DNA from: a phage
Reading direction: 5' to 3' (one strand)
DNA length: 64,000 nt
Assembly: GCA_033648345.1 (NCBI GenBank)
Contig: GCA_033648345.1_4121.1
The notes under the pieces were generated by a model that worked only from the letters and a program-made list of their open reading frames with translations, was not told the origin of the DNA and searched no databases. The position numbers and the translations under genes were made by a program. This document shows positions 1-64,000 of this stretch, one piece after another; within the stretch, counting starts at the first letter, position 1; the number at the start of each line of letters is the position of its first letter.

Positions 1-17
1 TTGACTATAATTGGACA

Positions 18-749
18 TTAGATAAATCCTCCATTACGTAATAGTTCACCACGCTTAAATGCATTTAGGTTGAACTTTTTAGTCATGTAATCAGATGTTG
101 GTTGTTCTTCAAGTTGAAGCATTACAGATATTTTCTGTGGAACCCATACCTCATCTTGTGGATTCATATATCCAGTACTTCTAAGCTGTTCGAAGAATTT
201 ACGACTATCCATATCAGATAAATTAAAAGTACTATCACTACTATTCAATGGAACCTGAATGTAAGAAACATCATTTGGATATGTAAAATTATATGCTTTC
301 AAAATAACAGGAATATCATTATATGTATAACGACCATACCCACTTAATAGTAAAATTGGCGGTGGTGCACCTGCAATTGCTAGTTCGGGATTATTAGCAG
401 ATGCTGCTTGACGACCAAAGTCCATTAAGGACACGGAACGAATAAAATGAACACAAGCCAATGCATACATTGCTTCAGCAGCAGTGTTCGCATAAAACTC
501 ACCTTGAATAGTGAAAACAGTGTTTGTTGTATTCTTGTAGTTGTTGTAGATACTGTTAGTATGTATAGGGGACTGTGTTTCATATTGAACCGACCTTTGT
601 TCAGTTACAGTTGGGGTTACAGTCCAAACCAAACCATTTGTTGGACGCAGAAACGATAGCAATGTTGGCTCTGAACTGTTGCCAAAATCACCATACACAT
701 AGTTAGCACCTGCGGTTTTAGGTCTTAATCGGATTCTACGATCAATCAT
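18..749 (-). CDS. hypothetical protein, possibly a late-expressed virion (baseplate/tail) component
   Basis: ORF 18..839 trimmed to ATG at 749 preceded by GGAG-type RBS; no recognisable motif; divergent from gp55 gene. Confidence 0.5.
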   Translation of the reverse strand: MIDRRIRLRPKTAGANYVYGDFGNSSEPTLLSFLRPTNGLVWTVTPTVTEQRSVQYETQSPIHTNSIYNNYKNTTNTVFTIQGEFYANTAAEAMYALACVHFIRSVSLMDFGRQAASANNPELAIAGAPPPILLLSGYGRYTYNDIPVILKAYNFTYPNDVSYIQVPLNSSDSTFNLSDMDSRKFFEQLRSTGYMNPQDEVWVPQKISVMLQLEEQPTSDYMTKKFNLNAFKRGELLRNGGFI

Positions 750-793
750 CTTTTTGATTCTCCATAAGAAGGGAACATTTGATGTATTTATAC

Positions 794-823
794 GTGGGAC
801 AAAGACGTTTTTGGTGCTATAAT
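794..823 (+). promoter_or_regulatory. early-type promoter (GTGGGA -35-like, TGnTATAAT extended -10) upstream of gp55
   Basis: gtgggacaaagacgtttttggtgctataat. Confidence 0.5.
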
Positions 824-880
824 AACATTGATGGTACAAGGAATGTACCTATTGGATTTAAAACATGGAGAGTTGAAATA

Positions 881-1720
881 ATGACAAATAGGCCGAAGCG
901 TAAAAAGTATCTTAACAATGCTGATTTACTTCGTGAGATACAAAAAAGTAAAATCTCATATTGCTGGTTACTTGATAAGTGCTACAGTATGTACGATTAT
1001 ATCGTTTTTGATGAATCCGAAATCACAGCAGAACTTTTAGATAAAGCTAAAGCAGCACGTATTAAACGTCTCAACAATGAAATGCTTGATGCAATTCGTG
1101 AAAAAGAAGGTATGAGTGCGAAGAAAGCGAAGGAATACGCAGATGAGCACAATTTAGTACTGACTGATGTACCTATCGATGAGGTGGTTATTCGTGTAAT
1201 TACCGATGAACATATCCCAGCAGATACAAGAGTTAATTTTGAACCATTCAAACATTACATTGTAGATGAAGAAGGTATTCTGTACGAAGTCGTTCGTTCT
1301 CACTGGAAAGGTGATCTTGAAGACGGAGAATTCAGTACTGTTCATGGTAAAATCACTAATGAACTAGGTAAAATGTTCATTAAACTGGCAGAGGAAATCT
1401 CACACAAATCCAACTATAGAAACTATACATATTTGGATGAAATGATGGGTGATGCCAGAATACAATTAGTTAAAAACGCACTTCTCTTTAAAGAGAGTAT
1501 TCTTTACAAAAAAGATAAACCAGCAGTACAGTTGAATCCTTTCTCTTACTATACTTCGTTCGTTAACAATAGTTTCCGTTCTATTCTTAATAGTGAGAAA
1601 AATGTTCGTAACATCCGAGACGATTTACTTGAGATGCATGGTTTTACACCATCACACACTCGTCAAATCGAAATTGAAATGAACATGATTGAAAGGAAAA
1701 ACGAAGATGGCTCTATTTGA
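881..1720 (+). CDS. 55: late-transcription sigma factor gp55-like
   Basis: N-terminus RKKYLNNADLLREIQ resembles T4 gp55 N-terminus (YNYVNNKELLQAI); ATG at 881 with GGAG RBS; lies next to genes 47/46 as in T4; longer than T4 gp55. Confidence 0.7.
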   Translation: MTNRPKRKKYLNNADLLREIQKSKISYCWLLDKCYSMYDYIVFDESEITAELLDKAKAARIKRLNNEMLDAIREKEGMSAKKAKEYADEHNLVLTDVPIDEVVIRVITDEHIPADTRVNFEPFKHYIVDEEGILYEVVRSHWKGDLEDGEFSTVHGKITNELGKMFIKLAEEISHKSNYRNYTYLDEMMGDARIQLVKNALLFKESILYKKDKPAVQLNPFSYYTSFVNNSFRSILNSEKNVRNIRDDLLEMHGFTPSHTRQIEIEMNMIERKNEDGSI

Positions 1721-2738
1721 TAAAGCAATTACATTTACTGATATTCATTTAGGATTAAAGAATAACAGCAAGCAGCACAACGAAGATTGTTTGAACTTCA
1801 TCAAGTTTATGATTGAACTTGCTAAGAAAAATGGTATTACTGTATGCGTGTTTATGGGAGATTACTTCCATAACCGCAGTAATATTAACATTCAAACATT
1901 AAACTATGGTTTACAAATTCTACAATTACTAAATGACAACTTTGATAAGGTTTACTTCTTAGTTGGGAACCATGACATGTATCATAAAAATAAACGTGAC
2001 ATTACTAGTATTAATATGGCACAAGTTTATGAGAACATCGAGTTCATTAATGAAATCACAACATTTGATGATTGTACTTTCATTCCATTTATGATTGAAG
2101 ATGAATACAAAGTTCTACCTCAACTTAAAAGCAAGTATGTTTTTGGTCACTTAGAGTTACCTGGCTACTTGCTTAATAAAATGGTTGAGATGCCAGATCA
2201 TGGTAAAGAGACTGAAGGTTCTTTTGGTGGTTGTGAGTATGTTTTTAGTGGACATTTCCATAAGAGACAAGCAAAAACAACATCAAAAGGAACTCGTGTA
2301 ATTTACACAGGTAACTGTTTCCCACATAACTTTTCTGATACTTGGGATGATGCAAGAGGTGTGATGATTTTAGAACATGGCAAAGAACCAACTTTCCATT
2401 CTTGGTCAGAAGCACCAAAATATAGAACATTTACACTTTCAGAACTATTAACAGATCCAAGTTATTATCTTCAAGACAATACTATTTCAAAGGTTCAAGT
2501 TGATATTGCTATCACTACTGATGAGATTAGTTTTATTCGTGATACTTTTACTAAACTTTATAACATTCGTGAGTTTAACGTTGTTACTAGCAAGCAAAGT
2601 ATCAAAGAACTTATTGAAGATGGTGAAAGCTTTGAAAGTACTGAGTCAGTTGATGAGATTGTGTTACAACAAATCATGGAAATTGATTCACCTATGTTCG
2701 ATAAAAATCTTCTAATCCAAATTTACAGATCACTATAA
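1707..2738 (+). CDS. 47: recombination endonuclease subunit gp47 (Mre11/SbcD-like phosphoesterase)
   Basis: Phosphoesterase motifs (TDIHLG, GDYFH, GNHD, GHFH); ATG at 1707 with AAGGA RBS; listed ORF start 1689 is a TTG. Confidence 0.85.
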   Translation: MALFDKAITFTDIHLGLKNNSKQHNEDCLNFIKFMIELAKKNGITVCVFMGDYFHNRSNINIQTLNYGLQILQLLNDNFDKVYFLVGNHDMYHKNKRDITSINMAQVYENIEFINEITTFDDCTFIPFMIEDEYKVLPQLKSKYVFGHLELPGYLLNKMVEMPDHGKETEGSFGGCEYVFSGHFHKRQAKTTSKGTRVIYTGNCFPHNFSDTWDDARGVMILEHGKEPTFHSWSEAPKYRTFTLSELLTDPSYYLQDNTISKVQVDIAITTDEISFIRDTFTKLYNIREFNVVTSKQSIKELIEDGESFESTESVDEIVLQQIMEIDSPMFDKNLLIQIYRSL

Positions 2739-2750
2739 GGGAAATTTATT

Positions 2751-4898
2751 GTGCTAAACATTACACGTATATCAATGAGGAACTTCTTTTCATTTGGCAA
2801 TGCACCACAAGTAATTGATTTGTCTGGTGCTGATATATCGTTAGTTCTTGGTCAAAACAATGATGCAGTTATTGAAGGTGGTGATAGTTCCGGTCGCCGT
2901 AATGGTGTTGGTAAAAGTGCCATCATTCAAGGTTTAGTTTTTGGTTTGTTTGGAAAAAGTATTGGTAACGATATCAAAATTCCAAACTTAGTTAATAAAA
3001 CTAATGCTAAAAACTGTGAAGTATCTGTTGAGTTCGAGAAAGATGGTGTACAATATCTCGTCGAGCGTGGGAGAAGTCCCACGTATTTCAACTTTATTAC
3101 ATTAGGTAAAGATAATAAGGTCGAAGATGAGTCAAGAGGGGAGAAGAAAGATACACAAGAAGATCTAAACGAGATTCTTGGGATTTCTCAACTACTATTT
3201 GAACATATTGTAGTACTTAATGCTAACGTAGAGCCGTTTCTTGCATTATCATCACAGAAACAACGTGATATGATTGAGGAACTTCTGGGTATCACACAAT
3301 TAACAGAGAAAGCTGAACTATTAAAGGATATGTATAAAGATTCTAAACGTTTAGCTGAACAAGAAAAGTTCAAAATTGAAACTGTGGCTGCAAGTAATGA
3401 ACGTATTCAAAAAAGTATTGAATCATTACAAGAACAAGCTAACCAATTTGAGATTGATAAAAATAATAGAGTATCTAAGTTGACTGAAGAATTGAATATC
3501 TACAAAACTTTAGACTTCAACGATCTCTATGATTTGGCAGAAGTGAAAGAGAAAGCTCTTATTCATAATGCTGCTCGTGATCAAATAGAAAGACGTGTAC
3601 AAGAGTTAGCTTTGAAGTATGATGCATATGACCGTGAACTGGCAACAGCAAAATTAGCATTAAATGTAAGTATTGATAAGCTAAAAACTATTGATATCAG
3701 TACTGAATTAGAAAATCACAATGAGTTGGAGATATGGAAACAGTTGGAGGGTATTCTAAAAGAGAATAATAACCAAAAACGTTTCAAAGAACAAAAACTT
3801 AACGCATTAAAGGTGGCTTTAAATGGTCATGAGAGTTCGTTACGTGCTGAGGTGGACAAATTAGCAACAGTGGAGAGTAGTAAATGTCCACTTTGTATGT
3901 CCGAATTAGAACATAATGAACATACTTCGTCTATTAAAGATAAAATTCAAAATACTATTAATGAACTTCAATCGAAAATTGATAGTTCCACTTCTGAAAT
4001 TGAAACATTACTTCAGGAAATTGATAGTATTGAGATTTTTGATATGCCACCTAAGCCTGTGACATTCTATTCTACACTAACTGAAGCACAAATGCATGAG
4101 CATAAGCTTCAAGAACTTATTAAAAAGAGTGAAGAAGAGCAAATTAACATCTATGCTAATGAACTTATGTCATCATATGAAGAACTGAACGCACATGTTC
4201 TTCAAGAAGTACCAGATACATTGAATAAATCTGAAGTAAAAGAGTTAGAAATGACAGTAACTTCATTATCACAGCAATTAGATCGTGAATTGAAAACTAC
4301 TAACACATTTATTGGACAAATTAATACACTTACGACCGATTCATTAGTACCAATCGACTATAGTGACTATAATAACCTTGATAAGATGGCAAATCACCAA
4401 GATTTCTTGGTTAAATTGTTGTTAAACAAGGATTCTTATGTCCGTAAGCGTATTATTGAACAAAACATTTCGTATCTGAATACACGTCTTCAATATTACA
4501 TTGATATGTGTGGTTCTGAACATAATGTTGTGTTCTTGAATGATTTGAGTGTAGAAATTGAGAAAAGTGGTCAGTACTTTGACTATAAACAGCTTAGTCG
4601 TGGTGAGCGTACAAGGGTAAACATTGCTTTATCTTGTGCTTTCCGTGATACATATGAGTCATTGTATCAAAGTATCAATATTCTTATCATTGATGAGATG
4701 ATTGACCAAGGTCTTGATTCAAGTGGTGTTCTTCGCGTGTGGTCTATCTTCCAAGATATGGCTGCTGTGCGTGGTAAGAATGTATATGCCATTTCTCACA
4801 GAGAAGAATTGCTTTCTAAGACTGAGAAAATCCTAAAAGTAGTTAAAGAGGATGGTTTCAGTACTGTTGAGTATACAACTCTTGATGATGTATTCTAA
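2751..4898 (+). CDS. 46: recombination endonuclease subunit gp46 (Rad50/SbcC-like ATPase)
   Basis: N-terminal P-loop GRRNGVGKS, long coiled-coil middle, C-terminal signature region (LSRGERTR, LIIDEM); GTG start supported by alignment to T4 gp46 N-terminus. Confidence 0.85.
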   Translation: MLNITRISMRNFFSFGNAPQVIDLSGADISLVLGQNNDAVIEGGDSSGRRNGVGKSAIIQGLVFGLFGKSIGNDIKIPNLVNKTNAKNCEVSVEFEKDGVQYLVERGRSPTYFNFITLGKDNKVEDESRGEKKDTQEDLNEILGISQLLFEHIVVLNANVEPFLALSSQKQRDMIEELLGITQLTEKAELLKDMYKDSKRLAEQEKFKIETVAASNERIQKSIESLQEQANQFEIDKNNRVSKLTEELNIYKTLDFNDLYDLAEVKEKALIHNAARDQIERRVQELALKYDAYDRELATAKLALNVSIDKLKTIDISTELENHNELEIWKQLEGILKENNNQKRFKEQKLNALKVALNGHESSLRAEVDKLATVESSKCPLCMSELEHNEHTSSIKDKIQNTINELQSKIDSSTSEIETLLQEIDSIEIFDMPPKPVTFYSTLTEAQMHEHKLQELIKKSEEEQINIYANELMSSYEELNAHVLQEVPDTLNKSEVKELEMTVTSLSQQLDRELKTTNTFIGQINTLTTDSLVPIDYSDYNNLDKMANHQDFLVKLLLNKDSYVRKRIIEQNISYLNTRLQYYIDMCGSEHNVVFLNDLSVEIEKSGQYFDYKQLSRGERTRVNIALSCAFRDTYESLYQSINILIIDEMIDQGLDSSGVLRVWSIFQDMAAVRGKNVYAISHREELLSKTEKILKVVKEDGFSTVEYTTLDDVF

Positions 4899-4909
4899 TT
4901 AAAAGGAAA

Positions 4910-4932
4910 GGGAGCCTTAGCTCCCTTTTTTT
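4910..4932. terminator. bidirectional intrinsic terminator between gene 46 and Endo VII-like gene
   Basis: gggagc-ttag-gctccc hairpin flanked by A-run and T-run. Confidence 0.6.
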
Positions 4933-5408
4933 ATATCTACCATATTTAATTTACCTTCCTTGATAAGCTTTCTGGCTTGCTTAACACGAGCAGCATTGTT
5001 TGCACCAGGGATAACACCTAACTCTTCCAGTATTGCATTCTGTTGTCCTGCTGGAAGCCTTTTAAACTTATTCGTATCGATTGTTAGTGCAGTGTGATGT
5101 ATAACTTGCTCATCTTCAGGAATGCTGTTATTACGCTCCAGATAATCCGCAAGATTTCGTAGTACCTCGTATAAGGGTTTATCGGTTAAGTGCTTCATAT
5201 AGCGATTAAAGCTGTTCTGTACTTTACCTTCCCATGCGTTCACTTCGTTCTGGAGAACTTCACGACAGTGTTGATTCTCGAAGTGATAGTGATCAAGTAC
5301 TGGCTTAGTTATTGGTTCCTTAATTATAGGATCAATTCCTTTTTGCTTCTTTAGTAATTCATTTCGATAGTTTGCAGCTTCTTTACTATCTTTTAATCTT
5401 TTCTTCAT
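4917..5408 (-). CDS. endonuclease VII-like (HNH-superfamily) nuclease
   Basis: Core LDHYHFENQ...NAWEGKVQNSFNRY resembles T4 Endo VII (gp49) LDHDHE...NAAEGQMKHKFNRS; late-promoter-like ATAAATA upstream on minus strand; N-terminal Cys pair of T4 Endo VII absent. Confidence 0.45.
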   Translation of the reverse strand: MKKRLKDSKEAANYRNELLKKQKGIDPIIKEPITKPVLDHYHFENQHCREVLQNEVNAWEGKVQNSFNRYMKHLTDKPLYEVLRNLADYLERNNSIPEDEQVIHHTALTIDTNKFKRLPAGQQNAILEELGVIPGANNAARVKQARKLIKEGKLNMVDIKKGS

Positions 5409-5500
5409 AAATCCCCACTAAACTAATTCTTATCAAAATATTTATGCGTTACTTCAATGTTCAAGAATTATGTACTTTTTATAAATTTTTTATCATAATA

Positions 5501-5530
5501 GTGAGACACTTTTGAATTTGGTGCTATAAT
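5501..5530 (+). promoter_or_regulatory. early-type promoter of the ORF-free candidate RNA locus
   Basis: gtgagacacttttgaatttggtgctataat. Confidence 0.5.
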
Positions 5531-5535
5531 GTTAA

Positions 5536-5992
5536 TTGTAGTGATGACAATCCTGTTGAATGCAGAAATGCATATAAATTAGAACCTGATCCTATCGAAA
5601 ATGTAGATGGCAGATGAGCAGTTCAACAGTGCGATGAGCAGAAGAAACCCGTTAGATGTGGGCATAGTTTGAACCCCTCACGGCGACACGGCTCAATAAA
5701 GAACTCCGATAAGCATACAGAGAGTTCCTCGATAGATGTATAAGGATCGCACCTTACCAGATTTGCTAAGGGAGTTTATTAAGTGATTTAATAAACAGCC
5801 TGAAGTTTGATTGTATAGACTTTCAGGTGAGTGTCAGGATGATTAAGACTGACGACCGTTGCACATGACTGCGATAGAGAGAAACAGAGCAACCCGCTTT
5901 CGTTCTTAATGAATTTTAAGAAATTCGCAATACAATAAATGCTGAAACCATCAGCGTCAAGAATTAAGAGACTTAATTGTCTCTTTTTTATT
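5536..5992 (+). ncRNA. candidate structured non-coding RNA (unclassified)
   Basis: ORF-free on both strands, visibly higher G+C than flanks, several stem-loops, bracketed by promoter 5501..5530 and terminator 5967..5991. Confidence 0.3.
5967..5991 (+). terminator. intrinsic terminator ending the candidate RNA locus
   Basis: agagac-ttaatt-gtctct followed by TTTTTTA. Confidence 0.5.
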
Positions 5993-6202
5993 GTCTTCAT
6001 TCCCCTGCGGGGGGATGAAAATGTCTTCAACAAATCCCGTCAAGTATTAAATCTTTTAAAGTTCTTTATAATTAATTATAAGAAATGAATATGAGTTACG
6101 TAGTAACGAATATTCTTCAGCTAACGAATGAAATGAGTTAGATGAGTTCACTATAAAATAATTAATTCCTTTCATAATTCAATTCAATCAATTCTGTAGT
6201 TT

Positions 6203-6233
6203 AAAACCAAAAAAACCAGCAACAATGTGCTGG
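6203..6233 (-). terminator. intrinsic terminator after minus-strand genes 6245..7290
   Basis: ccagca/tgctgg stem with U-tract on minus strand. Confidence 0.5.
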
Positions 6234-6244
6234 CTCCTTGTGAG

Positions 6245-6454
6245 TTAGTGCTTCTCGTTTTGTTTTTTAATTTTCTTATTAAAAGACTTAACTAATAAGT
6301 CTCTATCAATTAGTGGCATATTAAGTAGTGTTCCGTAATCAACACTTTCCATATAAACAGAACACTCCATTAATGCAGTTTTAATATCTGACTTATTCAA
6401 CTCAAATTCCTTAAGTACTTCTTGTATTTCTTCAGGAGATGAGTGGAGAAGCAT
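6245..6454 (-). CDS. hypothetical small protein
   Basis: 69-aa ORF immediately downstream of 6454..7290 on the same strand, followed by a minus-strand terminator. Confidence 0.4.
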   Translation of the reverse strand: MLLHSSPEEIQEVLKEFELNKSDIKTALMECSVYMESVDYGTLLNMPLIDRDLLVKSFNKKIKKQNEKH

Positions 6455-7290
6455 TATGCGAAAAAATGACTTGGGTCATATTTCAGTCCATTAATTTCCC
6501 ATTGATGATTACAGTCACTGCATTCAACTTCCATAGTATGGGAAACACCAATTTCAAGTACTTCATCCATTTTTTCACGAATTATTTTAAGTGTTCCTTT
6601 GGACTGCTGACCTAGCCATTCAGAAATGAATTCATTTTCAGTTACTTCATCACCTTCAGGTGTAATTACCTTAGCAATAACTCCTGCGATCATATCAAAG
6701 TTGAGTTGTGCCATACTTTCAAATACTTCACCAAACACTTTAACTTTTTCTTCCTGCTCCATTTCGGCAGTTTCAAGGAATTTAGTTTTTTGTTGTTCTG
6801 TAAACATTCTTTCTGCGAAGTTAGAATATTCCTTCCAAGTAAGTGGTCTAAACTCTAAACTTAGTCCATTATCCAATTGTACAGTAGGAACTTCACTGAA
6901 AGTTTGTGCTGTTTCTAGTAGATATGATAAGCTACGCTCAAAACGACCTTCTTTGTTACATTCAGGGCATGTCACATTAATATCATATGATTCTTCTTTA
7001 GAAGCTACTTTAATAGCGATAAGTAGTTGCTCTACGTCATTTACATAAAGTTCATCTGCATCAAGTACGTTAGGTACGCAGTTTTCAATAACACGAGCAA
7101 TTGCATCACCATTTAGAAGCATATCTGGTGTATTGAGTGTCATTTCATCACGTGCACTACGAGCACAAATGCCACATTTGATACCTTTAGAGCCAAGAAC
7201 TCCTTCTTTATAAGGAATCACGCCATTTGTGACCAATTTTGTACCAAGTTCTTCAATTTTAGTATACTTAGCTAGTGGGTTCATTGCCAT
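6454..7290 (-). CDS. hypothetical Cys-rich protein with zinc-ribbon-like motifs (possibly baseplate-associated)
   Basis: CxxC pairs CGIC, CPEC and CSDC; start MAMNPL at 7290 with GGAG RBS; divergent late-promoter-like sequences in 7291..7435. Confidence 0.5.
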   Translation of the reverse strand: MAMNPLAKYTKIEELGTKLVTNGVIPYKEGVLGSKGIKCGICARSARDEMTLNTPDMLLNGDAIARVIENCVPNVLDADELYVNDVEQLLIAIKVASKEESYDINVTCPECNKEGRFERSLSYLLETAQTFSEVPTVQLDNGLSLEFRPLTWKEYSNFAERMFTEQQKTKFLETAEMEQEEKVKVFGEVFESMAQLNFDMIAGVIAKVITPEGDEVTENEFISEWLGQQSKGTLKIIREKMDEVLEIGVSHTMEVECSDCNHQWEINGLKYDPSHFFA

Positions 7291-7435
7291 TTTATTAAAT
7301 CTCCATGTAATAAATGTCTTTGTAGTATTTATTACCAAAAAATGGGACAAATTGGACAAATGTTATAGATGGGTCTTTTTTATTCGTTATAGATTCATAA
7401 ATATTTCTATAATACATCTATTAAAAGGGAATGTT

Positions 7436-9634
7436 ATGGCTGTCAATACAAGTGATTACCTACTACAGCAGTTGGTTAATCAAACTAAAGATAACAATGA
7501 TAGTTTGACTGCTATCCGTGAGTTATTAGCTGAAAATATAAAGAATGATAAGAAAAAATCAGGTTCAAATAGTAAAAAGAATGGTTCCAGTTCCAGTTCT
7601 TCCAGTAATCGTGGAAATCGTGGAAGTGCACAAGCCGATGACGGGAAAGCATTTGGTAAATTGTTCAAATCACTATCTTCTGAAGTTTCTAATGTAAGCA
7701 AAACAATGATGAACTCCAGTACCAACGTAAGTACTGTAGTAAACTCATTAGGCGTTAGTGCATCATCATTTGCTGGTTCATTAGCAATGATGCCAGGTCC
7801 AATTGGTGCAGCGGCAGCAGCATTTAAACTCGTTACTGGTGCTGGTCTTGCTGTATATAACGCACTTAATGCACAATTGGAAGTATATACCAGAATTAAC
7901 AGTGCTGGTGTTGCATTGGCTGAAGGTTATGGTTCAGTACTGAAAGGTGCAGGTGCATCTATGTTGAGTATGGATGCATTCAGTGAAGCTCTACAAACAC
8001 ATAGTTCTGTAGTAGCTCAATTGGATGGGGCATATGGTGATGGTGTTGCTACCTTTGGTAAATTATTAGGAACTGTTCAACAAGCTCAAAATGAACTTGG
8101 CCTTTATGGTATTTCTCAAAAAACATTAACTGATTTAACTGCAAGAAACATTAAGTTCCAAAAACAATATGGTGGTCGTGAAGCTCTTCGTAGTATGGAC
8201 CAAGCTAAAAGTACTGAACAATTCATCATGAGCATGACTAAATTCAGTAAAAGCATGGGTGAATCCGTTGATGCATTACTAAACAAAACACAAAACCTAG
8301 ATAAATCACTCGATACGCGTTCTATGCAAATTGCATTGCAGAACTACTCTGGACTATCCAGTAAAGCTGCTGTAGCAACATCTAAGGCGTTCAACGAAGC
8401 TGCGGGTGCAATGGGTGATGCAGGTGCAGATTTCCTCCGTTTGATATCACACAGATTGTCTATTGGTGGCGTACCGGATGACCTACTCACTCCAGTACTG
8501 AACCAGTTCGCTGATTTAGGTGAAAATCTTGTGCGTAGTGGTGTAACTGATTCACAAGAAATTCGTCGCCAACAATTAGAATTCGTTAAAAAGAATAAAG
8601 AATTAATTAAGCAAGATTTGCTTAACCAGATTCAATTAGGAAACACAACTGCTGCAACCTTCTACCAACAACTATTGGATATGGAAGCAACCGTAAATGA
8701 ACCTAAAAATAATCCCGCTGATAAATTAACTCAATTTACTAACCGCTTCAATATGTGGATTAGTAAAGAATTCACTGAACCATTTAATACAATGTATGCT
8801 AATACACAAAATTCAATTGTGGATTATCTTTCAGACATTGCAGACAGAACTGATGGTGCATGGGAGTTTATTGGGGAATTGGCTCTTGATGGATTTGGGT
8901 TAGTACCTATTGCTAAAGATGCAATTGCTTACCTTGATCGTATTGGTGCTGAATTTACAGCTTGGTTGGATGGATTGGGTGCAGATATATTCGGTTCAGG
9001 TTACTCTAAAGTGTCAGAAGCATTTGATACCTTTATGAATAACTTAATGGATTTACCTGGTAACCTATGGAATTCTGTTAAAAGTTGGTTCGGTGGTGGT
9101 TCTGATAATGATATAAAACTCAATAACAGTACTGAAACCCCAGCAGAAAGCGTAAACAACATCATTGACAACGGTGTAAATAGTGTTAGTGATTATTTTG
9201 CAGGGATGTGGGATAAGTTCAACAAATGGAACACCTCACGTAACTACAAAGAACCAAAACCACTACCATCTGATTATGCTGACAGTTTATTCAACCGTCC
9301 AGGAGTAGAACGTATTCGTCCTGTTATTGAAAAAACCAATAACGTTGCTCCAGAAATAACTGTATCTCGTAAAGATTTTGATAAAACTGCATGGGCACCA
9401 GGTGAACCACCAGTTCCACCAAAACCTGACGATACAGAGGCAATTAAGAAGATGATAAATAATGGTAGTGCAGTGACATCGAGAACTGGACCACCAGCAC
9501 CGATTTCTGATGAAATGAAAGAAATACTCAAAAAGCTTGCCGATGTTAATGAACAATCACTATCTGCTGTACAACAGACAAATAATTATCTAAGAACTAT
9601 CTCTGAAAACACCCAAGGTGAGAGAAACAGTTAA
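7436..9634 (+). CDS. putative virion structural protein, possibly tail tape-measure/baseplate hub (gp29-like)
   Basis: 732 aa from ATG 7436 (RBS AAAGGGA); Ser-rich low-complexity N-terminus, Ala/Gly-rich segments; late-promoter-like CATAAATATTTC upstream; sits immediately before portal gene. Confidence 0.4.
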   Translation: MAVNTSDYLLQQLVNQTKDNNDSLTAIRELLAENIKNDKKKSGSNSKKNGSSSSSSSNRGNRGSAQADDGKAFGKLFKSLSSEVSNVSKTMMNSSTNVSTVVNSLGVSASSFAGSLAMMPGPIGAAAAAFKLVTGAGLAVYNALNAQLEVYTRINSAGVALAEGYGSVLKGAGASMLSMDAFSEALQTHSSVVAQLDGAYGDGVATFGKLLGTVQQAQNELGLYGISQKTLTDLTARNIKFQKQYGGREALRSMDQAKSTEQFIMSMTKFSKSMGESVDALLNKTQNLDKSLDTRSMQIALQNYSGLSSKAAVATSKAFNEAAGAMGDAGADFLRLISHRLSIGGVPDDLLTPVLNQFADLGENLVRSGVTDSQEIRRQQLEFVKKNKELIKQDLLNQIQLGNTTAATFYQQLLDMEATVNEPKNNPADKLTQFTNRFNMWISKEFTEPFNTMYANTQNSIVDYLSDIADRTDGAWEFIGELALDGFGLVPIAKDAIAYLDRIGAEFTAWLDGLGADIFGSGYSKVSEAFDTFMNNLMDLPGNLWNSVKSWFGGGSDNDIKLNNSTETPAESVNNIIDNGVNSVSDYFAGMWDKFNKWNTSRNYKEPKPLPSDYADSLFNRPGVERIRPVIEKTNNVAPEITVSRKDFDKTAWAPGEPPVPPKPDDTEAIKKMINNGSAVTSRTGPPAPISDEMKEILKKLADVNEQSLSAVQQTNNYLRTISENTQGERNS

Positions 9635-9646
9635 GGACGAACAATA

Positions 9647-11383
9647 ATGAGTTGGAAACGACATATGACAATGGGGAGATCGAAGTTATCGGTCGTCCCT
9701 AATCAGTCCAGTAATAGCAACAAATCAACAGGAACGAAAACCAATTTCGCTTCCTATCTTCCAGTAGTATACAATGGTTTAGCTAACCGTACTGAACGTT
9801 ATAGTCAGTATGAACAGATGGACCAAGATCCTGAAATTAGAACAGCACTTAATATCATTGCTGACTTCTGTACACAAAGTACTGAAGATTTTGGTCTTCC
9901 ATATAAAATCAAATATAAAGATGATATTGGTGATACAGAAGTAACTACTATTGAAGACCGTTTGGATGCATGGACTGAACAAAATGATTTTAAAACCAGA
10001 ATGTATGAAATTGTACGTGGCCTATTAAAATACGGTGACCAATTCTTCATTCGTGACCCAGAAACATTTGACTGGTACTGGGTAAGCCCAAAAAACGTTG
10101 AACAAGTATTCGTTAACGAAGCAACCGGAAAAACCCCTGTAATTTATTATATCCGTGACGTATCTTTGAATCTTAAAGATAAAGTGTTTAGTAACTTGCA
10201 AGTTGGTTTTGACAAAACTGCATATCCTGGTGCAATCCCTACCACATTAGGTGGCGGTGGTTCAGTAGCAGCAGGTGGTGCATCTGGCTTTACTAACCAA
10301 GGAAACTCTGCTGACCCATTCAGTACTAACGGTCGTCTTGATGTTATTCCAGTTGGTGCAGAACACGTAATTCATCTAACCCTAAATACAGGACAAGATG
10401 GAGTTTGGCCTTTTGGTACTAGTATACTTGAAGATGTTTTCAAAGTCTATAAACAAAAAGAATTACTTGAAGATAGTATTATTATCTATCGTGTTCAACG
10501 TGCTCCAGAGCGTCGTGTATTTAAAATCGACGTTGGTGATATGCAAACTCACCAAGCAATGGCATACGTAGAACGATTCAAAAATGAAATTCACCAAAGA
10601 CGTATCCCTTCAAATAAAGGTGGCAGTACTTCTCTAATGGATGCAGCATATAATCCATTAAGTATTCTAGAAGATTACTTCTTCCCACAAACTTCTGAAG
10701 GTCGTGGTTCAGATGTACAAACACTTCCTGGTGGTGATAACTTAGGTCAGATTGATGACTTGCGTTACTTCAACAATAAATTGATTCGTGGATTGCAAAT
10801 TCCAGCTTCATATCTACCGCAAGGTCCAGATGATGGTGGTGTATCACTATTTGGTGATGGTGCAACACAAGCAATGGCAAGTGAATTACGTTTTAATAAC
10901 CAATGTATGCGTTATCAACGTTTGGTTGCAAAACTATTTGATGCAGAATTTAAACGTTTTATGGTTAAAAATGGATATAACATTAGTACTTCATCTTTTG
11001 AAGTAATTATGAATCCACCTATTAACTTGGCTTCTTATCGTAAAGCGGAACTAGATGCTAAACTAATTAACACCTATCTCCCACTTAACGATCTGCCATA
11101 TATGGCAAAACAAACTATTCTTGAAAAAATGGGCTTCTCTAAAGCTGATATTGTTAAGAATGAGCAAATGTGGCTCCAAGAAAATCCACAAGATGGTTCT
11201 GCTCCGTCAAGTGGTGAAGAAGATGCTGCTGGGTTGCAATCTGTTGGTATAGATGCTCCTAACGATCCTGGTATGGATTTGGGTATTGATGGTGACGGTA
11301 ACTTAGAAAGTGCCGATGCTGAATACCAAGAACAACAAGGAAGTGCAGGTTTTAACCCGAATAATTTAGGCGATTCTTTTTAA
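9647..11383 (+). CDS. 20: portal vertex protein gp20
   Basis: Blocks IYRVQRAPERRVFKIDVGDM and TLPGGDNLGQIDDLRYF match T4 gp20 ([37 protein letters not shown]). Confidence 0.85.
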   Translation: MSWKRHMTMGRSKLSVVPNQSSNSNKSTGTKTNFASYLPVVYNGLANRTERYSQYEQMDQDPEIRTALNIIADFCTQSTEDFGLPYKIKYKDDIGDTEVTTIEDRLDAWTEQNDFKTRMYEIVRGLLKYGDQFFIRDPETFDWYWVSPKNVEQVFVNEATGKTPVIYYIRDVSLNLKDKVFSNLQVGFDKTAYPGAIPTTLGGGGSVAAGGASGFTNQGNSADPFSTNGRLDVIPVGAEHVIHLTLNTGQDGVWPFGTSILEDVFKVYKQKELLEDSIIIYRVQRAPERRVFKIDVGDMQTHQAMAYVERFKNEIHQRRIPSNKGGSTSLMDAAYNPLSILEDYFFPQTSEGRGSDVQTLPGGDNLGQIDDLRYFNNKLIRGLQIPASYLPQGPDDGGVSLFGDGATQAMASELRFNNQCMRYQRLVAKLFDAEFKRFMVKNGYNISTSSFEVIMNPPINLASYRKAELDAKLINTYLPLNDLPYMAKQTILEKMGFSKADIVKNEQMWLQENPQDGSAPSSGEEDAAGLQSVGIDAPNDPGMDLGIDGDGNLESADAEYQEQQGSAGFNPNNLGDSF

Positions 11384-11456
11384 TCATAAATAACAATGTA
11401 TAAGAATGAGGGTACATTAGTTGCCCTCATTATAATGCATATTCAAAGGAGATGAA

Positions 11457-11684
11457 ATGTTAAAGGACATCTTTGAATCTAGCAGTGATTCTTTATACGA
11501 CCCTGAAGATGATCAGAACGTATATAAAATTACTGATTCCAGAAAACCAAAACTAACATTACAAGTACTTAATAATTTAAGAAAGTACCGTGAATTTAAA
11601 GCTAATGAAGAACAACGACGCAAAAATGTTGTCGCTGTTGTTTATGCAGCAGCACCATCCGGTGATGGTTCAGGATTAATGTAA
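11457..11684 (+). CDS. small prohead core protein-like (gp67 position)
   Basis: 75-aa ORF between portal and protease genes, the position of gp67 in T4. Confidence 0.4.
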   Translation: MLKDIFESSSDSLYDPEDDQNVYKITDSRKPKLTLQVLNNLRKYREFKANEEQRRKNVVAVVYAAAPSGDGSGLM

Positions 11685-11721
11685 ACAAAAATCGCACTTT
11701 TTAAAGCTTTTAAAAATGGCG

Positions 11722-11752
11722 AAATTTTTCAGTACTAAATAATATCATACTT
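11722..11752 (+). promoter_or_regulatory. conserved late-promoter block (copy 1)
   Basis: aaatttttcagtactaaataatatcatact; near-identical copy at 14474..14505. Confidence 0.5.
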
Positions 11753-11784
11753 TATATGAATGTAATATATCTATGGAGGATATA

Positions 11785-12615
11785 ATGGCGAATTTAAAAC
11801 TACTACAAGAAGCAATTGAAGCGTTTGCAAACGGCGAACAGGATGTTGCTGATAAAAAAATGCGTAAGTACTTTGTTGAGCAAGCTCAAGAAATCAATAA
11901 AGAACTAGAAGAAAGCATGGACGAAGAAGAATGTGAAGTTGAAGTCAAAGACGAAGAAAAACTTGACGAAGACTTTGATGTTCAACCAGACGCTGGTCTA
12001 AATGCTGAAATCGAATACACCCTAGGTGAAGAAGATGAAAGTGCCGAAGAAGAAGTTGAATTCTCTGCTGATGCTGATGGCGAAGAAGTTGACGCTGAAG
12101 CAGAAGTTGGTGCAGAAGTTCCTTCCGAAGACCAATGGGAATCTATTCAAGATGCTTTCCGTGGCCTACAACAAATGTTTGACGAAATCGGCGGTGATGA
12201 AGTTGACCTAGGTTCTGAAGACGAAGTTGAAGTTGGTGCGGAAGAAGAATTCGGTGCTGATGGTGAAGAATCTGAAGACGAATTTGCTGATGTACAATTC
12301 GGTGATGAGAAAGTTGGTGAGTCTTTCAAACTTAAGCAAGTTGCTGCGGTTGATAAGAAAGAAAAAGCTGGCGTTAATACCAAGTCTCCAGTTGCTCCAG
12401 AAGCTAAATCTCCAGTTCAAGGTGTTGCTCCAGTGAAATTCGCTAAAGCTTCCGAAAAACAAGTAGATTATGATTTTGAAAACGAAGATGCTATGTCTCA
12501 CACTGATGAAGACCTAGGTAAAAATGCTCGTGGCGAAATGAAAGATGTTGCGAAGCCAAAAAATACCGCTTCTAAATCTCGTTCTCCACTACCAAAATCA
12601 CAACCAAAAATCTAA
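11785..12615 (+). CDS. highly acidic prohead core/scaffold-associated protein
   Basis: Extremely Asp/Glu-rich; ATG 11785 preceded by GGAGGA; conserved late promoter block upstream; between gp67-like and gp21. Confidence 0.45.
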   Translation: MANLKLLQEAIEAFANGEQDVADKKMRKYFVEQAQEINKELEESMDEEECEVEVKDEEKLDEDFDVQPDAGLNAEIEYTLGEEDESAEEEVEFSADADGEEVDAEAEVGAEVPSEDQWESIQDAFRGLQQMFDEIGGDEVDLGSEDEVEVGAEEEFGADGEESEDEFADVQFGDEKVGESFKLKQVAAVDKKEKAGVNTKSPVAPEAKSPVQGVAPVKFAKASEKQVDYDFENEDAMSHTDEDLGKNARGEMKDVAKPKNTASKSRSPLPKSQPKI

Positions 12616-12646
12616 CACTAAATAAAGAAAAGGAAAGGAGATCATT

Positions 12647-13267
12647 ATGAGTATGATTCGTGAATGGTCTTCATTCAATGATTCTAAAGTTGTTTTGGAA
12701 CATCGTGATAATGGACTTGGTGGGCGTGATTGCTATCTTCGTGGTATTGCTATTCAAGCCGATCAAAGAAATTTAAATGAGAGAATTTACCCTTTAGCCG
12801 AAATTACTAAAGCTGTTAATAATATGGCTCAACGTTTGGCTAAAGGTGAAAGTATTCTAGTTGAATGTGACCACCCCGAAACACTAACAATTAACCTTGA
12901 CCGTGTAGCAGCAATGATTACTAAGGTCTGGATGGAAGGTGCTAACGGCATGGCAGAAATCAAACTACTTGATACTGCTCATGGTACTAATATTCGTAAA
13001 ATGCTAGAAGCTGGTGTGAAACTTGGTGTAAGTTCTCGTGGTTCCGGTAACGTGGATTACAATGGAATAGTTTCTGATTTTGAAATTATCACAATTGATA
13101 TTGTTGCTCAACCTAGTGCTCCAGAGGCATACCCTACTGCGGTTTTTGAATCTCTGATGAGTAAGTACGGATCACCTTGTAATAGTCCTAAAAAAATCAC
13201 AGAATCTAAAACAGTAAATAATGTAGATTCTGAAATTTACGATTTTTTCAAGAAATTAAAAGGTTAA
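12647..13267 (+). CDS. 21: prohead core protease gp21
   Basis: 206 aa, size and position of T4 gp21; motifs VECDHPE and GVSSRGSG. Confidence 0.7.
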   Translation: MSMIREWSSFNDSKVVLEHRDNGLGGRDCYLRGIAIQADQRNLNERIYPLAEITKAVNNMAQRLAKGESILVECDHPETLTINLDRVAAMITKVWMEGANGMAEIKLLDTAHGTNIRKMLEAGVKLGVSSRGSGNVDYNGIVSDFEIITIDIVAQPSAPEAYPTAVFESLMSKYGSPCNSPKKITESKTVNNVDSEIYDFFKKLKG

Positions 13268-13278
13268 CATTTTAAAAA

Positions 13279-13286
13279 TATAAATA
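13279..13286 (+). promoter_or_regulatory. T4-type late promoter core TATAAATA upstream of scaffold gene
   Basis: Exact TATAAATA about 48 nt upstream of ATG 13334. Confidence 0.5.
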
Positions 13287-13333
13287 TTTGTATGTTGAAG
13301 TACAGATATTTCAGTACTTAAAGGAGAGAACGA

Positions 13334-14449
13334 ATGTCTAAATTAGAAAAGCTTCTAAAAGAATCATCTCTTTCTGATGAGGCAAAACAGCTAATTCAGG
13401 AAGCATGGAATGAAGAAAAAAACACACTTGCCGCAGAAATGCGTGAAGAAATGAAAGGCCGCTACAAACAAGATTTGTCTGAGCTAACCGAAGGTCTAAA
13501 TACTATGGTTACTCAAGTTATCGCTGAAGAAATGGGTGCAGTATATGAAGAGAAAAAACGTCTTGTAGAAGATCGTGTAACTCTCCGCAAAACCCTAAGT
13601 AATTTCTCTGCGTTTTCTAACTCTGTTTTGGCTGAAGAAGTTAAACAAATGCGTAAAGAACGTAAGCATCTTCAAGAATGCATGGGTAAATTCGTTAATT
13701 TCTCTAACGGTATCCTAGCAGAAGAGCTAAAAGAATTCCACATCGAGAAACGTCAACTAGTTGAAACTCGCGTTAAACTACTAGCTGAAGGCTCCCGTCA
13801 AATTGCTGAAGCACGTAACAACTTCATCAAACGTACATCTGAAAGTGCTGCTAAATATATTGCAGAAACTACTCAGAAAAACCTATACGCTTTGAAAGAA
13901 GATCTTGTTGAAGCAAAACAAAATATGTTTGGTCGTAAAATCTTTGAAGCATTTGCTCAAGAGTTTAATGTCAAACAATTTAATGAGAATTCACTACTAC
14001 GTTCCCTAACTGAATCAATCAAGTCTAAAGAAGACGAAATTGCTCAAGTTAAGAAAGAACTAAATGAAACTGTAAGTGAAGTTAAAGCTGCTAAAACCAA
14101 ACTACGTATTATGGAAGATTCACAAGCTCGTAATGCGATTATGTCTGAACTAGTTAAGCCACTAACTACACAACAGAAACAAATTATGGAATCCCTTCTA
14201 GCTACTTCTCCTACAGAAAAGCTTAAAGACGATTTCAGCAAGTACCATAAGTCAGTACTTAACGGTACTAAAGTAAATGAATCTGCTACCACTCGTCAAG
14301 CAGTTCAGTCTTCCGCTAAGAGAACTCTTGCAGAAGGTAAAGTAATCACTGGCAACCGTCAGGCTATTGTTGAAAGCGAAGAAATGACCGCTGACGATAT
14401 GGCATTCCTAAAAGAACTCGATGTTCTTTCTGGTATCAATAAAAAATAA
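13334..14449 (+). CDS. 22: prohead scaffold protein gp22-like
   Basis: Glu/Lys-rich predicted coiled coil; perfect TATAAATA late promoter at 13279..13286; immediately upstream of major capsid gene. Confidence 0.6.
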   Translation: MSKLEKLLKESSLSDEAKQLIQEAWNEEKNTLAAEMREEMKGRYKQDLSELTEGLNTMVTQVIAEEMGAVYEEKKRLVEDRVTLRKTLSNFSAFSNSVLAEEVKQMRKERKHLQECMGKFVNFSNGILAEELKEFHIEKRQLVETRVKLLAEGSRQIAEARNNFIKRTSESAAKYIAETTQKNLYALKEDLVEAKQNMFGRKIFEAFAQEFNVKQFNENSLLRSLTESIKSKEDEIAQVKKELNETVSEVKAAKTKLRIMEDSQARNAIMSELVKPLTTQQKQIMESLLATSPTEKLKDDFSKYHKSVLNGTKVNESATTRQAVQSSAKRTLAEGKVITGNRQAIVESEEMTADDMAFLKELDVLSGINKK

Positions 14450-14473
14450 ACATTTTAAAGCATTTTAATAATC

Positions 14474-14505
14474 AAATTTTTCAGTTCTATAAATAATATC
14501 ATACT
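14474..14505 (+). promoter_or_regulatory. conserved late-promoter block with TATAAATA (copy 2) upstream of major capsid gene
   Basis: aaatttttcagttctataaataatatcatact. Confidence 0.6.
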
Positions 14506-14539
14506 GAAAAACGAATATAACATCTTTAAGGAGATAATA

Positions 14540-15715
14540 ATGTCACAACTACTAAATGAATCCAAATGGGTAGCAGTTAAAGAGAAACTAGTTGAAGGTC
14601 TACAAGGTACTCGTAAGTCCGTAATGGAAACCGTACTTGATAACCATCGTAAACTAATGCTAAACGAATCTGCTACTTCTGGTGCAACCACCGCTGGTAA
14701 CATCGCTACTCTAAACAAAGTGATTCTACCAATTATGCGTCGTGTTATGCCAACCGTAATCGCTAACGAAATCATCGGTGTTCAGCCAATGACTGGCCCA
14801 GTTGGTCAGATCCACACCCTACGTGTTCAATATGCTGACAACGCTCCTGGTGTTATCGCTGGTGAAGAAATGCTTTCTCCATACAAAATCGCTAAGTCTT
14901 ATACTGGTGACCTAAACGCAGACAACAGCAACCCACAAGCTGCTCCTACTAGCCAACTAGAAGGTACTATGGGTCGTCGCGTTAACATCCGTATTCTACG
15001 TGAAACTGTTGAAGCGAAATCTCGTCGTCTATCTGCACGTTGGACTGTTGAATCTGCACAAGATGCACAATCCCAACATGGTATCGACGTTGAAGCTGAA
15101 CTAATGGCTGCAATCGCTCAAGAAGTTACCGTTGAAATCGACCAAGAGCTACTAAGCCGTCTACGTGCACTACCTGGTGCTGCTGCTGTAACTTATGACC
15201 AATCTAAAGTTACTGGTGTTGCGACCTTCGTTGGTGACGAGCACGCTGCTCTAGCTACCCTAATCAACCGTCAAGCGAACGAAGTTGCTCGTCGTACCAA
15301 ACGTGGTGCTGCGAACTGGGCTGTTGTTTCTCCAACCGCTCTAACCATTCTACAGTCTGCAACTACTTCTAGTTTTGCACGTACTACTGAAGGTACTTTC
15401 GAAGCTCCAACTAACGTTAAATTTGTTGGTACTCTAAACAGCACCATGCGTATCTTCGTTGATACCTATGCAAGTGATGTTGAAGATATCCTAATTGGTT
15501 ACAAAGGTAACGCTGAAACTGATGCTGGTGTGTTCTATTGCCCATACATCCCACTAATGGCTTCCGGTACTGTAATGGACCCTAACACTGGAGAACTCGT
15601 TACAACTTTCTTAACCAGATACGGGTATGTTCAGTTGACCGATAGCACCAGTTCACTAGGTAACGCTGCTGACTACTACAGTAAAATCGCTATCAAAAAC
15701 GTTACTTTCATGTAA
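14540..15715 (+). CDS. 23: major capsid protein (gp23-like, compact form)
   Basis: gp23/gp24-family sequence throughout; TATAAATA late promoter at ~14488; strong terminator downstream; codon usage differs from neighbours. Confidence 0.85.
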   Translation: MSQLLNESKWVAVKEKLVEGLQGTRKSVMETVLDNHRKLMLNESATSGATTAGNIATLNKVILPIMRRVMPTVIANEIIGVQPMTGPVGQIHTLRVQYADNAPGVIAGEEMLSPYKIAKSYTGDLNADNSNPQAAPTSQLEGTMGRRVNIRILRETVEAKSRRLSARWTVESAQDAQSQHGIDVEAELMAAIAQEVTVEIDQELLSRLRALPGAAAVTYDQSKVTGVATFVGDEHAALATLINRQANEVARRTKRGAANWAVVSPTALTILQSATTSSFARTTEGTFEAPTNVKFVGTLNSTMRIFVDTYASDVEDILIGYKGNAETDAGVFYCPYIPLMASGTVMDPNTGELVTTFLTRYGYVQLTDSTSSLGNAADYYSKIAIKNVTFM

Positions 15716-15738
15716 TAATAAAGAATTTAAATATACTA

Positions 15739-15767
15739 GGGACTCTTCGGAGTCCCTTTTCTTTTTT
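15739..15767 (+). terminator. intrinsic terminator after major capsid gene
   Basis: gggactc-ttcg-gagtccc followed by TTTTCTTTTTT. Confidence 0.75.
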
Positions 15768-15779
15768 CAGAAAAAAAGC

Positions 15780-15808
15780 TTGACAAGTAGATTTTAATTA
15801 TATATAAT
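15780..15808 (+). promoter_or_regulatory. consensus sigma70 promoter TTGACA-17-TATAAT
   Basis: Exact TTGACA, 17-nt spacer, exact TATAAT; 36 nt upstream of ATG 15844. Confidence 0.7.
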
Positions 15809-15843
15809 TACCACATACCAAAAATCACAAAGAGACAAATAAA

Positions 15844-16950
15844 ATGCCAAAAGTAAGTATCGACAAAGAAAAATTCATTGAAGAGATGAACAACAAGTAT
15901 GGAGCATATGGTGAATTTGATTTCAGCACTTTAGTATTCAAAGCCAGTAAGACAACAGTTAAATGTAATAAATGCGGAAAAGAAAATACTAAACCTGCAC
16001 TACGTCACATTTCATGTACATGTTCTTCATGTTATTCAAACATGTCACAGCGTTCGAACAACGAAAAATTTATCAGCACGGTAGAAACTAAATTTGGAAA
16101 AGATAAATTCAAATTTGATAAACTAAATTACATTAACGCTATAACAAAAGTAACCATACTCTGCACAGACGAAGAACATAACGATTACTTTGAAATTACA
16201 CCAAACAAATTTCTTACTGGTAAGGGATGTCCTATATGTAATAAAAATGAAGCATACAGTACTGAAGAATTCGTAGAAAAAGTAAAAGAAAATTATGGTG
16301 ATTCATTAGATTTAACTAACACAGTATATGTAAATCAAAAAACTAAAGTAACTGTGTATTGTAAAGCGGGTAACCATGAATGGACAGTTGATCCGAAAAC
16401 TTTACTTGTTGGTAAGACTGGTTGTGGTACATGCTCCGGTAAAGGTGGTCGCAGTACTGAACGTTTCATTGAACTGGTATCACCTATCCATAACCATAAG
16501 TATGATTATAGTTTGGTTGAATATACTATAAGCGAGAATTATGTTGATATTGTATGTCCAACTCATGGTGTTTTCTCCCAACAACCAAAAGCACATATGG
16601 CTGGTAAAGGATGCCCATCATGTGGTGAATATGGATATCAGCCATCAAAACCTGGATATTTCTATGTTCAAAAACTAACTAATAAAGATAAGACAGTGTA
16701 CAAGTATGGAATCACTGGTGATATGAAACGCCGTGTAAATGAGCAAAGTCGTCATTCTGGTTTTGAACACACAGTACTGATAGAACGTTACTTTGAAGAT
16801 GGAAATCAACCATTACTGTTGGAAAAGTTCATAAAGAAATACATTGAAAGTGGTGTTGTAAGTACTGAAGAGTTGCCATCAGGATTTACTGAAACTTTTG
16901 ATGCTAAGTATCTTGAAAGTGTTTTAGAAATTGTAAATACTTTTAAGTAA
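15844..16950 (+). CDS. T5orf172/GIY-YIG-like domain protein with N-terminal Cys-rich repeats (homing-endonuclease-like)
   Basis: Repeated CxxC modules (KCNKCGKEN, GKGCPICNK, GKTGCGTCSGKGG, GKGCPSCGE); C-terminal YFYVQ...YKYGIT...R...E motif; own TTGACA-17-TATAAT promoter. Confidence 0.5.
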   Translation: MPKVSIDKEKFIEEMNNKYGAYGEFDFSTLVFKASKTTVKCNKCGKENTKPALRHISCTCSSCYSNMSQRSNNEKFISTVETKFGKDKFKFDKLNYINAITKVTILCTDEEHNDYFEITPNKFLTGKGCPICNKNEAYSTEEFVEKVKENYGDSLDLTNTVYVNQKTKVTVYCKAGNHEWTVDPKTLLVGKTGCGTCSGKGGRSTERFIELVSPIHNHKYDYSLVEYTISENYVDIVCPTHGVFSQQPKAHMAGKGCPSCGEYGYQPSKPGYFYVQKLTNKDKTVYKYGITGDMKRRVNEQSRHSGFEHTVLIERYFEDGNQPLLLEKFIKKYIESGVVSTEELPSGFTETFDAKYLESVLEIVNTFK

Positions 16951-16973
16951 ACAACCATAAGGAGTTGACACGG

Positions 16974-17324
16974 ATGTTAACTGTATACATTTTTAAGAAA
17001 GAAGAGTACTTAAAGAGTCAGTACTCAAAAATTGAGATTAACGTTCCATACGGGACTTTAGTTGGTTATGATGAAGCTAGTGAAACTTTGTATTATAATG
17101 ATGATAGACTGGACTATAGTATTGATTCATTTATTGAAGACATACTTAATAGTAACACTGAAGATATGTTGTATGAAGAATACTTAGATAAGTACAAAGA
17201 ACGTATGTCAAAGTTACATGCTGATGCTCCAGTACTGAACATTTCAAAAACTCCTTCTGAATTCGAGCCACAAAACCCATTCCAACGCCTAATTGATGCT
17301 GGGGTAAATTTCCGAATTACTTGA
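16974..17324 (+). CDS. hypothetical protein
   Basis: ATG 16974 with GGAG RBS; listed ORF start 16965 is a TTG. Confidence 0.45.
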   Translation: MLTVYIFKKEEYLKSQYSKIEINVPYGTLVGYDEASETLYYNDDRLDYSIDSFIEDILNSNTEDMLYEEYLDKYKERMSKLHADAPVLNISKTPSEFEPQNPFQRLIDAGVNFRIT

Positions 17325-17363
17325 TTAATAAATATCTTCATATTACTGATGGAGATATTTTCT

Positions 17364-17672
17364 ATGTCACAGATATGTTATGTTATAGTAAATGATGCAT
17401 GGCCTGATTATGTTAAGATAGGATTTACCAGTAAATCTGAAATGACAGAACGTTTAAGGACATATCAAACTGCTACACCTTTTAGAGATTTTGTGGTATA
17501 CCATGAAGTACACTTTGAAGATGCACGTTTAGCAGAGAAAGAAATTCACAAAAGACTAAAACAAATGAACGCAGTAAGGCAACCTAACACCGAGTGGTTC
17601 AAGATGCCTAAGAAGATAGCAGCGAACATCGTTGATTCTGTTCTTGACGATATGGAAAACGACTTGCTATAG
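17364..17672 (+). CDS. T5orf172 (GIY-YIG superfamily) domain protein
   Basis: Motif CYVIVNDAWPDYVKIGFT...R...HFEDA...TEWF; ATG 17364 after GGAG. Confidence 0.5.
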   Translation: MSQICYVIVNDAWPDYVKIGFTSKSEMTERLRTYQTATPFRDFVVYHEVHFEDARLAEKEIHKRLKQMNAVRQPNTEWFKMPKKIAANIVDSVLDDMENDLL

Positions 17673-17713
17673 TAATAAATATAGTATATATTAATCATTA
17701 AAGGGATTTATAC

Positions 17714-19426
17714 ATGAGCATAAGTTTTAATAACCCACTGGATACTATGACTAGTACTGGTGCTAATGGATCTTTAGAACTAATAGTGCTTGGTGGTACA
17801 CCAACTAATCCAAGACCTATTCGTTTTAATTCATCTTCTGTCATTTTACCAGTACAGGCATTGCCAGCAGGTGAGCAAGGTGCTATGGTATTTGATAGAA
17901 ATGAGTTGGTGTTAAAATACCACAACGGGACAAGTTGGATTGCAGTATACGATACTGATACAATTCTTGAACCAATCCGTATTTCACTCGATGAAGTGAA
18001 CCGTAAACTGAATTTAAAAGTTGAAACAGTAACATATAGTAGTAGTGCTGTTCCAAGTGCGAGCATTAGTGGTACGAATTTAAATATCGTATTCCCTACT
18101 CCATCAAGTAGCGGTAGTGGCCCAACAGGTCTTTACACTTCAATGAAGCCTGGTGCAATTACCCAGTACTCATTGACTTCTGGACAAACTGTTGCTAGTA
18201 TTCGTGAACAGATGTCTGGAGTAACTAATGGTCAAAGTGGTCGTAATGGTACACAAGGTTCTCCGTGGAAAACTTCTGATGGTTGGTGTTTTGCTGATGG
18301 AATGTGGTGGCAATGGGTTGGTGAAAATGGTACAATCACTAAACAAGTTCCAAATCTTAACCAAGAAGCATACTTGAAAGGCATTACCACATCAGGCGTA
18401 ACTAAAACTGATAGTGTGATTGCAAGTAGTGCATCAATTAGTGGTACTGCGATATCAATTGCTCAACTTCCACCGCACTCATTTAGTTTCAGTGGAACTA
18501 CTGGTGCTGCTGGTCGTCATGGTCATAGCCAAGCACTAAAAGGTATGGACAGAAGTGGTCTTAATGCGTTAACATCCAGTAACGACAACGGAATCCCAAC
18601 TGTAATTAATAACATTAACGAAGCACCTGATCACGTGCATAGTTTCAGTGGTTCTACGAATACTGTTGGTAGTGGTCAAGCACACAGCCACGGAATTAGC
18701 AATATTGACGTACCACACTTTAATGTGGCATACTTATATAACATTGCAGAGTCTAACGTTGCATTGAGTGAAAAAGTTGCAAACACCCGTTATGTACTGA
18801 AAACTGGTGATACAATGTCTGGTTCATTGACTATTGCTAACAGTGCAACAATTCGTTCGAATGATACTTCATTAGTACTTTACTTCCGTAACGCTACTAA
18901 TGGTGAACGTGCAGCAATTTATCATAATTCATCTAACAATACATTACGTTTGAGAAGTAATGGTGGTTCTGAAGTTTCTATCAACTCTTCAGGTGTACTA
19001 ACTTCCCCATCGTTAGTTGTTAGTTCTAACTCTGCAACAGTTTCTGGTAAAAACATTGTACGTTCAGTTAACGGTACTGCGGCAGATGCAAGTGGTAATG
19101 TAACTATATCTACCACAACAACTTCTGCGTCATTGACACAAAATGGCTGGCATAAAGATAACAATACTGGTATGATTACCCAGTGGGGATACTTAACTGT
19201 TGGTGACGACTCTTATGTTACTGTAAACTTACCAGTTGCATATCCTAATGCTTGTTTAAATCTACAAGTAACTGGTAGAGTATCCAGAGCACCAGGTAAC
19301 CGTACTTCATTTGCTGGTCATGGTAACATTTTAAGTAACTCACAAATTGCTGTTGGTGCAGCTAACCCTGGTAGTGACGGTGACCACAATGGGCTAGGAG
19401 TGTACTGGACAACAATTGGTTATTAA
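17714..19426 (+). CDS. putative tail fibre / receptor-binding protein
   Basis: Ser/Thr/Gly/Asn-rich 570 aa with HxH motifs (HGHS, HVHS, HSHG) as in T4 fibre tips; late-promoter-like AATAAATA upstream. Confidence 0.5.
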   Translation: MSISFNNPLDTMTSTGANGSLELIVLGGTPTNPRPIRFNSSSVILPVQALPAGEQGAMVFDRNELVLKYHNGTSWIAVYDTDTILEPIRISLDEVNRKLNLKVETVTYSSSAVPSASISGTNLNIVFPTPSSSGSGPTGLYTSMKPGAITQYSLTSGQTVASIREQMSGVTNGQSGRNGTQGSPWKTSDGWCFADGMWWQWVGENGTITKQVPNLNQEAYLKGITTSGVTKTDSVIASSASISGTAISIAQLPPHSFSFSGTTGAAGRHGHSQALKGMDRSGLNALTSSNDNGIPTVINNINEAPDHVHSFSGSTNTVGSGQAHSHGISNIDVPHFNVAYLYNIAESNVALSEKVANTRYVLKTGDTMSGSLTIANSATIRSNDTSLVLYFRNATNGERAAIYHNSSNNTLRLRSNGGSEVSINSSGVLTSPSLVVSSNSATVSGKNIVRSVNGTAADASGNVTISTTTTSASLTQNGWHKDNNTGMITQWGYLTVGDDSYVTVNLPVAYPNACLNLQVTGRVSRAPGNRTSFAGHGNILSNSQIAVGAANPGSDGDHNGLGVYWTTIGY

Positions 19427-19523
19427 AAAATATTGAGACAACTTTTAAAGTAGTGATACAATGTAGTCATCTTACAGCGGTTGTGAGATGACATTTTTTC
19501 AAAACACATGGAGAAGCAAACAA

Positions 19524-19829
19524 ATGGCAAAAGCTAAAAAAGAAGTTAAAGTTGAAATTCGTGACCTAAATGATGAACAACGTAAACGTCTAGGTGATGC
19601 ACTAAACAACGCAGTAGTACAACTTACTTTTATTGACGACACCAAAGCATCCTATGCAGATTTCATTAGTTCCATCTCTGATGAACTAGGTATTGATGCA
19701 TCCGATATCAAACAAGCCGCTCAACGTATCTACAAAGGCGATTACTTTGATAAACAAAACAAACTCGATAACATCGAAACTATCCTAAGTGTTACTAACA
19801 ATTTACCACAAGCAGATGACGATTACTAA
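19524..19829 (+). CDS. hypothetical protein
   Basis: ATG 19524 after GGAG; early-type promoter at 19432..19461; terminator downstream. Confidence 0.5.
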   Translation: MAKAKKEVKVEIRDLNDEQRKRLGDALNNAVVQLTFIDDTKASYADFISSISDELGIDASDIKQAAQRIYKGDYFDKQNKLDNIETILSVTNNLPQADDDY

Positions 19830-19911
19830 TAAGTACTAAAAACTAAACTTTATAGCCTCCAATGAATGGGGGCTTTATTTTTAACTTAATAAACGTAAAG
19901 GAATACAAACG

Positions 19912-22900
19912 ATGTATATCGATGCTTATATGGAACGTAAACGTACTGGTGATATTTTGCACGTAGCAGAACGTAAAAACGGTAAACGTATTCTACGTCA
20001 GTTGGACCCAGTATATGAATATTATGTTGAATCTCCTACTGGTGAACACAAAACAATTTATGGAACCAACGCAAAGCATTTGGAGTTTGAAACTCAATCA
20101 CAGATGAATAAAAGCGTTGAGCAACATAAAAATGAAGGTCTACGTATTTTTGAAAGTGATTGCAACATTACCTTCAAAACGTTGGCTAGAGAATACATGG
20201 GTAAAGGTTCGCCGGATTTGAACGTAGCATTTTTCGATATCGAAACCGACTTCCATAAGAAGTTTGGTTATGCTCCACCATCAGATCCATTCAACCGTGT
20301 AACTGCAATTTCTCTATATCAATCATGGACTGGTAAGGATTATGTACTTACTTTGCCACCAACTGATATGGAAATGTACGAAGCACAAGATATTGTTCGA
20401 CAGTTAAACGAAGAAACTAACGACCCTAACAGTACTGTCATCCTTTATACGGATGAGAAAGAAATGTTTATGGAGTTCTTTAGTCTAATCGATGACTCTG
20501 ATGTAATTTCAGGTTGGAACAGTGAATTCTTTGATATTCCATATATGGTAAACCGTACCAAGAAAATCTTCAACGAAGCAACTACTGCTCGTTGGTGTTT
20601 GTGGAATAAAAAACCAAATGCTCGTGAAGCTGATAACTTTGGTAAAACTGTAGTAACATATGATCTTATTGGTCGCGTACACTTAGACTATCTTGCTCTT
20701 TATAAGAAACATGCTGGTCAAGTTGAACAGTCGTACAAACTAGATTATATTGCTGAAAAAGTAACTAAAGAAAACAAAGTATCCTATGAAGGTTCATTGG
20801 ATAAACTATACCGTGAAGATTACATTACATTCTTGCGTTATTCTAAGCAGGATAGTATTCTTCTAAAGAAAATTGATGCTAAATGTGACTTTATCAACCT
20901 GCACAACCGTCTTGCTCATAAAGAATGTGTACTAATTAGTACTACAATGGGTTCGGTTGCACTAATCGACACTGCTATCATCAACCTTGCTCACAGTCGC
21001 GGTGAAGTTGTTTTTAACAAAGCACCGAAGGATGATTTTGAGTTAGATCCAGAGATGGAGTACTATGGTGAAGAAGGTGATGAAGAAGATGAGAAAATCA
21101 GTGCAAAAGCTGCTGGTGCATGGGTTCAAGATCCAGTTCTTGGCCTTGTTAGCGATTTGGGATGTACAGACTTTAACTCATTGTATCCAACTGTACTACG
21201 TACACTTGGCATGAGTACTGAATGTATTCTTGGACAACTTCGTCAAGACTACACTGATGCATATCTTGCTGCTAAAGTACAAGAGCAAAAAGCTAAATCC
21301 AAATCTAAAGCGTTTGAACCTGATTGGACCGCTGCATGGCATGGTTTATTTGCTGCTGTAGAATTTACAATGGTTCATGAAAAATCTGACAAAACTTTGA
21401 TTGTTGATTTAGAAGATGGTAGTTCGTTCAATGCAACTGGTAAAGAATTGTATGATATTATCTTTGCTGAAGACAGTACTATTGTACTAAGTGCTAACGG
21501 AACACTTTTTGATAAGTCTAAGTATGGTGTAATTCCAGATATTCTTACTCAATGGTATTCTGAGCGTAAAGCACAACAAAAAATGGTAATCGACTACAAA
21601 CACATGTACAGTGATGGGTGGGAATTCAATGGTTCTGAGAAGGTTGAACCTTTGCTATCTAACTACACAAGTGGTACAATGTTCCGTACAAACTTACATG
21701 ACAATGATCCTGTTTACCTATTACGTATTGCTATTGGTAAAGGTCAATGGGAAGAAGTTGCAAAACTCATTGTGGAAAATGGTTTAGTACTGAAAGATGG
21801 TCGTATTTTCTGTGCAACGGAAGATAAGAATTACTTCAAACAGCAAAGTGCATTCTGGAAACAGAACCAGCAAATTCGTAAGATTCTTCTAAACAGTCTA
21901 TATGGTGCACTATTGAACAAAGGTTCACGTTTCTTTGATAAGCGTTTAGGTCAGTCCGTTACCTTAACTGGTCGTTCTATGACTAAACATATGGCAAGCC
22001 GTATCAATGAAATCACTACTGGTGTTTATAATCACCAAGGTGGCTCTGTAATTTACGGTGATACTGACTCCGTTTACTTCAGTGTAACTCATTACCTGAA
22101 AGAACAAGGTATTCCATATAATCTTTCGAAAGAAGAAATCGTTGACATGTATATCAAAATCGGTGATGAAGTTGGTGAATCATTCCCTTCATTCATGAAC
22201 GAAATGTTCAATACTGGTATTGAGAAAGGTAAGATTGTTGGTGCAGACCTAGAGATGGTCGGTTCCCGTGGTCTATTCCTGAAGAAAAAGCGTTATGCAA
22301 TTCTCAAGTACTGGGAAGATGGTTTCCGTAAAGATGTTGATGGAAAGCCTGGTGAAATTAAAGCGATGGGTCTTGAAATTAAACGTTCAGATACGCCAAA
22401 ATACATCCAGAACTTCCTAGAAGAGACTCTAATTGCATTGCTGGTGGGTGAGTCTGAAGCTCAACTTAAACAGCGTGTACGTGACTTTAAAGAGGTATTT
22501 AAAGACATGCCTGTACACGAAAAGGGTTCACCGAAAACTGTTAAGAACTATACCAACTTAGAAGCAGAATATGAAGTTTCTGGTAAATGTAAAGTTGGTC
22601 ACGTATTAGCAGGTATTCAATGGAACCGTCTACGTGAAGTATATGATGACAAAACTGTACCTGAAGTAACTGACGGTACAAAAGTAATTGTATGTAACTT
22701 AAAAGATAACCCGATGGGTATCAAAGCAGTAGGTTATCCAATTGACTGTGTGGAATATCTACCTGAATGGTTCTTAGAACTACCATTTGATACAGAGAAA
22801 ATGGAAGAAATAGTTCTAACTAAAAAATTAGAAAACATTTTTGGTATTCTGGATATGGATATTGGTATTCATGAGAAAAGTACAGCAGCCGTTAATAACG

Positions 22901-22917
22901 GATTCTTCACCTGGTAA
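19912..22917 (+). CDS. 43: DNA polymerase gp43 (family B)
   Basis: Exonuclease motif FDIETD, FDIPYMVNR, KILLNSLYGAL, YGDTDS; colinear with T4 gp43. Confidence 0.92.
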   Translation: MYIDAYMERKRTGDILHVAERKNGKRILRQLDPVYEYYVESPTGEHKTIYGTNAKHLEFETQSQMNKSVEQHKNEGLRIFESDCNITFKTLAREYMGKGSPDLNVAFFDIETDFHKKFGYAPPSDPFNRVTAISLYQSWTGKDYVLTLPPTDMEMYEAQDIVRQLNEETNDPNSTVILYTDEKEMFMEFFSLIDDSDVISGWNSEFFDIPYMVNRTKKIFNEATTARWCLWNKKPNAREADNFGKTVVTYDLIGRVHLDYLALYKKHAGQVEQSYKLDYIAEKVTKENKVSYEGSLDKLYREDYITFLRYSKQDSILLKKIDAKCDFINLHNRLAHKECVLISTTMGSVALIDTAIINLAHSRGEVVFNKAPKDDFELDPEMEYYGEEGDEEDEKISAKAAGAWVQDPVLGLVSDLGCTDFNSLYPTVLRTLGMSTECILGQLRQDYTDAYLAAKVQEQKAKSKSKAFEPDWTAAWHGLFAAVEFTMVHEKSDKTLIVDLEDGSSFNATGKELYDIIFAEDSTIVLSANGTLFDKSKYGVIPDILTQWYSERKAQQKMVIDYKHMYSDGWEFNGSEKVEPLLSNYTSGTMFRTNLHDNDPVYLLRIAIGKGQWEEVAKLIVENGLVLKDGRIFCATEDKNYFKQQSAFWKQNQQIRKILLNSLYGALLNKGSRFFDKRLGQSVTLTGRSMTKHMASRINEITTGVYNHQGGSVIYGDTDSVYFSVTHYLKEQGIPYNLSKEEIVDMYIKIGDEVGESFPSFMNEMFNTGIEKGKIVGADLEMVGSRGLFLKKKRYAILKYWEDGFRKDVDGKPGEIKAMGLEIKRSDTPKYIQNFLEETLIALLVGESEAQLKQRVRDFKEVFKDMPVHEKGSPKTVKNYTNLEAEYEVSGKCKVGHVLAGIQWNRLREVYDDKTVPEVTDGTKVIVCNLKDNPMGIKAVGYPIDCVEYLPEWFLELPFDTEKMEEIVLTKKLENIFGILDMDIGIHEKSTAAVNNGFFTW

Positions 22918-22927
22918 GGAAAATATT

Positions 22928-23068
22928 ATGATTATTGCAGACGAAACTAAACTAAAATATGACGAAGTAAATGACGTATTCTCTGATGAATCACTAGCAC
23001 TGTCTGAGGACAGTGTTAACGAGGCGTGGGAACAGTACGTTTTATGGAGTGCATCCCAAGGAGAGTAA
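22928..23068 (+). CDS. hypothetical small protein
   Basis: Short ORF with AAGGA RBS in the gap after gp43. Confidence 0.3.
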   Translation: MIIADETKLKYDEVNDVFSDESLALSEDSVNEAWEQYVLWSASQGE

Positions 23069-23069
23069 T

Positions 23070-23372
23070 ATGGAAAATATATATAAGCGTGTTGGTGCAG
23101 TACTGGAAGATAGTACTATCGTAAATTCAGTACTTGCATACAATAATGATGATGAAGTTGTTCTAATGTCTGCTGGTTTCACCAGAACTGGCTCTGTTGA
23201 AATTGACGGTGAGATTGTTGACGTCTATTCTATTGAAAAGAAACGCAAAGTTGTCATTGTTGAAGATGTTAACACGTTAAAAGACTTAGAACATCTACGT
23301 TACAAATTCAACATTGGTGCAGGTGCAAACGCTGATAAGCCGTACCTTAAACGTTGGAACACAAAATACTGA
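23070..23372 (+). CDS. hypothetical protein
   Basis: ATG 23070 after GGAGAG. Confidence 0.45.
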   Translation: MENIYKRVGAVLEDSTIVNSVLAYNNDDEVVLMSAGFTRTGSVEIDGEIVDVYSIEKKRKVVIVEDVNTLKDLEHLRYKFNIGAGANADKPYLKRWNTKY

Positions 23373-23476
23373 TAAAAAATTGAGACAAGCATCATTCACG
23401 AGATATAATGGTGCTTGTAGTAATCTGAAGCATACAAAAACATTTTTGATTAACAAATAAAACGGAGAATTATATA

Positions 23477-24208
23477 ATGGATCTACGCAACGTACTACGT
23501 GACCTAGTTAACACTACCAACGGCATCGACTTTTCTTGTATCGCAGTTAGCAGTGAAGACCGTGGTGATGGACAGCGTGTTTACATGGAAGCATACACCG
23601 ATGACCGCACCCTAGTTATGCGTGCTCACACTAAAGAAGACGTACCAGAAGTTCAAGGTCGTTTTGGTCTTGGTAACCTAGGTCTTCTACAGGGTCTAAT
23701 GTCTCTAAAAACTTATAGTACTGAAGGAACTACTATCACTTCTAATTTGAAAGATGGTGCAGTTAAGAGCCTAGCATTCAAAGCAGAAGATGCAAGCACT
23801 ACTTTCATGGTTCAACCAGAAAAACTAATTCCAGCCCAGCCTCGTTTCCATGAACAACCATATGACGTACAGGTTACACCTAGTGCAGCTAAAGTTCAGG
23901 AACTAAAAAGTTTCTCTGGTGTGTTTAAATCTTTCAGTTCTCTAGTAACTCCATACACTGAAGGTGATACTCTTTACTTCCACGTTGGTGAGAAGAATAA
24001 AAGTAACCACGTTGGTGCACTAGCATTCTCTAAAACTGAAGGTGAACTAGGTCTTGGTTTTGGTTATAACATTGACCGTGTTCTACAAGCTCTATCCCGC
24101 GTTTCTAACGCAGAATCTGTTACCCTTGGTATTACCAAAACTGGTATGCTAAACGTAACTCTAGACACTGGTATTGCGGTATACAAGATTTACGTAACAG
24201 GTTGCTAA
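23477..24208 (+). CDS. 45: sliding clamp gp45-like
   Basis: 243 aa, size and N-terminal pattern compatible with T4 gp45; early promoter 23380..23409. Confidence 0.55.
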   Translation: MDLRNVLRDLVNTTNGIDFSCIAVSSEDRGDGQRVYMEAYTDDRTLVMRAHTKEDVPEVQGRFGLGNLGLLQGLMSLKTYSTEGTTITSNLKDGAVKSLAFKAEDASTTFMVQPEKLIPAQPRFHEQPYDVQVTPSAAKVQELKSFSGVFKSFSSLVTPYTEGDTLYFHVGEKNKSNHVGALAFSKTEGELGLGFGYNIDRVLQALSRVSNAESVTLGITKTGMLNVTLDTGIAVYKIYVTGC

Positions 24209-24274
24209 TATAAATAATGGGGAACATGGAGTTCCCCAAATTTTTGATTTAAAAATAAGTAAAGGAAGACAAAA

Positions 24275-24481
24275 ATGCCATTATATACATATCGTTGTGA
24301 AAAAGAAGAATGTAAACACAGTTTAGAAAAGATTGTAAAAATTGCCAATCGTGAAGAACCTCATGATTGTCCTCAATGTAATGGTGAGAAGACTATGAAG
24401 TTGGAAGTTTTTACCCCAGGTGATAAAGGTGCAAATCTTTATTTCCGTGGTAAATGGTTTGCAAACACTGGAGGTTACTGA
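24275..24481 (+). CDS. FmdB-like zinc-ribbon protein
   Basis: YTYRCEKEEC ... CPQCNG four-Cys ribbon. Confidence 0.5.
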   Translation: MPLYTYRCEKEECKHSLEKIVKIANREEPHDCPQCNGEKTMKLEVFTPGDKGANLYFRGKWFANTGGY

Positions 24482-24482
24482 T

Positions 24483-24785
24483 ATGAAAATTAAAATGATT
24501 AACGATTATGTACTGGTTCGTCAAATTGAAGCACAGAATAAAAGTACTGGTGGTATTATCCTAGGAAACGTTGAACCACCATGTGTTGGTATGGTGATTT
24601 CAGTTGGTGAAGGTAAAGTACTACCTAATGGGCAAATTGCAGAACATAATATTTGTGTTGGTGATATGGTTGTATTCGGTCGTTCATCACTAAACACTCC
24701 TATCACTGAAGATCTTGGTGGTGGTGAAGACACATATTATGTGATGAAAATTGAAGAAATTTTTGGTAAGAAATCAAATGGCTAA
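24483..24785 (+). CDS. GroES-like co-chaperonin (gp31 functional analog)
   Basis: 100 aa; VLVRQ...KSTGGIIL, VISVGEG and VGDMVVF match GroES/Cpn10 signature. Confidence 0.7.
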   Translation: MKIKMINDYVLVRQIEAQNKSTGGIILGNVEPPCVGMVISVGEGKVLPNGQIAEHNICVGDMVVFGRSSLNTPITEDLGGGEDTYYVMKIEEIFGKKSNG

Positions 24786-25503
24786 AAAAAGGTTTATTCC
24801 TTTCTGGATGGTCCCCGCTCATTGGGGACTTTCTGGTAAAGCGAAAGAGATTGCGAAAGCATACTACTATAACGATGATTATGAAGCTGATATGTTAGTT
24901 GCAGAACTTACATATCTAACACCATATGAAGTTGATGTAGCACAGTTGGATATCAAAAAGAAATACAATGTATTAGAAACTCTTGATTATCTAATAGCAC
25001 AGGCAGATGTACAATTGAAGTATTCCAAGATTACCCGTGATGAGTATAATGTAAAATTACTTGATGCTAAATTAAGTACTGGTGCAATTACTCAAAAAGA
25101 GTATGATATGGAAGTAATCGAACTAATGCCTGATGGTGATGACAAACGTCTTAAAGCTATCGAGTTTGCATATCGTTATGAAGAGATTACACAACAAGAG
25201 TATTCAAAGGAAATCTTTACTTTACGTAAAGAACCTTGGATTGATTTGGATGTAGTACTTAATCCAGAAACAAATGAAGTTGAATTTGTTTTTGATTATA
25301 ATGAATACTTTTGGAAAAAGTTAAAAGCGGAAGGTCATCCAGGTAATGACGAAGAAGAAATTATTGACAACTTCGTTAGAGACATGGGGCGTAAACTAGC
25401 TACGGATGATTTCAGTGATGATTATGACGTAAAGCTAGTGAATGCGAACGAAGGGTTAGAGAATCTACCTGGTTTACCTGAAGGGTTCCGTTCATACAAA
25501 TAA
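24778..25503 (+). CDS. hypothetical protein with short ITxxEY repeats
   Basis: Start overlaps GroES-like stop (ATGGCTAA); followed by bidirectional terminator. Confidence 0.45.
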   Translation: MAKKRFIPFWMVPAHWGLSGKAKEIAKAYYYNDDYEADMLVAELTYLTPYEVDVAQLDIKKKYNVLETLDYLIAQADVQLKYSKITRDEYNVKLLDAKLSTGAITQKEYDMEVIELMPDGDDKRLKAIEFAYRYEEITQQEYSKEIFTLRKEPWIDLDVVLNPETNEVEFVFDYNEYFWKKLKAEGHPGNDEEEIIDNFVRDMGRKLATDDFSDDYDVKLVNANEGLENLPGLPEGFRSYK

Positions 25504-25508
25504 AAAAA

Positions 25509-25536
25509 GGAGAGCAAAAGCTCTCCTTTTCTTTTA
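25509..25536. terminator. bidirectional terminator between convergent genes
   Basis: ggagagc-aaaa-gctctcc flanked by A-run and T-run. Confidence 0.65.
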
Positions 25537-25547
25537 TCTTTAATTTA

Positions 25548-26237
25548 TTAAACCATCGCTGGGATGAATTTGAATAGTTTGATACCGAAGTCACCAGCAG
25601 CATCAGCAGCTTGGGAACGTAGAACAACTTCAGTAACACCATCTTTAGCGAGTAGTGGAACTGCGGTTAGGTCATCAATTAGTAGACGGCCTTCTTCGAT
25701 CTCAGTACTTGGAACGCCTTGGAAAGATTGAATATCTTTATCAAATACGTTAGCACGTTCAACGAGGAAAGTAACTACTGAAGCACTAGCGATATCAACA
25801 GACCCAACACTTAGGATACCGTCAGCAGCGTTGGTAAAACCAGTAACTGCAAATGGCTCAGCGTCGTTGCCAGCGATTTCGGAAGTAGCGATGATAACTG
25901 CACGTTGTTGAACAACATCAACGATACGTTTAACGTTAGTTTGTGCAGCGTAAGCAGCGTTATAATCAGCTTCTAGAGTTGCTGCTTCAAATGGAGTACC
26001 ATCGACACGGATGATACCTTTTTCGTTTAGATATGCAACGATTTCATCAGCTACGTCAGTGTTTAGGAAACGTTGTAGACCAGCGAAAGAACCAACTGCA
26101 CCAGTAACACGCACGTTAACATTACCAATTTTACTAATTGCGATAGATGCTAGGGCGTTTTTACCACAGAAGTAACCTAGAATTTTATCAAAGGAATAAC
26201 CATTGATACGTTCAAAAGAAGTATTAGTATTAGACAT
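25548..26237 (-). CDS. putative virion structural protein (paralog A)
   Basis: Ala/Val/Gly/Thr-rich; paralogous to 26253..26852 (shared QQRAV...TS...VFDK); higher G+C than surroundings. Confidence 0.5.
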   Translation of the reverse strand: MSNTNTSFERINGYSFDKILGYFCGKNALASIAISKIGNVNVRVTGAVGSFAGLQRFLNTDVADEIVAYLNEKGIIRVDGTPFEAATLEADYNAAYAAQTNVKRIVDVVQQRAVIIATSEIAGNDAEPFAVTGFTNAADGILSVGSVDIASASVVTFLVERANVFDKDIQSFQGVPSTEIEEGRLLIDDLTAVPLLAKDGVTEVVLRSQAADAAGDFGIKLFKFIPAMV

Positions 26238-26252
26238 ATTGTAGTCCCCCTA

Positions 26253-26852
26253 TTATAGTTGTACTGGTAGAGCAGCACGAACTTTAATTGCAACAGCGTC
26301 AGCGGCAGCAGCATCACCAACACCATCAGTACCTAGAGCAACATAAGATTTGGTACGGAAGAATTTAGCTTGTGCAATAGCTTTAGCTAGTTCAACAGTT
26401 GGATCAACTGGAACAGAGTAAGCAGCACCTGGGCGAACTTCTTGTTTGTCAAATACGTCTTGACGTTCACAGATGAAGGTTAGAGCAACAGAACCAGCAC
26501 CACCTGTAACATCAGCACCACTAGTACCAAACGCGATTACGTTACCACCAACGGTTTTAAAGTCAGCAGGGATAACAACAGCGGTGTCTAGAGCTAGTAC
26601 GGAAGTAGTAACTAGTACTGCACGTTGTTGTAGTAGTTGGGTAATCATGAATTGGTTGTATTGAGCATTGCTGATTGCAGTTTGTAGTGCTTCATCTTGA
26701 ATTTCGGAACCGTCAGAAGTAACAGCGGTAGTACCAACTTCAACATCTGCTGGTAGATCAACAACGATGGTTACGAAACCATTGTTACCACCCCAGTATT
26801 CACGAGCAGTAGCAGACATACCATAGTTACGGTTAAAAGAATTAAGACTCAT
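26253..26852 (-). CDS. putative virion structural protein (paralog B)
   Basis: Paralog of 25548..26237; two late-promoter-like blocks upstream on minus strand. Confidence 0.5.
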   Translation of the reverse strand: MSLNSFNRNYGMSATAREYWGGNNGFVTIVVDLPADVEVGTTAVTSDGSEIQDEALQTAISNAQYNQFMITQLLQQRAVLVTTSVLALDTAVVIPADFKTVGGNVIAFGTSGADVTGGAGSVALTFICERQDVFDKQEVRPGAAYSVPVDPTVELAKAIAQAKFFRTKSYVALGTDGVGDAAAADAVAIKVRAALPVQL

Positions 26853-26884
26853 AAAAATCTCCTTGTCAAATTTTGTGCAGGAAC

Positions 26885-26945
26885 ACCCTGCTTAATATTA
26901 TTTATCAAAAAATATAAACCACATTTAAATTTAAGGCAATATTCC
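26885..26945 (-). promoter_or_regulatory. two late-promoter-like blocks (GATAAATAATAT) upstream of structural paralog genes
   Basis: Reverse complement reads gataaataatatcatagag and gataaataatattaagc. Confidence 0.45.
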
Positions 26946-26973
26946 CTGATCTCTATGATATTATTTATCAAAT

Positions 26974-32220
<5,247 letters not shown>

Positions 32221-32276
32221 GTGATATAATGATGTTTGTCAGGGCAATGAGCCTTGACAAACAGAGTAAAAAAACC

Positions 32277-32306
32277 TTGGGACGGTTAAAAATCCCATGA
32301 TATAAT
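32277..32306 (+). promoter_or_regulatory. early-type promoter upstream of gene 32
   Basis: ttgggacggttaaaaatcccatgatataat. Confidence 0.45.
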
Positions 32307-32392
32307 GTAAATTGTTGATGAGTCAATGAAGACAAATCAACGTTAATAGCCCGTTAAACTTAACAAACAAACTAATGACAAGGAAGCCCAAT

Positions 32393-33442
32393 ATGCAAAC
32401 TCTAGCTGAAATTCGTGCAAAACTAAAAGCTGAACAAGAAAAAGCAGAAGCACAGAAGAATGGTACATTTACAGGTGAACGTAAAGCCGATTCTTTCCTA
32501 GCTTTCTGGAATGTCCCTTACAATGAACCACTAAACCTACGTTTTCTACCAGATGCTGATGAGTCTAACCCATTCTTCTGGCGTGAACGTGATATGATCA
32601 ACCTAACGTTCCAAGGTATTGTTGGTATGCACACCGATAAAGTTACCGTTCAAGTACCATGTAACGAAATGTGGGTTCCTAAATCATGTCCAATTCTTAA
32701 AGAAGTACGTCAATGGTTCCAAAGTGCGAATGAAACTGGAAATGAAGAACTGAAAGCAATGGCTGGTCGTTACTGGAAAAAGAAAACCTATCTAATGCAA
32801 TGTTTCGTTGCTCCTGATAGCGTAGCAGTAAAAGACGATATTGCTCCAGAAAACCCAATCCGTCGTATCCTAGCTAACAAAGATATCTTTGATAAAGTTA
32901 AATCTATCCTGCTAAACCCAGGCATCAAAGAACTACCAACTCACTACATTCACGGTCGTGACTTTGGTATTGTTAAAACTAAGAATGGTGGTGGTTACAA
33001 TAGCTATGACATGTCTCAATTCTCCATGTCCGAGCGTCCACTCAATGAAGAAGAACTGGCAGCGATTGAAAAGTTTGGTCTATATAATCTAAATGATTTT
33101 ATGCCAAAACAACCAACTCCAGAAGAACTAAAAGCTATCGAAGAAATGTTCGAAGCATCTGTTGATGGTAAACCTTATGACCCTGCACGTTGGGCTTTCG
33201 CTTACCGTCCAGCAGGTGTACAAAAACCAACAACTGGTACTATTAGTGAAAACAAACCTGCTCCACAAGCTCCAGTACAACAACCTGCTCCTGCACAAAC
33301 TCCTGCACCGCAAGCACCAGTAGCTACTCCTACTCCTGCTGCTGAACCAGTAGCTGCTGCACCAGCACCAGTAGCTGAAGCTCCAAAAGAACAACTTTCT
33401 GCATCTGCACTAGTTGCTCGTTTGAAACAACAAGGTAAGTAA
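32393..33442 (+). CDS. 32: single-stranded DNA-binding protein gp32
   Basis: LRFLPDADESNPFF resembles T4 gp32 RFLPSKNDEQAPFA; Cys/His zinc site; Pro/Ala-rich acidic C-terminal tail; AAGGA RBS at ATG 32393. Confidence 0.8.
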   Translation: MQTLAEIRAKLKAEQEKAEAQKNGTFTGERKADSFLAFWNVPYNEPLNLRFLPDADESNPFFWRERDMINLTFQGIVGMHTDKVTVQVPCNEMWVPKSCPILKEVRQWFQSANETGNEELKAMAGRYWKKKTYLMQCFVAPDSVAVKDDIAPENPIRRILANKDIFDKVKSILLNPGIKELPTHYIHGRDFGIVKTKNGGGYNSYDMSQFSMSERPLNEEELAAIEKFGLYNLNDFMPKQPTPEELKAIEEMFEASVDGKPYDPARWAFAYRPAGVQKPTTGTISENKPAPQAPVQQPAPAQTPAPQAPVATPTPAAEPVAAAPAPVAEAPKEQLSASALVARLKQQGK

Positions 33443-33460
33443 TAGTATTTGAAAAGTTAA

Positions 33461-33490
33461 GGGGCAACGGAGTTTGCCCCGTTTTATTTC
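33461..33490 (+). terminator. intrinsic terminator after gene 32
   Basis: ggggcaa-cggagt-ttgcccc followed by GTTTTATTT. Confidence 0.65.
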
Positions 33491-33511
33491 ATAAAATTCA
33501 AGGAGCGAATT

Positions 33512-34630
33512 ATGAAAATGACAAGTGGTTTTGCAAACATTCTAAAAAATAGTACTGGTAGCGTTAAAAAGAATACTGGTGTTAGCGTAGGCTTTCATGA
33601 TCCTGATACATGGATTAGTACTGGTAACTTTGCTTTGAACTATCGTATTAGTGGTTATTTTGACCGTGGTATCCCACTGGGTAAAGTAACAATGTTTGCT
33701 GGTGAATCTGGTTCTGGTAAATCATTTATCGTTTCTGGAAACATCGCCCGTGAAGCACAACAACAAGGTATCTTTGTTGTTATGATTGATTCCGAGAACG
33801 CATTGGATTCAGATTGGCTACAAGCACTAGGTGTAGACACTTCAGAAGAAAAACTACTAAAAGTAAACATGGGTATGATTGGTGATGTTGCTAAATTTAC
33901 CTATGAGTTCATCGAAGGGTATCGTAAAGAATACGAAAATACTCCTAAAGAAGAACGTCAAAAAGTATTATTCATTATCGACTCAATTGGTATGTTGAAT
34001 ACTGAAGTTGCTAATGACCAGATGAAAGCTGGTAACTTGAAAGGTGATATGGGTCACAAACCTAAACAGCTTAAAGCTTACATCACCAACTGCGTAAACT
34101 CGATTGGTTCACTTAACATTGGTATGGTTTGTGTAAACCATAGTTATGAATCCCAAGATATGTTCAACCCTGATCCAAAAGTATCTGGTGGTAGTGGTTT
34201 GATTTATGCATCTTCTATGGTTATCGCAATGGGTAAACTAAAACTTAAAGAAGATGAAGAAGGCAACAAGACTTCAGATGTAAGTGGTATTCGTTCTAAA
34301 TGTAAAGTCATGAAGACTCGTTACAACAAACCATTTGAAGATGTTGAGATTAAAATTCCTTGGGATAAAGGCATGGACCCACGCAGTGGTCTACTAGATA
34401 TGTTCGAGAAATATGAACTTATCGTTAAATCTGGTAACCGTCTAATGTACGTTGATATTGACACTGGTGAACAGATTCTAAAATATCGTAAAGAATGGAT
34501 GCGTAATGAAGATTCTTGCCTTGATTTAGTTATGAATCAATTCAAACGTCACCCTTTGATTGAAGAAGTCAAAGAAGAAGAAAAAGGTGATGAATCATTT
34601 GGTACTGATATTGGAAGTAGTGAGGAATAA
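33512..34630 (+). CDS. uvsX: RecA-like recombinase UvsX
   Basis: Walker A GESGSGKS; C-terminal DPRSGLLDMFEKYELIVKSGNRLMY matches T4 UvsX DPYSGLLDMALELGFVVKPKNGWY. Confidence 0.9.
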   Translation: MKMTSGFANILKNSTGSVKKNTGVSVGFHDPDTWISTGNFALNYRISGYFDRGIPLGKVTMFAGESGSGKSFIVSGNIAREAQQQGIFVVMIDSENALDSDWLQALGVDTSEEKLLKVNMGMIGDVAKFTYEFIEGYRKEYENTPKEERQKVLFIIDSIGMLNTEVANDQMKAGNLKGDMGHKPKQLKAYITNCVNSIGSLNIGMVCVNHSYESQDMFNPDPKVSGGSGLIYASSMVIAMGKLKLKEDEEGNKTSDVSGIRSKCKVMKTRYNKPFEDVEIKIPWDKGMDPRSGLLDMFEKYELIVKSGNRLMYVDIDTGEQILKYRKEWMRNEDSCLDLVMNQFKRHPLIEEVKEEEKGDESFGTDIGSSEE

Positions 34631-35091
34631 TGAAACCTTGGCATTGGATCATCAAAGATGATAAATCTAAAATAATCGACATGATTGAACACTTCGAAAA
34701 AGAAACTGAAGAAGCTCGTCGTGAAGTTAAAAAGATTGGCATCATTGAAAAGATTGCTCAGGAGATTCCAGGCTGGCATGAGACTCGTCTCAGTCAGCTT
34801 CAAGAACTAGAAGCGGTACTTGAAATGCTAGAAATTGAAATGCGTCAACTACAAGCTGAAAAGTTTAAATATTTCCTTGAAGCATATCGTCGAGCACTAT
34901 CATCTTCTGACTGTAAAAAGTATGTTGAAGGTGATAAAGAAGTTTGTGAATTATCCGAACTAATAAATGAAGTATCATATATCCGTAATACGTTTTCCAG
35001 TATTGTTAAATCCTTAGAGATGAAAGCTTTTCAGTTAAACAATATTGTGAGACTACGTGCTGCTGGTATTGAAGATGCACGTTTAGAATAA
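34630..35091 (+). CDS. hypothetical coiled-coil protein, possible UvsY-like recombination mediator
   Basis: C-terminal KSLEMKAFQLNNIVRLRAAG weakly resembles T4 UvsY C-terminus; adjacent to uvsX. Confidence 0.3.
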   Translation: MKPWHWIIKDDKSKIIDMIEHFEKETEEARREVKKIGIIEKIAQEIPGWHETRLSQLQELEAVLEMLEIEMRQLQAEKFKYFLEAYRRALSSSDCKKYVEGDKEVCELSELINEVSYIRNTFSSIVKSLEMKAFQLNNIVRLRAAGIEDARLE

Positions 35092-35100
35092 CTATCCATA

Positions 35101-35126
35101 AGGACGCATTACGCGTCCTTTTTCTA
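35101..35126 (+). terminator. intrinsic terminator
   Basis: aggacgc-atta-cgcgtcct followed by TTTTT. Confidence 0.7.
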
Positions 35127-35138
35127 TGCGAGAATAAA

Positions 35139-35957
35139 ATGACAAAATTAGATGAGTTCCTATCAAACGTATCAGTACTAGACACCGAAACAACTGGTGT
35201 CGAAAGTGAAGATGATATTATTGAATTTAGTATTTCATATCCTCACGATGCACATGAGAATATTGATACTATTGATAACTACACTTTGCGTTATAAACCA
35301 CTAAAAGATATACCACCAGAAGCAAGTGCTGTGCATTTTATCAGTACTGAAGATGTAGCAAACTGCATTGGTTATAAAGATGACTTAGAAAACATTGACG
35401 CACTAATGGGGTGTCGTAATTATTTTATTGGACACAACGTTCAATTTGACCGCCGAATGATGGTAGATAACGAATATAAATATCGTAACTCAGTTTCGCA
35501 GTACTTGCTCGATGAAGATAAATGGATTTGTACCCTTCGTTTAGCTAAGAAGATGTTTGCAGAAGACACTGAATTCAAAAACTTAACTCTAAGTTATTTG
35601 TGGTATAAATTTGGTTGCTATCGTGATGTACATCGTGCAGTCAATGCTCACGCAGCAAAAGATGACGTGTTTATGTGTTATCAAGTTCTAATCAAATTGA
35701 TTGAAGTTGCGATTGAACGTGGACATATTGACCCTAATGGTGACATTGGTGAACAAATCGTAACATTCTGTAATACACCAATGCGTTATAAATTCATGCC
35801 ATTTGGTAAACACAAAGGCGAACCAATGGAAACTGTTCCATTGAACTATATTGAATGGATGATTACTAACAGTGATATTCTTGATGCAAGTAACCCAAAC
35901 TGTGATAAAGATTTAGTATATACATTTGAGTACGAATATAATACTCGAACTAATTAA
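35139..35957 (+). CDS. DEDD-family 3'-5' exonuclease (DexA-like) with C-terminal FGKHKG (DUF3820-like) segment
   Basis: LDTETTG exo I motif, HNVQFDRRMM; C-terminal KFMPFGKHKGEPMETVPLNYIEWM. Confidence 0.6.
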   Translation: MTKLDEFLSNVSVLDTETTGVESEDDIIEFSISYPHDAHENIDTIDNYTLRYKPLKDIPPEASAVHFISTEDVANCIGYKDDLENIDALMGCRNYFIGHNVQFDRRMMVDNEYKYRNSVSQYLLDEDKWICTLRLAKKMFAEDTEFKNLTLSYLWYKFGCYRDVHRAVNAHAAKDDVFMCYQVLIKLIEVAIERGHIDPNGDIGEQIVTFCNTPMRYKFMPFGKHKGEPMETVPLNYIEWMITNSDILDASNPNCDKDLVYTFEYEYNTRTN

Positions 35958-35972
35958 TAAAGGTATTCATGG

Positions 35973-37457
35973 ATGAAAACTTGTAAGCTAACCTTACTGG
36001 ACGAGGTTAATTGTAAATTTGAGGGACTAGATCCCTCAATTCGTCAGAAGATGATTCGTGCAACAGAATATGTACTTCCATACGCTAAGTTCACCCCTGC
36101 TGGTCGTATTGGTCGTTGGGATGGTAAGGTACAGTTTATGAACTTAGGTGGTAGTACTTACTACCACATGTTGGATAAGTTGTTGCCAATCTTAGATGAA
36201 GCAAAAATTGATATTGAACTTGAAGATCATCGTGTCAATTACGGATTCAATTTTGAACCAATTGATGAAGATATTTTTAGTGATGTTGTGTTTGGTGCTG
36301 GACACCACATGGAAGGTAAGTCAATCAAGCTCAGGGAGCATCAGGTGAACGCAGTTAATGCTTGCCTTGCAAACCCACATGGTTTATTATTAGCAGCTAC
36401 AGGGGCTGGTAAAACGCTCATCACAGCGGCATTATCCAAGAAGGTACAGGAGTATGGACGTTCTGTGATTATCGTACCCAGTACTGATTTGGTGCAGCAA
36501 ACATATGATGACTATGTTATGTGTGGTCTTGACACTGGAGTGTTCTATGGTGCACAGAAAGACTTTGGTCACCAACACACAATCACTACCTGGCAGTCAT
36601 TCAACTCTTTGTGGAAGAAAACAAAGAAAGGTGAAATTGAACTGACTGAACAAGACGTTCATGACTTTATTGATGGTGTGGTTTGTGTGATTGTCGATGA
36701 GTGTCAAGGTGCTGGTGGTGATGCATTAGTTCAAGTACTCTCTAAAGTTATGAATAACGTCCCACTTCGCTGGGGATTAACTGGTACAATCCCTAAAGAC
36801 CAAGTTGTCGCAGCGAAGATTAAATGTAACGTTGGTGATGTGATATTTAAAATCACAGCTAAAGAATTACAAGATAAAAAAATACTAAGCACATGTAATG
36901 TGAACTGTATTAAACTTAAAAGTAATTTAAAGTTCGCGTCATATGCAGAAGAATTGAAGTACTTAGTTACTGACCGTGATAGAATGGCATATGTAGCATC
37001 ACTGATAGGTGCGTTAGCAGAATCTGGAAACACGTTAGTACTGGTTGATAGACTTGAAGCTGGTGAATTGCTTTGTGAATTTTTGGGTATTCCTAAGTCA
37101 GAATTTGTTCGTGGGGAAACCAAAAAGAAAGACCGTGAATCTTCATATGGTGAAATTCGCTGGGCTGATAACAAAATACTCATTGCAACCTATGGGGTAG
37201 CAAGTACTGGTATCAGTATTTCTCGTTTGTATAATGTCGTTCTAATCGAACCAGGAAAAAGCTTCGTTCGTACAATACAGTCCATTGGTCGTGGGTTGCG
37301 TCGTGCAGAAGACAAAGACCACGTGGAAATCTTTGATATCAGTGGTACAAACAAATATAGTGCAAAACACTTACGTGAACGTTTACAATACTATAAGGAA
37401 GCACAATATCCTCATAGTATCATAGATGTTAAGGATTGGGAAAATACAGCGGGATAA
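35973..37457 (+). CDS. uvsW: UvsW-like SF2 DNA helicase
   Basis: Walker A ATGAGKT, DECQ box, SIGRG; N-terminal GRWDGKV like T4 UvsW. Confidence 0.8.
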   Translation: MKTCKLTLLDEVNCKFEGLDPSIRQKMIRATEYVLPYAKFTPAGRIGRWDGKVQFMNLGGSTYYHMLDKLLPILDEAKIDIELEDHRVNYGFNFEPIDEDIFSDVVFGAGHHMEGKSIKLREHQVNAVNACLANPHGLLLAATGAGKTLITAALSKKVQEYGRSVIIVPSTDLVQQTYDDYVMCGLDTGVFYGAQKDFGHQHTITTWQSFNSLWKKTKKGEIELTEQDVHDFIDGVVCVIVDECQGAGGDALVQVLSKVMNNVPLRWGLTGTIPKDQVVAAKIKCNVGDVIFKITAKELQDKKILSTCNVNCIKLKSNLKFASYAEELKYLVTDRDRMAYVASLIGALAESGNTLVLVDRLEAGELLCEFLGIPKSEFVRGETKKKDRESSYGEIRWADNKILIATYGVASTGISISRLYNVVLIEPGKSFVRTIQSIGRGLRRAEDKDHVEIFDISGTNKYSAKHLRERLQYYKEAQYPHSIIDVKDWENTAG

Positions 37458-37513
37458 TCCCGCTGTACATGATATAATGTGTCGTATGACAACAACAAGG
37501 AAGTAAAATAAAA

Positions 37514-37942
37514 ATGGAATTAAGATCTAGTATTGCTTTTATCTGTGACCAAGAAACGTTAGATGTAATTGATGTATTGTTGAATGATGATGGTATTATG
37601 GATGACATGGTATCTTCACTTGACTATATACCTGAACTAGAAACTGACGATACTAATGTTTGGAGATGTAATATTGACACTAATTCATGGATTAATATCT
37701 ATGAATTGCAAACCAGAATTGACTCGAAAGTTGAATCATTAAAATATGATATCATCTATGCAAGTACTGATACTACAACGTTTATTGATGTTGTTAGTCT
37801 TAGTGGTAATTTTGATTCTTACTTAGATACCGATGTTGATAAGATTCAAGAAATGTGTGAAACGTATGGTCTTGAATTCTATGGTACATCCGATGAAGAT
37901 GAAGAAGATTACTACGATGAAGATGAAGATTCCCAGTACTAA
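37514..37942 (+). CDS. hypothetical acidic protein
   Basis: 142 aa with poly-acidic C-terminus. Confidence 0.45.
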   Translation: MELRSSIAFICDQETLDVIDVLLNDDGIMDDMVSSLDYIPELETDDTNVWRCNIDTNSWINIYELQTRIDSKVESLKYDIIYASTDTTTFIDVVSLSGNFDSYLDTDVDKIQEMCETYGLEFYGTSDEDEEDYYDEDEDSQY

Positions 37943-37951
37943 GGAGATGAG

Positions 37952-38449
37952 ATGAACGTATTAACCCCAGAAAATAATTCATTTGATATGGATTTAGTAA
38001 CTGAACACATTCCATCAGAAATGTATTGTGTTTTAGATTTGAGTCCAAACGGTGACTCTGACTTTTATTTTCGCCACATTTTGAACACTGTATCATTTAA
38101 TAGTATCAGTGCTGATTTGCAGATTGGTGAAAAGGTTATCCAAGTACCATTGGGTTGGCAAATCATGTTGGGTGATGAAGAGACTGGTATGGTTGAGATG
38201 TGTACCATTGAAAACATTCTTAATATGAAAGAACCAAAAGCTTTTGTTTACAATCCAATCCGTTCGATGTATCCTAAGTTCGAACCTGTAAAAGTACTGC
38301 GTGTATTCGCACTCACTACTAAGTGGCAGATCCCTATGCTGCCTAAGAAGAACTTACTATGTGTTCCTCTGCACAGTGGTGATAATCCACCTTGTGTTTA
38401 CTTTGCAGATGAGAACGAGAAAATTCAAGATTTGTATCTAGGAGTGTAA
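37952..38449 (+). CDS. hypothetical protein
   Basis: 165-aa ORF in early gene array. Confidence 0.45.
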   Translation: MNVLTPENNSFDMDLVTEHIPSEMYCVLDLSPNGDSDFYFRHILNTVSFNSISADLQIGEKVIQVPLGWQIMLGDEETGMVEMCTIENILNMKEPKAFVYNPIRSMYPKFEPVKVLRVFALTTKWQIPMLPKKNLLCVPLHSGDNPPCVYFADENEKIQDLYLGV

Positions 38450-38451
38450 TA

Positions 38452-39297
38452 GTGTTAGATTTCAGTAATATTAAAGCTAAGTCAGTAGACGAAAACGATA
38501 AACCAACCCAGCATACATTTTCTATTGCTGAATTTCTAAAACATATTGACCGTGCAGATTACAAATACTATAATGACATGACCGAAGATGAGCGTAAGGA
38601 ATTTACGCCTTATACTGTACTTCGTTGGGTAAGTTCACTTGATGACTCACTTCAAGTAACTTTCCCTAGTAGTAAAGTGGAAAACGTATTTGGTAAGTGG
38701 AAAGCTGGTGGCAAAGAAGCACTCACTGAACTTGTCAAAGAACTCAATAGTACTGGTGTTAATGTAACATCAGTTACTAAGTACTGTCACAGTGACTATG
38801 ATTGGCGTATCAAGTTTGCCGTACAAAGTAATGATGATGCTAACAAGTTGATTGCAGCAATGACCGAATTTAGTATTGCTGGTGGACAGATTATCTCATT
38901 GGTTGACAGTGACGTTGTACGTTATCAGTTGATTATGTTGAATGATATGGTTAATGATGGGTTCTGGGATATGAAAGAACACCCTGAACTTGTATATCAA
39001 CTACTATGTTCTGTTCATGATATGTTGGGTGGTAAGGAATTGCCACGAAACTGGTTAAACTTTTCCAAGAGTTTTAAGCGTGCTAACAATGAATTATTTG
39101 AACTCATTAAAAGTACACAGCCAGATTCAATCGCAACTCAAATGAACGAAGATGAATATAAAATTGTTTTGTTGCAATATAACAAAAAAACATTCGAGTC
39201 TTTCCTTGAAGACATAGGTTTGCAAGAGAAAGAAATGAAATCAATGATGAAATTATTTAAAGAAGAATGTAAGAAATATGGCAAAGAAATCAAGTAG
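38452..39297 (+). CDS. hypothetical protein
   Basis: 281-aa ORF, probable GTG start. Confidence 0.45.
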   Translation: MLDFSNIKAKSVDENDKPTQHTFSIAEFLKHIDRADYKYYNDMTEDERKEFTPYTVLRWVSSLDDSLQVTFPSSKVENVFGKWKAGGKEALTELVKELNSTGVNVTSVTKYCHSDYDWRIKFAVQSNDDANKLIAAMTEFSIAGGQIISLVDSDVVRYQLIMLNDMVNDGFWDMKEHPELVYQLLCSVHDMLGGKELPRNWLNFSKSFKRANNELFELIKSTQPDSIATQMNEDEYKIVLLQYNKKTFESFLEDIGLQEKEMKSMMKLFKEECKKYGKEIK

Positions 39298-39988
39298 TCC
39301 CGTATACAAATGTAAGTTCTGTGATAAGGAATTTAAACGCGAAGACACAGTTAACACACATAAGTGTGTTAAACGTGACCGCTACGAAGATCGTGATAGC
39401 CGCCCCATGAGGGAGGCTTTTCGCATTTATATGCAATTCATGGAGTTAAACCATTTCCCTTTCAAGAAGGGAGTTGAACCATTAATGGCTTTTATAAAAT
39501 CAAAGTACTTTAGTGATTTTTATGATTTTGCAATTTATTATTTGAACAACCGTGATATTTTAGATATTGATGGTTTTGTAAAAAGTCTAATTGTAAGAAA
39601 CCGTCCTATTATGGAATGGAGTACTTATAAAGCAAAGGATGAATGGATATTAGATTGTATTCGTTCTGAATCTCCCAATGCTGCGGTTTCCCGTAGTGTT
39701 GTTGCGATGGTGGAATGGGGTCAGAATCTGAACTTGGAGTGGAATAAGTTTTTTTCCAATGTTAGTTCTGCCCGTGCAATTGCATGGATTGAGAGTGGTA
39801 AGATTTCACCTTGGATTATCTGGTTAGCACCAAAAGAAAGTACTAATAAGTTTTTCAAGAATCTCTCTAACTCTGAAATCGAGTATATACTTAAATACAT
39901 TGATCCTAGTTACTTTGAGGTTAAAACTATAAAGTACAAAAAGGAATGTGATGAAATAAAAAGTATGCTACGTGAGGCTGGATTATGA
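39278..39988 (+). CDS. hypothetical protein with N-terminal C2H2-like zinc finger
   Basis: YKCKFCDKEFKREDTVNTHKC. Confidence 0.45.
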   Translation: MAKKSSSPVYKCKFCDKEFKREDTVNTHKCVKRDRYEDRDSRPMREAFRIYMQFMELNHFPFKKGVEPLMAFIKSKYFSDFYDFAIYYLNNRDILDIDGFVKSLIVRNRPIMEWSTYKAKDEWILDCIRSESPNAAVSRSVVAMVEWGQNLNLEWNKFFSNVSSARAIAWIESGKISPWIIWLAPKESTNKFFKNLSNSEIEYILKYIDPSYFEVKTIKYKKECDEIKSMLREAGL

Positions 39989-40314
39989 ATGGAAAAAGTA
40001 TATATAATAAAATACCAGAAGGGTATGTACCTGTGCCTAAAGCAGATAAATCTAAATCTTTATCATTGCTTAGACAGGGTTCTATAACTGAAATTACACT
40101 TGATGGTAAAACCTTTCAGGTGCACGATCCTGTTCGTGTAGAAAAAATTATCAGTATGGTTGAAAGACATGAGGAAAGATTCTTTGGTCTAAGTCAAGAG
40201 TTGTCAAAGACCAAACAAAAGTGTACAATGTTAGAAAATCAGGTAACCAAATTATCTAACACTGTAAACAAATTGCAGGAGCAAATCAAAAATGCAGGAT
40301 TCGACAAATTCTAA
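39985..40314 (+). CDS. hypothetical coiled-coil protein
   Basis: 109-aa ORF overlapping neighbours. Confidence 0.4.
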   Translation: MNGKSIYNKIPEGYVPVPKADKSKSLSLLRQGSITEITLDGKTFQVHDPVRVEKIISMVERHEERFFGLSQELSKTKQKCTMLENQVTKLSNTVNKLQEQIKNAGFDKF

Positions 40315-40930
40315 TTCGTACCGTAAAGCACGAACAGATATCGACATTGACTTCAAAGATAGTAAGTCAGTGATTGCACAGCTTCCTTGTGTGCGAAGTA
40401 CAGAAAAAATTACGGAGGATGGTTTAATCCCCCATAACAGTGGTGTTCATTTTGATAATATACCAATTGACCCTATCACTGGTTTAGCCAGCATACAATA
40501 TAAAGAAGCCGAACGCTTGGGATATCAAAAGGTAGATATCCTGTCACAATCGGCTTACCAGTATGTTCGTGATAGAGCACATTTAAAAGAACTAATGAAT
40601 CAGGAACCTAATTGGGATCTTCTGTTAGAACCAGAAATAGTTGAACATCTTTCACAGATTAAAAAACACGTTACATTATTAAATGTGTGGAAACCTAAAT
40701 CCATTGATGAACTTGCAATGTTTATTGCAATGATTCGTCCTGGAAAAAGGCAGTGCCAAAGTATGAATACATGGAGTGAAGTTGAATCCACTATATGGGA
40801 TTACAGTACTATTGGCACAGACCAAGCAGGAAATAAGTTACGATATTTCAAAAAGCCACATGCTTATGCATACAGCTTAATGATTGTAGTTCAACTTAAC
40901 GCTTTAGTTGAACATCTTACTTCTTCTTAA
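40292..40930 (+). CDS. small protein with DNA polymerase III alpha (DnaE) palm-like motifs
   Basis: Ordered blocks DIDIDF, HNSGVHF, LGYQKVDILSQ, ELAMFIAMIRPGK parallel DnaE PDFDVDF, HAGGVVI, AGLVKFDFLGL, ALVALFRPGP. Confidence 0.45.
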   Translation: MQDSTNSNSYRKARTDIDIDFKDSKSVIAQLPCVRSTEKITEDGLIPHNSGVHFDNIPIDPITGLASIQYKEAERLGYQKVDILSQSAYQYVRDRAHLKELMNQEPNWDLLLEPEIVEHLSQIKKHVTLLNVWKPKSIDELAMFIAMIRPGKRQCQSMNTWSEVESTIWDYSTIGTDQAGNKLRYFKKPHAYAYSLMIVVQLNALVEHLTSS

Positions 40931-41270
40931 GAGCCACATTACGACGCTTGATGCGTTTTTGTGGTAAATCACTTAAAGAAACTACTGGACCACAAACGAA
41001 ATTCACCGCAGGGGTATCGAATCTCTGTGTGTAAGGTTCAAATTTCTCCATCTCTTCTTGGAAGAATAGACAGACTGGAATTGACCTGTTGCTTTGCCAC
41101 CACCAATCATGTGCTATACCCAACAATTCATCTTGCATTGGTTCATCCATATCATCAAAGCAGTAAAGAGTAGTATACTGTTTACTTTTTATCTTGATAA
41201 TACCAATGAAAGTTTTACCATTACACTGAACTACCGTGATAAATGGTGGAATAGTATTATATTGATTCAT
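40917..41270 (-). CDS. hypothetical protein (lone minus-strand gene)
   Basis: 117-aa ORF, Trp-rich with basic C-terminus; divergent from a late-promoter-driven gene. Confidence 0.4.
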   Translation of the reverse strand: MNQYNTIPPFITVVQCNGKTFIGIIKIKSKQYTTLYCFDDMDEPMQDELLGIAHDWWWQSNRSIPVCLFFQEEMEKFEPYTQRFDTPAVNFVCGPVVSLSDLPQKRIKRRNVALKKK

Positions 41271-41327
41271 ATGAGTTCCATAAATATTAGTATAAATTTA
41301 TACCTATTATTTATGGAAGGAAAAACT

Positions 41328-42305
41328 ATGGCTCATCACGGCGTGTTTATGTACCCTTATAACCAAGAAGTATCATTGGGCAATTTTAATATGCCATATA
41401 GCAATGAGAAACTTACAATATACAGAGGTGCAAATAACAATTTATCATTCACAGTGCATAACGCTGATGGAAAATATACATTACTAAAAGATAACGAATA
41501 TCTAACATTCATGATTTTTGATGCTAGAAACAATACTAAATTATTCGATGTAGTTTTGGATAAACAAAAACCATCATGGCTATCAGAAAGTGGACAAGCA
41601 AGACAAACATTAGGTAATAGTAAAAAAGTATATTATGGATGTATTGTTCCTGCTGGTGTAATTCAGGATACTAGTCCTGGTTCAAAATATAGATGGAGTA
41701 TTACTAAAGTAACAATGGATGGTTCCTTGATTGAACCTACACAGTACTTATACACTGGTCTTGATTATGAAGCCTCTGCTGAATTGATAATTTCCGACCA
41801 AGCTGCTCCTGTGTTTGTGCCAAGTATTGAAGTATCTGTTAATAAAAACCCAGCATGGACTACCATCAAACGCTTGTATCATGAACCAATCGCTCGTGGC
41901 GTTATTGGTGAATTTGATATAATGGCAACATCTCCCCTTCCTGCACAAATGCAGTACGGATTAGTTGATGGTCTTAGTACTATTGCAATGTACTTTGATA
42001 AATTCATTGGTAGAATTCAATTACAAGGATGTTTGTGTAATAACGTACCAACTGATAACGAAAACTATAAATGGTTTATTGTTAAATTGGATGGTAAAGA
42101 ATATATCGAAAATGATATTGATGAAAATGGATTCCCTAAAGCGTTAGATGGGATTCAAGCATTTAATTTTAAAGGTAATTACATGTGGTTGCGATTGGTT
42201 GTTTGTATTCATCCTAAGATCGTTCCAGTTCCTTATGACTATGCGGCAGTAAGAAAAGTCTATGACCCACTACTGTCAGTTCCTAAAATTTTGATTCGCA
42301 GGTGA
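41328..42305 (+). CDS. putative late-expressed structural protein
   Basis: ATG 41328 with GGAAGGA RBS; TATAAATT late-promoter-like upstream. Confidence 0.45.
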   Translation: MAHHGVFMYPYNQEVSLGNFNMPYSNEKLTIYRGANNNLSFTVHNADGKYTLLKDNEYLTFMIFDARNNTKLFDVVLDKQKPSWLSESGQARQTLGNSKKVYYGCIVPAGVIQDTSPGSKYRWSITKVTMDGSLIEPTQYLYTGLDYEASAELIISDQAAPVFVPSIEVSVNKNPAWTTIKRLYHEPIARGVIGEFDIMATSPLPAQMQYGLVDGLSTIAMYFDKFIGRIQLQGCLCNNVPTDNENYKWFIVKLDGKEYIENDIDENGFPKALDGIQAFNFKGNYMWLRLVVCIHPKIVPVPYDYAAVRKVYDPLLSVPKILIRR

Positions 42306-42330
42306 GACAAAACAAGTGTTTGTGCTATAA
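42302..42330 (+). promoter_or_regulatory. early-type promoter upstream of primase gene
   Basis: gtgagacaaaacaagtgtttgtgctataat. Confidence 0.5.
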
Positions 42331-42360
42331 TCATTTGTGAGAAATAACAAGGATTAAATT

Positions 42361-43416
42361 ATGAACGCTGTACAAAACATCATGGCACAAATCATGAATG
42401 ACCCAGTACCAGGAATTGGTATGTGGACACATCACAATTGTCCTGCTTGTGTGTTCCGTGGTCATTCACGCCCCGATACTAAAAATCGCGGCAATCATAT
42501 GTTTAATGCAGATGGTTCTGTTTCTTATAACTGTTTTAACTGTAGTCTAAAAACTGGGTGGCAACCTGGAAAATATATGAGCAAAGATATGGAGTCTTTG
42601 CTCATTTCTTTTGGTGCACAGGATAAGGAAATAGAACTAGCTAAATTTTACATTAAAGAAATGGTTGATAGTGGAGACTTTGCAGAACAAGAAACTACTG
42701 CATCTAAACTATATCAACGTGTAACTGTTCGTGAATTACCACCGAACTCAAAAACATTCTGGGAATGGGCATCGTTACCAGAAGAGCAAATACCACAAGA
42801 ATTTATTAGTGTTCTGAATCATGTGAATGAGCGAAATCCATATCTATTAGATTTAGAATTGTATTGGAGTCCAGCTAAAGAACATAAAATGTATGACCGA
42901 TTTATCATACCATACGTTATGAACGGTAAAATTATCGGATATACTGCTAGACACAAACTTAAAGACCCAGGAAGTACCTATCGTTTTATTAATCAGGTCA
43001 GTACAAATATTCTATATAATTATGATCTGTTACAAGATGAACGAATTAAAACTATATTAGTTTGTGAAGGTCCAATGGATGCAGCACTAATGGGTGGTGT
43101 TTCTGCAAATAACTTTAAATTGTCAGCAGTACAAATAGATGTACTTAAAGCTGCACAAGAAAAAGGTAAAAAGATTGTTATCGTACCAGACCGTGATAAG
43201 GATGGGTTACAAACAATCGAACAAGCACTAGAATATGGATTTAGTGTTTCTTTCCCAGATTTTGGGGCAGTACGTGTTGGAAGTACTATACGTCACATTA
43301 AAGATTTTGACGAAGCATGTGCTAGATTTGGAAGATTATTTTGTTTACAACTGATACATGATAGTATAGTTGACGAGCCTTTCTATATTAAAGCACAAAC
43401 GGATAAGTGGATGTAA
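42361..43416 (+). CDS. 61: DNA primase gp61
   Basis: N-terminal Cys/His zinc-binding region; TOPRIM motifs CEGPMDA and VPDRDKDG. Confidence 0.85.
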   Translation: MNAVQNIMAQIMNDPVPGIGMWTHHNCPACVFRGHSRPDTKNRGNHMFNADGSVSYNCFNCSLKTGWQPGKYMSKDMESLLISFGAQDKEIELAKFYIKEMVDSGDFAEQETTASKLYQRVTVRELPPNSKTFWEWASLPEEQIPQEFISVLNHVNERNPYLLDLELYWSPAKEHKMYDRFIIPYVMNGKIIGYTARHKLKDPGSTYRFINQVSTNILYNYDLLQDERIKTILVCEGPMDAALMGGVSANNFKLSAVQIDVLKAAQEKGKKIVIVPDRDKDGLQTIEQALEYGFSVSFPDFGAVRVGSTIRHIKDFDEACARFGRLFCLQLIHDSIVDEPFYIKAQTDKWM

Positions 43417-43442
43417 CACAGGATATAAATGAGGGAACATAA

Positions 43443-44963
43443 ATGATTCAAAGCACAGTGGACGTCAAACAGTATGGGATTAATGCACAACAATACTTAC
43501 TATCCCAAGTTTTCAGTAATCCAGATTTATTTGTACGTTGTAAAAATATTCTAAAGCCAGAATATTTCGATAAAACATTTCATGAAAGTATTCAGTACGT
43601 TCATGATTATGCAGCAAAATATAGTTCATCCCCTACACTGAAAGATATCGAAGTGAAAGGTGGTTATCAGTATGATCAGTATGAAGTACAAGAACTTCAT
43701 AAACAGGCAGTACTGGATACCTGTAGTGAGTTTTGCCGTCACAAAGCTCTAGCTCTAGCAGTAGAGAAAGGTATGGAATTAGTACATCAGAAAAAATATG
43801 GTGGCATCGAAGAACTCATTCGTGAAGCTATGTTAGTATCTGTACAGAATGAGTTGGGTCTTGATATCTTTGAAAATCCAGAAGATACAATTCGTTCATT
43901 GAGCACTATGCAAGGTTCATTCAAGAGTGGATGGGAAACCCTTGACTATAAACTATTCGGTGGTTTTGGTCGCCGTGAACTTGAAATCTTTGCAGCCGCG
44001 TCTGGTGGTGGTAAATCAGTAGTACTACAGAACTTAGCAGTTAACTTTGCTAAGGCTGGTATGAATGGTGCATACATTTCACTAGAACTAGCAGAAGAGT
44101 TGGTAGCCGTTCGTATCTATGGTATGATGACTGAATCTAAGCTAAGTAACGTTAAGAACGAAGCTGAAAAGATTGGTCTACGAGTTCAAATGGAAGGCAA
44201 GGATAGTGGTATATTGCGTATTAAACGTTTACCAGAATCCGTAACAACCACTGATGATATTGAAAGTTATCTTCGTGAATTGCAAATTAAAATGGAAGTC
44301 AAATTAGATTATGTTTGTGTGGACTACCTTGACCTATTAACATCAAATCGTCTTGGTCCTAATGATAAATCTAATACATTTACAAAAGATAAATTTGTAT
44401 CTGAAGAATTGCGTGCACTAGCAACCAAAATGGATTTGACCGTATTCACTGCGTCACAGTTTAACCGTAGTGGTATGGATGAAGATAAGAAAAGTCAAAG
44501 TCAGATTGCTGGTGGTATTTCTAAAATCTATACTGCGGATAACGTTATCTACATTGAAGCACGTAAAGAAACTGGCGAACTTTGGTTTGACTTCCAGAAA
44601 ACACGTAACAGTAGTGCAGTTGGTTCACGTTTGCGTATGTCATATGATATCGATTCACTTCGTGTACTAGACCACGCAACCACAATCCAACAATTCGAAA
44701 CTGATGGGTCAGGATTCCGTCACAGTGGCATCTCTAAGGTCGGCGGTGGTAACATGGCAATGCCACCAAGTACAATGCAAACACTGCGTCATACGCTTTC
44801 TGGTGCTCCTAAAACAAGCACTACACCGAGTGTTGAAAGCGTAACACTAAATACAGATAGTGATCCAATCACTTCTACACAAACTGAATCCCAGCCTCAA
44901 CAGCCACACATTGGAACTGATCGTGTAAATGCAATGAAGCAATGGTTAAATCAAAGGAAATAA
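43443..44963 (+). CDS. 41: replicative DNA helicase gp41 (DnaB family)
   Basis: Walker A AASGGGKS, Walker B-like CVDYLDLL; 506 aa. Confidence 0.88.
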   Translation: MIQSTVDVKQYGINAQQYLLSQVFSNPDLFVRCKNILKPEYFDKTFHESIQYVHDYAAKYSSSPTLKDIEVKGGYQYDQYEVQELHKQAVLDTCSEFCRHKALALAVEKGMELVHQKKYGGIEELIREAMLVSVQNELGLDIFENPEDTIRSLSTMQGSFKSGWETLDYKLFGGFGRRELEIFAAASGGGKSVVLQNLAVNFAKAGMNGAYISLELAEELVAVRIYGMMTESKLSNVKNEAEKIGLRVQMEGKDSGILRIKRLPESVTTTDDIESYLRELQIKMEVKLDYVCVDYLDLLTSNRLGPNDKSNTFTKDKFVSEELRALATKMDLTVFTASQFNRSGMDEDKKSQSQIAGGISKIYTADNVIYIEARKETGELWFDFQKTRNSSAVGSRLRMSYDIDSLRVLDHATTIQQFETDGSGFRHSGISKVGGGNMAMPPSTMQTLRHTLSGAPKTSTTPSVESVTLNTDSDPITSTQTESQPQQPHIGTDRVNAMKQWLNQRK

Positions 44964-44966
44964 TGA

Positions 44967-45239
44967 ATGTCTAGTAAATCCAATAAAAAGAATCTACTTG
45001 ATAGTATAGTTGACTATACACCAGAGAAAGATACATTACAGAGTTTTGGTAATCGTGCAGATCATGCAATCAACTCTGTTATTCATTTATTGGAGAGTAT
45101 CGAAGATGAATTTAACCAAACTGATGCTGAAGATTTGAAGAAACGTTTATTTCTTAGTATTAAGAACCGAGATTATAAAAAGTTTCAGAAGGGCTTGGAG
45201 AACATAGCACTTGATGAAAAACGTAATAAAGGGAATTGA
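44967..45239 (+). CDS. hypothetical protein
   Basis: 90-aa ORF. Confidence 0.4.
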   Translation: MSSKSNKKNLLDSIVDYTPEKDTLQSFGNRADHAINSVIHLLESIEDEFNQTDAEDLKKRLFLSIKNRDYKKFQKGLENIALDEKRNKGN

Positions 45240-45404
45240 TATGAAGAAGAAAACTAAACTAAAAGAAAATGCTTCTGCTGGTGCAACATCAGCAGGTGCA
45301 GTAGCATCAGTCAGTACTGGATTAAATTACCCATTACTTCGAAGAATGCCTCCTACAAATTTCTTTGGATATAAAGTTGTTGAGACTAAAAATAAGGATA
45401 ATGA

Positions 45405-45797
45405 ATGAAACCATATACTTTCTACACAATTAATACTGTTGTAGATATAGGTGATGGTACAACTCCAACAATCATCGATTCTAAGTTCACAGGTGCTATG
45501 AATTTGTCGAGGTTGTTGGAGGCTATTATGGTACATGATTATCCCATGATGGTAAGTGTAGTAAAAACTGAAATAGATCTATATAAAGATAACAACGCAT
45601 CTTTCTATAATCTTCCAGTTTCATGGGGTAAATGTACTCTTAGTACTTTCAAATTCGCAATACCAATGGATGTTGATTTGCGTTTGAATGGAATACCATT
45701 AGTTTTACCTACAGAATTAAATGGTAAAAGAATTACAAAATTTATCACAACAGGTAATGATACAAATATTAGCATCAGCAAACAGACCTTTTCTTAA
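45405..45797 (+). CDS. hypothetical protein
   Basis: 130-aa ORF. Confidence 0.4.
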   Translation: MKPYTFYTINTVVDIGDGTTPTIIDSKFTGAMNLSRLLEAIMVHDYPMMVSVVKTEIDLYKDNNASFYNLPVSWGKCTLSTFKFAIPMDVDLRLNGIPLVLPTELNGKRITKFITTGNDTNISISKQTFS

Positions 45798-45854
45798 TTG
45801 TGATAAATATCATAAAGCAAGACAGAGGTCTTTTTTATTTTATATGGAGTAATT

Positions 45855-46817
45855 ATGGATATAAACCAAACAGCAGCGGAGCTACAGAAGTTTGCTGACG
45901 CACATAATTTGAATGTTGATGTTTCTGTTGTACTGGATAATATGGATGCGGGTGATTTCATCACACTAAATGCCGCTATGGATAATTCAGATAACCGTGA
46001 AATTTTTCAAATTCTACAAAAGTACAAAGCACAAATGAGTGAAAGTTTCTCATACTTCAGTACTGACAATGTAACTAAACATATTGTTGAAAGTTCTGAT
46101 TGGCATAAGACAGTTGATTCTATGACAATGAAAGACTTAGTTGAAGCATACAAAAGTAACTTCACATACTCTGATGTTTCTAAGTTGAGTATTCAAGAAT
46201 TAAAAACTATTGTGTTTGAAGATTTATCCTCTAACTTGGAAAATCCTGAAAACCAATTGAAATCTACACAGATTGCTAAGATGAATGTGTCCCAGCAACA
46301 ACAGCAAGTTAATCCACAAACCCAAGCAAAACTTAAACAAGCAGAACTACAACGTAATGCTAATAACATTAAAGTTAGTGTTCCTGGTAGTCAAAGCGGT
46401 ACTGATTCAATTGAACCAGTTGTTGGTATTGATGCTGGACAAAATCCACAACAATCATTAGTAGTAACCAAAAGTGGCACTAAGCCAAACGAATTGAATG
46501 TTTTCCCTTTGGATGATGTAACTCCAGTTGACAATCAAAATCAAAGTACTACAATTCGTGAAGAGAAATCACCACAAGAAATTAATAGTGAAGTGATGGG
46601 TGAGCCTGGTATGGAACCAGACGGTAATCCAAATTCACCATCTCCACTAACACAACACGCACCAGGTATGGGTGAAATGATTCATGCAATCGCTGATATC
46701 GAAAAAGAAGATGATATCTATGGTGATGAAAGTGTAATGGCAAACTCTGCACAACAAGAGAATGATGAGATGGTAGATCAAATCATTGATTTCTGTCACC
46801 GTATGCGAGGCCGATAA
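45855..46817 (+). CDS. hypothetical protein
   Basis: 320-aa ORF, Gln/Asn-rich middle. Confidence 0.45.
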   Translation: MDINQTAAELQKFADAHNLNVDVSVVLDNMDAGDFITLNAAMDNSDNREIFQILQKYKAQMSESFSYFSTDNVTKHIVESSDWHKTVDSMTMKDLVEAYKSNFTYSDVSKLSIQELKTIVFEDLSSNLENPENQLKSTQIAKMNVSQQQQQVNPQTQAKLKQAELQRNANNIKVSVPGSQSGTDSIEPVVGIDAGQNPQQSLVVTKSGTKPNELNVFPLDDVTPVDNQNQSTTIREEKSPQEINSEVMGEPGMEPDGNPNSPSPLTQHAPGMGEMIHAIADIEKEDDIYGDESVMANSAQQENDEMVDQIIDFCHRMRGR

Positions 46818-47035
46818 TGAGAACTGTACCTAATGTTCATGGTCACAACACTATGGTTTCCAACGAAGAATACAGACTATTACAGAAAATTAAGGCACGA
46901 GGTTCCGTGCCAGTTGAAAAAGTAAACGAATACTATCAGGAACTAGCGGATAAAATGGTATCTCGTGGAGTCCTAAATATTGTTGAGAAAGATGACGGTA
47001 CTGAAGAGTATTCAACTGTTAGGAGTAATAAATGA
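46817..47035 (+). CDS. hypothetical protein
   Basis: 72-aa ORF with overlapping start/stop. Confidence 0.35.
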   Translation: MRTVPNVHGHNTMVSNEEYRLLQKIKARGSVPVEKVNEYYQELADKMVSRGVLNIVEKDDGTEEYSTVRSNK

Positions 47036-47709
47036 ATTACGAGTACGATCAACAATCAGTTAATCAGATGGCTGATTTGTTAAGCGGTTTGAATGACATT
47101 GAAGCTGGTGCAACCCATAATGCGTCTGGTGTTCCTTACAAGTCAGGTGGTGATATCGGTGCAATGACCGACATATTGACATCATTAAATGAAGCTGGTA
47201 TGAATTATGGTGTTGATCCAGAACAGACACATCCACATGTTGTTCCATTCCACGCCCCATACAATGAACACATGCTTGGTCACCAACCAGCACAACCTGT
47301 TGTACAACGTGCACCTGCTAAACCTAAAACTAACTGGAGTTTAGTAGAAGAAAAAATTCAAGGTACTAAATCAACAAAAGTATACAGTGTTAAATGTAAT
47401 CATAGTTCTCAAGTTATCATGAATAATATTATGATGTATGAAGCTGCACTAACACTAGTAAACCTTCTAAACGAAGGAAGAATGTTGACAGATGCAAAAG
47501 TTCTTGGTATCATCAGTTCCGGTTTACAATACACCAATGTAATTACCGAAGCATTGAAGGCTGCACAGAAACGTCAACGTGTTCTGAATGAGTCGAAGTA
47601 CGATGAAGCAAAAGATTTAGATATCATCATCGCTGAAAAGAAAGCTGAAGCATACAAACTCAAAGAGCGTGTACTGAACTTTCTAAAGAGTGAAGGTTAT
47701 ATAAAGTAA
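47032..47709 (+). CDS. hypothetical protein
   Basis: 225-aa ORF. Confidence 0.45.
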   Translation: MNYEYDQQSVNQMADLLSGLNDIEAGATHNASGVPYKSGGDIGAMTDILTSLNEAGMNYGVDPEQTHPHVVPFHAPYNEHMLGHQPAQPVVQRAPAKPKTNWSLVEEKIQGTKSTKVYSVKCNHSSQVIMNNIMMYEAALTLVNLLNEGRMLTDAKVLGIISSGLQYTNVITEALKAAQKRQRVLNESKYDEAKDLDIIIAEKKAEAYKLKERVLNFLKSEGYIK

Positions 47710-47742
47710 ATAAATTTAGTGATATTTTATAAGGAAATTCAA

Positions 47743-48375
47743 ATGTCTAACTACAAAAAACTAATGGAATCTGCTTCACGTGTTGAAGCAATGAAGTTCA
47801 TCAAATTGAACGAATCTAACATCGAGAAAGCTGAAATCGTTCTCTCTGTTAAAGGTGAAATCGTTGACAAACTACAACGTCAGTCTGAAGTAATCAATAA
47901 CATGGGCGTTGACGTTCTAGGTCCACTACTTGACCGTATCAAAGCGGAACAAGGTCTTGATGCTGCACAGAACTTTAGTGATAGCGTTCGCCACCTACTT
48001 CAACATGCAGTTACTACTCTAATGGATGTTAAAGACAAAATCAGTACTGAAACTTTAAAACTAACTGGTGATATCACTGATGGTCCAGCAGTTTCTGATA
48101 TTGGTAGTGAAGATGTTGATATCGACATTGCTGCTGACACCCCAACGTTCGACATGGGTGCTGATGCTGATTTCGAAGAAGATATTATTTCTGAGCCAGT
48201 ACCAACTGAGCGTGAAATGAAAGAATCTGTAAAACCAACTCAAATTGGTATTAAGATGGAAAGTGTTCGCGGTACTGTAGGTACTAAATTCTTCAAAAAC
48301 AAAGAAGAAATGAAAACTTGGCTATCTGAGAACGAGAAGAAAGTTAAACGTGTACTAGGATACGTTAAAAAATAA
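47743..48375 (+). CDS. hypothetical acidic protein
   Basis: ATG 47743 after AAGGAAA. Confidence 0.45.
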   Translation: MSNYKKLMESASRVEAMKFIKLNESNIEKAEIVLSVKGEIVDKLQRQSEVINNMGVDVLGPLLDRIKAEQGLDAAQNFSDSVRHLLQHAVTTLMDVKDKISTETLKLTGDITDGPAVSDIGSEDVDIDIAADTPTFDMGADADFEEDIISEPVPTEREMKESVKPTQIGIKMESVRGTVGTKFFKNKEEMKTWLSENEKKVKRVLGYVKK

Positions 48376-48391
48376 TTAAGGATGAATCTAA

Positions 48392-48721
48392 ATGAGATTT
48401 CAAGATCTTACAGAAGAGGCTCCTGGTAAAGACATACGCAATATGATTACTACTATTGCGTTGTCTTTAGTATCATCGGGTCGCGAAGAAGTGAACCTAC
48501 AATCTTTAATCGCTGAAATCAAAAAGCGAACCAACATTGATGTTCCTTATAATGTTATGATGGATATTCTAAACTCTTTGCCATTTGTGCAAGATGCGAA
48601 TTCGGATGTTGTAACATTTACTGGTAATGATTCAGAAAGTACTGGTGAAGTTGAACAGAACTCTGAAGACCAAGTTGAAGATTGGGCAACAAAAGCTGCT
48701 GTTGCAGCAAATAAGCAATAA
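48392..48721 (+). CDS. hypothetical protein
   Basis: 109-aa ORF. Confidence 0.4.
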   Translation: MRFQDLTEEAPGKDIRNMITTIALSLVSSGREEVNLQSLIAEIKKRTNIDVPYNVMMDILNSLPFVQDANSDVVTFTGNDSESTGEVEQNSEDQVEDWATKAAVAANKQ

Positions 48722-48724
48722 AAA

Positions 48725-48753
48725 CTGAGACAAACAAAAATACGATGCTATAA
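48725..48753 (+). promoter_or_regulatory. early-type promoter upstream of RecB-like nuclease gene
   Basis: ctgagacaaacaaaaatacgatgctataat. Confidence 0.45.
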
Positions 48754-48767
48754 TTAGGAGTACACGG

Positions 48768-49487
48768 ATGTACACACCACCAATTGTTAGCAGATATACA
48801 TACGTTGATTACAAAAGAATTGAAGGCGGCCCCGAAGGTCGCCTTTATTCAACTCCAACAGGGAATCTGCCGTCAGTAACAACAATTCTTAGTGCCACCT
48901 CTGACAATGAGGGGTTGAAAAAATGGAGAGAATTTGTTGGTGAAGAGAAAGCTAATGAGATTACATTAGAAGCATGTACTGTTGGTACTTTTATGCACGA
49001 GAACTTAGAATATCGTCTGGATGGAAAGCCAGACCACCAAGGTGGTATGCCGATACGAGTTCTGGCCCGTAGAATGGCTGACAAAATTCAAGAAGAAGCA
49101 TGGCCTAGAATCAATGAAGTGTGGGGTCAGGAAGTTCCATTATTCTATGAAGGATTATGGGCTGGAACAACTGACTTAGTTGGAGTTCATGATGGTATTC
49201 CTTCTATCATGGACTATAAGAATTCCCGTAAATTAAAGACATGGGAACATATCGAAAATTACCGTATGCAAATCGCTGCATATGCACTATCGCATAATCA
49301 AATGTTTGGAACAAATATTGAGCGTGGTGTAATTTTCATCTGTGTAAGAAAAGATCCTAACAATTTACAATATCAAGAATTCGTTATTGAAGGAAAAGAC
49401 TTCAAAGATGCGGTTGATATGTGGATTGGTAGAGTTGAACAATACTATATTTTACGTGGAGAAATTGAATCAAATGGAACAGCATAA
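48768..49487 (+). CDS. PD-(D/E)xK nuclease, RecB/Cas4-like family
   Basis: TDLVGVHDG...IMDYKNSRK and QIAAYAL arrangement typical of RecB-family nuclease domains. Confidence 0.5.
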   Translation: MYTPPIVSRYTYVDYKRIEGGPEGRLYSTPTGNLPSVTTILSATSDNEGLKKWREFVGEEKANEITLEACTVGTFMHENLEYRLDGKPDHQGGMPIRVLARRMADKIQEEAWPRINEVWGQEVPLFYEGLWAGTTDLVGVHDGIPSIMDYKNSRKLKTWEHIENYRMQIAAYALSHNQMFGTNIERGVIFICVRKDPNNLQYQEFVIEGKDFKDAVDMWIGRVEQYYILRGEIESNGTA

Positions 49488-50031
49488 ACAAATGAAACAA
49501 GACCTATATACAATTCGTGCACTAGAAAGTAAAGGCTACATCTTAGATGAAGTAATCAAACTAAGTGATGAAGAAATTGACAAACTACAACTTTCAAATA
49601 AACTTCTAGTTAATATTAAAGATTACAAATCTCGCGGTGCAAAACCAGTAGAAGTAATCAAAGAGAAAATTGCTGAAGATATTAGTGTTGACGAAGTATC
49701 TCGTAATGTTGCACCAGAAGTAATTGAAGCATATGTAGTAGATACTGAAGAACAAATTAAAGTATCTGAAGAAGTACAAGTAATCGCTGAAGAACTAGCA
49801 CCTGTTGTTGAAGAAGAAGACGTTGTTGTTATTGAACGTGTTGAAGCTTCAAAAGAAGATTTGGATATTATCAAAGAAGCACTAAAAACCAAAGAACTAA
49901 AAAGTGTTGCAAACTATGTAAAACACTTGAAATCCCTAGTTCCTGAATCAATTCTTTCTTCCGTTGATAGCTCTGTTGTATCTCAACTAATCAATGAGCG
50001 TATTGCTGAAGTTAAAGAAAACGCTAAATAA
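49474..50031 (+). CDS. hypothetical acidic protein
   Basis: ATG 49474 after GGAG. Confidence 0.4.
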   Translation: MEQHKQMKQDLYTIRALESKGYILDEVIKLSDEEIDKLQLSNKLLVNIKDYKSRGAKPVEVIKEKIAEDISVDEVSRNVAPEVIEAYVVDTEEQIKVSEEVQVIAEELAPVVEEEDVVVIERVEASKEDLDIIKEALKTKELKSVANYVKHLKSLVPESILSSVDSSVVSQLINERIAEVKENAK

Positions 50032-50059
50032 TCCTATAATACTATAGGAGATAGTTTTT

Positions 50060-50641
50060 ATGGCACAACAACAAATTGCGTTACAGCAAGTAAGAACTGG
50101 TAAGCAACGTGACTTACCAGACGCGTTGGAAAAAGGCCAGATAGGATTCAGTACTGATGTGGGTCGTGTATTCATCGGCCTACCTTCCTCATCAGACCCA
50201 GCAAGCTTAGTTGCTGGGCGTACATGGGAAACTGATCCAAACTCTGGTAAAGAGAACGTGGAAATAATTACCGAATTCTCACCGTGGAGAACGGTATCCA
50301 AAATCATCAACCGTCCATTTGAAGTAGACATTCCACAAAACCAAGAGAGTGTTGAAGTTATTATTGAAAGTGAAAGTCGTGTATTCATCGACTACATCGC
50401 GTATAATAGCAATGAGACTATTTTAGAATCAGGTACAGTGCAAATTGTTGCTGCTGGTTCTTCAACAATGATTGCACAGTCGAATAACACAAGTCGTACT
50501 GATGCAATTTTATCTATTCTGTTTAGTAATCCAGTTTATGATTCAAGTACTGGAAATATGCAATTTGACATAGTTAATGCGGATTATTTAAATTCAGGAT
50601 ACCACATAGAATTTGTATATCGTGGGTGGGACAAACCTTAA
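50060..50641 (+). CDS. hypothetical protein
   Basis: 193-aa ORF followed by terminator. Confidence 0.45.
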   Translation: MAQQQIALQQVRTGKQRDLPDALEKGQIGFSTDVGRVFIGLPSSSDPASLVAGRTWETDPNSGKENVEIITEFSPWRTVSKIINRPFEVDIPQNQESVEVIIESESRVFIDYIAYNSNETILESGTVQIVAAGSSTMIAQSNNTSRTDAILSILFSNPVYDSSTGNMQFDIVNADYLNSGYHIEFVYRGWDKP

Positions 50642-50707
50642 AAGGCGTCCCGCCTTTTTCTTCCACAAAATTTAAGAACTGTATAAACAAAATAACAAGG
50701 ATGACAC

Positions 50708-53026
50708 ATGATTAACGTAACCAAGCGTAATGGAAAAAAAGAACCGTTATCTTTGGATAAGATCCATCAAATTTTATTTTTTGCTGCCGAAGGGCTGAGT
50801 GGTGTATCTGTTTCCGAAATTGAAATTCGTGCACAACTTCAATTCTTTGAAGGTATTGAAACCAATACTATTCATGATATTCTGATTAAATCAGCAGCAG
50901 AACTTATTTCTGAAGATACACCAAACTACCAATACGTTGCTGGTCGCTTACTAAATTATAGTATCCGTAAGCAAGTGTATGGCGACTATGACCCTATCAA
51001 ATACACTGCACATCTACAAGAAATGGTAGATACAAAAATCTATGATCCAGAAATTCTTGAGAAATACACACTTCAAGAAATTGAAGAGCTTGGACGTTAC
51101 ATCAAACATAAACGTGATGATAAATTCACTTATGTTGCTATGCGTCAGTGGGAAGGAAAGTATCTATATAAGAATCGCGTAACTAAGAAAATCTACGAAA
51201 CTCCACAAATGGCATATATGACCATTGCAGCAATCATCTTTATGGAGTATGATCGCTCTGTACGTATGTCTTATGTTAAGAAGTTTTATGATGCTGTTAG
51301 TAACTTTGATATCAGTCTCCCGACTCCTATCATGGCGGGTCTACGTACCAATACACGTCAGTTTAGTTCTTGTGTAGTACTAAACGTTGGAGATAGTCTA
51401 GATAGTATTGGTTCTTCTAACCACGCTATCCTACGTTATATTTCCCGCAAAGCTGGACTTGGTATCAATATGGGCCGCATTCGTGCTCTGGACTCCGAGA
51501 TTCGTTCAGGTGATGCAGTACACACTGGTTTGATTCCTTTCATTGCATCAACTGCTAAGACCGTTAAAAGCTGCTCTCAAGGTGGTGTGCGTGGTGGTGC
51601 AGCAACCGTCCACTTCCCATTGTGGCATTTGGAATTTGACAATCTTGTAGTACTGAAAAATAACAAAGGTACTGAGTTCAACCGTGTTCGACAACTTGAC
51701 TATTGTTTCCAAGTGAACAAAACACTATATCAACGTTTAGTGGATGGCAAGAATATTACATTCTTTAGTCCTAATGAAGTTCCTGGGCTATATGAAGCAT
51801 TCTGTTCTAACCAAAAAGAATTTGAAAAGCTGTACAAGAAGTATGAAGCTGATCCAAGCATTCGTAAAAAATCTGTATCTGCTGTTGAAGTATTCAGTAC
51901 TCTAATGACTGAGCGTGCAGAAACTGGTCGTATCTATATTCAAAACATTGACCATGCAAACACACACTCAACCTTTATTGAATCAATTGCACCAATTGAA
52001 CAATCCAACTTGTGTCAAGAAATCGCACTACCATCTGTGCCATTTGATGATATTAATACTGGCGAAGGTTTGATTAGTCTATGTACTTTGAGTGCAATCA
52101 ACTGGGGTAACTTTGATCGTCCAGAAGATATGGAAACTGCATGTGATCTTTCTGTACGTGCTCTTGATTCTCTATTGGATTATCAAGACTACCCAGTAGT
52201 TCATGCTGACCGTGCAACTAAAATGTATCGCCCATTAGGTGTTGGTATAATTAACTTTGCATACTTCCTTGCTAAACGTGGTTTGCGTTACAATGAAGCT
52301 GCATTGGAAACAGTTAACGAGTGGGCTGAAGCATGGTCTTATTATCTAATTAAATCTTCTGTACAGCTTGCTAAAGAGAAAGGTAAGTGTGAAGGTTTTG
52401 ACACACTAAAATATGCTAAAGGTATTCTACCAATTGATACCTATAAAGAAGATATTGATGCGTTGGTATCTCCTGAACTAAAACAAGATTGGGAAACATT
52501 GCGTCAGGATATCAAACAATATGGTATTCGTAACGCAACAACTATGGCACTGATGCCAGCAGAAACTAGTGCACAAATCAGTAACAGTACTAATGGTATT
52601 GAGAAACCTCGTTCACTTGTAACCAAGAAACTATCTAAAGATGGTATTCTTAAACAAGTCGTTCCTGAAATCAATAAGTTGAAAAACAAATATGATTTAC
52701 TATGGGATCAGAAAGATAACATCGGTTATCTACAAATCTGTGGTGTTCTTCAGAAATACATTGACCAAAGTATTAGTGTGAATACCAGTTACAATCCAGC
52801 ACACTTCCCTGATGGTAAGTTGCCAATGTCAACACTACTAACTGAACTAATGTATGCATACAAAGTTGGTTTGAAAAATCTGTACTATCATAATACTAAT
52901 GATGGTTCTGATGAAGTTGATGTTGAGAAAGTACTAAAAGAAGCTGCAAAACCAGAATCAGGACAGTTTGTGTTGCCTACACTACCTGACTTAGATGAAG
53001 GTGATTGTGATAGTTGTAAGATCTAA
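50708..53026 (+). CDS. nrdA: ribonucleotide reductase large subunit NrdA (class Ia)
   Basis: N-terminal ATP-cone (VTKRNGKKEPLSLDKI), catalytic NLCQEI and C-terminal Cys pair. Confidence 0.93.
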   Translation: MINVTKRNGKKEPLSLDKIHQILFFAAEGLSGVSVSEIEIRAQLQFFEGIETNTIHDILIKSAAELISEDTPNYQYVAGRLLNYSIRKQVYGDYDPIKYTAHLQEMVDTKIYDPEILEKYTLQEIEELGRYIKHKRDDKFTYVAMRQWEGKYLYKNRVTKKIYETPQMAYMTIAAIIFMEYDRSVRMSYVKKFYDAVSNFDISLPTPIMAGLRTNTRQFSSCVVLNVGDSLDSIGSSNHAILRYISRKAGLGINMGRIRALDSEIRSGDAVHTGLIPFIASTAKTVKSCSQGGVRGGAATVHFPLWHLEFDNLVVLKNNKGTEFNRVRQLDYCFQVNKTLYQRLVDGKNITFFSPNEVPGLYEAFCSNQKEFEKLYKKYEADPSIRKKSVSAVEVFSTLMTERAETGRIYIQNIDHANTHSTFIESIAPIEQSNLCQEIALPSVPFDDINTGEGLISLCTLSAINWGNFDRPEDMETACDLSVRALDSLLDYQDYPVVHADRATKMYRPLGVGIINFAYFLAKRGLRYNEAALETVNEWAEAWSYYLIKSSVQLAKEKGKCEGFDTLKYAKGILPIDTYKEDIDALVSPELKQDWETLRQDIKQYGIRNATTMALMPAETSAQISNSTNGIEKPRSLVTKKLSKDGILKQVVPEINKLKNKYDLLWDQKDNIGYLQICGVLQKYIDQSISVNTSYNPAHFPDGKLPMSTLLTELMYAYKVGLKNLYYHNTNDGSDEVDVEKVLKEAAKPESGQFVLPTLPDLDEGDCDSCKI

Positions 53027-53030
53027 TTAA

Positions 53031-53057
53031 AGATCCCGCTTCTGCGGGATTTATTTC
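53031..53057 (+). terminator. intrinsic terminator after nrdA
   Basis: gatcccgc-ttct-gcgggat followed by TTATTT. Confidence 0.6.
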
Positions 53058-53071
53058 ATAGGAGTGATATA

Positions 53072-53845
53072 ATGAAAGTTGACTATCGTAGTCCAATAGA
53101 TATTGGATTCATAGAAGAATTTTGGGATGATCTTGATATGGATATGATTGTTCGCTATCAAAAACTCCCACAAGACTTTATAAAAAAACATTTTGATAAA
53201 ATGAACCCTAATATGTTAGCTCGATATCAAACAATGACAACTGATTTTCTTAAAGAAAAGTGGGAGTGGTTTGATAAAAATGTTATTGCACAATATGTAG
53301 TCATGCCAATGGAATTGATTATGGAAAAATGGAATGACTTCAAAGATAACTTTCTGGATACTGTTGCTAAGTATCAAAAACTAACACAAGATTTTATTCA
53401 AGACAAATGGAATGACCTTGTTGAATTTAGAGATGGTGTAATGTCGGAAATTTCCAGATACCAAAAACTAACACTTGATTTCATTAAAGATAAATGGGAT
53501 TATATTGATAAGAACTATATTTCATATTATCAAACTTTAACGGTTGATTTTATCAAAGATAATATTACTGCATTAAATGTTGCAGCAGTATCCGCATTTC
53601 AAATACTATCGGATGATATACGCTCATCGATGGGGTTAGAAGCACCAGCAAAAACTATTACGGGTAATCAAATACTCGCGTTGGACCCATGTGCCGATGG
53701 TATGGCTCGATACAATGCTCATACACCTGACAATAATACAGTTTTGACATGGAATGAACTACTTACACTACACTTGGGTTCACAAGAAGGAATTAGTGAT
53801 ATCCATTGGCTATCATATAAATTGGGTCATAAAATTAATACATAA
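53072..53845 (+). CDS. tandem-repeat protein (about six ~25-aa YQxLTxDFIxxKW repeats)
   Basis: Repeats RYQKLPQDFIKKHF / RYQTMTTDFLKEKW / KYQKLTQDFIQDKW / RYQKLTLDFIKDKW / YYQTLTVDFIKDN. Confidence 0.55.
   Translation: MKVDYRSPIDIGFIEEFWDDLDMDMIVRYQKLPQDFIKKHFDKMNPNMLARYQTMTTDFLKEKWEWFDKNVIAQYVVMPMELIMEKWNDFKDNFLDTVAKYQKLTQDFIQDKWNDLVEFRDGVMSEISRYQKLTLDFIKDKWDYIDKNYISYYQTLTVDFIKDNITALNVAAVSAFQILSDDIRSSMGLEAPAKTITGNQILALDPCADGMARYNAHTPDNNTVLTWNELLTLHLGSQEGISDIHWLSYKLGHKINT
53153..53582 (+). repeat. in-frame tandem repeat array (~75 bp units) inside CDS 53072..53845
   Basis: Periodic YQ-LT-DFI-KW at protein level. Confidence 0.5.
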
Positions 53846-53857
53846 AGGAATATATAT

Positions 53858-54982
53858 ATGTCAGTTTTCAAAATTAATGAGAAGTCTCACCTAGAAAAGA
53901 ATATGTTTTTTGATGAAAGTGTTGATATTCAACGATTTGAAAGTAACAAATACTCTGCACTTGAAAAACTAACTGAACAACAGAAAAGTTTCTTCTGGAC
54001 ACCAGGTGAAGTTGACGTATCTAAAGATAAAATTGATTTTGCTAACCTCAATGATTCTGAGAAGCATATCTTTACATCAAACTTAAAACGTCAAATCCTT
54101 CTTGATTCAGTTCAAGGTCGTGGTCCTAATCTAATGCTACTGCCATATGCATCTCTACCTGAACTTGAAAACTTTATTGAAACATGGGCGTTCTTTGAAG
54201 GTGCTATTCATAGTAAATCATATACACATATTATTCGTAACATTTATCCTAATCCATCTGAAGTTTTTGATACTATGTTGGACATTCCAGAAATCACTGA
54301 TTGTGCTGCTGATGTTTCAAAATACTATGATGACCTTGATGAACTAGGAACATTGTATCGTGCATTAGGTGAAGGCACTCATACTGTTAATGGGAAAACT
54401 ATTGAAATTAATATGTATGATCTAAAGAAAAAACTATGGTTATGTTTGAATAGTATTAACATTCTTGAAGGTGTTCGTTTTTATGCTAGTTTTGCTTGTT
54501 CATGGGCATTTGCAGAGAACAACCTCATGGAAGGTAATGCAAAGATTATTCGTCTAATTTGTCGTGATGAAAACCTTCATCTCGCAGCAACACAAATGAT
54601 TTTACGTCTTCTAAAGAAAGAAGATCCAGATATGGTAAAAATTGCCGAAGAGTGCTATGATGAAGTACTGGAAATGTTTATGTCTGCTATTCGCCAAGAA
54701 GAAGCATGGGCAGATTTCCTCTTTAAAGATGGTTCTATTATTGGATTGAACTCTGAAATTCTTAAACAGTATGTTCGCTGGATTGGTTCTAAGCGTATGA
54801 CTGCACTTGGTATCAAATGTCCATATACTGTATCCAAGAGTAACCCACTACCGTGGACTGAACACTGGGTAAGTGGTAGTTCTGTACAGGTAGCACCACA
54901 AGAAACTGAAATCAGTTCTTATATCATTGGTGGTATTGTGAATGATATCCAAGGAGATACATTCTCGCCATTTAAACTATAA
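53858..54982 (+). CDS. nrdB: ribonucleotide reductase small subunit NrdB
   Basis: Di-iron ligand motifs (FFEGAIHSKSYTHII, RDENLHL). Confidence 0.92.
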   Translation: MSVFKINEKSHLEKNMFFDESVDIQRFESNKYSALEKLTEQQKSFFWTPGEVDVSKDKIDFANLNDSEKHIFTSNLKRQILLDSVQGRGPNLMLLPYASLPELENFIETWAFFEGAIHSKSYTHIIRNIYPNPSEVFDTMLDIPEITDCAADVSKYYDDLDELGTLYRALGEGTHTVNGKTIEINMYDLKKKLWLCLNSINILEGVRFYASFACSWAFAENNLMEGNAKIIRLICRDENLHLAATQMILRLLKKEDPDMVKIAEECYDEVLEMFMSAIRQEEAWADFLFKDGSIIGLNSEILKQYVRWIGSKRMTALGIKCPYTVSKSNPLPWTEHWVSGSSVQVAPQETEISSYIIGGIVNDIQGDTFSPFKL

Positions 54983-54995
54983 AATAAAACTAACA

Positions 54996-55018
54996 GGGAT
55001 TCTATGAATCCCTTTTCT
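54996..55018 (+). terminator. intrinsic terminator after nrdB
   Basis: gggattc-tat-gaatccc followed by TTTTC. Confidence 0.6.
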
Positions 55019-55030
55019 TATGGAATTTAT

Positions 55031-55198
55031 ATGAGTGATATTTTTACAATTGAGCGTAATGTTATCTATGACTTCTACCTAACTGGTGGATTTAAGGTAA
55101 CTGGTGCAGTATCTGATGTTTGTCCCAATGGTCTTGTACTGGTAGATGGTACTAGAGTCGTTCAGGCACACATTGTCATGTTTGTACCAACCGAATAA
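55031..55198 (+). CDS. small protein with Sm/Hfq-like sequence pattern
   Basis: FYLTGGFKVTG...LVLVDG...QAHIVMFVP resembles Hfq Sm1/Sm2; upstream ATG 55004 lies inside terminator hairpin. Confidence 0.3.
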   Translation: MSDIFTIERNVIYDFYLTGGFKVTGAVSDVCPNGLVLVDGTRVVQAHIVMFVPTE

Positions 55199-55201
55199 AA
55201 T

Positions 55202-55231
55202 TTAGGACAAACACCAGAACTGTGCTATAAT
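55202..55231 (+). promoter_or_regulatory. early-type promoter
   Basis: ttaggacaaacaccagaactgtgctataat. Confidence 0.45.
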
Positions 55232-55233
55232 GA

Positions 55234-58094
<2,861 letters not shown>

Positions 58095-58171
58095 AATCTT
58101 ATTGTTATTTTTATAAAGTATTTACCCAAATTTACGTTTTTTTGATAGTTTATATGGAGTTAAAGTAATAA

Positions 58172-59480
<1,309 letters not shown>

Positions 59481-59502
59481 AGTGTAATAATCAGTCGAGG
59501 GA

Positions 59503-60846
59503 ATGATGAGTAAAATCAAGCTTACGGATAAGCAACAAGAAATTTTTGATAATTTTGTAGATCGTGTTTATAATTATGCAGGTAAAACTATATCTGTACT
59601 GTCAGCACCAGCGGGTACAGGTAAAACTTTCACTACTGCTGAGATTGTTAAAGCACTATGTAAAAATTACAATATTGCAGTAACATCGCCAACACACAAG
59701 GCAAACTCTGTTATTCGCAATATGCTAATCAACAATGCTGGGTTAACTAAAGAAGATGCACAGGTTAGTACTATTCACTCATTTCTAGGTTTAAAACTAG
59801 TATATGAAAAGAATCGTCAAGTACTGAAGCATGACCCACAAAGTAAAGTTAGTAATACTAATGTTGATATTCTAATTGTCGATGAATGTAGTATGATTTC
59901 AGAAGAACTGTTTCAACACATTCAGGATCAATTGTGGCGTGTTCGCCGAGCGGTTTTATTCATCGGTGATCGCTGTCAGTTGCCTCCAGTTGAATCAGAA
60001 GGAACAATAGGAGAAACTAAGCTTTCCCCTACTTTTGATGTTCCAGTACAATATGAATTAACAGAAGTTTTACGTCAAGCGTTGGATAACCCTATACTTG
60101 CAATTGCAACTGCAATTCGTGAGTGTATAGGTACTTCCAAGAACCCGTTTGATATTATGCACCAGACACATGGTTTGAGTACTATTACACCAATTGAAGA
60201 TGAAGATCTTTTCTTGGAAGTTTACCGTGAATTTATTATGGAGAACAAAGGTTCAGCTAAGAAGATATTTGATTTTGTTAATGAAAATAAAATTTTGGCA
60301 TACACTAACTACCGTGTGAACTTGGCTAACATCTACATTCGTAGCCAATTGTTCGAAGTACCAGATGAATTCACAAAAGGTGAACCGATTGTCTTTGAAA
60401 GCATCACTGAGAACAGTCCATATGTGGTTCAGCAAATCATCCAATGTCCTGATGTGAAAACCGAAAGTTTCATGGGTATTGATTGTTGGCAATTCCGTTT
60501 ACCAAATGGTAGCTACATCTTAGGTGTAGGACCAGAAACGAGAATTGCAATGGAAGCTAAACTCGATGAACTAGTTAAAAACATTGAGAAAAAAGAAATC
60601 AACCCATTGACAAAGAAACCATATATGTGGCAAGATTACTATGTGATTAAAAACAAATTACATATTATCAACTATCCTTATGCAACAACTGTTCACAAAT
60701 CACAAGGAAGTACATTCGATAACATCTGGTTTGATACTGATTTTATTGAGCGTATTGGCACTAATGATACAAAATGTAGAATCCTATATACTGCAATGAC
60801 ACGACCGCGTTATAATGTTATGTTGCGTCAAAATGCACGATTCTAA
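59503..60846 (+). CDS. dda: Dda-like SF1B DNA helicase
   Basis: Walker A APAGTGKT, Walker B LIVDECSM, C-terminal VHKSQGSTFD and TAMTRPRYN. Confidence 0.85.
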   Translation: MMSKIKLTDKQQEIFDNFVDRVYNYAGKTISVLSAPAGTGKTFTTAEIVKALCKNYNIAVTSPTHKANSVIRNMLINNAGLTKEDAQVSTIHSFLGLKLVYEKNRQVLKHDPQSKVSNTNVDILIVDECSMISEELFQHIQDQLWRVRRAVLFIGDRCQLPPVESEGTIGETKLSPTFDVPVQYELTEVLRQALDNPILAIATAIRECIGTSKNPFDIMHQTHGLSTITPIEDEDLFLEVYREFIMENKGSAKKIFDFVNENKILAYTNYRVNLANIYIRSQLFEVPDEFTKGEPIVFESITENSPYVVQQIIQCPDVKTESFMGIDCWQFRLPNGSYILGVGPETRIAMEAKLDELVKNIEKKEINPLTKKPYMWQDYYVIKNKLHIINYPYATTVHKSQGSTFDNIWFDTDFIERIGTNDTKCRILYTAMTRPRYNVMLRQNARF

Positions 60847-60929
60847 TAGACTAAATGATATACACAAATAATTTTGATTCTTAACAATAAATAATCAAAA
60901 GTGTTTTGTATTATGGAGAAGAATATACA

Positions 60930-61496
60930 ATGAACAATTTACTACAAGTATTCAAAATTGAAGTTGCAGGGACAAATCTAGATAATATTCCTTATTATAT
61001 GTATGAAGATTATGATTCATCTTCCCCAACAACTGCACCAACCGACCAACAAACAATTGACAAGTCTGTAGCACTACTACGTTACCTACAGGTTACACGT
61101 CTACTATCAACATATTCTGTTCCAGTGTATTGTACTGTTGAATTTGCTACCCCAGGCACAGCAGCAACTATTCCAACTGGTGCAACCATCAATGTTGGTT
61201 ATATCAGCTACGAGCCATTCCTAAGCACTCTAAGTGTTGAAGAACAAGCTGCACTAACCACTGTTGATCTTAAAACTGCTAAAGCAGCAGAAGTTATTCA
61301 AGAGTTGCTAAACGAATCCCTAAAAGGTGACGGTACTAACGCAATTGAGAATGAAGAAATTTCTGTTCAGAAAACAATCCAACGTGTTAAAGATGCACTA
61401 TCTACCACCACTGTTGATTTCATTGAGTACGAGAATGTGTACCTAAACGTACCTTCTATTACTGATGCTTCTGTAGTTTCTTACGTAAAATTATAA
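60930..61496 (+). CDS. hypothetical protein
   Basis: ATG 60930 after GGAGAAG. Confidence 0.4.
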   Translation: MNNLLQVFKIEVAGTNLDNIPYYMYEDYDSSSPTTAPTDQQTIDKSVALLRYLQVTRLLSTYSVPVYCTVEFATPGTAATIPTGATINVGYISYEPFLSTLSVEEQAALTTVDLKTAKAAEVIQELLNESLKGDGTNAIENEEISVQKTIQRVKDALSTTTVDFIEYENVYLNVPSITDASVVSYVKL

Positions 61497-61519
61497 TTTA
61501 ACCACATGGAGTTCTTGAC

Positions 61520-61714
61520 ATGACTGACAAAACCTTTTATGATCGTATTATTGAAGACAAGGGTGTTTTCGATAAAGTTGTTTATGACTTAGAACTTATG
61601 ATCAAAGACGCACCAAATCCACGCGTGCGTACTCAAGCAGAGTTTGCTAAAACTTATCTAGTGCAAGTTCAAGCAATCTGTGAAGCAATTAAAAAACATA
61701 ATGATAGTGCTTGA
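61520..61714 (+). CDS. hypothetical small protein
   Basis: 64-aa ORF; stop overlaps -35 of downstream promoter. Confidence 0.4.
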   Translation: MTDKTFYDRIIEDKGVFDKVVYDLELMIKDAPNPRVRTQAEFAKTYLVQVQAICEAIKKHNDSA

Positions 61715-61739
61715 CAGAACATTAGTTCTTAACTATAAT
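61711..61739 (+). promoter_or_regulatory. consensus sigma70 promoter TTGACA-17-TATAAT upstream of IF3 homolog
   Basis: ttgacagaacattagttcttaactataat. Confidence 0.65.
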
Positions 61740-61783
61740 TACTATCGAATTGAACATTAAAACCATATCGGAGCTTTTATTAC

Positions 61784-62846
<1,063 letters not shown>

Positions 62847-62858
62847 CAGTATATAACC

Positions 62859-64000
<1,142 letters not shown>

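Follow-up and report, generated by a model that had tools for sequence, protein, structure and literature searches.

Positions 5409-6244 of the 64,000-nt phage DNA analyzed here (the window) raise a simple question: what does a region of roughly 830 bp encode if it does not encode a protein? An earlier note, made from the letters alone, had described it as an ORF-free, GC-enriched region with its own promoter and terminator and had read it as an unclassified structured noncoding RNA. Our comparative analysis supports this interpretation, as massive covariation among homologs of the region shows it to be a structured RNA on the plus strand. The analysis also changes the extent of the element and places it in a family of repeated RNAs.

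Genomic context of the region

The longest ORFs within 5409-6244 are only 81 aa (5788-6033, minus strand), 49 aa, and 39 aa, and none of these short ORFs (39 to 81 aa) has a match in Pfam or PHROGs, in agreement with the earlier judgment that no credible ORF is present. The 69-aa minus-strand ORF that borders the region at 6245-6454 matches phrog_18291, and on the strength of this match it is a real gene. It is followed by a baseplate-hub gene (6454-7359, minus strand). On the other side of the region lies a minus-strand endonuclease VII gene (4917-5408), which has a weak match to Pfam Endonuclease_7 and is so annotated in relatives. The GC-enriched center is equally evident: GC content, measured in 200-nt windows, is 0.41 to 0.435 across 5500-5900 versus 0.255 to 0.30 in both flanks.

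The window derives from an Asteriusvirus (121Q/PBECO4-like) jumbo phage. Over the region, identity is 99.9% with Escherichia phages EC.P1 and BF17 and ~93% with 121Q, PBECO4, and G17, all of which are Asteriusvirus jumbo phages of ~350 kb. A common gene order is found in G17, UE-S1, 121Q, and Cronobacter phage GAP32 (Mimasvirus): gp47-gp46-endonuclease VII (minus strand), an unannotated gap of ~800 bp, a small gene (minus strand), and the hub gene (minus strand). Because this order has been kept in all four phages, we infer that the locus is old and stably inherited. Relative to the RNA, the endonuclease VII gene upstream is transcribed divergently and the genes downstream run toward it, and the same arrangement is present in GAP32. 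An intact gene at the homologous position would have marked the region as a decayed pseudogene, and none is present in the relatives.

A family of homologous RNAs

A blastn search with the conserved core against a phage collection returned 72 phage records, with matches at four to five separate places in each, or at two in RaK2-type phages. Pattern scans of IMG/VR followed by nhmmer yielded 48 and then 59 distinct full-length homologs, and a metagenome scan brought the total to 89, with identities ranging from 60% to 97%. The loose pattern CACGGCNANNNGGCNNNNTAAA produced mostly chance matches, and nhmmer was required to sort them. The family has so far been found only in RaK2/121Q-like jumbo phages that infect Enterobacterales and on a few host islands; the phages belong to the 350-kb clade and comprise Asteriusvirus, Mimasvirus, Eneladusvirus-like, and Alcyoneusvirus genera. 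A plasmid collection contained no match to the family. The earlier note had missed that the region belongs to a multicopy RNA family that also occurs on bacterial islands.

Asteriusvirus genomes carry four copies, fHe-Yen9-04 and CBB carry five, and RaK2 carries at least two. Across the whole genome of 121Q, all four copies lie on the plus strand, each in a CDS-free gap: copy B at 90.3 kb, after a sigma-factor gene; copy C at 192.8 kb; copy D at 247.5 kb; and copy A, the ortholog of the locus under study, at 326.6 kb. The copies of Yersinia phage fHe-Yen9-04 (~24.6, 93.3, 174.3, 260.4, and 334.7 kb) all share one strand, as do those of Pectobacterium phage CBB (~32.4, 94.3, 174.5, 258.2, and 336.3 kb) and the five copies of a 371-kb metagenomic phage. 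Copies within one phage genome are thus confined to a single strand and lie 44 to 110 kb apart, and no second copy was found within the 64-kb window. Paralogs within a genome are 64 to 75% identical, as diverged as orthologs between genera, which places the duplications before the genera and makes the RNA gene studied here one of four ancient paralogs in its phage genome. Peripheral modules are exchanged mosaically between copies.

Covariation analysis

Single-sequence folding of the region barely beats that of shuffles (minimum free energy z = -1.86), and the fold is therefore demonstrable only by comparison. For a first test, an RNAalifold consensus was mapped onto a tool-made alignment of 48 sequences, giving 87 nested pairs in 18 helices. 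The modeled partners are paired in 95.4% of the cells, versus 37 to 47% when the partners are slid by one to three columns. Changes on both sides affect 49 pairs (15 to 29 when slid), and 538 cells are compensatory (48 to 86 when slid). A second test used 44 sequences with less than 88% mutual identity and 103 pairs, this time with pseudoknots included: 94.1% of the cells are paired (37 to 42% slid), 68 pairs have compensatory changes on both sides (33 to 39 slid), 715 cells are compensatory (94 to 119 slid), and the covariation score is 0.475 (0.07 to 0.10 slid). In neither alignment did any of 500 shuffles match the observed values.

An unrestricted covariation screen proved too noisy, and a screen for stacked covarying columns was used instead. 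This screen detected four pseudoknots, with double-sided changes in 7/8, 2/3, 6/7, and 3/5 of their pairs. The resulting fold consists of ~20 helices, including four pseudoknots through which the 5' leader and several of the loops are tied to distant segments, and ~60 nucleotides in junctions and loops do not vary between genera. G.U pairs are abundant in the modeled helices and would be A.C mismatches on the opposite strand, which identifies the plus strand as the RNA strand. C-to-U changes on the 5' arm of the 3' module described below retain G.U pairs and point to the same strand.

Architecture of the element

A consensus scan places a plus-strand promoter at 5501-5530, where one had been proposed earlier, with a -35-like GAGACA and an extended -10 element, TGcTATAAT, at 5522-5530. 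The corresponding consensus of the family is GGAAC/GGGAC/TGAAAC at -35, a spacer of ~15 to 17 nt, and then TGnTATAAT; this promoter type is common to the phage copies examined and to the E. coli island copy, and the -10 element is TATACT on the Serratia islands. Promoter-like matches in the region are no more common than in shuffles (5 versus 6.7 expected), and it is the conservation upstream of homologs, not the match frequency, that validates the promoter. The start site at ~5536-5538 is inferred, in the absence of expression data. In several copies, from some paralog groups, a terminator-like hairpin separates the promoter from the RNA.

The fold begins with a 5' leader (5550-5585), in which CUGUUGAA at 5553-5560 is the 5' strand of a pseudoknot, PK1, and is followed by a UGCA-GAAA-UGCA hairpin at 5561-5572. 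The earlier note had not recognized that 5553-5560 belongs to the fold. In PK1 this strand pairs with the loop at 5622-5629 through 8 pairs, 7 of which changed on both sides, and the pairing persists in the variants CUGAUUGA/UCAAUCAG and CUGAAUGA/UCAUUCAG and as UGUUGG/CCAACA in RaK2. The conserved leader segment CUGnUUGR thus corresponds to a pseudoknot strand.

The conserved core spans 5586-5962 on the plus strand and carries the covariation described above (94 to 95% of cells paired versus 37 to 47% slid; 0/500 shuffles). Its helices supported by covariation are, in the first part, 5586-96/5606-13, 5618-20/5630-32 (the helix whose loop, 5622-29, pairs with the leader), 5635-39/5691-95, and 5649-52/5680-83; in the middle, 5701-07/5721-27, 5741-44/5753-56, 5797-5808/5817-28, and 5832-36/5850-54; and in the last part, 5870-74/5925-29, 5877-81/5897-5901, and 5903-07/5918-22. 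One of the two stem-loops picked out by eye in the earlier note, gaactc/gagttc, is the helix 5701-5707/5721-5727, in which all 7 pairs covary. The other, guuuauuaa/uuaauaaac at 5774-5796, is a real hairpin, but the alignments show that it is copy specific and sits in a variable insert, and other copies have a different module of ~30 to 60 nt (..UUUGUACAAUAUAGAUCCGUCCAAAAUUUGAG..) at this position. The remaining pseudoknots, also supported by covariation, are 5686-88/5737-39; 5810-16/5930-36, in which the loop of helix 5797-5828 pairs with 5930-36; and 5858-62/5889-93, in which 5889-93 is a loop. The last of these was preferred over the RNAalifold helices 5858-60/5867-69 and 5885/5896, which were dropped. 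Two closing helices, 5615-17/5957-59 and 5731-35/5948-52, remain tentative: they are nearly invariant, and a local hairpin at 5939-45/5951-57, predicted in 78/86 members, competes with them. The 3' end of the core is formed by a repeat, m2 (AUCAGCGUCAAG, 5950-5961).

The core is followed by T1, an intrinsic-terminator-like hairpin and U run found by scanning at 5966-5991 (hairpin, 5966-5985). The terminator hairpin claimed in the earlier note is therefore present, together with its T run, but the conserved element continues 3' of it. Likewise, the proposed extent of 5501-5991, with a product of ~450 nt, has to be revised to a conserved element of ~5550 to 6141, and a short form of ~450 nt remains probable, with T1 as its inferred 3' end. 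T1 is present in 43/86 copies and absent from the other 43, and its stem sequence varies between copies with pairing retained. Neither the optional nature of this terminator across the family nor the conserved 3' extension beyond it had been noticed before.

Past T1 lies a conserved 3' module (5995-6045, plus strand). It consists of a hairpin, CUUCAUUCCCC-UGC-GGGGGGAUGAA, formed by 6001-05/6009-13 plus flanks (a C4-UGC-G6 hairpin at 6001-6013); a helix, GAUG/CGUC, at 6014-17/6038-41; and a second repeat, m3, at 6034-6044. The module is found in nearly all copies, with or without T1; only L205 and L227, which are the most divergent, lack it. A comparison of the downstream sequences of 48 copies adds tail hairpins at 6087-92/6110-15, 6095-99/6103-07, and 6121-25/6137-41 (CUAAC/GUUAG). 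The last of these pairs despite variation, as judged by eye only (CAUUC/GAAUG, CUAAC/GUUAG, CAAUC/GAUUG, and CAUAC/GUAUG). A bidirectional terminator identified by scanning at 6210-6251 stops RNA read-through on the plus strand and also terminates the 69-aa gene, which converges from the minus strand, and the same arrangement is found at the orthologous locus in G17 and other genera. There may thus be two forms of the RNA, a short one of ~450 nt that ends at T1 and a long one of ~600 to 700 nt, an inference made without transcript data.

The repeats m2 and m3 evolve in concert, which a stand-alone RNA does not explain. Their pentamers, the direct repeats CGUCA, are identical in 86/86 homologs, including three independent variant types (UGUCA, CUUCA, and CGACA), and the RaK2 group, which has the CUUCA variant, shows a second m2/m3 cochange from AUC to ACG. 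The hexamers are identical in 77/86 homologs versus 39.6 expected, with a maximum of 53 in 5,000 shuffles. Between two near-identical Serratia islands, no part has evolved faster than the stretch from m2 to m3. Column-wise comparison of variant lineages, leader complementarity, and genome-wide complement counts revealed no covarying or guide-like partner of the repeats. A reader protein or nuclease shared by m2 and m3 is possible, as are alternative pairings.

Comparison with known RNAs

The earlier note had been unable to assign the region to a tRNA, a group I intron, or a known ribozyme, and our searches did no better. A scan of the whole window with Rfam 15 at gathering thresholds, covering among others group I/II introns, RNase P, 6S, tmRNA, GOLLD, ROOL, OLE, raiA, HEARO/omega RNA, riboswitches, and self-cleaving ribozymes, returned no matches. 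In a permissive E-value mode applied to the region and nine other members, Rfam produced only scattered sRNA- or terminator-like chance matches far below threshold, none of which recurred, and ARAGORN found no tRNA or tmRNA gene in the window. A group I/II intron is ruled out by the intergenic position of the element in the window, G17, GAP32, and the other paralogs, without flanking exons; there is no Rfam intron match even at E values of ≤10 and no domain V-like hairpin visible by eye in the consensus. Resemblances seen by eye to rrn boxA/boxB, RNase P CR-V, and the hammerhead CUGAUGA were rejected, as the bases concerned are unconserved or lie within covarying helices.

In size and complexity the element resembles GOLLD and ROOL, which likewise exceed 400 nt, contain many covarying helices and pseudoknots, stand alone on phages or mobile DNA, and have no known function. 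The element, however, does not match their covariance models in sequence or structure. GOLLD and ROOL are also often adjacent to tRNA genes, whereas the 64-kb window contains no tRNA and the tRNA cluster of 121Q (72.6 to 78.0 kb) is more than 12 kb from the closest copy, at 90.3 kb. Moreover, the element occurs as four to five diverged copies per genome and is so far confined to RaK2/121Q-like jumbo phages and a few host islands. Its architecture is also reminiscent of RNase P RNA and tmRNA, with a length of 350 to 450 nt, proposed long-range 5'-3' helices, several pseudoknots, and invariant junction nucleotides, but neither was detected here by ARAGORN or Rfam, and the element lacks a tRNA-like domain, a tag reading frame, and P4-type conserved regions.

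In the distantly related jumbo phage PA5oct, RNA sequencing defined ncRNA001 to ncRNA004 in ORF-free regions of 236 to 619 nt, two of which are highly transcribed throughout infection (PMC7318152). The setting is similar, but a comparison of ncRNA001 and ncRNA002 alone with the RNA family (nhmmer --max) detected no homology. Phage ICP1 and its PLE satellites each produce a large noncoding RNA in abundance (PMC7567579), and a survey of IMG/VR for candidate structured RNAs reported only motifs of 29 to 151 nt (PMC10690425). We found no transcriptome for any phage with the RNA family, and no description of the family in the searchable literature on noncoding or structured RNAs of jumbo phages. 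Judged by these comparisons, the RNA appears to represent a new class of large pseudoknotted noncoding RNA that matches no cataloged family.

Copies on bacterial islands

When one genome was scanned for each prokaryotic species, full-length copies turned up in four. The copy on the chromosome of Serratia fonticola GTA-SR07 lies beside a large serine recombinase gene and two ParB/RepB-like genes, on an island that adjoins tilS and a duplicated rof gene. The Serratia sp. 2723 copy directly follows a large serine recombinase gene and is next to dapE, the Silvania hatchlandensis copy lies between a large serine recombinase gene and a cI-like HTH-S24 repressor gene, and the copy in an Enterobacteriaceae metagenome-assembled genome adjoins a cI-like repressor gene beside thiM. 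The RNA is also present in 2/5,426 complete E. coli genomes, LR-29-1 and EEC_W5. In LR-29-1, the one of the two that was examined, it lies on an island of ~10 kb adjoining ffs, and its phage-type promoter, T1, and 3' module are all intact; the island also holds integrase remnants and the PADLOC candidate defense system PDC-M45. Island copies are single in each genome, and the RNA is convergent with its neighbors. In a neighbor-joining tree, the four island copies from outside E. coli form a clade of their own and the E. coli copy is nested in the phage A-locus group, a topology that implies at least two acquisitions by bacterial islands.

Possible functions

The element largely meets what is expected of a stand-alone noncoding RNA gene. 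Its structure is confined to one strand and backed by covariation (94 to 95% versus 37 to 47% slid), and it has its own promoter and terminators between divergent and convergent neighbors, but T1 is present in only 43/86 copies. Since the unit is self-contained and encodes an elaborate pseudoknotted fold studded with invariant nucleotides, we lean, without firm confidence, toward ~5501-6150 being a stand-alone gene for a large pseudoknotted noncoding RNA that acts as a folded RNA, a function that is itself inferred. Host sigma-70 RNA polymerase would start at ~5537, and many transcripts of this copy would end at T1 (5966-5991) as an RNA of ~450 nt. Read-through would add the conserved 3' extension to ~6141 and stop at the bidirectional terminator (6210-6251). 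The folded RNA would act in trans, either as a ribozyme or as a scaffold that binds proteins or ligands, rather than as an mRNA or leader, and several diverged copies may raise its dosage without long identical repeats open to the T4-type recombination of the phage. Several observations count against this reading. No member has expression data, so the start site and 3' ends rest on inference; T1 is missing from half of the copies and yet nearly all keep the sequence 3' of its position, which would fit a longer RNA or a cis role; and in several copies a terminator-like hairpin follows the promoter and precedes the RNA. Other paralog groups have close codirectional genes whose ribosome-binding sites are abutted by the last tail hairpin, the concerted evolution of m2 and m3 is left unexplained, and the even spacing of the copies on one strand hints at a chromosome-level function in cis.

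This spacing is the starting point for a reading as a replication origin, in which the promoter-driven structured transcript forms a persistent R-loop and primes leading-strand synthesis, as do ColE1 RNA II and the T4 R-loop origins; several copies would then be several origins, and the infecting phage would also replicate islands that carry one. The four to five copies of a genome lie on one strand, 44 to 110 kb apart (by our own calculation, five random points on a circle would all be separated by 12.5% of the genome or more with P of ~0.02), and T4-type phages use several origins. The phage also encodes a UvsW-like helicase, RNase H, gp46/47, and endonuclease VII, replication and recombination functions of the T4 type; an invariant G6 run followed by AT-rich DNA offers a candidate R-loop site, and the entire unit, phage-type promoter included, is found on small integrative islands. 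ColE1 RNA II provides a precedent: it is a promoter-driven noncoding transcript, as are those of T4 oriF and oriG, its length is ~550 nt, and its function depends on folding, with G-rich and C-rich runs implicated in forming the hybrid. We nevertheless regard an origin as unlikely, as the four pseudoknots and ~60 invariant nucleotides go far beyond the known requirements of R-loop priming, in half of the copies transcription would halt at T1, short of the G run, the phage copies have no iterons or initiator-binding repeats, and no origin activity has been shown. The cumulative GC/AT skew of 121Q tracks gene orientation only, without a feature at the copies, and is uninformative. The cis role could instead be that of a regulatory leader, acting by processive antitermination (HK022 put, nut type) or translation control of the following genes, with T0 and T1 as regulated terminators. 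The paralogous loci outside the A group lend themselves to this reading: most of these groups have codirectional genes 10 to 30 nt after the tail hairpin, some with a Shine-Dalgarno GGAG in its loop, and terminator-like hairpins flank the core on one side or the other. The hairpin of the 3' module and the CUUCAACAAAUC that follows are also faintly reminiscent of the boxB-boxA of rrn leaders, but the boxA-like bases are not the conserved ones. A leader should connect its promoter to a codirectional gene, as is the case at the other paralogous loci but not at the A locus, where the next genes converge in at least two genera, as they do on the islands. The downstream genes differ among paralog groups, and a size of ~400 to 600 nt with such complexity is far beyond riboswitches and known antitermination RNAs (~70 nt), making a leader, in our estimate, quite improbable.

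The concerted repeats invite a third reading, that of a selfish or processing element: a ribozyme with self-cleavage sites at the two CGUCA repeats, or a target of recombination or integration between phage and island, with m2-m3 as an exchangeable cassette. The identity of the pentamers through three independent changes (86/86), the excess of identical hexamers (77/86 versus 39.6 expected), and the divergence of the m2-m3 stretch, the highest between the near-identical Serratia islands, are all compatible with it, as are the integrases that adjoin the RNA on islands and the mosaic swapping of peripheral modules between copies. Yet no guide sequence that covaries with the repeats was found, no known self-cleaving motif scores up to any Rfam threshold, and the loci are syntenic across genera, a pattern of stable inheritance without sign of recent mobility; we consider this reading very unlikely. 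That the region is instead a decayed pseudogene or a set of unannotated small protein genes can be virtually discounted. Some GenBank records do annotate two to four "hypothetical proteins" across it, and the 81-aa minus-strand ORF might be taken for a gene, but the short ORFs have no Pfam or PHROG match, the longest stop-free stretch has a median of 78 aa among the 89 homologs without any conserved ORF, and indels between close relatives are not multiples of three. The helix substitutions, moreover, are compensatory, with G.U pairs specific to the plus strand.

Significance

Few large RNAs are known to contain many covarying helices, and most of these have proved to be ribozymes, RNP cores, or large self-assembling particles. 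The covariation support of the RNA described here equals that of known large structured RNAs, and until now it has gone unannotated or been overannotated as hypothetical proteins. It is a signature of the 350-kb jumbo-phage clade, some members of which are considered for phage therapy. A broader and more speculative proposal, which we hold to be possible but doubtful, is that the RNA forms a new functional class, one that operates where jumbo phages and host islands meet: a new ribozyme, RNP core, or origin/R-loop RNA that lets the phage replicate or express the DNA carrying it, and that satellite-like or defense islands of Serratia, Silvania, and E. coli have captured to parasitize or decoy the phage. 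The presence of the RNA on both phages and host islands, with at least one E. coli island copy beside a candidate defense system, offers a handle on whether an island copy helps or hinders the phage. The family also provides a tractable case for how phages retain repeated functional RNAs without losing them to recombination, and for the role of a pair of short repeats that evolve in concert within an RNA.

Repeats and possibly exchanged modules within the RNA

Two short direct repeats of the form AUCnnCGUCAR, m2 at the 3' end of the core (5950-5961) and m3 in the 3' module (6034-6044), are found in the window and in all homologues of the RNA. The pentamers of m2 and m3 have the same sequence in every member compared (86/86), across three independent variants. 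Both direct repeats are evolving in concert. The segment between m2 and m3 is hypervariable when near-identical Serratia islands are compared.

The insert of the helix at 5649-5683 occurs in two unrelated forms with a mosaic distribution over the paralogue groups, which suggests that modules have been exchanged among copies. A mini-module of ~30-60 nt (..UUUGUACAAUAUAGAUCCGUCCAAAAUUUGAG..), absent from the window copy, occupies one of two alternative insertion sites depending on the copy (columns ~370-430 and ~560-600 of family alignment A2).

Island copies and other noncoding DNA

In Serratia fonticola (NZ_CP183218.1; handle L160), a duplicated rof, with two copies of 87 aa (4775-5490), lies at the edge of the RNA island beside tilS and is probably its integration site. 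On the E. coli LR-29-1 island (NZ_AP027515.1; L161), the motif ATCGATCG(TT) recurs within ~700 nt of noncoding DNA 3' of the RNA (14,560-15,259), in a form resembling iterons or operators. Also present on this island is PDC-M45 (dual-OB + DUF488), a candidate defence system in PADLOC, adjoined by a DUF4326 gene.

Phage 121Q has a further CDS-free gap of ~2 kb (NC_025447.1, 135,194-137,161; 35,194-37,161 in excerpt L005). It is preceded by a series of tandem paralogous ORFs of ~60 aa each, and the gap has no homology to the studied RNA.

Promoter and terminators of the RNA unit

In several paralogue groups, the conserved promoter is separated from the RNA by a terminator-like element (T0) that consists of a GC-rich hairpin and a U run after it. 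T0 is found upstream of homologues L109, L082, L035, L073, L044, and L038 and at copy C of 121Q (192,770-192,815), and the copies bearing it lack the terminator-like hairpin T1 3' of the core. A bidirectional terminator (6210-6251) is common to the RNA unit (+ strand) and a convergent 69-aa gene (6245-6454, phrog_18291), a layout likewise present in other genera. Judging by the promoter at 5501-5530 and those upstream of homologues, the window phage's own group appears to use a distinctive early-promoter consensus (GGAAC/GGGAC/TGAAAC, ~15-17 nt, and TGnTATAAT), which could serve as a tool for genome-wide annotation of early transcription units.

Follow-up and report, generated by a model that had tools for sequence, protein, structure and literature searches.

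A structured non-coding RNA of ~500 nt lies downstream of the predicted promoter at positions 5501-5530 of a 64,000-nt stretch of jumbo phage DNA (the window; GCA_033648345.1, contig GCA_033648345.1_4121.1), and this promoter belongs to a class, composed of a heptamer TG(A/G)GACA, 16 nt and an extended -10 element (TGn)TATAAT, that recurs before replication, recombination and late-sigma genes of the same phage. The RNA is the more novel result; the promoter class itself has already been predicted in sister phages. That the flagged site precedes a non-coding RNA instead of a protein gene had been missed in the preliminary description of this DNA, which was made from the letters of the window.

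The window belongs to a jumbo coliphage of the Rak2-like kind; its identity over the 8 kb tested is 98.9% to two other jumbo coliphages, WPEC5 and Turkey3, and ~84% to 121Q, PBECO4 and G17 (genus Asteriusvirus), and there are remoter relatives among the phages of Salmonella, Erwinia, Klebsiella, Yersinia, Serratia, Cronobacter, Pectobacterium and Xanthomonas. The window corresponds to about 190.7-254.7 kb in Turkey3 coordinates and contains a T4-like replication/recombination module together with some head, tail and packaging genes.

All nine recurrences of the motif cited in the preliminary description are present, displaced by no more than 1-2 nt. Their register, given there as a hexamer with an 18-nt spacer, proved to be shifted: the first base of that hexamer is not conserved, and the sites are better described by the heptamer T-G-(A/G)-G-A-C-A followed by 16 nt, that is, the hexamer plus 'CA' plus 16. 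The accompanying picture of a -35-like element with an extended -10 mostly holds, with the exceptions of 19432 (TACAAT), 23380 (lacking TG) and 55202 (TAGGACA, which is not (T/G)TGRGA). At least 11 sites of the form TG(A/G)GACA, 16 nt, (TGn)TATAAT were found on the + strand of the window, among them two members absent from the earlier list, 32202 (CGAGACA, in tandem with 32278) and 37450 (CGGGATA). The extended -10 is that of sigma-70 promoters, with TATAAT at 10 of the 11 accepted sites (TACAAT at 19434) and the TG one base 5' of it likewise at 10 of 11 (missing at 23381), the G of this TG having the highest information in the matrix (2.5 bits). The canonical -35 element, TTGACA at 17 +/- 1 nt, is replaced: its TT gives way to G-(A/G), GACA alone matches, and the spacing is 16 nt, so that GRGACA at 16 nt agrees with TTGACA at 4 of 6 positions and the sites agree with the sigma-70 consensus at 10 of 12 positions overall.

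The strict pattern TGRGAMR-N16-TAYAAT has 8 matches in the window against 0.11 expected and none on the - strand, and 8 or more were reached in 0 of 100 shuffles; GRGACA-N16-TATAAT has 6 matches against 0.05 expected, and TGNTATAAT has 14 against 6.2, on the + strand throughout. Every match lies on the + strand, and the downstream genes are encoded on that strand too. It is extremely improbable that the recurrence carries no transcription signal and comes from chance in an AT-rich genome or from a repeat spread by duplication. TATAAT alone is frequent in the window, and four copies of the RNA are paralogous, which deprives their promoters of mutual independence; but the flanks of the protein-gene promoters are mutually unrelated, and such a reading is counted as refuted both by the strict matches with their empty - strand and by the orthologous sites across genera, where box and -10 are kept and the spacers have diverged.

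Table 1. Predicted promoters of the heptamer class and associated features of the window.
Feature	Position	Strand	Remark
Promoter TGGGACA-N16-TGCTATAAT	795..823	+	Before late sigma (gp55-like) gene, 57 nt from ATG at 881
Late-transcription sigma factor gene (T4 gp55-like)	881..1720	+	PHROG 12791 'sigma factor for late transcription', E = 9e-153; PHROG 234
Flagged promoter TGAGACA-N16-TGCTATAAT	5502..5530	+	Before non-coding RNA; same architecture at all RNA paralogues/orthologues
Structured non-coding RNA gene, ~500 nt	5537..6045	+	Paired core 5591-6041; ends inferred
Internal hairpin with T-run, terminator-like	5966..5985	+	Inside RNA; absent from copies gapped here
Terminator-like hairpins, both strands	6210..6251	.	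Between RNA gene and convergent - strand genes
Promoter TGAGACA-N16-TGATACAAT	19434..19462	+	Before 101-aa gene and DNA polymerase gene
Promoter TGAGACA-N16-TATAAT, no TG	23381..23409	+	Before sliding clamp gene
Promoter TGGGAAA-N16-TGCTATAAT	26975..27003	+	Before RNase H / 5'-3' exonuclease gene
Upstream tandem promoter CGAGACA-N16-TGATATAAT	32202..32230	+	Before SSB gene
Promoter TGGGACG-N16-TGATATAAT	32278..32306	+	Before single-strand DNA-binding protein gene
Variant promoter CGGGATA-N16-TGATATAAT	37450..37478	+	Overlaps uvsW terminator hairpin; before 142-aa gene
Promoter TGAGACA-N16-TGCTATAAT	42303..42331	+	Before DNA primase gene
Promoter TGAGACA-N16-TGCTATAAT	48726..48754	+	Before exonuclease gene; -10 to annotated ATG 13 nt
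Variant promoter TAGGACA-N16-TGCTATAAT	55203..55231	+	Before 77-aa gene
Doubtful member CAGGACA-N16-TGATATAAT	59136..59164	+	Inside RNase H-like gene, 340 nt upstream of helicase gene

For the genes of replication, recombination and late sigma, the site stands 13-87 nt upstream of the start codon, and elsewhere in Turkey3 the class precedes gyrB, nrdD and other genes. The box and -10 of the site at 795 are identical in G17, with a different spacer, and orthologues of this site are present in 7t3 and GAP32; the start of the gp55-like gene at 881 is that of G17_00333, while the start annotated in Turkey3 falls upstream of the promoter, and Pfam gave no match for the gp55-like protein. The site at 19434 has orthologues in 6 of the 6 other genomes examined, and the 101-aa protein encoded at 19524 matched nothing in Pfam or in a PDB sequence search. 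The variant at 37450 has orthologues in every lineage examined, each with the box of its own lineage. Two further look-alikes were set aside, one at 53045, whose TATAAT overlaps the Shine-Dalgarno sequence and ATG of the next gene, and a doubtful intragenic one at 58634.

The whole Turkey3 genome was assembled from nine fetched stretches, and the genome-wide motif search that had been proposed as a check was performed on it with a matrix built from the sites, which scored 38 sites over the threshold on the + strand and none on the other; Markov-shuffled genomes gave 0-3. When the sequences upstream of every TA[TCA]AAT in this genome were tabulated, three types of -35 element emerged: canonical TTGACA at 16-17 nt, the GTACTTGCA type, and G(A/G)GACA, whose distance is exactly 16 nt. 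Turkey3 has 65 TTGAC(A/T) promoters on the + strand and 1 on the - strand, concentrated at 0-20 kb and 280-340 kb where small ORFs lie in arrays; the GTACTTGCA type is confined nearly entirely to the first 20 kb, and the heptamer class is spread over 60-330 kb with a peak at 180-240 kb, in the replication module. In the window, the T4 late-promoter sequence TATAAATA precedes the scaffold gene and the major capsid gene (13279 and 14488) and is also present at 792 on the - strand, back-to-back with the site at 795; none of the heptamer sites has the form of a T4-type late promoter, with TATAAATA at -10 and no -35 element. The earlier suggestion of a phage-specific class distinct from TTGACA is borne out, the sites being strand- and position-specific, spatially apart from the TTGAC(A/T) promoters and kept at orthologous positions in six lineages. 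Its predicted timing, left there as early or middle, can be narrowed to middle (delayed-early), as it is the genes of replication, recombination and late sigma, and not the small-ORF arrays, that the sites head, and the activator dependence mentioned as possible is plausible for the class.

For the comparison between lineages, syntenic regions of 40-48 kb from G17, 7t3, Yen9-03, GAP32, XbC2 and RaK2 were used, and the upstream regions of seven orthologous genes were aligned. In every lineage a promoter is found at the same place, with TGnTATAAT and a spacing of 16 (+/-1) nt, and with diverged spacers. The -35 box is TG(A/G)GACA in Asteriusvirus (the window and G17), TGGGAC/T(A/G) in 7t3, TG(A/G)AA(C/T)(G/A) in Mimasvirus and Eneladusvirus (GAP32, XbC2 and Yen9-03), and TGAAC(A/G)A in RaK2. 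The hosts of the compared lineages are mostly enterobacteria. The Mimasvirus/Eneladusvirus box TGAAACG, although it shares only 2 of 6 positions with TTGACA, is just as conserved. A box that is retained within a lineage, differs between phages of close hosts and sometimes hardly resembles TTGACA is hard to ascribe to region 4 of the host sigma-70, and points to a phage-encoded factor as the reader of the heptamer.

The class has a precedent in the Pectobacterium phage CBB, for which Buttimer et al. 2017 (PMC5259590), with the use of MEME, described 18 copies of a 'second possible promoter' ('Promoter 1' or 'divergent RpoD-like promoter') that has a -10 of the classic type and the -35 element TGAAACG, given in their Table S6 as TGAAACG-N16-TGnTATAAT. 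According to the same work, the class had also been seen in the Cronobacter phage GAP32 (Abbasifar et al. 2014), and in both phages it stands, by in-silico prediction, before DNA-synthesis genes and a gp55-like gene (PMC5259590). The window has the same architecture, with a TG-initial heptamer, exactly 16 nt and (TGn)TATAAT, and the same placement, before the same set of genes at orthologous positions; its box, TG(A/G)GACA instead of TGAAACG, differs at positions 4 and 7. The promoters predicted in the window are thus a lineage variant of the class already predicted in silico for GAP32 and CBB. In the literature searched, the class is undescribed for Asteriusvirus-like coliphages: the Sharanji and fEgEco12 papers report the sigma factor and no promoters, and the RaK2 paper nowhere mentions promoters. 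The RNA-seq study of PA5oct, a distant relative, describes promoters of the TTGAC type.

Downstream of 5502-5530 there is no annotated gene until the convergent - strand genes at ~6245, and the + strand ORFs are of 49 aa at most, and the flagged promoter is predicted to drive a non-coding RNA and no protein gene. No conserved small ORF was found in the RNA, the open frames of which switch between members and are missing in some. Turkey3 contains four CDS-free gaps, at 62, 112, 196 and 309 kb of its 361 kb, each opening with a promoter of the heptamer class, and these gaps are paralogous, with 70-79% identity over 360-490 nt. Orthologues of the RNA occupy the syntenic gap in G17, GAP32, 7t3, Yen9-03 and XbC2, and in RaK2 a diverged copy follows the sigma gene. 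A pattern scan of IMG/VR returned 33 copies, almost all of them on contigs 350-380 kb long, and BLAST of the phage collection located the RNA at 289 places; the 72 records concerned all belong to this phage group, with 4-5 places in most records and 1-2 in the RaK2-like ones. The copy of the window is 97% identical to that of 121Q, and an 8-kb, mostly protein-coding stretch ~13 kb downstream is 84% identical, so that the RNA is the better conserved of the two between these Asteriusvirus clades. All copies examined have their lineage's own version of the promoter directly upstream, and the RNA-linked promoters are, as predicted elements, the broadest phylogenetic support for the promoter class.

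The structure was evaluated on an alignment of 26 sequences, to which a model of 95 pairs in 18 helices was transferred from an alignment of nine sequences. The pairs are 92.7% paired, against 42-45% with the 3' partners slid; changes on both sides were found in 52 of the 95 pairs against 14-23 when slid; and the covariation score is 0.386 against ~0.07, the observed values being reached by no column shuffle. It is almost certain that this RNA is real and has a structure. Invariant G-U pairs place it on the promoter's strand. The terminator-like hairpin inside it is helix 17 of the structure, with 5 of 6 pairs changed on both sides, and conserved sequence runs on downstream of it. A local RNAalifold prediction with ribosum scoring yielded implausible long-range pairs and was not used as a structure. 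Rfam 15 contains no family for the RNA: the gathering mode over the whole window gave no match, and the E-value mode, applied to this and six other copies, gave chance terminator-like matches only. The RNA-seq-supported PA5oct ncRNAs 001, 002 and 004 showed no homology with nhmmer --max, and PA5oct therefore provides no expression evidence for the RNA of the window. In public records the RNA is unannotated or mis-annotated as small hypothetical proteins.

The RNA was also found in bacterial chromosomes. Among 5,426 complete E. coli genomes 2 contain it, and further copies are present in Serratia fonticola, a second Serratia and an Enterobacteriaceae MAG; none was found in plasmids. In E. coli LR-29-1 the RNA is part of an island that is flanked by ffs and ybaA and contains integrase and IS3 remnants, and its neighbours at the other bacterial loci are large serine recombinases, ParB/RepB-like genes or a CI-type repressor; no protein gene is common to the four bacterial loci at E < 1e-5. 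The bacterial copies are 70-81% identical to any phage copy and keep the structure (e.g., 84 of 92 pairs). The promoter of the E. coli copy is TGGGATG-N16-TGATATAAT, while those of the Serratia and MAG copies are TGAAAC(A/G)-N16-(TGC)TATACT; that is, the chromosomal box is the box of that host's jumbo phages, yet the body of the E. coli RNA is closest to a Serratia-phage copy. Such host-matched boxes, in about three independent cases, favour a phage-encoded reader; alternatively, they can be read as promoters that work with the host polymerase alone. It may be speculated that infection by such a phage leads the mobile elements to turn the RNA on. As a tentative and on the whole somewhat doubtful synthesis, the phage-read heptamer would target a new class of large structured RNA (~500 nt, 4-5 copies), captured by elements of E. 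coli and Serratia under a promoter tuned to the phages of the host, and acting as an infection-induced decoy, a defence or a satellite, or as a replication primer of the phage.

For the reader of the heptamer, we give about even chances to the explanation that the sites are 'divergent RpoD-like' middle promoters of the Asteriusvirus type, read by a phage sigma-70-family factor. The host sigma-70 holoenzyme would transcribe the early genes from canonical TTGACA promoters; an early product, the sigma-70-family factor conserved throughout the group, would then join the host core polymerase, and its diverged C-terminal region 4 would read the heptamer, lying at about -35 to -29 and separated by exactly 16 nt from the extended -10 (TGnTATAAT), thereby redirecting the enzyme. 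The heptamer promoters would start the units of the replication/recombination genes, the late sigma gene and the multi-copy ~500-nt RNA, and would so express the gp55-like sigma needed for the TATAAATA late promoters. All compared phages encode the sigma-70-family protein (identity of 60% between the window clade and 121Q, and 33-40% with other genera), and in Turkey3 its gene, at 308471-309436, follows a TTGACA-N16-TATAAT promoter, located at ~303.7 kb, at a distance of ~4.7 kb, with all intervening genes on the same strand. Pfam finds regions 2 and 3 in this protein, and alignments to PDB reach through region 4.1 into a diverged helix-turn-helix with an insertion, where the putative recognition helix is (A/S)R(S/T)S(L/I)HR in two lineages with a GGGAC box and SKATLSR in two with a GAAAC box; the 7t3 protein is nearer to that of GAP32 in regions 2-3 (57% vs 40%) despite its GGGAC-type helix. 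The co-variation of helix and box, from about four lineages, is suggestive, with RaK2 fitting the pattern less neatly by its residues R..H as in Asteriusvirus and a different box. From these comparisons we infer that the phage sigma, rather than an activator, would be the leading candidate reader. Several observations count against it. GRGACA at 16 nt still shares 4 of its 6 positions with TTGACA. The phage sigma has no equivalents of the sigma-70 residues W433/W434 (T-T or S-S) and E458 (V), and its region 2.4 varies between lineages while the -10 is unchanged, the -10 and TG being a perfect host sigma-70 consensus in every lineage, which fits the host sigma-70 reading the -10; the chromosomal copies of the RNA keep their promoter where no phage sigma is encoded; and at 48726 the short distance from the -10 to the ATG would give a transcript without a Shine-Dalgarno sequence.

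The same invariant TGnTATAAT and variable -10-reading region of the phage sigma would be accounted for if the host sigma-70 reads the extended -10 and a phage DNA-binding co-activator reads the heptamer, in the manner of MotA/AsiA, the phage sigma serving other promoters. Extended -10 promoters remain active when region 4 of sigma-70 is masked, as by T4 AsiA or gp39 of the Thermus phage P23-45, the set of genes served is that of the T4 middle promoters, and a gene for an HTH protein adjoins the sigma gene in GAP32, as a transcriptional regulator gene lies near it in CBB. This arrangement is nevertheless unlikely in our view: no candidate activator was found, tblastn of Turkey3 with T4 AsiA, a weak test, gave no match, the sequence of the box and its 16-nt distance are unlike the MotA box, and the conserved sigma, for which no other target motif is obvious, would lack an explanation. 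Less probable still are ordinary host sigma-70 extended -10 promoters, with the heptamer as a weak inherited -35 element (the GACA half), no phage factor and a timing that could be early. The agreement of GRGACA at 16 nt with the sigma-70 consensus speaks for them, as do the chromosomal copies of the RNA, which retain the promoter in cells encoding no phage factor, and the GTTGACA-N16-TGnTATAAT promoters of equal spacing in the same genome. However, the -35 sequences are bimodal (TTGACA or TGRGACA) instead of being scattered single mismatches, the two classes are spatially segregated, and TGAAACG is conserved in Mimasvirus and Eneladusvirus with its poor match to TTGACA; moreover, the box differs between the phages and islands of different enterobacterial hosts, and these hosts have a near-identical region 4.2 of sigma-70, so that a host reader would not explain the differences.

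A group of 72 or more sequenced phage genomes, several of which have been proposed for therapy, gains a precise consensus for its predicted middle promoters, together with lineage-specific variants of the box and a concrete candidate reader in the conserved phage sigma. The proposed cascade, from TTGACA early promoters through the phage sigma to TGRGACA and through the gp55-like sigma to TATAAATA, is thereby made testable. A new 500-nt RNA with such covariation is a rare find, and this one is multi-copy per genome and common to phages and chromosomal mobile elements.

Among the known systems, the MotA/AsiA middle promoters of T4 likewise combine a phage box in place of the -35 element with a -10 of the sigma-70 type and act on the genes for replication, recombination and late sigma in a T4-like replication module. 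The MotA box, (a/t)(a/t)(a/t)TGCTTtA, is centred at -30 and lies 11-13 nt from the -10, whereas the box of the window, TGRGACA at 16 nt, differs in both sequence and distance, and the window phage group, unlike T4, encodes a full sigma-70-family factor. In this respect the proposed scheme is similar to those of gp28 of the Bacillus phage SPO1 and gp36 of phiEco32, early phage sigmas which move the host core polymerase to phage promoters. These two factors recognise -10 elements unlike TATAAT, and the host-consensus -10 of the window is the main argument against a phage-sigma mechanism. The RNA may be set beside GOLLD and ROOL, likewise large structured phage-borne RNAs of unknown function, from which it differs in having no similarity by Rfam 15 and in having, in most phages, 4-5 paralogues per genome, each with a promoter of the heptamer class. 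A comparison purely by analogy is offered by T4 oriF/oriG, where a middle-promoter transcript primes replication, as the window likewise combines a middle-type promoter with a non-coding transcript, and by RNA II of ColE1, a structured primer of ~550 nt. With its copies spread round a T4-like genome, the RNA could, on this analogy, be a structured replication primer in the phage.

The structured non-coding RNA in the window belongs to a family found in 72 jumbo-phage records, most of which hold four to five copies for each genome; public entries leave it without annotation or label it as small hypothetical proteins. No match to the family was found in Rfam, and its covariation is strong. The copy at window 5536-6049 is 97% identical to that of phage 121Q (KM507819.1, 326634-327148), a representative of another clade, versus approximately 84% between the same clades for 8 kb of mostly protein-coding DNA located about 13 kb downstream of the RNA; this difference indicates that the RNA is under strong purifying selection. 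The hexamer AGTACT recurs in variable loops of the family, and palindromes resembling it are part of promoters in the tRNA region of Turkey3, the closest complete genome.

Coordinates of the features described (L-numbers are sequence stretches: L003-L008, Turkey3; L056-L059, bacterial loci)
Feature	Position	Strand	Remark
Structured RNA copy, ~500 nt	window 5537-6045	+	heptamer-class promoter upstream
RNA paralogue	L004:11879-12416		behind heptamer-class promoter
RNA paralogue	L005:11738-12313		behind heptamer-class promoter
RNA paralogue	L008:4807-5302		behind heptamer-class promoter
Chromosomal RNA copy	L059:11959-12546		E. coli LR-29-1
Chromosomal RNA copy	L058:3690-4152	-	
Chromosomal RNA copy	L057:5401-5902		
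Chromosomal RNA copy	L056:6426-7032		
First gene behind promoter 19434	window 19524-19829		directly upstream of DNA polymerase gene
T4-type late-promoter sequence TATAAATA	window 785-792	-	ahead of structural genes
TATAAATA	window 13279-13286	+	ahead of structural genes
TATAAATA	window 14488-14495	+	ahead of structural genes
AAAGGGTTGACTTCGGTCAGCCCTTTTTGCTATAAT unit, examples	Turkey3 317949, 324586, 328883, 329606, 330990, 333750		
GTACTTGACTAAATAGTTCAGTACTGATATAAT-form promoters	Turkey3 293917, 294677, 295569		L007, tRNA region
Turkey3 sigma factor	L008:3771-4733		orthologues L049-L053

The site 53045-53073 is probably not a promoter, because its TGATATAAT overlaps the SD sequence and ATG of the next gene. 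At 48726-48768, only 13 nt separate the -10 element from the annotated ATG, so that a transcript from there would have no SD sequence. The minus-strand copy of TATAAATA is arranged back-to-back with the middle-type promoter 795, and the start of the gp55-like (T4-type late sigma) gene annotated in the Turkey3 record lies upstream of the gene's own promoter (window 779-881); the start at 881, which has a good SD sequence and agrees with phage G17, is the more likely one. The product of the first gene behind promoter 19434 showed a weak match to PHROG 639 'transcriptional regulator' (E = 1.6e-7) and none in the Pfam and PDB sequence searches.

Other promoter-like repeats were observed in Turkey3. 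A third type of promoter-like repeat, GTACTTGCA(A), precedes a -10-like hexamer by 14-18 nt and occurs 22 times on the plus strand, with 20 of these repeats among very small ORFs in the first 20 kb (L003:1-20000). A fused terminator-promoter unit, AAAGGGTTGACTTCGGTCAGCCCTTTTTGCTATAAT, with the -35 element TTGACT inside a terminator-like hairpin, is repeated across 317.9-333.8 kb (L008). In the GTACTTGACTAAATAGTTCAGTACTGATATAAT promoters AGTACT-like palindromes flank both the -35 and the -10 elements. In L003:1091-3062, a strong heptamer-class promoter (Turkey3 1673) has behind it about 1.4 kb that contains no annotated gene and shows no homology to the RNA family.

Mobile elements in bacterial chromosomes also carry the RNA: it occurs there in 2 of 5,426 complete E. 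coli genomes, in Serratia and in one MAG. No protein gene is common to these bacterial loci (L056-L059); the promoter architecture upstream of their RNA copies is that of the phage copies, and each -35 box agrees with the jumbo phages infecting the respective host. The phage sigma-70-family factor, the candidate reader of the heptamer, is fast-evolving (60% identity between two clades within one genus), and carries an insertion in the helix-turn-helix of region 4; T-T or S-S stands where the W433/W434 pair is otherwise conserved, and V replaces E458.

Follow-up and report, generated by a model that had tools for sequence, protein, structure and literature searches.

Late promoters of bacteriophage T4 consist of a TATAAATA box at -13..-6 and an AT-rich segment that is melted, with no -35 element (PMC2988020). 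For the jumbo phages CBB and GAP32, the motif ATAAATA was predicted earlier by MEME as 'promoter 3', with 35 sites in CBB (Table S7 in PMC5259590), and the authors of the CBB study found no homologue of gp33 or gp45 (PMC5259590). The PeSLs of T4-like phages are composite terminator/promoter cassettes that carry early sigma70 promoters; many copies of them are found in hyperplastic regions, where they mediate indels (PMC4122927, PMC2839356). Finally, the T4 genes e, soc, 49 and I-TevI have a late promoter placed inside an inhibitory hairpin (PMC3014915).

Here we analyze two repeated blocks in a stretch of phage DNA of 64,000 nucleotides, referred to below as the window. A megablast search assigned the window to Asteriusvirus (Rak2/121Q-like jumbo coliphages), with 99.7% identity to Escherichia phage BF17, about 89% identity to 121Q and PBECO4, and ~71-74% identity to Klebsiella RaK2, Cronobacter GAP32, Pectobacterium CBB, Yersinia fHe-Yen9-04, Serratia BF, and several Erwinia and Salmonella phages. 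The preliminary description of this DNA had suggested that the blocks are an extended late promoter or a co-activator site specific to this phage. We instead interpret them, with a probability of roughly 70%, as two ordinary T4-style late promoters whose extra likeness comes from adjacent hairpin elements and from homogenization of the two copies, and not from an extended promoter. Each block would represent a composite regulatory cassette ahead of an abundantly needed head gene.

Predicted late promoters of the head module and their presumed reader

The T4-like head module occupies 9.6-15.7 kb of the window and comprises the portal, a 75-aa ORF, a 276-aa virion protein, the prohead protease, the scaffold, and the major capsid protein, in a portal-to-capsid gene order that is identical across ten genomes. 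Two near-identical blocks are indeed present in this module, upstream of a virion structural gene (copy 1) and of the major capsid gene (copy 2), and follow the pattern AAATTTTTCAGT(A/T)C[TA]TAAATAATATCATACT:

11722..11751, plus strand: block copy 1, AAATTTTTCAGTACTAAATAATATCATACT, made up of the U-tract, CAGTAC, the core CTAAATA (11735-11741), the spacer ATATC and the predicted start A 11747
11785..12615, plus strand: virion structural gene downstream of copy 1 (phrog_15696 'virion structural protein', E = 6e-110; BF17 and 121Q annotations)
14474..14505, plus strand: block copy 2, AAATTTTTCAGTTCTATAAATAATATCATACT, with TATAAATA at 14488-14495, the spacer ATATC and the predicted start A 14501
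14540..15715, plus strand: major capsid protein gene (T4 gp23-like) downstream of copy 2 (BF17, 121Q, RaK2 and GAP32 annotations)

The consensus with a single N that had been proposed for the blocks is slightly off, as the copies share an exact 12-mer and an exact 16-mer with one mismatch and a 2-nt indel between them (copy 1 aligned against copy 2 reads AAATTTTTCAGTAC--TAAATAATATCATACT). The exact TATAAATA reported for copy 2 is found as described, and copy 1 carries ACTAAATA (11734-11741) in its place. The gene downstream of copy 1 has the SD sequence GGAGG at 11775-11779; the ATG at 11773 that is given by the ORF finder falls inside this SD region.

A related sequence had also been reported to occur twice upstream of a structural paralogue pair on the minus strand, at 26885..26945. 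One of the two sites is an exact copy, the other is a weaker match, and the quoted interval is a little off. A fifth related site overlaps the terminase stop codon:

26954..26969, minus strand: late promoter GATAAATAATATCATA, the more distal of the two ahead of the structural paralogue pair, with a start predicted at A 26956
26891..26906, minus strand: proximal late promoter GATAAATAATATTAAG (weaker match) of the same pair, predicted start A 26893
30879..30894, plus strand: late promoter GATAAATAATATTATA, overlapping the terminase stop codon, upstream of the gene at 30916-32220 (phrog_13484 'virion structural protein')

PBECO4, UE-S1 and Salmonella phage 7t3 share the distal minus-strand site. 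The proximal promoter is followed, at ~+3, by a 5'-UTR hairpin GCAGG..CCTGC (26865-26895) that is probably a 5' stabilizer; the promoter and the hairpin are conserved together from the E. coli phages to GAP32 and Serratia BF, with differing arms in RaK2 (GTAAG..CTTAC). The resemblance of the sites goes beyond chance: the exact 10-mer TAAATAATAT occurs 5 times in the window vs 0.66 +/- 0.87 in dinucleotide shuffles, a count of 5 being reached in 1 of 100 shuffles, and all five sites are intergenic and located upstream of PHROG virion structural genes or the capsid gene. Loose matching (the 13-mer with at most 2 mismatches or the 10-mer with at most 1 mismatch) did not exceed chance, and only exact or positional motif analysis is informative here.

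The motif survey covered BF17 100-294 kb (194 kb) plus the early region, in total 64% of the genome. Within 100-294 kb, the density of ATAAATA in non-coding DNA is 18-fold that in coding DNA, and no ATAAATA occurs in the 7.6 kb of non-coding DNA of the BF17 early-gene region. In the window, non-coding DNA makes up 8% of the sequence and contains 19 of the 51 NTAAATA sites. A position-by-position count of the 32 intergenic NTAAATA sites that face a gene in the 194 kb of BF17 finds information confined to the core and to an A at +1. The first core position is A or C and rarely T, 23 of the 32 sites have an A 6 nt past the box (+12 when counted from where the core begins), and the core (A/C)TAAATA is located at -12..-6. 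Upstream of the core no position in these sites exceeds 0.25 bit, and neither a -35 nor another upstream element is conserved; the whole set has a mild excess of T at -24..-20. Each of the five window sites has ATATC or ATATT as its spacer.

The core is kept in all five portal-to-capsid intergenic regions of ten genomes from at least seven genera. Across the same ten genomes both blocks are kept as ATAAATAA-N3-CATAC, in which the A of CATAC is +1; the positions orthologous to copy 1 read TATAAATAAT(G/C)ACATAC in other genera, and the orthologous intergenic regions of CBB and GAP32 carry TATAAATAATGACATACC and GATAAATAAAAGCATACAG. The reading of the blocks as late promoters upstream of head genes is well supported, by sequence evidence only, for their right half (CTAAATA or TATAAATA, then AATATC and A), which we regard as a predicted T4-type late promoter. 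This evidence comprises the T4 geometry with an A 6 nt past the box, a gp55-family sigma gene, virion genes downstream, and a core that is kept in at least seven genera. In the proposed mechanism, the E. coli RNA polymerase core with the phage gp55-family sigma would recognize (A/C)TAAATA at -12..-6, the AT-rich spacer would melt, and transcription would start at the A six bases past the box (11747 and 14501); by this geometry the 5' UTRs would be 38 and 39 nt long. Late promoters of this kind are already known, as predictions, for the clade, and a literature search found no mapping of transcript 5' or 3' ends for any Asteriusvirus. The analysis supports T4-style late promoters for the Rak2/121Q-like jumbo phages and offers predicted starts for their most abundant virion genes, which in itself matters little.

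The presumed reader of these late promoters is encoded near the start of the window:

881..1720 (ORF opens at 779/782), plus strand: gp55-family late sigma gene (phrog_12791 and phrog_234 matches)

In a comparison with PHROGs, this ORF matches phrog_12791 'sigma factor for late transcription' (E = 1e-152) and, over aa 161-295, phrog_234 of the gp55 family (E = 1.5e-16), and homologues of T4 genes 47 and 46 are located downstream of it in a T4-like order. Pfam and PDB sequence searches with the sigma returned nothing useful. The ATG at 881 has an SD sequence (GGAGAG) inside the annotated N-terminus and the PHROG match begins at aa 36; the BF17 annotation of this ORF (779-1720) is probably too long. 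Counted from ATG 881, the sigma is ~279 aa long, with ~125 residues N-terminal to the gp55-like region that contain no recognizable domain. The BF17 annotation also includes a clamp-loader subunit.

These ~125 extra residues relative to the gp55 profile match are among the points in favor of an extended late promoter, in which ~12 bp upstream of the core (AAATTTTTCAGT) would contact the long gp55-like sigma, a gp33-like co-activator or alpha-CTD, so that the two strongest head promoters would have a longer recognition sequence in common. The same reading could draw on the weak enrichment of T at -24..-20, on the T-run that both cassettes carry in all genera, 6-11 nt before the core and at about -20 to -30, and on a third site, outside the window at BF17 189254 (minus strand), that reads TTTCAGTACTATAAATAATA. 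We nevertheless consider an extended recognition sequence unlikely, and the original proposal of an extended late promoter or co-activator site unsupported, as the 32 BF17 sites share only the core and the +1 A. T4 late promoters also have no upstream element, and gp33 reads no DNA sequence (PMC2988020); in addition, CAGTACT is over-represented genome-wide, hence its presence is not specific to these sites. The upstream T-tract may contribute modestly to promoter strength.

As a separate observation, a second promoter class, (G/A)(G/A)GACA-N13-TGNTATAAT, is found on the plus strand only and mostly ahead of replication and nucleotide-metabolism genes. It is probably the 'divergent RpoD-like' promoter 2 of CBB/GAP32 (TGAAAC there). 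The TGNTATAAT element was observed 14 times vs 6.2 +/- 2.2 expected. One copy of the class precedes the late sigma gene, where a middle-type promoter (G/A)GGACA-N13-TGCTATAAT lies at 794-823, ahead of ATG 881. The sites are as follows:

794-823, 5501-5530, 26974-27003, 32201-32230 and 32277-32306, plus strand: (G/A)(G/A)GACA-N13-TGNTATAAT
37449-37478, 42302-42331, 48725-48754, 55202-55231 and 59135-59164, plus strand: further sites of the same class

Hairpin elements in the left halves of the blocks

In copy 1, the U-tract of a putative intrinsic terminator, which would close the upstream small gene, makes up the left half:

11692..11729, plus strand: terminator-like hairpin after the 75-aa ORF, with the stem at 11692-11722 and the U-tract TTTTT at 11725-11729

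The start of the block, 'AAATTTTT', is the U-tract of this hairpin, which folds at -7.9 kcal/mol and was missed by a simple terminator consensus scan due to internal stem mismatches. All 16 orthologues out of 16 fold as A-tract/stem/U-tract hairpins (-6.8 to -20.8 kcal/mol), and RNAalifold predicted 16 pairs, 6 of which have compensatory changes; several switches from G.U to A-U were also observed. In Rfam scans, neither the whole window nor 11300-14700 gave a match. The sequence of this segment is not constant even within Asteriusvirus, where the T-run of copy 1 reads ATTTTATTCAGT in 121Q, and the CAGTAC that follows the U-tract is found in Asteriusvirus only (SE_PL has AGTACG). Such variation of the left half of copy 1 within one genus speaks against an extended promoter.

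The left half of copy 2 corresponds to the 5' arm of a hairpin that is found across genera with compensatory changes, and that presumably acts at the RNA and not at the DNA level:

14477..14511, plus strand: hairpin enclosing the capsid-gene late promoter, with the 5' arm TTTTTCAGT at 14477-14485 and the 3' arm ACTGAAAAA at 14503-14511

The 17-nt loop of the capsid hairpin holds the core and the predicted +1, the 5' arm being at -24..-16 and the 3' arm at +3..+11. Its fold (-6.7 kcal/mol, z = -3.4) was matched by 0 of 200 shuffles. All Rak2-like relatives fold alike at the capsid promoter (-5.8 to -9.4 kcal/mol, z = -1.9 to -4.1), including metagenomic contigs with differing arms, among which L025 and L028 keep the hairpin with quite different ones. 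The two arms change together: CAGT/ACTG is replaced by CTGT/ACAG (A-U to U-A) in the GAP32/CBB/Yersinia/Serratia clade, and a C-G pair by U-A in contig L025. Changes on one side only are all G.U-compatible on the sense strand (CAGT/ATTG in RaK2, U.G at the stem base), and none is A.C. Once placed in register, the arms pair in 85.6% of cells, vs at most 64% in slid controls, and both partners are changed in three pairs. The covariation score, obtained with arms registered by hand in 9 distinct sequences that represent perhaps 2-3 independent events, is 0.228 vs 0.122 in shuffles, with 0 of 500 shuffles reaching 0.228.

RNAalifold derived no consensus structure from the unedited MAFFT alignment of the region upstream of the capsid gene, the hairpin being seen only in single-sequence folds and in the manual register. 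Four extra genomes (K64-1, Muenster, XbC2 and Kaldavass) contributed no new hairpin variants, and more distant capsid relatives from IMG/VR (up to ~69% aa identity) could not extend the comparison because they have no intergenic promoter before the capsid gene.

The hairpin bears on several readings of the block. The distance from its 5' arm (T-run/CAGT) to the core shifts by 1-4 nt between genera, which misfits the fixed protein contact expected of an extended promoter; the segment upstream of the core is independently explained by the U-tract in copy 1 and by the hairpin arm in copy 2, both of which covary. Another reading assumes a protein operator, at which a dimeric phage protein bound to the half-sites TTTTCAGT and ACTGAAAA flanking the promoter would time or limit capsid transcription. 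The symmetric change of half-sites from CAGT/ACTG to CTGT/ACAG would also fit a co-evolving dimeric operator, but the spacing of the half-sites changes across genera (loop of 13-18 nt), the G.U-compatible one-sided changes favor RNA pairing, and contigs L025 and L028 retain the hairpin with quite different arms; we judge such an operator to be quite improbable.

The inverted repeat could also be thought to extrude into a cruciform or hairpin when the DNA is supercoiled or being replicated, presenting the core single-stranded to sigma as in the early promoters of phage N4. Although the core is found in the loop of a palindrome in every Rak2-like lineage, and no gp33 homologue was found by the CBB authors, this structure-dependent promoter is in our view very hard to sustain: the phage has no such palindrome at most of its other late promoters, a 17-nt loop on an AT-only 9-bp stem makes a poor cruciform, and G.T pairs of one strand would be A.C mismatches in the complementary one. 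Both the changing spacing and the G.U pattern favor pairing in the sense RNA over both the protein operator and the cruciform.

The capsid hairpin is weak (-6 to -9 kcal/mol), has no U-tract and does not cover the SD sequence. Since the 3' arm ends at 14511, 16 nt short of the SD AAGGAG (14528-14533), and the U-tract is missing, it is neither a classical terminator nor a translational mask of the T4 e/soc/49 type. An outer stem that reaches the SD was obtained in one MFE fold only (z = -1.55) and had no consensus support. Only read-through RNA from the scaffold gene would fold the capsid hairpin, whereas RNA started at the capsid promoter would not contain the 5' arm. Options for its role are 3'-end formation, processing, and insulation.

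Two other loci of the window have a late-promoter core inside a hairpin. At 62860-62917, the loop of a 16-bp terminator hairpin AAAAAACTCCAAGATT ... AATCTTGGAGTTTTTT holds the core GATAAATA, and the SD GGAG belonging to the next gene (ATG 62921) falls within the 3' arm. At 45784-45836, a terminator-like hairpin AGACCTTTTCTT ... AAGACAGAGGTCTTTTTT upstream of the gene at 45855 has GATAAATA in its loop (45802-45809). The layout with a promoter inside a hairpin therefore recurs in this phage. As for the enclosure of late promoters by base pairs in general, shuffled flanks enclose the +1 almost as often. An inverted repeat TTCCCAGAT/ATCAGGGAA around the distal minus-strand promoter was considered as a second enclosed promoter and dropped, as it is absent from PBECO4 and UE-S1.

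As a tentative generalization, which we would regard as possible but doubtful, the capsid late promoter embedded in a conserved hairpin loop in all Rak2-like jumbo phages and the at least two other loci with promoters in terminator loops may belong to a general 'promoter-in-terminator-loop' insulation device, in which the origin of an RNA decides its fate. Read-through RNA would fold and be terminated, processed or silenced, and RNA from the internal promoter would escape. An alternative form of the idea is a late promoter that is sensitive to DNA structure and read by the enlarged gp55-like sigma. The capsid hairpin and the terminator-loop promoters could serve as a small model for the insulation of dense late operons from read-through.

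Several other features were observed in the same region and further downstream. The late promoter of the scaffold gene (TATAAATA, 13279-13286) shares bases with the 5' arm of a hairpin that is conserved (13280-13320), with the arms AATATTTGTA / TACAGATATT here and ATATCTGTAC / GTACAGATAT in GAP32; after this hairpin, a conserved CAGTACTT(T)AAAGGAG is found at the RBS. The capsid gene is followed by a strong intrinsic terminator (AGGGACTCTTCGGAGTCCCT + TTTCTTTTTT, within 15738-15808) and, ~20 nt past it and before the gene at 15844, by a perfect sigma70 consensus promoter TTGACA-17-TATAAT (15780-15808). In the gap that separates the DNA polymerase gene from the gene whose end lies near 19340, BF17 has ~436 bp more than the window (BF17 ~213850-214800 vs window ~19340-19900); the ORF layout of this gap also differs, and the BF17 annotation has there a 'tail fiber assembly protein' and an additional hypothetical ORF.

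Similarity of the two cassettes and the AGTACT palindrome

When the two intergenic regions are aligned from stop codon to start codon, 77 of 108 columns are identical (71%), with copy 2 lacking 11 nt of the terminator base. The local-alignment z for this pair is 17.9, and the next-best of the 45 pairs formed by ten intergenic regions has z = 5.5. The preliminary description had named a block that is part of a duplicated UTR rather than a promoter as grounds for refutation. This proved half right, in that the block lies within a ~100-nt cassette that is alignable end to end and consists of a terminator remnant, the promoter, the 5' UTR and the RBS.

Similarity between the cassettes within one genome is high in the window, 121Q and A4 (z = 16-18) and low in SE_PL, RaK2, GAP32, CBB, fHe-Yen9-04, Serratia BF and Hallingskeid (z = 2.3-4.9), where only the T-run, ATAAATAA-N3-CATAC and the RBS are common to both cassettes. 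The suggestion that the block is specific to this phage does not hold in that form: the architecture is clade-wide, and the near-identity past the core is a feature of Asteriusvirus only. In the other genera copy 1 has one common form, with a T-run, 6-9 variable nt and TATAAATAATGACATAC, and so the copy 1 of Asteriusvirus seems to have changed in the direction of copy 2. We propose that two anciently related cassettes, each with a terminator or hairpin and a late promoter, would have been homogenized by recombination or gene conversion in the Asteriusvirus lineage. Homogenization is plausible because PeSLs of T4-like phages are known recombination substrates (PMC4122927); gene conversion as the process is inferred from the sequence pattern.

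A simpler history would be an accident, in which a recent duplication or conversion copied one cassette and only the 7-bp core is under selection. The restriction of the very high similarity to Asteriusvirus agrees with it. However, the T-run, ATAAATAA-N3-CATAC, the terminator and the capsid hairpin are each kept across genera in which the flanking genes are only ~70% identical, and compensatory changes are found in both hairpins; an accident alone is improbable. The covarying hairpin around the capsid promoter and the evidence for homogenization, as discussed above, are the modestly new items of this work. They also call for caution in the interpretation of near-identical intergenic blocks in recombinogenic phages, as these can reflect cassette homogenization and RNA elements instead of a longer recognition site.

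A side observation on the palindrome AGTACT seems more surprising than the repeated promoter blocks. AGTACT is present 119 times in the window vs ~22 expected from base composition, and the octamer CAGTACTG 24 times vs 1.2 +/- 1.1 in dinucleotide shuffles, so that the over-representation of (C)AGTACT(G) in the window ranges from about 4-fold (hexamer) to 11-20-fold (octamer). In coding regions, AGTACT was counted 108 times vs 28 +/- 5 after synonymous-codon shuffling, and in all three frames. Examples of (C)AGTACT(G) are found at 1333, 3698, 16257, 27480 and 55775, and also at the BF17 loci L001 and L011-L014; one instance, CAGTACT at 11730-11736, belongs to copy 1. AGTACT is 12-fold enriched in the early region of BF17 and is located there within the spacers of sigma70 promoters (TTGACA..CAGTACTGTATAAT). 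It is 3-7-fold enriched in other Rak2-like contigs; the enrichment extends over the clade of Rak2-like phages and is absent in more distant relatives. These counts suggest a signal at the DNA or RNA level, which may be, for example, a binding, modification or nicking site. A literature search for AGTACT enrichment found no report.

Comparison with T4 late promoters, promoter 3 and PeSLs

The late promoters described here are similar to those of T4 in having an A/T box of the 8-bp class that precedes the start by one helical turn, in the AT-rich segment between the two and the missing -35 element, in the phage-encoded sigma of the gp55 family, and in their location ahead of virion genes. Unlike in T4, conservation does not extend to position -13, and either A or C stands at -12; this leaves an effective core of (A/C)TAAATA, which resembles the T4 A(-13) variants and the variant consensus of Aeh1. 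The sigma is also longer, with about 279-312 aa here vs 185 aa in T4. The correspondence to 'promoter 3' of CBB and GAP32 is direct: the motif, the orthologous intergenic regions and the phage clade are the same. The reports on 'promoter 3' give 14-mers only, and the flanking terminator, the hairpin and the twin cassettes are not described there (PMC5259590).

As in PeSLs, a small unit of stem-loop and promoter is repeated between genes and is evidently able to recombine. The putative copy 1 terminator (11692-11729) abuts the core, and the 71% identity of the cassettes parallels the near-identity of PeSL copies. Unlike PeSLs, the unit contains a late promoter, is present in two copies only and belongs to a conserved head-gene core, with no associated gene shuffling seen. 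By promoter class, copy number and genomic location, the cassettes are outside the definition of PeSLs.

The closest parallel for copy 2, and for the hairpin at 62860-62917, is provided by T4 e, soc, 49 and I-TevI, in that the promoter and the start are located inside a hairpin which promoter-initiated RNA cannot fold. At 62860-62917 the likeness to e, soc and 49 extends to the RBS, which only promoter-initiated RNA would expose. The capsid hairpin differs from the e/soc/49 type, as its 3' arm leaves the SD free and translation is not obviously masked, and the transcripts that arrive from upstream are themselves late.

Follow-up and report, generated by a model that had tools for sequence, protein, structure and literature searches.

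The gene that follows the major capsid protein gene in this jumbo coliphage, here called ORF-A, is probably a free-standing homing-endonuclease-type gene of the T5orf172 class which, together with its own consensus sigma-70 promoter, occupies a slot between the capsid terminator and the resident gene ORF-B. It was found in a stretch of 64,000 nucleotides of phage DNA (the window). The original prediction had described a terminator right after the capsid gene, a perfect TTGACA-17-TATAAT promoter, a 368-aa protein with four CxxC-type repeats and a C-terminal T5orf172-like domain, then a small ORF and a second T5orf172 gene, the two domains sharing a YFEDG/HFEDA block, and all of these elements were recovered (Table 1). 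It had read them as an insertion of two genes and as homing-endonuclease-like cargo. This reading holds for ORF-A with its promoter, on account of presence and absence, allele turnover and transfer between phages, but not for ORF-C, the second T5orf172 gene, nor for ORF-B, both of which are present where the slot is empty.

Table 1. Features of the capsid to tail-fibre region, in window coordinates
Feature	Position	Strand	Evidence
Major capsid protein gene (T4 gp23-like)	14540..15715	+	Pfam Gp23 E = 9.5e-90; PHROG 138
Intrinsic terminator of the capsid transcript	15738..15767	+	8-bp stem, UUCG loop, T-run
Cassette-specific DNA	15766..16973	+	Junction comparison with the empty site of fEgEco12
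Sigma-70-type promoter TTGACA-17-TATAAT	15780..15808	+	12/12 consensus positions
ORF-A, 368 aa, putative homing endonuclease	15844..16950	+	PHROG 681 'endonuclease' E = 1.6e-77
Four tandem zinc-ribbon repeats (CapR/DUF723/DUF4379-type)	15844..16641	+	Pfam, repeat alignment, model
C-terminal T5orf172/GIY-YIG-like nuclease domain, aa 267-368	16642..16947	+	Motifs GYFYV, YKYGIT, RR(296-297), LEKF(E327), TETF(E350)
ORF-B, 116 aa, conserved resident gene	16974..17324	+	PHROG 15724 (unknown function)
ORF-C, stand-alone T5orf172 domain	17364..17672	+	102 aa (107 aa from 17349)
Tail-fibre gene	17714..19426	+	PHROG 13229 E = 2e-244; Gp53-like_C domain

The window is 99.5% identical to phage BF17 and is of the Asteriusvirus type of jumbo coliphages. 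The capsid gene is the left neighbour of the element and the tail-fibre gene its right-hand context; both lie outside it. The terminator hairpin (15738-15757) consists of the stem AGGGACUC-UUCG-GAGUCCCU followed by a T-run and has a predicted folding energy of -15.6 kcal/mol (z = -3.35), a stability that none of 200 shuffled sequences reached. Each of the 16 related loci that we compared keeps the hairpin, and its loop or stem varies in Turkey5, ph0011, EJP2 and Munch. Occupied and empty alleles have it in common, and it is the left edge of the slot. In the 22-nt spacer that separates the terminator from the capsid stop codon (15716-15737) the window allele is unlike that of most relatives. 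A group I intron or another structured RNA was rejected as the vehicle of the insertion, since an Rfam search of 14000-20000 gave nothing at E <= 1 and ORF-A is free-standing and intergenic. Paralogues of the three ORFs were not detected elsewhere in the 64 kb window (E <= 1), and in the Asteriusvirus literature we found no published description of the locus.

Where the window has 1,208 bp of cassette-specific DNA, the empty site of fEgEco12 has 39 bp. Besides ORF-A and its promoter, the cassette supplies ORF-B with a new ribosome-binding site. The -35 hexamer TTGACA (15780-15785) and the -10 hexamer TATAAT (15803-15808) are 17 nt apart, within the 16-18 nt which together with the two hexamers defined a sigma-70 promoter here, and the predicted start site lies near 15815. 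Two perfect matches of this kind are present in the 64 kb window, compared with 0.03 expected, and no shuffled sequence reached two. The empty sites do not have the cassette promoter, and most of the other slot occupants have a sigma-70-like element of their own directly 3′ of the shared terminator, in the form of a -35/-10 pair or, as a minimum, of a TATAAT-like -10 element. The promoter is part of the ORF-A cassette and not of the resident locus. We infer its function from the agreement with the consensus only. The leader of about 40 bp at the empty site, for its part, carries a late-promoter-like sequence, CTAAATACA.

Comparison with related phages shows that endonuclease genes turn over in this slot as in a hot spot. 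In fEgEco12, PBECO4 and CMSTMSU nothing occupies it, and ORF-B adjoins the terminator and begins 39-48 bp after it; empty sites occur in viable phages that are otherwise 98-100% identical. Elsewhere the slot holds at least eight different occupants. At least seven other nuclease alleles are found in the slot of phages with 97-100% identical flanks. The 368-aa allele is shared by the window and BF17, and WPEC5 and Ecwhy_1 have a three-repeat allele of 305 aa with 63% nucleotide identity. The slot of EC.P1 holds a 300-aa allele and that of TH47 a 332-aa gene with 29% amino acid identity. In all six of these phages and in fEgEco12 both the capsid protein and ORF-C are 100% identical. Turkey3, with a capsid protein 99.7% identical, has a 365-aa allele of 86% nucleotide identity. 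In two more distant relatives the slot is occupied by a gene with CapR, DUF723 and MUG113 matches (Turkey5) and by a different type of nuclease with DUF7487 and a weak REase-like match (ph0011). ORF-A with its promoter is the sole inserted part between the capsid and tail-fibre genes. A link between the tail-fibre C-terminal type and the ORF-A allele was also considered and rejected, because BF17 combines the same ORF-A with another fibre end.

The cassette has also moved laterally into a divergent background. In phage A4 ORF-A is 97% identical to that of the window, whereas the flanks are only 77-83% identical. The near-identical tract extends from 15683 to 16800 with 7 mismatches in 1.1 kb, and further downstream the identities are 82.6% for ORF-B, 77.3% for ORF-C and 61% for the N-terminal part of the fibre. 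Between Turkey3 and the window the divergent segment (15450-16850) extends into the capsid gene, which is identical up to about 15450 and then shows 18 differences that cause one amino acid change, so that about 265 nt at the 3′ end of the capsid gene fall within the exchange tract. The right-hand breakpoints lie inside ORF-A and not in ORF-B; the exchange tracts end within ORF-A and exclude ORF-B and ORF-C. Some of the turnover may accordingly stem from ordinary homologous recombination between alleles and not from homing initiated by a break. It is mainly in the zinc-ribbon array that the alleles have diversified. The flank tracts at the cassette have the look of co-conversion tracts. A further block of elevated similarity, 13000-15700 in comparison with phage 121Q (94% identity over a baseline of about 85%), was rejected as evidence of a co-conversion tract of ORF-A, as the ORF-A alleles of 121Q and the window are only 86% identical. 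This block is similarly conserved in comparison with all distant relatives, and constraint on codon use or expression, acting on the scaffold and capsid genes, would account for it equally well.

The N-terminal part of ORF-A is made up of four repeats of about 62-72 aa (aa 1-72, 73-138, 139-204 and 205-266), confirmed by alignment, with mutual identities of 18-32%. There are five CxxC motifs in the protein. Repeat 1 has a CxxC and a CxCxxC, and in each of repeats 2-4 a Cys and a His precede a single CxxC. The Pfam matches of the repeats to DUF4379 (23.9 bits) and DUF723 (19.1 bits) fall slightly under the cut-off, but CapR, DUF723 and DUF4379 exceed it in several other slot occupants and PF05265 is assigned to almost every ORF-A homologue. 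The cysteines 107/129/132, 173/194/197 and 238/257/260 are invariant in 40 homologues, and the 26 invariant columns of the family include Cys ligands as well as Arg and Glu residues. The array is predicted to serve in DNA recognition.

For the C-terminal domain the Pfam T5orf172 match of 17.8 bits is below the cut-off of 20. We nevertheless accept a T5orf172 domain in ORF-A because of the match to PHROG 681, the profile-profile match to the ORF-C family (hhalign, E = 5e-5) and the predicted GIY-YIG fold. Homologues of ORF-A bear precomputed PF10544/PF13455 matches. The AlphaFold2 model (pLDDT 86) shows a repeated hairpin-helix pattern and a GIY-YIG fold matching SLX1 and I-TevI, and the C-terminal domain has the three-stranded sheet with flanking helices in the beta-beta-alpha-beta-alpha order of the GIY-YIG core. 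The BFVD matches are proteins named CapR-homology, T5 Orf172 and GIY-YIG. Searches of the ORF-A sequence against PDB chains gave nothing meaningful, and no NCBIfam model matches ORF-A, ORF-B or ORF-C. R297, E327 and E350 are invariant in the ORF-A family and align with the invariant Arg and Glu residues of ORF-C; we infer that these Arg and Glu residues are equivalent to R27 and E75 of I-TevI. Canonical GIY and YIG motifs are found in neither ORF-A nor ORF-C. The first motif is FY or CY (Y274 in ORF-A, Y11 in ORF-C), and the second is K-[YI]-G with Lys in place of Tyr (K287-Y-G289 in ORF-A, K23-I-G25 in ORF-C). Since Lys replaces the second Tyr, we place both proteins in the T5orf172 branch and not among the canonical GIY-YIG enzymes. 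KxG is the usual T5orf172 variant, and the non-canonical motif of T5orf172 has been remarked on before (PMC8096241). With its C-terminal domain, its N-terminal zinc-finger modules and its sporadic presence at a fixed site, ORF-A shows the features of a putative T5orf172-type homing endonuclease of the GIY-YIG superfamily.

ORF-A is intact in all alleles. Its product is 100% identical to that encoded by BF17, all 13 differences between the two genes being synonymous, and the dN/dS values of 0.09-0.16 indicate that selection maintains the protein instead of letting it decay. On another reading ORF-A would be an inactive remnant, kept only because deletions are rare at the site and preceded by a functionless promoter match. 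The sub-threshold Pfam score of the nuclease domain and the non-canonical GIY-YIG motif would fit such a remnant. With the intact frames, the dN/dS values, the invariant columns, the purely synonymous differences from BF17 and a promoter that most alleles keep, perfect matches being about 70-fold fewer by chance than observed, we regard it as very improbable.

A single inserted block of selfish cargo comprising ORF-A, ORF-B and ORF-C would have in its favour that the three genes are flanked on both sides by structural genes and that two of them have T5orf172-type domains. In addition, no strong terminator follows until 19466, so that transcripts from the cassette promoter would extend across ORF-A, ORF-B and ORF-C. 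Against this stand the presence of ORF-B and ORF-C where ORF-A is absent and the exchange tracts, which stop inside ORF-A. In 63 records of jumbo phages from several genera (60% identity or more) ORF-C is moreover a single-copy gene in an unchanged position, with 66-100% identity; among its carriers are GAP32, CBB, Serratia BF, Yersinia fHe-Yen9-04, Erwinia phages and Xanthomonas XaC1. Its dN/dS of 0.00-0.06 points to purifying selection as strong as on the capsid gene. The one-block explanation is therefore highly unlikely, and ORF-B and ORF-C are vertically inherited residents and not mobile. In sum, the domain search detects a nuclease-type domain in ORF-A, and the junctions in relatives vary in the presence of ORF-A but not of ORF-B and ORF-C. 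Conserved core genes in related genomes, one half of what the original prediction had named as evidence against it, are thus found for ORF-B and ORF-C only.

ORF-B likely starts at the ATG at 16974, behind AAGGAG. Its dN/dS is 0.05-0.21 and an NPFQRLID motif at its C-terminus is invariant. It has no Pfam match, and with its low-confidence AlphaFold2 model (pLDDT 65.7) Foldseek found nothing below E = 0.5 in the PDB and only weak SH3-like hints. For ORF-C the true start is probably at 17364, since the orthologues begin with MSQICYV. It matches Pfam T5orf172 (PF10544) with 50.6 bits (threshold 20, E = 3e-13, profile positions 2-99 of 101) and MUG113 with 48.8 bits (threshold 22.3), and Y11, K23, G25, R35, E63, E65 and E82 are invariant. 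Neither the sporadic distribution nor the DNA-recognition domain of a homing endonuclease gene is found, all 102 aa being nuclease domain with no region outside it. Outside the jumbo-phage group it comes closest to genes of T5-like phages (30-45% identical) and to the T5orf172 part of the defence candidates PDC-S57 and PD-Lambda-1. Membership of ORF-C in PDC-S57 or PD-Lambda-1 was rejected because the PADLOC match covers the T5orf172 portion only, and searches of the PDB chains with the sequence and the family profile gave nothing meaningful. Most likely ORF-C is a domesticated or housekeeping nuclease-like domain. The YFEDG/HFEDA blocks of ORF-A and ORF-C align in the profile-profile alignment. 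As BLASTP between the two domains finds no alignment and only the profiles link them, they are only remotely related.

If ORF-A is a homing-endonuclease-type gene, the cassette would be transcribed early by the host RNA polymerase and separately from late capsid transcription, which ends at the upstream terminator. The four zinc-ribbon modules would recognise an extended target in the DNA of a co-infecting relative with an empty slot or a different allele, most likely the stretch of about 40 bp which the cassette replaces or the adjoining conserved sequences. The C-terminal GIY-YIG-like domain would cut this target, and repair on the cassette-bearing template would copy the cassette along with some flank, for instance the 3′ end of the capsid gene. 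Intragenic recombination contributes as well, and as the right-hand breakpoints are in the nuclease domain, the promoter and the zinc-ribbon array are exchanged between alleles. In the literature we found no demonstration of homing by a zinc-ribbon-type T5orf172 gene.

The presence of some allele in most relatives and the purifying selection on all alleles also fit a useful, domesticated gene. ORF-A might then be a relative of homing endonucleases that serves the phage as a DNA-binding regulator of nearby late genes, in the manner of CapR or of I-TevI in its role of autorepressor, or, like Odn, as a nuclease against competitors or satellites, its variation reflecting an arms race and not homing. 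Both kinds of co-option have precedents in this protein class (PMC8096241, PMC8263062, PMC10448857), and changing targets would produce a diversification concentrated in the zinc-ribbon array, as is seen. However, the site is empty in viable and nearly identical phages, at least two unrelated nuclease types are found in the same slot, the invariant catalytic-type residues would be needless for a pure DNA-binding regulator, and the PADLOC defence models give no real match to ORF-A. We consider domestication of ORF-A rather unlikely, although it and homing are not mutually exclusive. There is also a small chance that the junction between the capsid terminator and ORF-B is a landing pad for unrelated nuclease families, whose cassettes would delete the leader of about 40 bp and rewire the timing of ORF-B and of an anciently domesticated ORF-C. 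In that case an early promoter of the host type would drive the ORF-B/ORF-C pair, and possibly the tail fibre, so that the turnover of endonucleases would change when a core stand-alone T5orf172 nuclease is expressed, and ORF-C may have an essential role common to all these jumbo phages.

While the ORF-A element is an ordinary representative of an already described class, the locus is a clean natural experiment, with identical capsid and flanks and a site that is either empty or filled by varied endonuclease alleles. It is a convenient system for testing whether T5orf172 zinc-ribbon endonucleases home, and since the alleles differ in the number and sequence of their zinc ribbons they could reveal how tandem arrays specify their targets. 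Annotators should note that ORF-C, the 'GIY-YIG' gene nearby, belongs to the conserved core of the jumbo-phage group and is not mobile cargo.

T4 SegA-G are free-standing GIY-YIG endonucleases, and in the Seg proteins as in I-TevI (structure 1LN0) the nuclease is N-terminal. In ORF-A the domain order is reversed, with the nuclease at the C-terminus, the DNA-binding modules are different and KxG replaces YIG; the PDB chain searches detected no sequence-level similarity to these enzymes. ORF-C resembles the UPF0213/YhbQ family and T4 endonuclease II in consisting of one nuclease-type domain (about 100-135 aa) without a DNA-binding extension, but it has no detectable sequence similarity to them and belongs to the T5orf172/MUG113 branch. 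The direct orthologues in 121Q (RefSeq NC_025447), both at the same position, are gp604 ('endonuclease', 88.6% amino acid identity) for ORF-A and gp606 ('GIY-YIG nuclease family protein', 89.7%) for ORF-C. For both we found annotation only and no experimental or comparative analysis in the literature.

The PLE protein CapR, a repressor of the ICP1 capsid operon (PMC8096241), shares with ORF-A a Cys-based zinc-finger DNA-binding module and a link to the capsid gene, and Pfam CapR matches other slot occupants and, weakly, the 121Q orthologue of ORF-A. CapR has only the DNA-binding part and is a repressor, whereas in ORF-A the nuclease domain is complete and its catalytic-type residues are invariant. 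The origin-directed nuclease Odn (Gp88) of ICP1 has, like ORF-A, a T5orf172 catalytic-type domain with conserved Arg and Glu; in Odn this domain is known to cleave DNA in vitro, an activity lost in E180A (PMC8263062). Odn differs by its RepA_N DNA-binding domain, its target in the satellite replication origin and its defence function, and it is not mobile, while ORF-A has zinc-ribbon repeats and varies in presence and absence.

Gp53, Gp121, Gp130, Gp165 and Gp174 of ICP1 and their relatives combine T5orf172 with CapR/DUF723/DUF4379 zinc-finger arrays (Barth, Dunham & Seed 2023, PMC10448857). T5orf172 homing endonuclease genes were described with variable repeat numbers, recombination mosaics and capsid-gene adjacency in 31% of neighbourhoods (PMC10448857). 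ORF-A is like the ICP1 genes in its N-terminal zinc-finger modules of variable number and its C-terminal T5orf172 domain, and also in being free-standing beside essential genes including the capsid gene, with mosaic alleles at exchange boundaries. It is unlike them in residing in an Asteriusvirus-type jumbo coliphage, a lineage not highlighted in that work (PMC10448857), in its four repeats, and in the consensus-type sigma-70 promoter behind the capsid terminator, an element of this kind being a possession of most alleles in the slot.

The original prediction held that two T5orf172 genes with a host-consensus promoter had been inserted as selfish cargo after the capsid gene. All details of the features it described, i.e., the terminator, the promoter, ORF-A, ORF-B and ORF-C, were confirmed (see table). 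The insertion itself, however, is smaller than proposed: ORF-A, a putative homing endonuclease gene, and its promoter (together the cassette) are absent from phages fEgEco12, PBECO4 and CMSTMSU, but ORF-B and ORF-C are retained regardless of what occupies the slot, the intergenic site between the capsid-gene terminator and ORF-B. In the three empty slots the terminator is separated from the ORF-B start codon by only 39-48 bp, and compared with fEgEco12 39 bp are replaced in the window by 1,208 bp (15766-16973), which supply ORF-A with its promoter and also provide ORF-B with a new ribosome-binding site. Five more records, in which the match spans ~5.2 kb as in the empty-slot phages, are judging from this span probably also empty. 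By these alignments ORF-A is the sole insertion in the interval, where the minus-strand ORFs are short and overlapped and Rfam gave no family matches.

Features of the capsid to tail-fibre interval and occupants of the slot in the window and related phages
Feature	Position	Strand	Description
Capsid gene	14540-15715	+	Pfam Gp23, E = 9.5e-90
Strong capsid-gene hairpin, then T-run	15738-15757	+	stem AGGGACUC-UUCG-GAGUCCCU; predicted -15.6 kcal/mol, z = -3.35
Promoter TTGACA-17-TATAAT	15780-15808	+	starts 13 bases past T-run
ORF-A	15844-16950	+	368 aa; same allele in BF17
ORF-B	16974 (ATG)-17324	+	116 aa; AAGGAG ahead of ATG
ORF-C	17349 or more likely 17364-17672	+	
Tail-fibre gene	17714-19426	+	next after ORF-C
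WPEC5, Ecwhy_1 occupant			305-aa three-repeat allele, 63% nt identity
EC.P1 occupant			300-aa allele, 57%
TH47 occupant	L015 2355-3353		332 aa, zinc-ribbon/T5orf172-like; 29% protein identity to ORF-A
fEgEco12			no occupant; same capsid/ORF-C identity class
Turkey3 occupant			365-aa allele, 86% nt identity; capsid protein 99.7% identical
Turkey5 occupant	L012 2332-3552		406-aa CapR+DUF723+DUF4379+MUG113 gene
ph0011 occupant	L014 2360-3958		532 aa, other nuclease type: DUF7487, weak restriction-endonuclease-like match
GAP32 slot content	L017 3756-3989		77-aa gene, annotated similar to C-terminus of phage JSE protein

Escherichia phage BF17 is 99.5% identical over the region, and other jumbo coliphages of the Asteriusvirus type (for example 121Q, PBECO4 and Turkey3) are 85-96% identical. 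The gene order capsid, slot, ORF-B-like gene, ORF-C, tail fibre, small gene and DNA polymerase is conserved out to Cronobacter phage GAP32 and Xanthomonas phage XaC1. Within this conserved frame, the occupant differs even among phages whose capsid protein and ORF-C are both 100% identical (the window, BF17, WPEC5, Ecwhy_1, EC.P1, TH47 and the empty fEgEco12). Compared with ORF-A, the occupants of ph0011, Turkey5 and TH47 are unrelated or very divergent. Across the slot as a whole, most occupants have their own sigma-70-like element right behind the shared terminator. The 77-aa gene of GAP32 may be the remnant of a previous occupant. On this comparison the slot is a hot spot, and we regard this behaviour as the most useful by-product of the analysis. 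At 9001-9500 there is a further variable spot, which is ~63% identical to 121Q amid 80-90% identical DNA (9098-9325 is unaligned in BLAST). The C-terminal part of the tail fibre (18700-19500) is ~90% identical to Turkey3 and WPEC5 and 74% to BF17, which is elsewhere 99-100% identical, and by this pattern is a swapped module. The fibre of the window has 570 aa with a Gp53-like_C end, and the tail-fibre assembly gene of BF17, 121Q and PBECO4 is absent downstream of it.

Exchange tracts around the cassette point to lateral movement. In phage A4 ORF-B and ORF-C are 77-83% and the N-terminal part of the fibre 61% identical to the window, whereas the stretch between 15683 and ~16800, spanning the capsid stop codon, the spacer, the terminator, the promoter and ORF-A codons 1 to ~319, contains only seven mismatches. 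The reverse is seen in Turkey3, whose flanks are nearly identical and whose divergence is confined to ~15450-16850. The divergent segment thus takes in the final 265 nt of the capsid gene, where 18 nucleotides but just one amino acid differ. This looks like flank co-conversion. The right-hand breakpoints lie within the nuclease domain close to the YFEDG block, and alleles with 45-65% identity elsewhere still agree at 93% or more over the final 150 nt of ORF-A. None of the 13 differences between ORF-A and its BF17 allele changes an amino acid; 12 lie close together at 16416-16482 within otherwise identical DNA. There BF17 appears nearer to the WPEC5/Ecwhy_1 allele, a hint of a short stretch of gene conversion between endonuclease alleles. 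The block 13000-15700 is ~94% identical to 121Q above a baseline of ~85% across 27 kb, with its left end within the protease gene and its right end at the slot; either an old exchange tract or constraint from expression or codon usage in the scaffold and capsid genes could explain this.

ORF-C does not follow the predicted selfish pattern. It occupies the same position at every inspected locus, with one copy per record among the best 60 records listed, and 63 records from phages of Escherichia, Salmonella, Klebsiella, Cronobacter, Pectobacterium, Serratia, Yersinia, Erwinia and Xanthomonas are 60-100% identical, the next relatives being genes of T5-like phages (30-45%). Its dN/dS of 0.00-0.06 is as low as that of the capsid gene, and Y11, K23-I-G25, R35, E63, E65 and E82 are invariant. 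ORF-C lacks a DNA-binding extension and is therefore not a homing endonuclease gene; our best guess is a nuclease that is domesticated or has a housekeeping role. Constraint also acts on ORF-B (dN/dS 0.05-0.21). Family search and structure prediction gave no recognisable family and no confident fold for it. Its C-terminus (17274-17324) reads P-x-NPFQRLID-x-G, with NPFQRLID invariant in 12 of 12 homologues, one of them only 50% identical, and looks like a short interaction peptide.

Perfect TTGACA-17-TATAAT elements occur twice in the window against 0.03 expected by chance. The second (61711-61739) lies 45 nt upstream of a 167-aa ORF (61784-62287) which scores 100 bits (cut-off 60) against translation initiation factor IF-3, TIGR00168, and would be a phage-encoded IF-3 homologue with a host-type promoter. 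At the cassette, the terminator would keep out the late capsid transcript, and host RNA polymerase would express ORF-A early from the consensus promoter. The zinc-ribbon array might then bind a long site at or beside the empty-slot leader of a co-infecting relative, the GIY-YIG-like domain would cut there, and repair would copy the cassette with part of its flanks. Having the cassette in place of the presumed target would make the carrier itself immune. The stretch from ORF-A to 19466 lacks a strong terminator, and transcription from the cassette promoter probably continues through ORF-B and ORF-C into the fibre gene. Late-promoter-like motifs of the T4-like type (TATAAATA, CTAAATA, AATAAATA) at 11735, 12618, 13279, 14488, 17328 and 17675 precede the head genes as well as ORF-C and the fibre gene. 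In empty slots TCTAAATACA lies 25-35 nt ahead of ORF-B (L002 2290-2300; L003 2298-2308) and is gone in the cassette allele; speculatively, the CTAAATACA motif in the replaced leader resembles these late-promoter-like elements.

The expected nuclease-type domain was found in ORF-A: PHROG 681 ('endonuclease') matches the whole protein at 1.6e-77 and the family profile aligns with the T5orf172 family of ORF-C (E = 5e-5), the C-terminal 100 aa scoring slightly under the Pfam T5orf172 cut-off. Each of the four repeats (about 62-72 aa) comprises a helix, a short hairpin with Cys and His at its end and a GxGCPxC knuckle; the Cys ligands do not vary across 40 homologues, and Y274, K287, G289, R297, E327 and E350 are likewise invariant. 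Pfam detects DUF4379 and DUF723, and CapR in sister alleles. Foldseek against viral models matched 239 proteins at E <= 0.001, which bear the names of CapR-homology, T5 Orf172, GIY-YIG or zinc-ribbon proteins. ORF-A is constrained (dN/dS 0.09-0.16) and present once in the window, and tblastn found relatives in 1,058 phage records, frequently more than one per genome.

None of the papers searched discusses this locus. The 121Q orthologues are already annotated as 'endonuclease' and 'GIY-YIG nuclease family protein'. DNA cleavage by a T5orf172 domain, requiring a conserved Glu, has been shown for ICP1 Odn (PMC8263062), and CapR consists of the DNA-binding module alone and serves as a capsid-operon repressor (PMC8096241). 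T5orf172 homing endonuclease genes carry zinc-finger arrays of CapR, DUF723 or DUF4379 in variable number and are mostly free-standing; in the survey of this class a capsid gene is present in 31% of neighbourhoods and alleles recombine (Barth, Dunham and Seed, PMC10448857). ORF-A shares the architecture of this class, and the cassette is one more case of it.

Follow-up and report, generated by a model that had tools for sequence, protein, structure and literature searches.

Two genes lie in tandem on the minus strand of a 64,000-nucleotide stretch of phage DNA, referred to here as the window. Both ORFs, designated gA and gB, occupy the positions given in a preliminary description of the locus. 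The window derives from a jumbo coliphage of the RaK2/121Q type, not from a T4 phage. Over the 2.5 kb around the pair, identity is 99.5-99.8% to the Escherichia jumbo phages BF17, Turkey3, WPEC5, and fEgEco12 (350-385 kb) and ~82% to the group of 121Q, PBECO4, and phAPEC6 (Asteriusvirus). Both proteins are 100% identical to database entries, those matched by gA being proteins of BF17, fEgEco12, and EC.P1. The features of the locus are as follows.

26253-26852, minus strand: gA, an ORF of 199 aa, the upstream gene of the pair, a member of phrog_9326; orthologs are fEgEco12 g364, 121Q gp618, phAPEC6 gp210, RaK2 gp107, and CBB_271
25548-26237, minus strand: gB, an ORF of 229 aa, the downstream paralog, also a member of phrog_9326; orthologs are fEgEco12 g363, 121Q gp617, phAPEC6 gp211, RaK2 gp106, and CBB_270
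26859-26864, minus strand: Shine-Dalgarno sequence of gA, AAGGAG, read from the sequence, 6 nt before the ATG
26245-26250, minus strand: Shine-Dalgarno-like sequence of gB, GGGGGA, inside the 15-nt gap between the two genes
26877-26891, minus strand: small stem-loop, GCAGG-N5-CCTGC, 5 bp, just downstream of the proximal promoter block
26895-26908, minus strand: proximal late-promoter-like block, TTGATAAATAATAT, with an ATAAATA core that starts 53 nt upstream of the gA ATG
26958-26971, minus strand: distal late-promoter-like block, TTGATAAATAATAT, 116 nt upstream of the gA ATG
25502-25533, both strands: bidirectional intrinsic terminator, common to the gA-gB operon and to the convergent plus-strand GroES/structural-gene unit

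The arrangement of signals points to a single transcription unit. No promoter-like or terminator-like signal was found between gA and gB, so the two genes are probably bicistronic. At the ribosome-binding site of gA, GGAGATTT is invariant in 8/8 aligned relatives. On the minus strand, the terminator behind gB forms a stem of 14 pairs with a T-run after it; read on the plus strand, it has 11 pairs, again ending in a T-run. A terminator is annotated at the equivalent place in Salmonella phage Munch.

Late-promoter-like blocks had been noticed upstream of the pair, and their pattern proves to be duplicated, conserved across genera, and common to the major capsid gene. The two copies of TTGATAAATAATAT are exact and lie 63 nt apart, against a chance expectation of 0.17; none of 100 shuffled sequences contained two matches. 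In the proximal block, TTTGATAAATAA..TTAAG is invariant in seven enterobacterial-phage sequences (the window, phAPEC6, RaK2, CBB, Munch, Yen9-03, and Kaldavass), and the ATAAATA cores of both blocks are kept in those seven and in a shorter 121Q sequence, while the flanks have diverged. The distal block has a 15-mer, ATAAATAATATCATA, in common with a promoter-like site at 14489, 51 nt upstream of the major capsid gene. Across the window, an ORF start on the same strand follows 10-120 nt after 11 of the 20 ATAAATA sites, versus 4.7% expected (binomial p 3e-10). The genes so preceded include those for the scaffold (13334), the major capsid protein (14540), a tail fibre (17714), and another virion protein (30916).

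ATAAATA was proposed in the description of phage CBB as a putative late-promoter consensus upstream of CBB and GAP32 structural genes and was likened to the T4 late promoter TATAAATA; the same study reported a gp55-like sigma factor and no gp33 homolog (PMC5259590). The likeness to T4 late genes, which are expressed from gp55-dependent TATAAATA promoters, extends to spacing, with an ATAAATA core 36-65 nt upstream of several virion-gene starts in the window. An element of this kind lies at a suitable distance upstream of gA and is common to other virion genes. Unlike in T4, the putative consensus is extended (GATAAATAATAT) and duplicated.

The stem-loop between the proximal block and the gA ribosome-binding site belongs to the minimum-free-energy structure. 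Across eight sequences, 92.5% of cells pair while the loops vary, a modest signal given that 18 of 500 shuffles reach the observed value. The RaK2 version reads GTAAG/CTTAC, amounting to two compensatory pairs. If initiation is T4-like, this leader hairpin would be predicted to sit at the 5' end of the late transcript or close to it.

Both proteins are rich in Ala, Val, Gly, and Thr, as had been seen by eye, and their genes are higher in G+C than their surroundings. The summed fraction of these four residues is 0.45 in gA and 0.38 in gB, versus a mean of 0.25 (sd 0.06) over 53 window ORFs, and G+C is 0.43 and 0.42, respectively, versus 0.362 for the window. Since the G+C excess sits in codon positions 1 and 2 (GC1 of 0.65 in gA and 0.60 in gB) and GC3 is not raised (0.20 in gA and 0.25 in gB, at or under the ORF mean of 0.26), the elevated G+C reflects amino-acid content. 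The clamp and ssDNA-binding genes (0.42 each) and the major capsid gene (0.45) follow the same pattern. A foreign origin was considered as the cause of the raised G+C and rejected, given the ordinary GC3 and the likeness to the capsid, clamp, and ssDNA-binding genes. Both proteins are acidic and low in Lys and Arg (K+R 0.07-0.08).

Synonymous codon usage in gA and gB is the most biased in the window. CTA makes up 92% of Leu codons in gA, 87% in gB, and 84% in the major capsid gene, against a mean of 31%; CGT and GGT are likewise favoured in the pair. The distinct composition claimed in the preliminary description is therefore real as a measurement, but a distinct origin does not follow from it, since amino-acid content and high-expression codon usage account for it. 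The composition of gA and gB is a signature of heavy expression, not of foreign DNA.

gA and gB are paralogs along their full length. In a direct BLASTP comparison only the QQRAV...TS...VFDK core, on which the paralogy was originally proposed, is aligned (35% identity over 83 aa, E 1e-6). Both proteins match phrog_9326, annotated 'virion structural protein', from end to end (profile positions 1-195 of 195; E 9e-81 for gB and 2.6e-82 for gA). A profile-profile comparison of the gA and gB families with hhalign gives a probability of 99.9% and E 2.5e-35 over 180 columns, with the caveat that the gB alignment took in three distant sequences first retrieved with gA. The sole large difference between the two proteins is a helical insertion of ~30 residues in gB.

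The family to which they belong is narrow. Protein-level homologs occur in 74 phage records, from phages of Escherichia, Klebsiella (RaK2, K64-1), Salmonella, Erwinia, Yersinia, Serratia, Cronobacter (GAP32), Pectobacterium (CBB), Xanthomonas, and Vibrio. Only 41 family members came out of an exhaustive profile search covering 1.84 billion cluster representatives, and none of them connects the family to a larger one. Some distant homologs carry a domain of ~90 residues with GG(T/S)GY-type repeats, inserted in a variable loop before the last strand; the inserted domain has no match in Pfam or the PDB. Pfam and NCBIfam searches with gA and gB returned sub-threshold noise only (HTH_62, OxRdtase_C, and Mmp10, the last at 25 bits versus a cutoff of 350), and a PDB sequence search returned nothing significant. 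Several labels attached to orthologs, namely 'hemagglutinin repeat' (phAPEC6 gp211), 'recombination protein' (CRJP21), and 'ACC deaminase' (JGI), find no support in these family searches.

The tandem arrangement is as conserved as the proteins themselves. The position and orientation of the pair did not vary among the loci inspected (fEgEco12, CBB, phAPEC6, RaK2, 121Q, Munch, Yen9-03, Kaldavass, a Vibrio phage, and metagenomic contigs): it sits between the genes for RNase H and the GroES-like protein, divergent from the RNase H/terminase genes and convergent with a small gene and the GroES-like gene. RaK2 gp107/gp106, phAPEC6 gp210/gp211, CBB_271/CBB_270, and 121Q gp618/gp617 are direct orthologs at 60-100% identity with the same order, orientation, and neighbours, and differ from the window's pair in essentially nothing. 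The most distant relatives, the Vibrio phage and marine metagenomic contigs, keep the same arrangement with three tandem genes, and all three Vibrio phage genes are family members. The neighbourhoods of these most distant homologs were inspected for shuffled synteny that might hint at a head or a tail role, and synteny was unchanged.

The pair had been described as embedded antisense within a replication gene array. The strand is as described, but the neighbours form a mosaic of head, packaging, and replication genes. Window genes around the pair encode the portal, prohead protease, scaffold, major capsid protein, a tail fibre, DNA polymerase, clamp, GroES-like protein, RNase H, terminase, ssDNA-binding protein, and a further virion protein. 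The major capsid gene is a separate gene at 14540-15715 (phrog_138, E 6e-98). None of the window ORFs examined was recognised as a sheath gene. In genomes as mosaic as these, the position of a gene carries little weight, and the PHROG category 'head and packaging' is a default label for 'virion structural protein'. As a side observation on the neighbouring packaging genes, the large terminase subunit of this lineage requires a +1 frame change within its Walker A motif.

The gene pair is already known: tandem, distantly related, and abundant virion proteins were described for RaK2 in 2013 (PMC3622015). On SDS-PAGE of RaK2 only a few bands are labelled: besides those of the capsid protein, the sheath, and a single fibre protein, they include gp106 and gp107, both identified by MS/MS (PMC3622015). 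Both run at their full predicted mass and so appear to be unprocessed (PMC3622015). In the phAPEC6 virion, MS sequence coverage is 69.8% for gp210 and 69.9% for gp211, compared with capsid-protein and sheath values of 74.9% and 68.0%, respectively (PMC7247149). In the CBB virion, CBB_270 has the top coverage of 55 proteins at 91.3%, and CBB_271 reaches 56.4% (PMC5259590). Sequence coverage is a rough proxy only for copy number in these comparisons. The virion proteomics proposed as a check on the locus had thus already been published for orthologs, and the finding of these proteins in purified RaK2, phAPEC6, and CBB virions at very high coverage supports their reading as abundant virion proteins. 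It is very probable that gA and gB form a late operon encoding virion proteins.

Where in the virion these proteins reside is a matter of several competing readings. The authors of the RaK2 study proposed that one of the pair is the tail tube protein, on the strength of size (21-25 kDa), abundance, and a propensity for beta-strands, no tube gene having been found by then (PMC3622015). In size and abundance gA and gB do resemble the T4 gp19-type tail tube (phrog_45/phrog_4542). Better candidates for the tube, however, adjoin the sheath gene. In K64-1, a sister phage of RaK2, the sheath gene is immediately followed by three genes (gp048-050) that match the tail-tube PHROGs phrog_4542 (E 4.5e-82), phrog_13438, and the broad phrog_45 (E 1.5e-4), and in phAPEC6 the sheath-adjacent proteins of matching size (gp273c-275c) are present in the virion proteome (PMC7247149). 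gA and gB themselves have no match to a tube family or fold, and no tail-tube family appears among their PHROG or Pfam hits. The 2013 proposal is unlikely and largely refuted; a tube role for either protein now has very little to recommend it.

A place on the tail surface, either as a ring-like collar or distal-tail decoration or as an anchor of the 'hairy' sheath fibres, is improbable on other grounds. Such structures do lack genes: the phAPEC6 tail bears a decoration protein at two levels as well as fibre rings, none with a gene assigned (PMC7247149), and hairy appendages, likewise with no gene assigned, are present on all phages of the group. Tens of copies would be needed for a role of this kind, a poor fit with capsid-like codon bias, two promoters of the capsid-gene type, and top-ranking MS coverage. 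Distance also argues against the tail surface. The sheath and tube genes of K64-1 lie at ~22-28 kb and its gA ortholog at ~99 kb, placing the whole sheath, tube, and baseplate block tens of kb from the pair.

Structure prediction and fold comparison, the second check that had been proposed, leave the family structurally isolated. AlphaFold2 models reach pLDDT 81.9 and pTM 0.77 for gA (37-sequence alignment) and pLDDT 81.2 and pTM 0.79 for gB (43-sequence alignment). Each model consists of a ~26-residue helix packed on a beta-sheet with short helices, forming an alpha+beta sandwich. Foldseek comparison of the models with the PDB gave no significant match, and a BFVD search returned only uncharacterised proteins of related jumbo phages. 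Neither search produced an enzyme-like fold, the outcome that the preliminary description had set against its virion-protein reading, nor a tail-tube/Hcp beta-sandwich, an Ig-like fold, or a known decoration fold. There is likewise no match of gA or gB to the HK97 fold or a major-head-protein profile, and none in sequence, or among the fold matches listed, to the described decoration families (Soc, Hoc/Ig-like, gpD, Dec, and pb10). Failure to place the pair in any known T4 structural family, first noted from the sequence, thus persists through Pfam, NCBIfam, PDB sequence, and fold searches.

The N-terminus is the most distinctive part of the models. The first 21 residues of gA (12 in gB) form an arm with pLDDT <50, and the gA arm has 11 of the 30 invariant columns of the gA family (M1, R8, N9, Y10, G11, E18, W20, G21, G22, N24, and G25). 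Such a combination of conservation with predicted disorder in the monomer is commonly seen in arms that take on order only upon assembly. The ~90-aa domain inserted in a loop of distant homologs is a hint of surface exposure.

Published low-resolution capsid reconstructions of two close relatives offer a structure that such proteins might occupy. At 10 Å, the phAPEC6 capsid shows an elongated second-layer protein that forms a hexagonal network over the capsid-protein layer (PMC7247149). [quoted passage not shown] On the 121Q capsid, zig-zag ridges have been seen that are possibly an independent decoration protein. The phAPEC6 authors, with both proteins of the pair in their proteome, left the second-layer density unassigned and allowed that it might be an extra domain of the capsid protein (PMC7247149). 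No high-resolution capsid or tail structure of RaK2, 121Q, or an Asteriusvirus was found in the literature. The phiKp24 cryo-EM structure was considered as a structural reference and set aside; its capsid is built of a single protein and its tube gene adjoins the sheath gene, with no link to gA or gB (PMC9700779).

The preferred reading, at a probability of roughly 0.45, is that gA and gB are a pair of capsid accessory (cement or decoration) proteins that form the outer layer of the T=28 capsid. It is favoured because the pair combines duplicate promoters of the capsid-gene type, capsid-level codon bias, and top-ranking coverage, and because the proteins show no apparent processing, an acidic shell-like composition, a conserved docking arm, an insertion-tolerant loop, and a location among head genes. 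Against an outer capsid layer, the predicted fold appears to resemble no known decoration protein. The functional analogy proposed is with T4 Soc/Hoc and lambda gpD, which are similarly small, abundant, late, unprocessed accessory proteins, possibly reinforcing an HK97-fold shell at capsomer interfaces. The analogy stops there: gA and gB have no sequence or fold similarity to these proteins, they are two co-expressed paralogs, and their binding to the capsid is a proposal only.

Other positions in the head have been weighed against the outer layer. The pair could instead fill minor capsid positions, as a dimeric fibre anchor at hexamer centres or as a dome-like vertex protein. Both slots are without a gene in phAPEC6, and the hexamer-centre density is dimeric, which a gA-gB heterodimer could fit (PMC7247149); with 270 hexamers, such an anchor would still call for ~270 copies or more of each protein. 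Expression signals on a par with the capsid gene's point to a higher stoichiometry, and at 10 Å nothing discriminates between minor positions and a capsid layer. On balance minor positions are unlikely.

A similarly unlikely alternative is that gA and gB are internal head proteins, for example of an 'inner body' like that of phiKZ, as seen by bubblegram imaging in 121Q and phAPEC6. The inner body exists, measures 91 x 18 nm, and has no proteins assigned to it; inner-body proteins are abundant, and gA and gB lie near head-morphogenesis genes. In T4 and phiKZ, the prohead protease cleaves the internal proteins and the inner-body proteins, respectively. RaK2 gp106 and gp107, by contrast, appear on the gel at full size and apparently unprocessed (PMC3622015). 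An internal location also sits poorly with the acidic, shell-protein-like composition of the pair (K+R 0.07-0.08), and the loop domain inserted in distant homologs suits an exposed surface better.

The preferred reading as a whole runs as follows. In a RaK2/121Q-type jumbo myophage, two tandem T4-like late-promoter motifs of the major-capsid-gene type precede a probable bicistronic late gA-gB operon, which also has a small conserved leader hairpin, strong ribosome-binding sites, high-expression codon bias, and a terminator. The two products may act as non-redundant partners, perhaps in a hetero-oligomer, because phages ranging from those of Escherichia to those of Vibrio keep both paralogs side by side and in one order. 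Together they would fill the elongated second-layer density on the phAPEC6 and 121Q capsids, with the strictly conserved N-terminal 25 residues serving as a docking arm for the capsid protein or the partner subunit. [quoted passage not shown]

To the description of the pair from RaK2, the present analysis adds evidence against a tail-tube role, an account of the raised G+C as a matter of composition and expression, and a duplicated late promoter of the capsid-gene type with a putative leader hairpin. It also adds the view of the family as narrow and structurally isolated and a specific, testable assignment to a capsid layer. Within a clade of 350-kb jumbo phages that spans Asteriusvirus, Alcyoneusvirus, Mimasvirus, Eneladusvirus, and marine relatives, the pair ranks with the most abundant proteins; several of these phages are under development for therapy. 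Assigning gA and gB would fill a gap that has been named in the capsid reconstructions of phAPEC6 and 121Q and could show how the T=28 shell that holds 350 kb of DNA is reinforced. A heteromeric cement lattice, if it exists, would represent a new structural class of capsid stabilisation, specific to RaK2-like jumbo phages, and would explain the constant presence of two or three tandem paralogs in the family.

Eleven of the 20 ATAAATA sites in the window, the core of the late-promoter-like blocks, lie 19-116 nt upstream of a same-strand ORF start (p 3e-10), and their placement maps out candidate late promoters across the window. Genes covered in this way include those for the scaffold, the major capsid protein and a tail fibre, together with a virion gene at 30916. 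The leader of gA, which with its paralog gB makes up the phrog_9326 pair, also carries a conserved stem.

13280, 14489, 17675, 24210, 30880, 45803, 60887, 62885 (+): ATAAATA sites upstream of ORFs
5445, 26905, 26968 (-): ATAAATA sites upstream of ORFs
26877-26891 (-): conserved 5-bp hairpin, GCAGG-N5-10-CCTGC, immediately 3' of the proximal late-promoter block of gA

The RaK2 counterpart of this hairpin reads GTAAG/CTTAC, a difference of two compensatory pairs. The element may be a stem-loop with a stabilising role, placed at the mRNA 5' terminus.

A subset of genes is marked by its leucine codons, CTA accounting for 68-92% of them against a mean of 31% in the window. Besides gA and gB themselves, it comprises the genes for the capsid protein, the clamp, the ssDNA-binding protein and a virion protein of the prohead region, and an ORF at 60906. 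No tRNA gene was found within the window; the preference may stem from a tRNA-Leu that the phage encodes in another part of its genome.

11773-12615, 14540-15715, 23477-24208, 32375-33442, 60906-61496: example CTA-rich genes

An endonuclease gene sits immediately 3' of the major capsid gene.

15844-16950 (+): HNH or homing-type endonuclease gene (phrog_681/559)

The gene for the terminase large subunit (TerL) is divided between two reading frames, and the break falls within the Walker A motif.

29239-30883 (+): TerL, in two reading frames with the junction near 29498-29505

The DNA there reads ...CGT CAG ATG C GGA AAA ACA ACC GTT..., while TerL of CBB has TARQMGKTTV at the same motif, so that one C would have to be skipped in the window to give MGKTTV. 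The split could reflect a programmed +1 frameshift within an essential gene, or a TerL made in two pieces. It could also be an assembly artefact common to the records. The 91 nt at the junction are 100% identical in nine separately deposited phage records (BF17, fEgEco12, Turkey3, WPEC3, WPEC5, Ecwhy_1, TH47, EC.P1 and vB_Ec-M-J). The 121Q/phAPEC6 group aligns to this segment with one base fewer, and the phAPEC6 annotation gives TerL as one ORF.

In 121Q, fEgEco12 and CBB, the convergent neighbour of the gA-gB pair goes by the name 'virion structural protein'.

24778-25503 (+): convergent neighbour of gA-gB, phrog_13349

The orthologs phAPEC6 gp212c and CBB_269 are missing from both published virion proteomes (phAPEC6 and CBB), so that the name may have been carried over without evidence. 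Names of the gA/gB orthologs themselves conflict between database records. No family match lies behind 'hemagglutinin repeat-containing protein' for phAPEC6 gp211, 'recombination protein' for the CRJP21 ortholog or 'ACC deaminase/D-cysteine desulfhydrase-like' for a JGI ortholog entry.

Three metagenomic homologs of gA/gB (P0149, P0151 and P0152; 290-300 aa) contain an extra domain of about 90 residues, inserted into the family fold at the variable loop ahead of the final beta-strand. The domain bears repeated GG(T/S)GY and SGGS(D/G)(Y/F) motifs. Searches of Pfam and PDB returned no match to it, and its PHROG matches are weak, to repetitive stretches in one baseplate wedge protein and one head-closure protein.

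In distant marine relatives the gA-gB locus, its position unchanged, holds three genes in tandem.

L010 1135-3206: three-gene tandem array, Vibrio phage 2.275.O
L012 9068-11390 and L014 4651-6277: three-gene tandem arrays, marine relatives (metagenomic contigs)

All three array genes of Vibrio phage 2.275.O are family members, the first matching phrog_9326 (E 4e-17), and the copy number of the array is therefore variable.

Follow-up and report, generated by a model that had tools for sequence, protein, structure and literature searches.

The locus described here raises the question of how a protein of 212 amino acids comes to carry the motifs of a bacterial replicative DNA polymerase, and of what such a protein would do in a phage that has another polymerase. 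The C-family polymerases are the replicases of bacteria. They have 900 to 1400 amino acids and are unrelated to the replicases of eukaryotes and archaea. The ORF lies in a stretch of phage DNA of 64,000 nucleotides, referred to below as the window. This DNA shares 99.5-99.8% identity with jumbo phages of Escherichia in the genus Asteriusvirus (Ecwhy_1, fEgEco12, BF17, and others) and about 83% with 121Q/PBECO4. Phages of this kind are Rak2-like myoviruses with genomes of about 350-385 kb. An initial annotation, made from the letters of the sequence, listed four motif blocks of DnaE (the Pol III alpha subunit) in the ORF and suggested that the protein is either a minimized Pol-beta-like nucleotidyltransferase or a remnant of a C-family polymerase. 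The reading favored here, with a probability of roughly 80%, is that the ORF encodes the C-terminal unit (C-unit) of a two-gene minimal C-family polymerase that is typical of the Rak2/PA5oct-like ("group 2.2") jumbo phages.

The four blocks are all present in the ORF and follow each other in the order given by the initial annotation, which is that of DnaE (Table 1). In hhalign, DIDIDF of the ORF aligns with PDIDxDF of the DnaE profile. D16 and D18 are the two catalytic Asp residues of this strand, D20 is the third Asp specific to DnaE, and D82 of LGYQKVDILSQ is the third catalytic Asp. In E. coli DnaE the catalytic metals are coordinated by D401, D403, and D555, which are absolutely conserved in the C family; in all DnaE groups the same is true of D405 (PMC3919608). 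A fifth collinear block, beyond the four listed, was found by direct comparison of F186-KKPHAYAYS with the O-helix of E. coli DnaE, and it also appears as a collinear fragment match to residues 774-787 of M. tuberculosis DnaE1. The His of the O-helix, H760 in DnaE, is a proposed steric gate against ribonucleotides, and the RPG motif and the O-helix are the parts of DnaE directed toward the nascent base pair and the incoming dNTP's sugar (PMC8485763). An alignment of 27 members of the C-unit family, reaching down to 40% identity, has D16, D18, D20, H48, G51, G77, K80, D82, and L84 invariant, and likewise R149, P150, K187, H190, and Y194. Pfam DNA_pol3_finger matches over ELAMFIAMIRPGK in 11 of the 27 members, in each case below threshold.

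Table 1. Features of the window, with equivalent residues of E. coli DnaE.
Feature	Position	Strand	Remarks
Probable C-terminal (Mg2+- and template-binding) unit of split minimal Pol III alpha	40292..40930	+	212 aa
DIDIDF strand	40337..40354	+	aa 16-21; D16/D18/D20 = D401/D403/D405
HNSGVHF strand	40433..40453	+	aa 48-54; H48 = H511, G51 = G514 (hhalign)
LGYQKVDILSQ strand	40517..40549	+	aa 76-86; K80 = K553, D82 = D555 (hhalign)
ELAMFIAMIRPGK	40709..40747	+	aa 140-152; R149-P150-G151 = R639-P640-G641, start of fingers
FKKPHAYAYSLMIVVQLN helix	40847..40900	+	matches DnaE "O-helix" F756-NKSHSAAYA; H190 = H760
Family B polymerase	19912..22917		Pfam DNA_pol_B_exo1 and DNA_pol_B
Five successive ORFs	37952..40930	+	165, 281, 236, 109, and 212 aa; 2-nt gaps or short overlaps
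Zinc-finger protein	39278..39988	+	236 aa; phrog_11058; N-terminal C2H2-like zinc finger at residues ~10-34
117-aa ORF	40917..41270	-	convergent with the C-unit, overlapping its last 14 nt

The ORF has the catalytic Asp triad of the C family on two palm strands together with the adjacent Lys, K80, and its fingers retain the RPG motif and the O-helix His, though the module is much reduced. Between RPGP and FNKSH there are about 114 residues in DnaE, including YQEQ and LRRAMGKK, versus about 34 in the ORF. The DnaE thumb (approximately residues 420-505), which lies upstream of the HNSGVHF strand, is deleted and appears as a gap in the hhalign alignment. Overall the ORF spans only about residues 396 to 775 of DnaE and has about 18% of its length.

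The relationship to the C family is found with family profiles and with predicted structure. The single ORF sequence gives only DNA_pol3_finger in Pfam at an E-value of 0.04, below threshold, no match in a phmmer search against PDB, and nothing in NCBIfam. The C-unit family profile searched against PDB sequences gives an E-value of 1.2, in four collinear fragments on M. tuberculosis DnaE1. The ORF matches phrog_11778, labeled "DNA polymerase," over its full length (E 2.2e-106). The C-unit family has 789 matches in 90% clusters, most of the proteins having about 190-220 amino acids, and its profile matches 512 cluster representatives with E-values up to 0.001 in a 50%-identity library.

A profile-profile search and a structure prediction had been proposed by the initial annotation as checks, and both support the relationship. 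For hhalign, the DnaE core profile consisted of E. coli DnaE and eight phage DnaEs of 30-45% identity. The C-unit family alone matches this profile with a probability of 92% and an E-value of 6.5e-7, residues 47-152 of the ORF being aligned with residues 505-642 of E. coli DnaE. When the C-unit is combined in one alignment with its N-terminal partner, described below, the probability against DnaE is 98.8% and the E-value is 8.7e-17, with residues 106-328 of the fused protein P0183 corresponding to residues 319-642 of E. coli DnaE. The AF2 model of the ORF has a mean pLDDT of 92.1. In a Foldseek search of this model against PDB the nine best matches are all Pol III alpha chains, and beyond them none has an E-value below 2; the ORF is thus similar in three dimensions to the palm and fingers of solved Pol III alpha and PolC structures. 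Homology of the ORF to the palm and fingers of C-family polymerases is confirmed both statistically and structurally. A chance occurrence of four short motifs in DnaE order within an unrelated protein would agree with the weak single-sequence and PDB searches, but it is refuted by the results given above.

The suggestion that the ORF is what remains of a full-length C-family polymerase in decay, without any present function, is hardly credible. Its small size and the loss of most DnaE domains are what a remnant would have. However, compared to 121Q the gene has a dN/dS of 0.043 at identities of 87.6% in nucleotides and 95.3% in protein, as low as that of the neighboring primase (0.037), and both the length and the catalytic residues are kept down to about 32-40% identity in many phages and hundreds of metagenomic clusters. 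In the ortholog searches the protein is 95.8% identical to its orthologs in 121Q and PBECO4, which RefSeq calls "DNA polymerase," and about 40% identical to those of the PA5oct group. The phages that encode C-units infect Enterobacterales, Pseudomonas, Vibrio, Xanthomonas, and Salicola. The low dN/dS, the invariant catalytic residues, and the number of cluster representatives speak against this part of the initial annotation.

The ORF is half an enzyme, because the palm half with the GRGS loop is absent from it and is encoded by a separate gene of 172 amino acids. Only 15 residues of the ORF precede the DxD strand, which in DnaE follows the helical palm half with the GRGS loop (R362-G363-S364 in E. 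coli). Pfam finds no match to DNA_pol3_alpha (PF07733) in the ORF, and the GRGS motif of the C family is not in the same polypeptide. No ORF with a GS motif was found anywhere in the window with a GS-motif regular expression and tblastn. The near-identical genome of TH47 was assembled, and all of its ORFs were scanned for a partner with a GS motif. TH47 has a 172-aa ORF (195079-195594, minus strand), the N-terminal unit or N-unit, which reads ...FWGLGRGSSVASYCLFLIDLHMVDSLKYKLDVNEFLKW. It contains GLGRGSSVASY, is collinear with DnaE from G359 to residue 394, and ends in NEFLKW (DnaE 389-394), so that in DnaE numbering the window ORF continues exactly at its end. It scores 36.4 bits against Pfam DNA_pol3_alpha (cut-off 23.9, E 5.8e-9) and matches phrog_11127; the position aligned to R390 of DnaE is not Arg.

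In TH47 the C-unit is found at 225996-226631 on the same strand as the N-unit, and the window corresponds to TH47 269028..203700 in reverse. This puts the N-unit about 8 kb past the right end of the window and, on the strand of the C-unit, about 30-32 kb downstream of it. Relatives with 98-99.8% identity let us infer that this exact genome has the N-unit too. In fEgEco12 the C-unit is g381 and the N-unit is g421 ("DNA-pol3-alpha domain-containing protein"), while the GenBank records of GAP32 and 121Q label the N-unit "DNA polymerase III alpha subunit."

The neighborhood of the N-unit is conserved across very distant jumbo phages. In both fEgEco12 (PP777464.1 261600-264162) and Atu_ph07 the N-unit is followed by a small hypothetical ORF, a GroES-like gene, a small ORF, and a clamp-loader subunit. 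In Phosso the order is N-unit, hypothetical ORF, and GroES-like gene, and then there are hypothetical ORFs only. The N-unit is a standalone protein in Atu_ph07 and Phosso.

The two units occur together. There are 96 phage records with the C-unit and 101 with the N-unit, the latter including a few matches to full-length DnaE. Equal numbers of C-units and N-units are found in Escherichia (34), Pseudomonas (11), Salmonella (8), Erwinia (8), Xanthomonas (4), Yersinia (4), and Cronobacter (2) phages, while Klebsiella phages have 11 C-units versus 10 N-units; the top-ten genus lists of the two units share six genera, and the counts are equal in five of these six. In every genome for which both positions are listed, the units are on the same strand and 14-116 kb apart. 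The shortest distance is 14 kb (Xoo-sp13) and the longest 116 kb (SCTP-2), with about 30-34 kb in Rak2-like phages and 43 kb in those like PA5oct.

Natural fusions join the two units into one chain. An exhaustive profile search found two proteins, P0183 (375 aa) and P0263 (336 aa), with the C-unit match over the C-terminal portion. Two further fused forms from other samples, P0270 and P0271, are 78-81% identical to P0183, and these three proteins have 375-376 amino acids. The fused proteins have the same two modules and motifs as the units of this phage, but in one ORF. Their sequences run from GVGRGSSSAS...KEFIK directly into ...IADFDIDTKN, so that they are joined at the predicted junction. 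Residues 10-180 of P0183 match the TH47 N-unit (E 3.7e-15, 34.5% identity), and residues 190-375 match the window ORF (E 2e-30, 37% identity). The fused ORF is continuous on a 5.85-kb metagenomic contig (L022, 519..1649; Logan SRR16020819), where it occupies the syntenic position of the C-unit and is followed by a convergent ORF homologous to the 117-aa ORF of the window. The fused forms come from AT-rich contigs (27% GC) of uncultured phages, and the standalone C-units closest to their C-terminal half (P0272-P0280) are 51-59% identical to it. The arrangement of the two halves was modeled only as the natural single chain P0183, which is about 35% identical to the units of this phage, and in the combined alignment used for AF2 the last 17 or so residues of the N-units are scattered.

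These findings bear on the other suggestion of the initial annotation, a minimized Pol-beta-like nucleotidyltransferase. It is very unlikely that the ORF alone is a catalytically competent enzyme of this kind. It has all three metal-binding Asp residues, K80, and the steric-gate His, and its confident model (pLDDT 92.1) predicts that it folds by itself. However, it is without the helix-GS-loop half, which DnaE has upstream of its DxD strand (GRGS, residues 362-364), and this missing half is a separate, conserved, and co-occurring gene that is fused to the C-unit in some relatives. The suggestion was right in that the ORF is part of a Pol-beta-like core, but the ORF is not self-sufficient, the GS-motif half being in a separate gene.

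The split minimal Pol III is already known. A split minimal Pol III alpha was described in the "group 2.2" jumbo phages by Iyer, Anantharaman, Krishnan, Burroughs, and Aravind (2021, Viruses 13:63; PMC7824862), with a C-terminal Mg2+- and template-binding unit encoded far from the N-terminal NTP-binding unit. They named the half with the helix and GS loop the NTP-binding subdomain, and they raised the possibility that the mini Pol III works together with the family B enzyme (PMC7824862). Their split Pol III alpha is the same entity as the window ORF and the N-unit (phrog_11778 and phrog_11127), and a family B polymerase is present here as well. The ORF belongs to their C-unit by its sequence family, by its distant N-unit, and by its phage with a T4-like replisome and a family B polymerase. 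PHROGs and RefSeq also label the ORF "DNA polymerase." The points that go beyond Iyer et al. are the exact split point in DnaE numbering, the residue map, the structure-based test, the dN/dS values, and the fused relatives. Of these, the fused metagenomic forms, the structural check, and the residue map add modestly to what was known. Single-chain forms are not mentioned in the text of the 2021 paper, and the split mini Pol III is not covered in a 2026 survey of bacterial polymerases. No experimental or biochemical study of any member was found in the literature.

In contrast to the split enzyme, cellular DnaE and PolC have the palm in one chain, as in E. coli DnaE (1160 aa), Taq Pol III alpha (2hpi), and G. 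kaustophilus PolC (3f2b). They also have a PHP domain, a thumb, a beta-clamp-binding motif, an OB fold, and a tau-binding domain, none of which the mini enzyme has, and complete fingers, of which it has lost the greater part. The two units together have 384 amino acids, about one third of E. coli DnaE. Other phages encode full-length C-family polymerases, among them Streptomyces, Mycobacterium, and PB1-like Pseudomonas phages and Bacillus phage G. In eight sampled records these proteins have about 920-1160 amino acids and are 30-45% identical to the E. coli DnaE core, while the ORF described here is detectable only by profiles. The full-length enzymes are the main polymerases of their phages. 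The DnaEs of jumbo group 3.2, to which phage G belongs, carry an N-terminal PHP domain and have an architecture closely resembling that of the host enzyme (PMC7824862).

Neither unit has a PHP, HHH, or OB match in Pfam or an evident clamp-binding motif. The thumb, the beta-clamp-binding motif, and the C-terminal tau-binding domain of the C family are missing from the pair along with PHP and OB. A search of the whole TH47 genome for thumb, YQEQ/LRRAMGKK, PHP, OB, and C-terminal segments with regular expressions and phmmer, which has low sensitivity, found nothing beyond the N-unit. The thumb is missing, the fingers are reduced, and there is no clamp-binding motif; therefore stable binding of primer-template and processive synthesis are not assured.

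The analysis establishes the homology, the fold, the split point, the co-occurrence, the natural fusions, and the purifying selection. That the units pair up, that the pair is active as a DNA polymerase, and what it does in the phage are inferred. The C-unit would contribute four beta-strands of the palm, the three catalytic Asp residues, the conserved Lys, and the reduced fingers with the RPG motif and the O-helix steric-gate His. The N-unit would contribute the helical half of the palm, with the GRGS loop holding the triphosphate of the incoming nucleotide. Upon assembly the GRGS loop and the three Asp residues would form one Pol-beta-like active site, and the O-helix with H190 would close over the incoming dNTP. 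The assembled enzyme could then extend a primer on a template, and it would probably be distributive unless other phage proteins tether it.

The phage carries a complete T4-type family B replisome besides the mini Pol III. The family B polymerase that the initial annotation reported is found in the window (Table 1), and a clamp, a gp32-like SSB, a UvsX-like recombinase, a primase, and a DnaB-like helicase are annotated near the C-unit and family B genes. The C-unit adjoins the primase and the DnaB-type helicase, while the N-unit adjoins the clamp loader. Because this replisome is complete, the mini enzyme is most likely an auxiliary polymerase, with a possible role in gap filling, primer extension, or repair.

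The two units could instead form an active nucleotidyltransferase that is not a templated polymerase, such as a terminal transferase, a primer- or end-modifying enzyme, or a second-messenger synthase in phage-host conflict. The absence of the thumb, most of the fingers, and the clamp-binding and OB domains points in this direction, as does the complete family B replisome. However, the RPG motif and H190 and Y194 of the O-helix, which face the nascent base pair and the dNTP sugar, are retained and invariant, and both genes are found among replication genes: primase and DnaB-type helicase for one, clamp loader for the other. A non-templated enzyme therefore seems rather unlikely. Also doubtful is a true second polymerase of the replisome that divides labor with the family B enzyme, perhaps as a multi-subunit enzyme in which the zinc-finger protein, co-distributed with the C-unit and usually encoded next to it, takes the place of the missing thumb or DNA-binding domains. 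Its share of the work could include primer extension, synthesis of the lagging strand, or the filling of gaps. If so, the fused forms of 336-376 amino acids would be the smallest self-contained C-family DNA polymerases known, and the core of the bacterial replicase and its evolutionary origin could be studied in them as a minimal and tractable model.

A two-gene polymerase of about 384 amino acids, cut through the catalytic palm, shows how little of a replicase may be needed. It bears on the idea that the C family grew from a small Pol-beta-like nucleotidyltransferase, and it would place a polymerase of the bacterial type and one of the archaeo-eukaryotic type in one viral replisome. The naturally fused single-chain forms would be the easiest constructs to test.

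The zinc-finger protein has a distribution similar to that of the C-unit. It is found in 94 phage records, and its count equals that of the C-unit in all ten genera listed by both searches. Its gene, g379 in fEgEco12, is just upstream of the C-unit in Rak2-like phages, with one 109-aa ORF between them, and also in PA5oct-like phages (11-nt gap) and Vibrio phage 2.275.O. In the metagenomic contigs L025 and L026 it overlaps the C-unit by 20 nt, and in SCTP-2, Xoo-sp13, and RAS14 it is not adjacent. The protein may assist the mini polymerase as an accessory subunit, or the gene may simply be one more of the clade's core genes.

The C-unit is the last of five closely spaced ORFs (Table 1), an arrangement that suggests one translationally coupled operon. 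An AGGAG precedes its ATG start codon by about 10 nt, and its first 23 nt are shared with the end of the ORF before it. The four upstream ORFs have no informative match in Pfam, PHROG, or NCBIfam. The 109-aa ORF encodes a coiled-coil protein that is annotated as "virion structural protein" or "tail needle protein" in relatives. A scan of positions 37500-42500 for sigma-70 promoters and terminators gave results no better than shuffled sequence.

On the opposite strand, the convergent 117-aa ORF is under purifying selection, with a dN/dS of 0.051 compared to 121Q, where it is annotated as gene 17. At this locus fEgEco12 has an annotated plus-strand ORF of 70 amino acids instead (g382), which is probably a miscall. 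Outside the window, near the end of the fEgEco12 genome (PP777464.1 21000-27300), there is a run of about 30 tandem, often overlapping ORFs of about 65-85 amino acids on one strand. All are annotated as hypothetical, and the run looks like an expanded array of paralogous genes.
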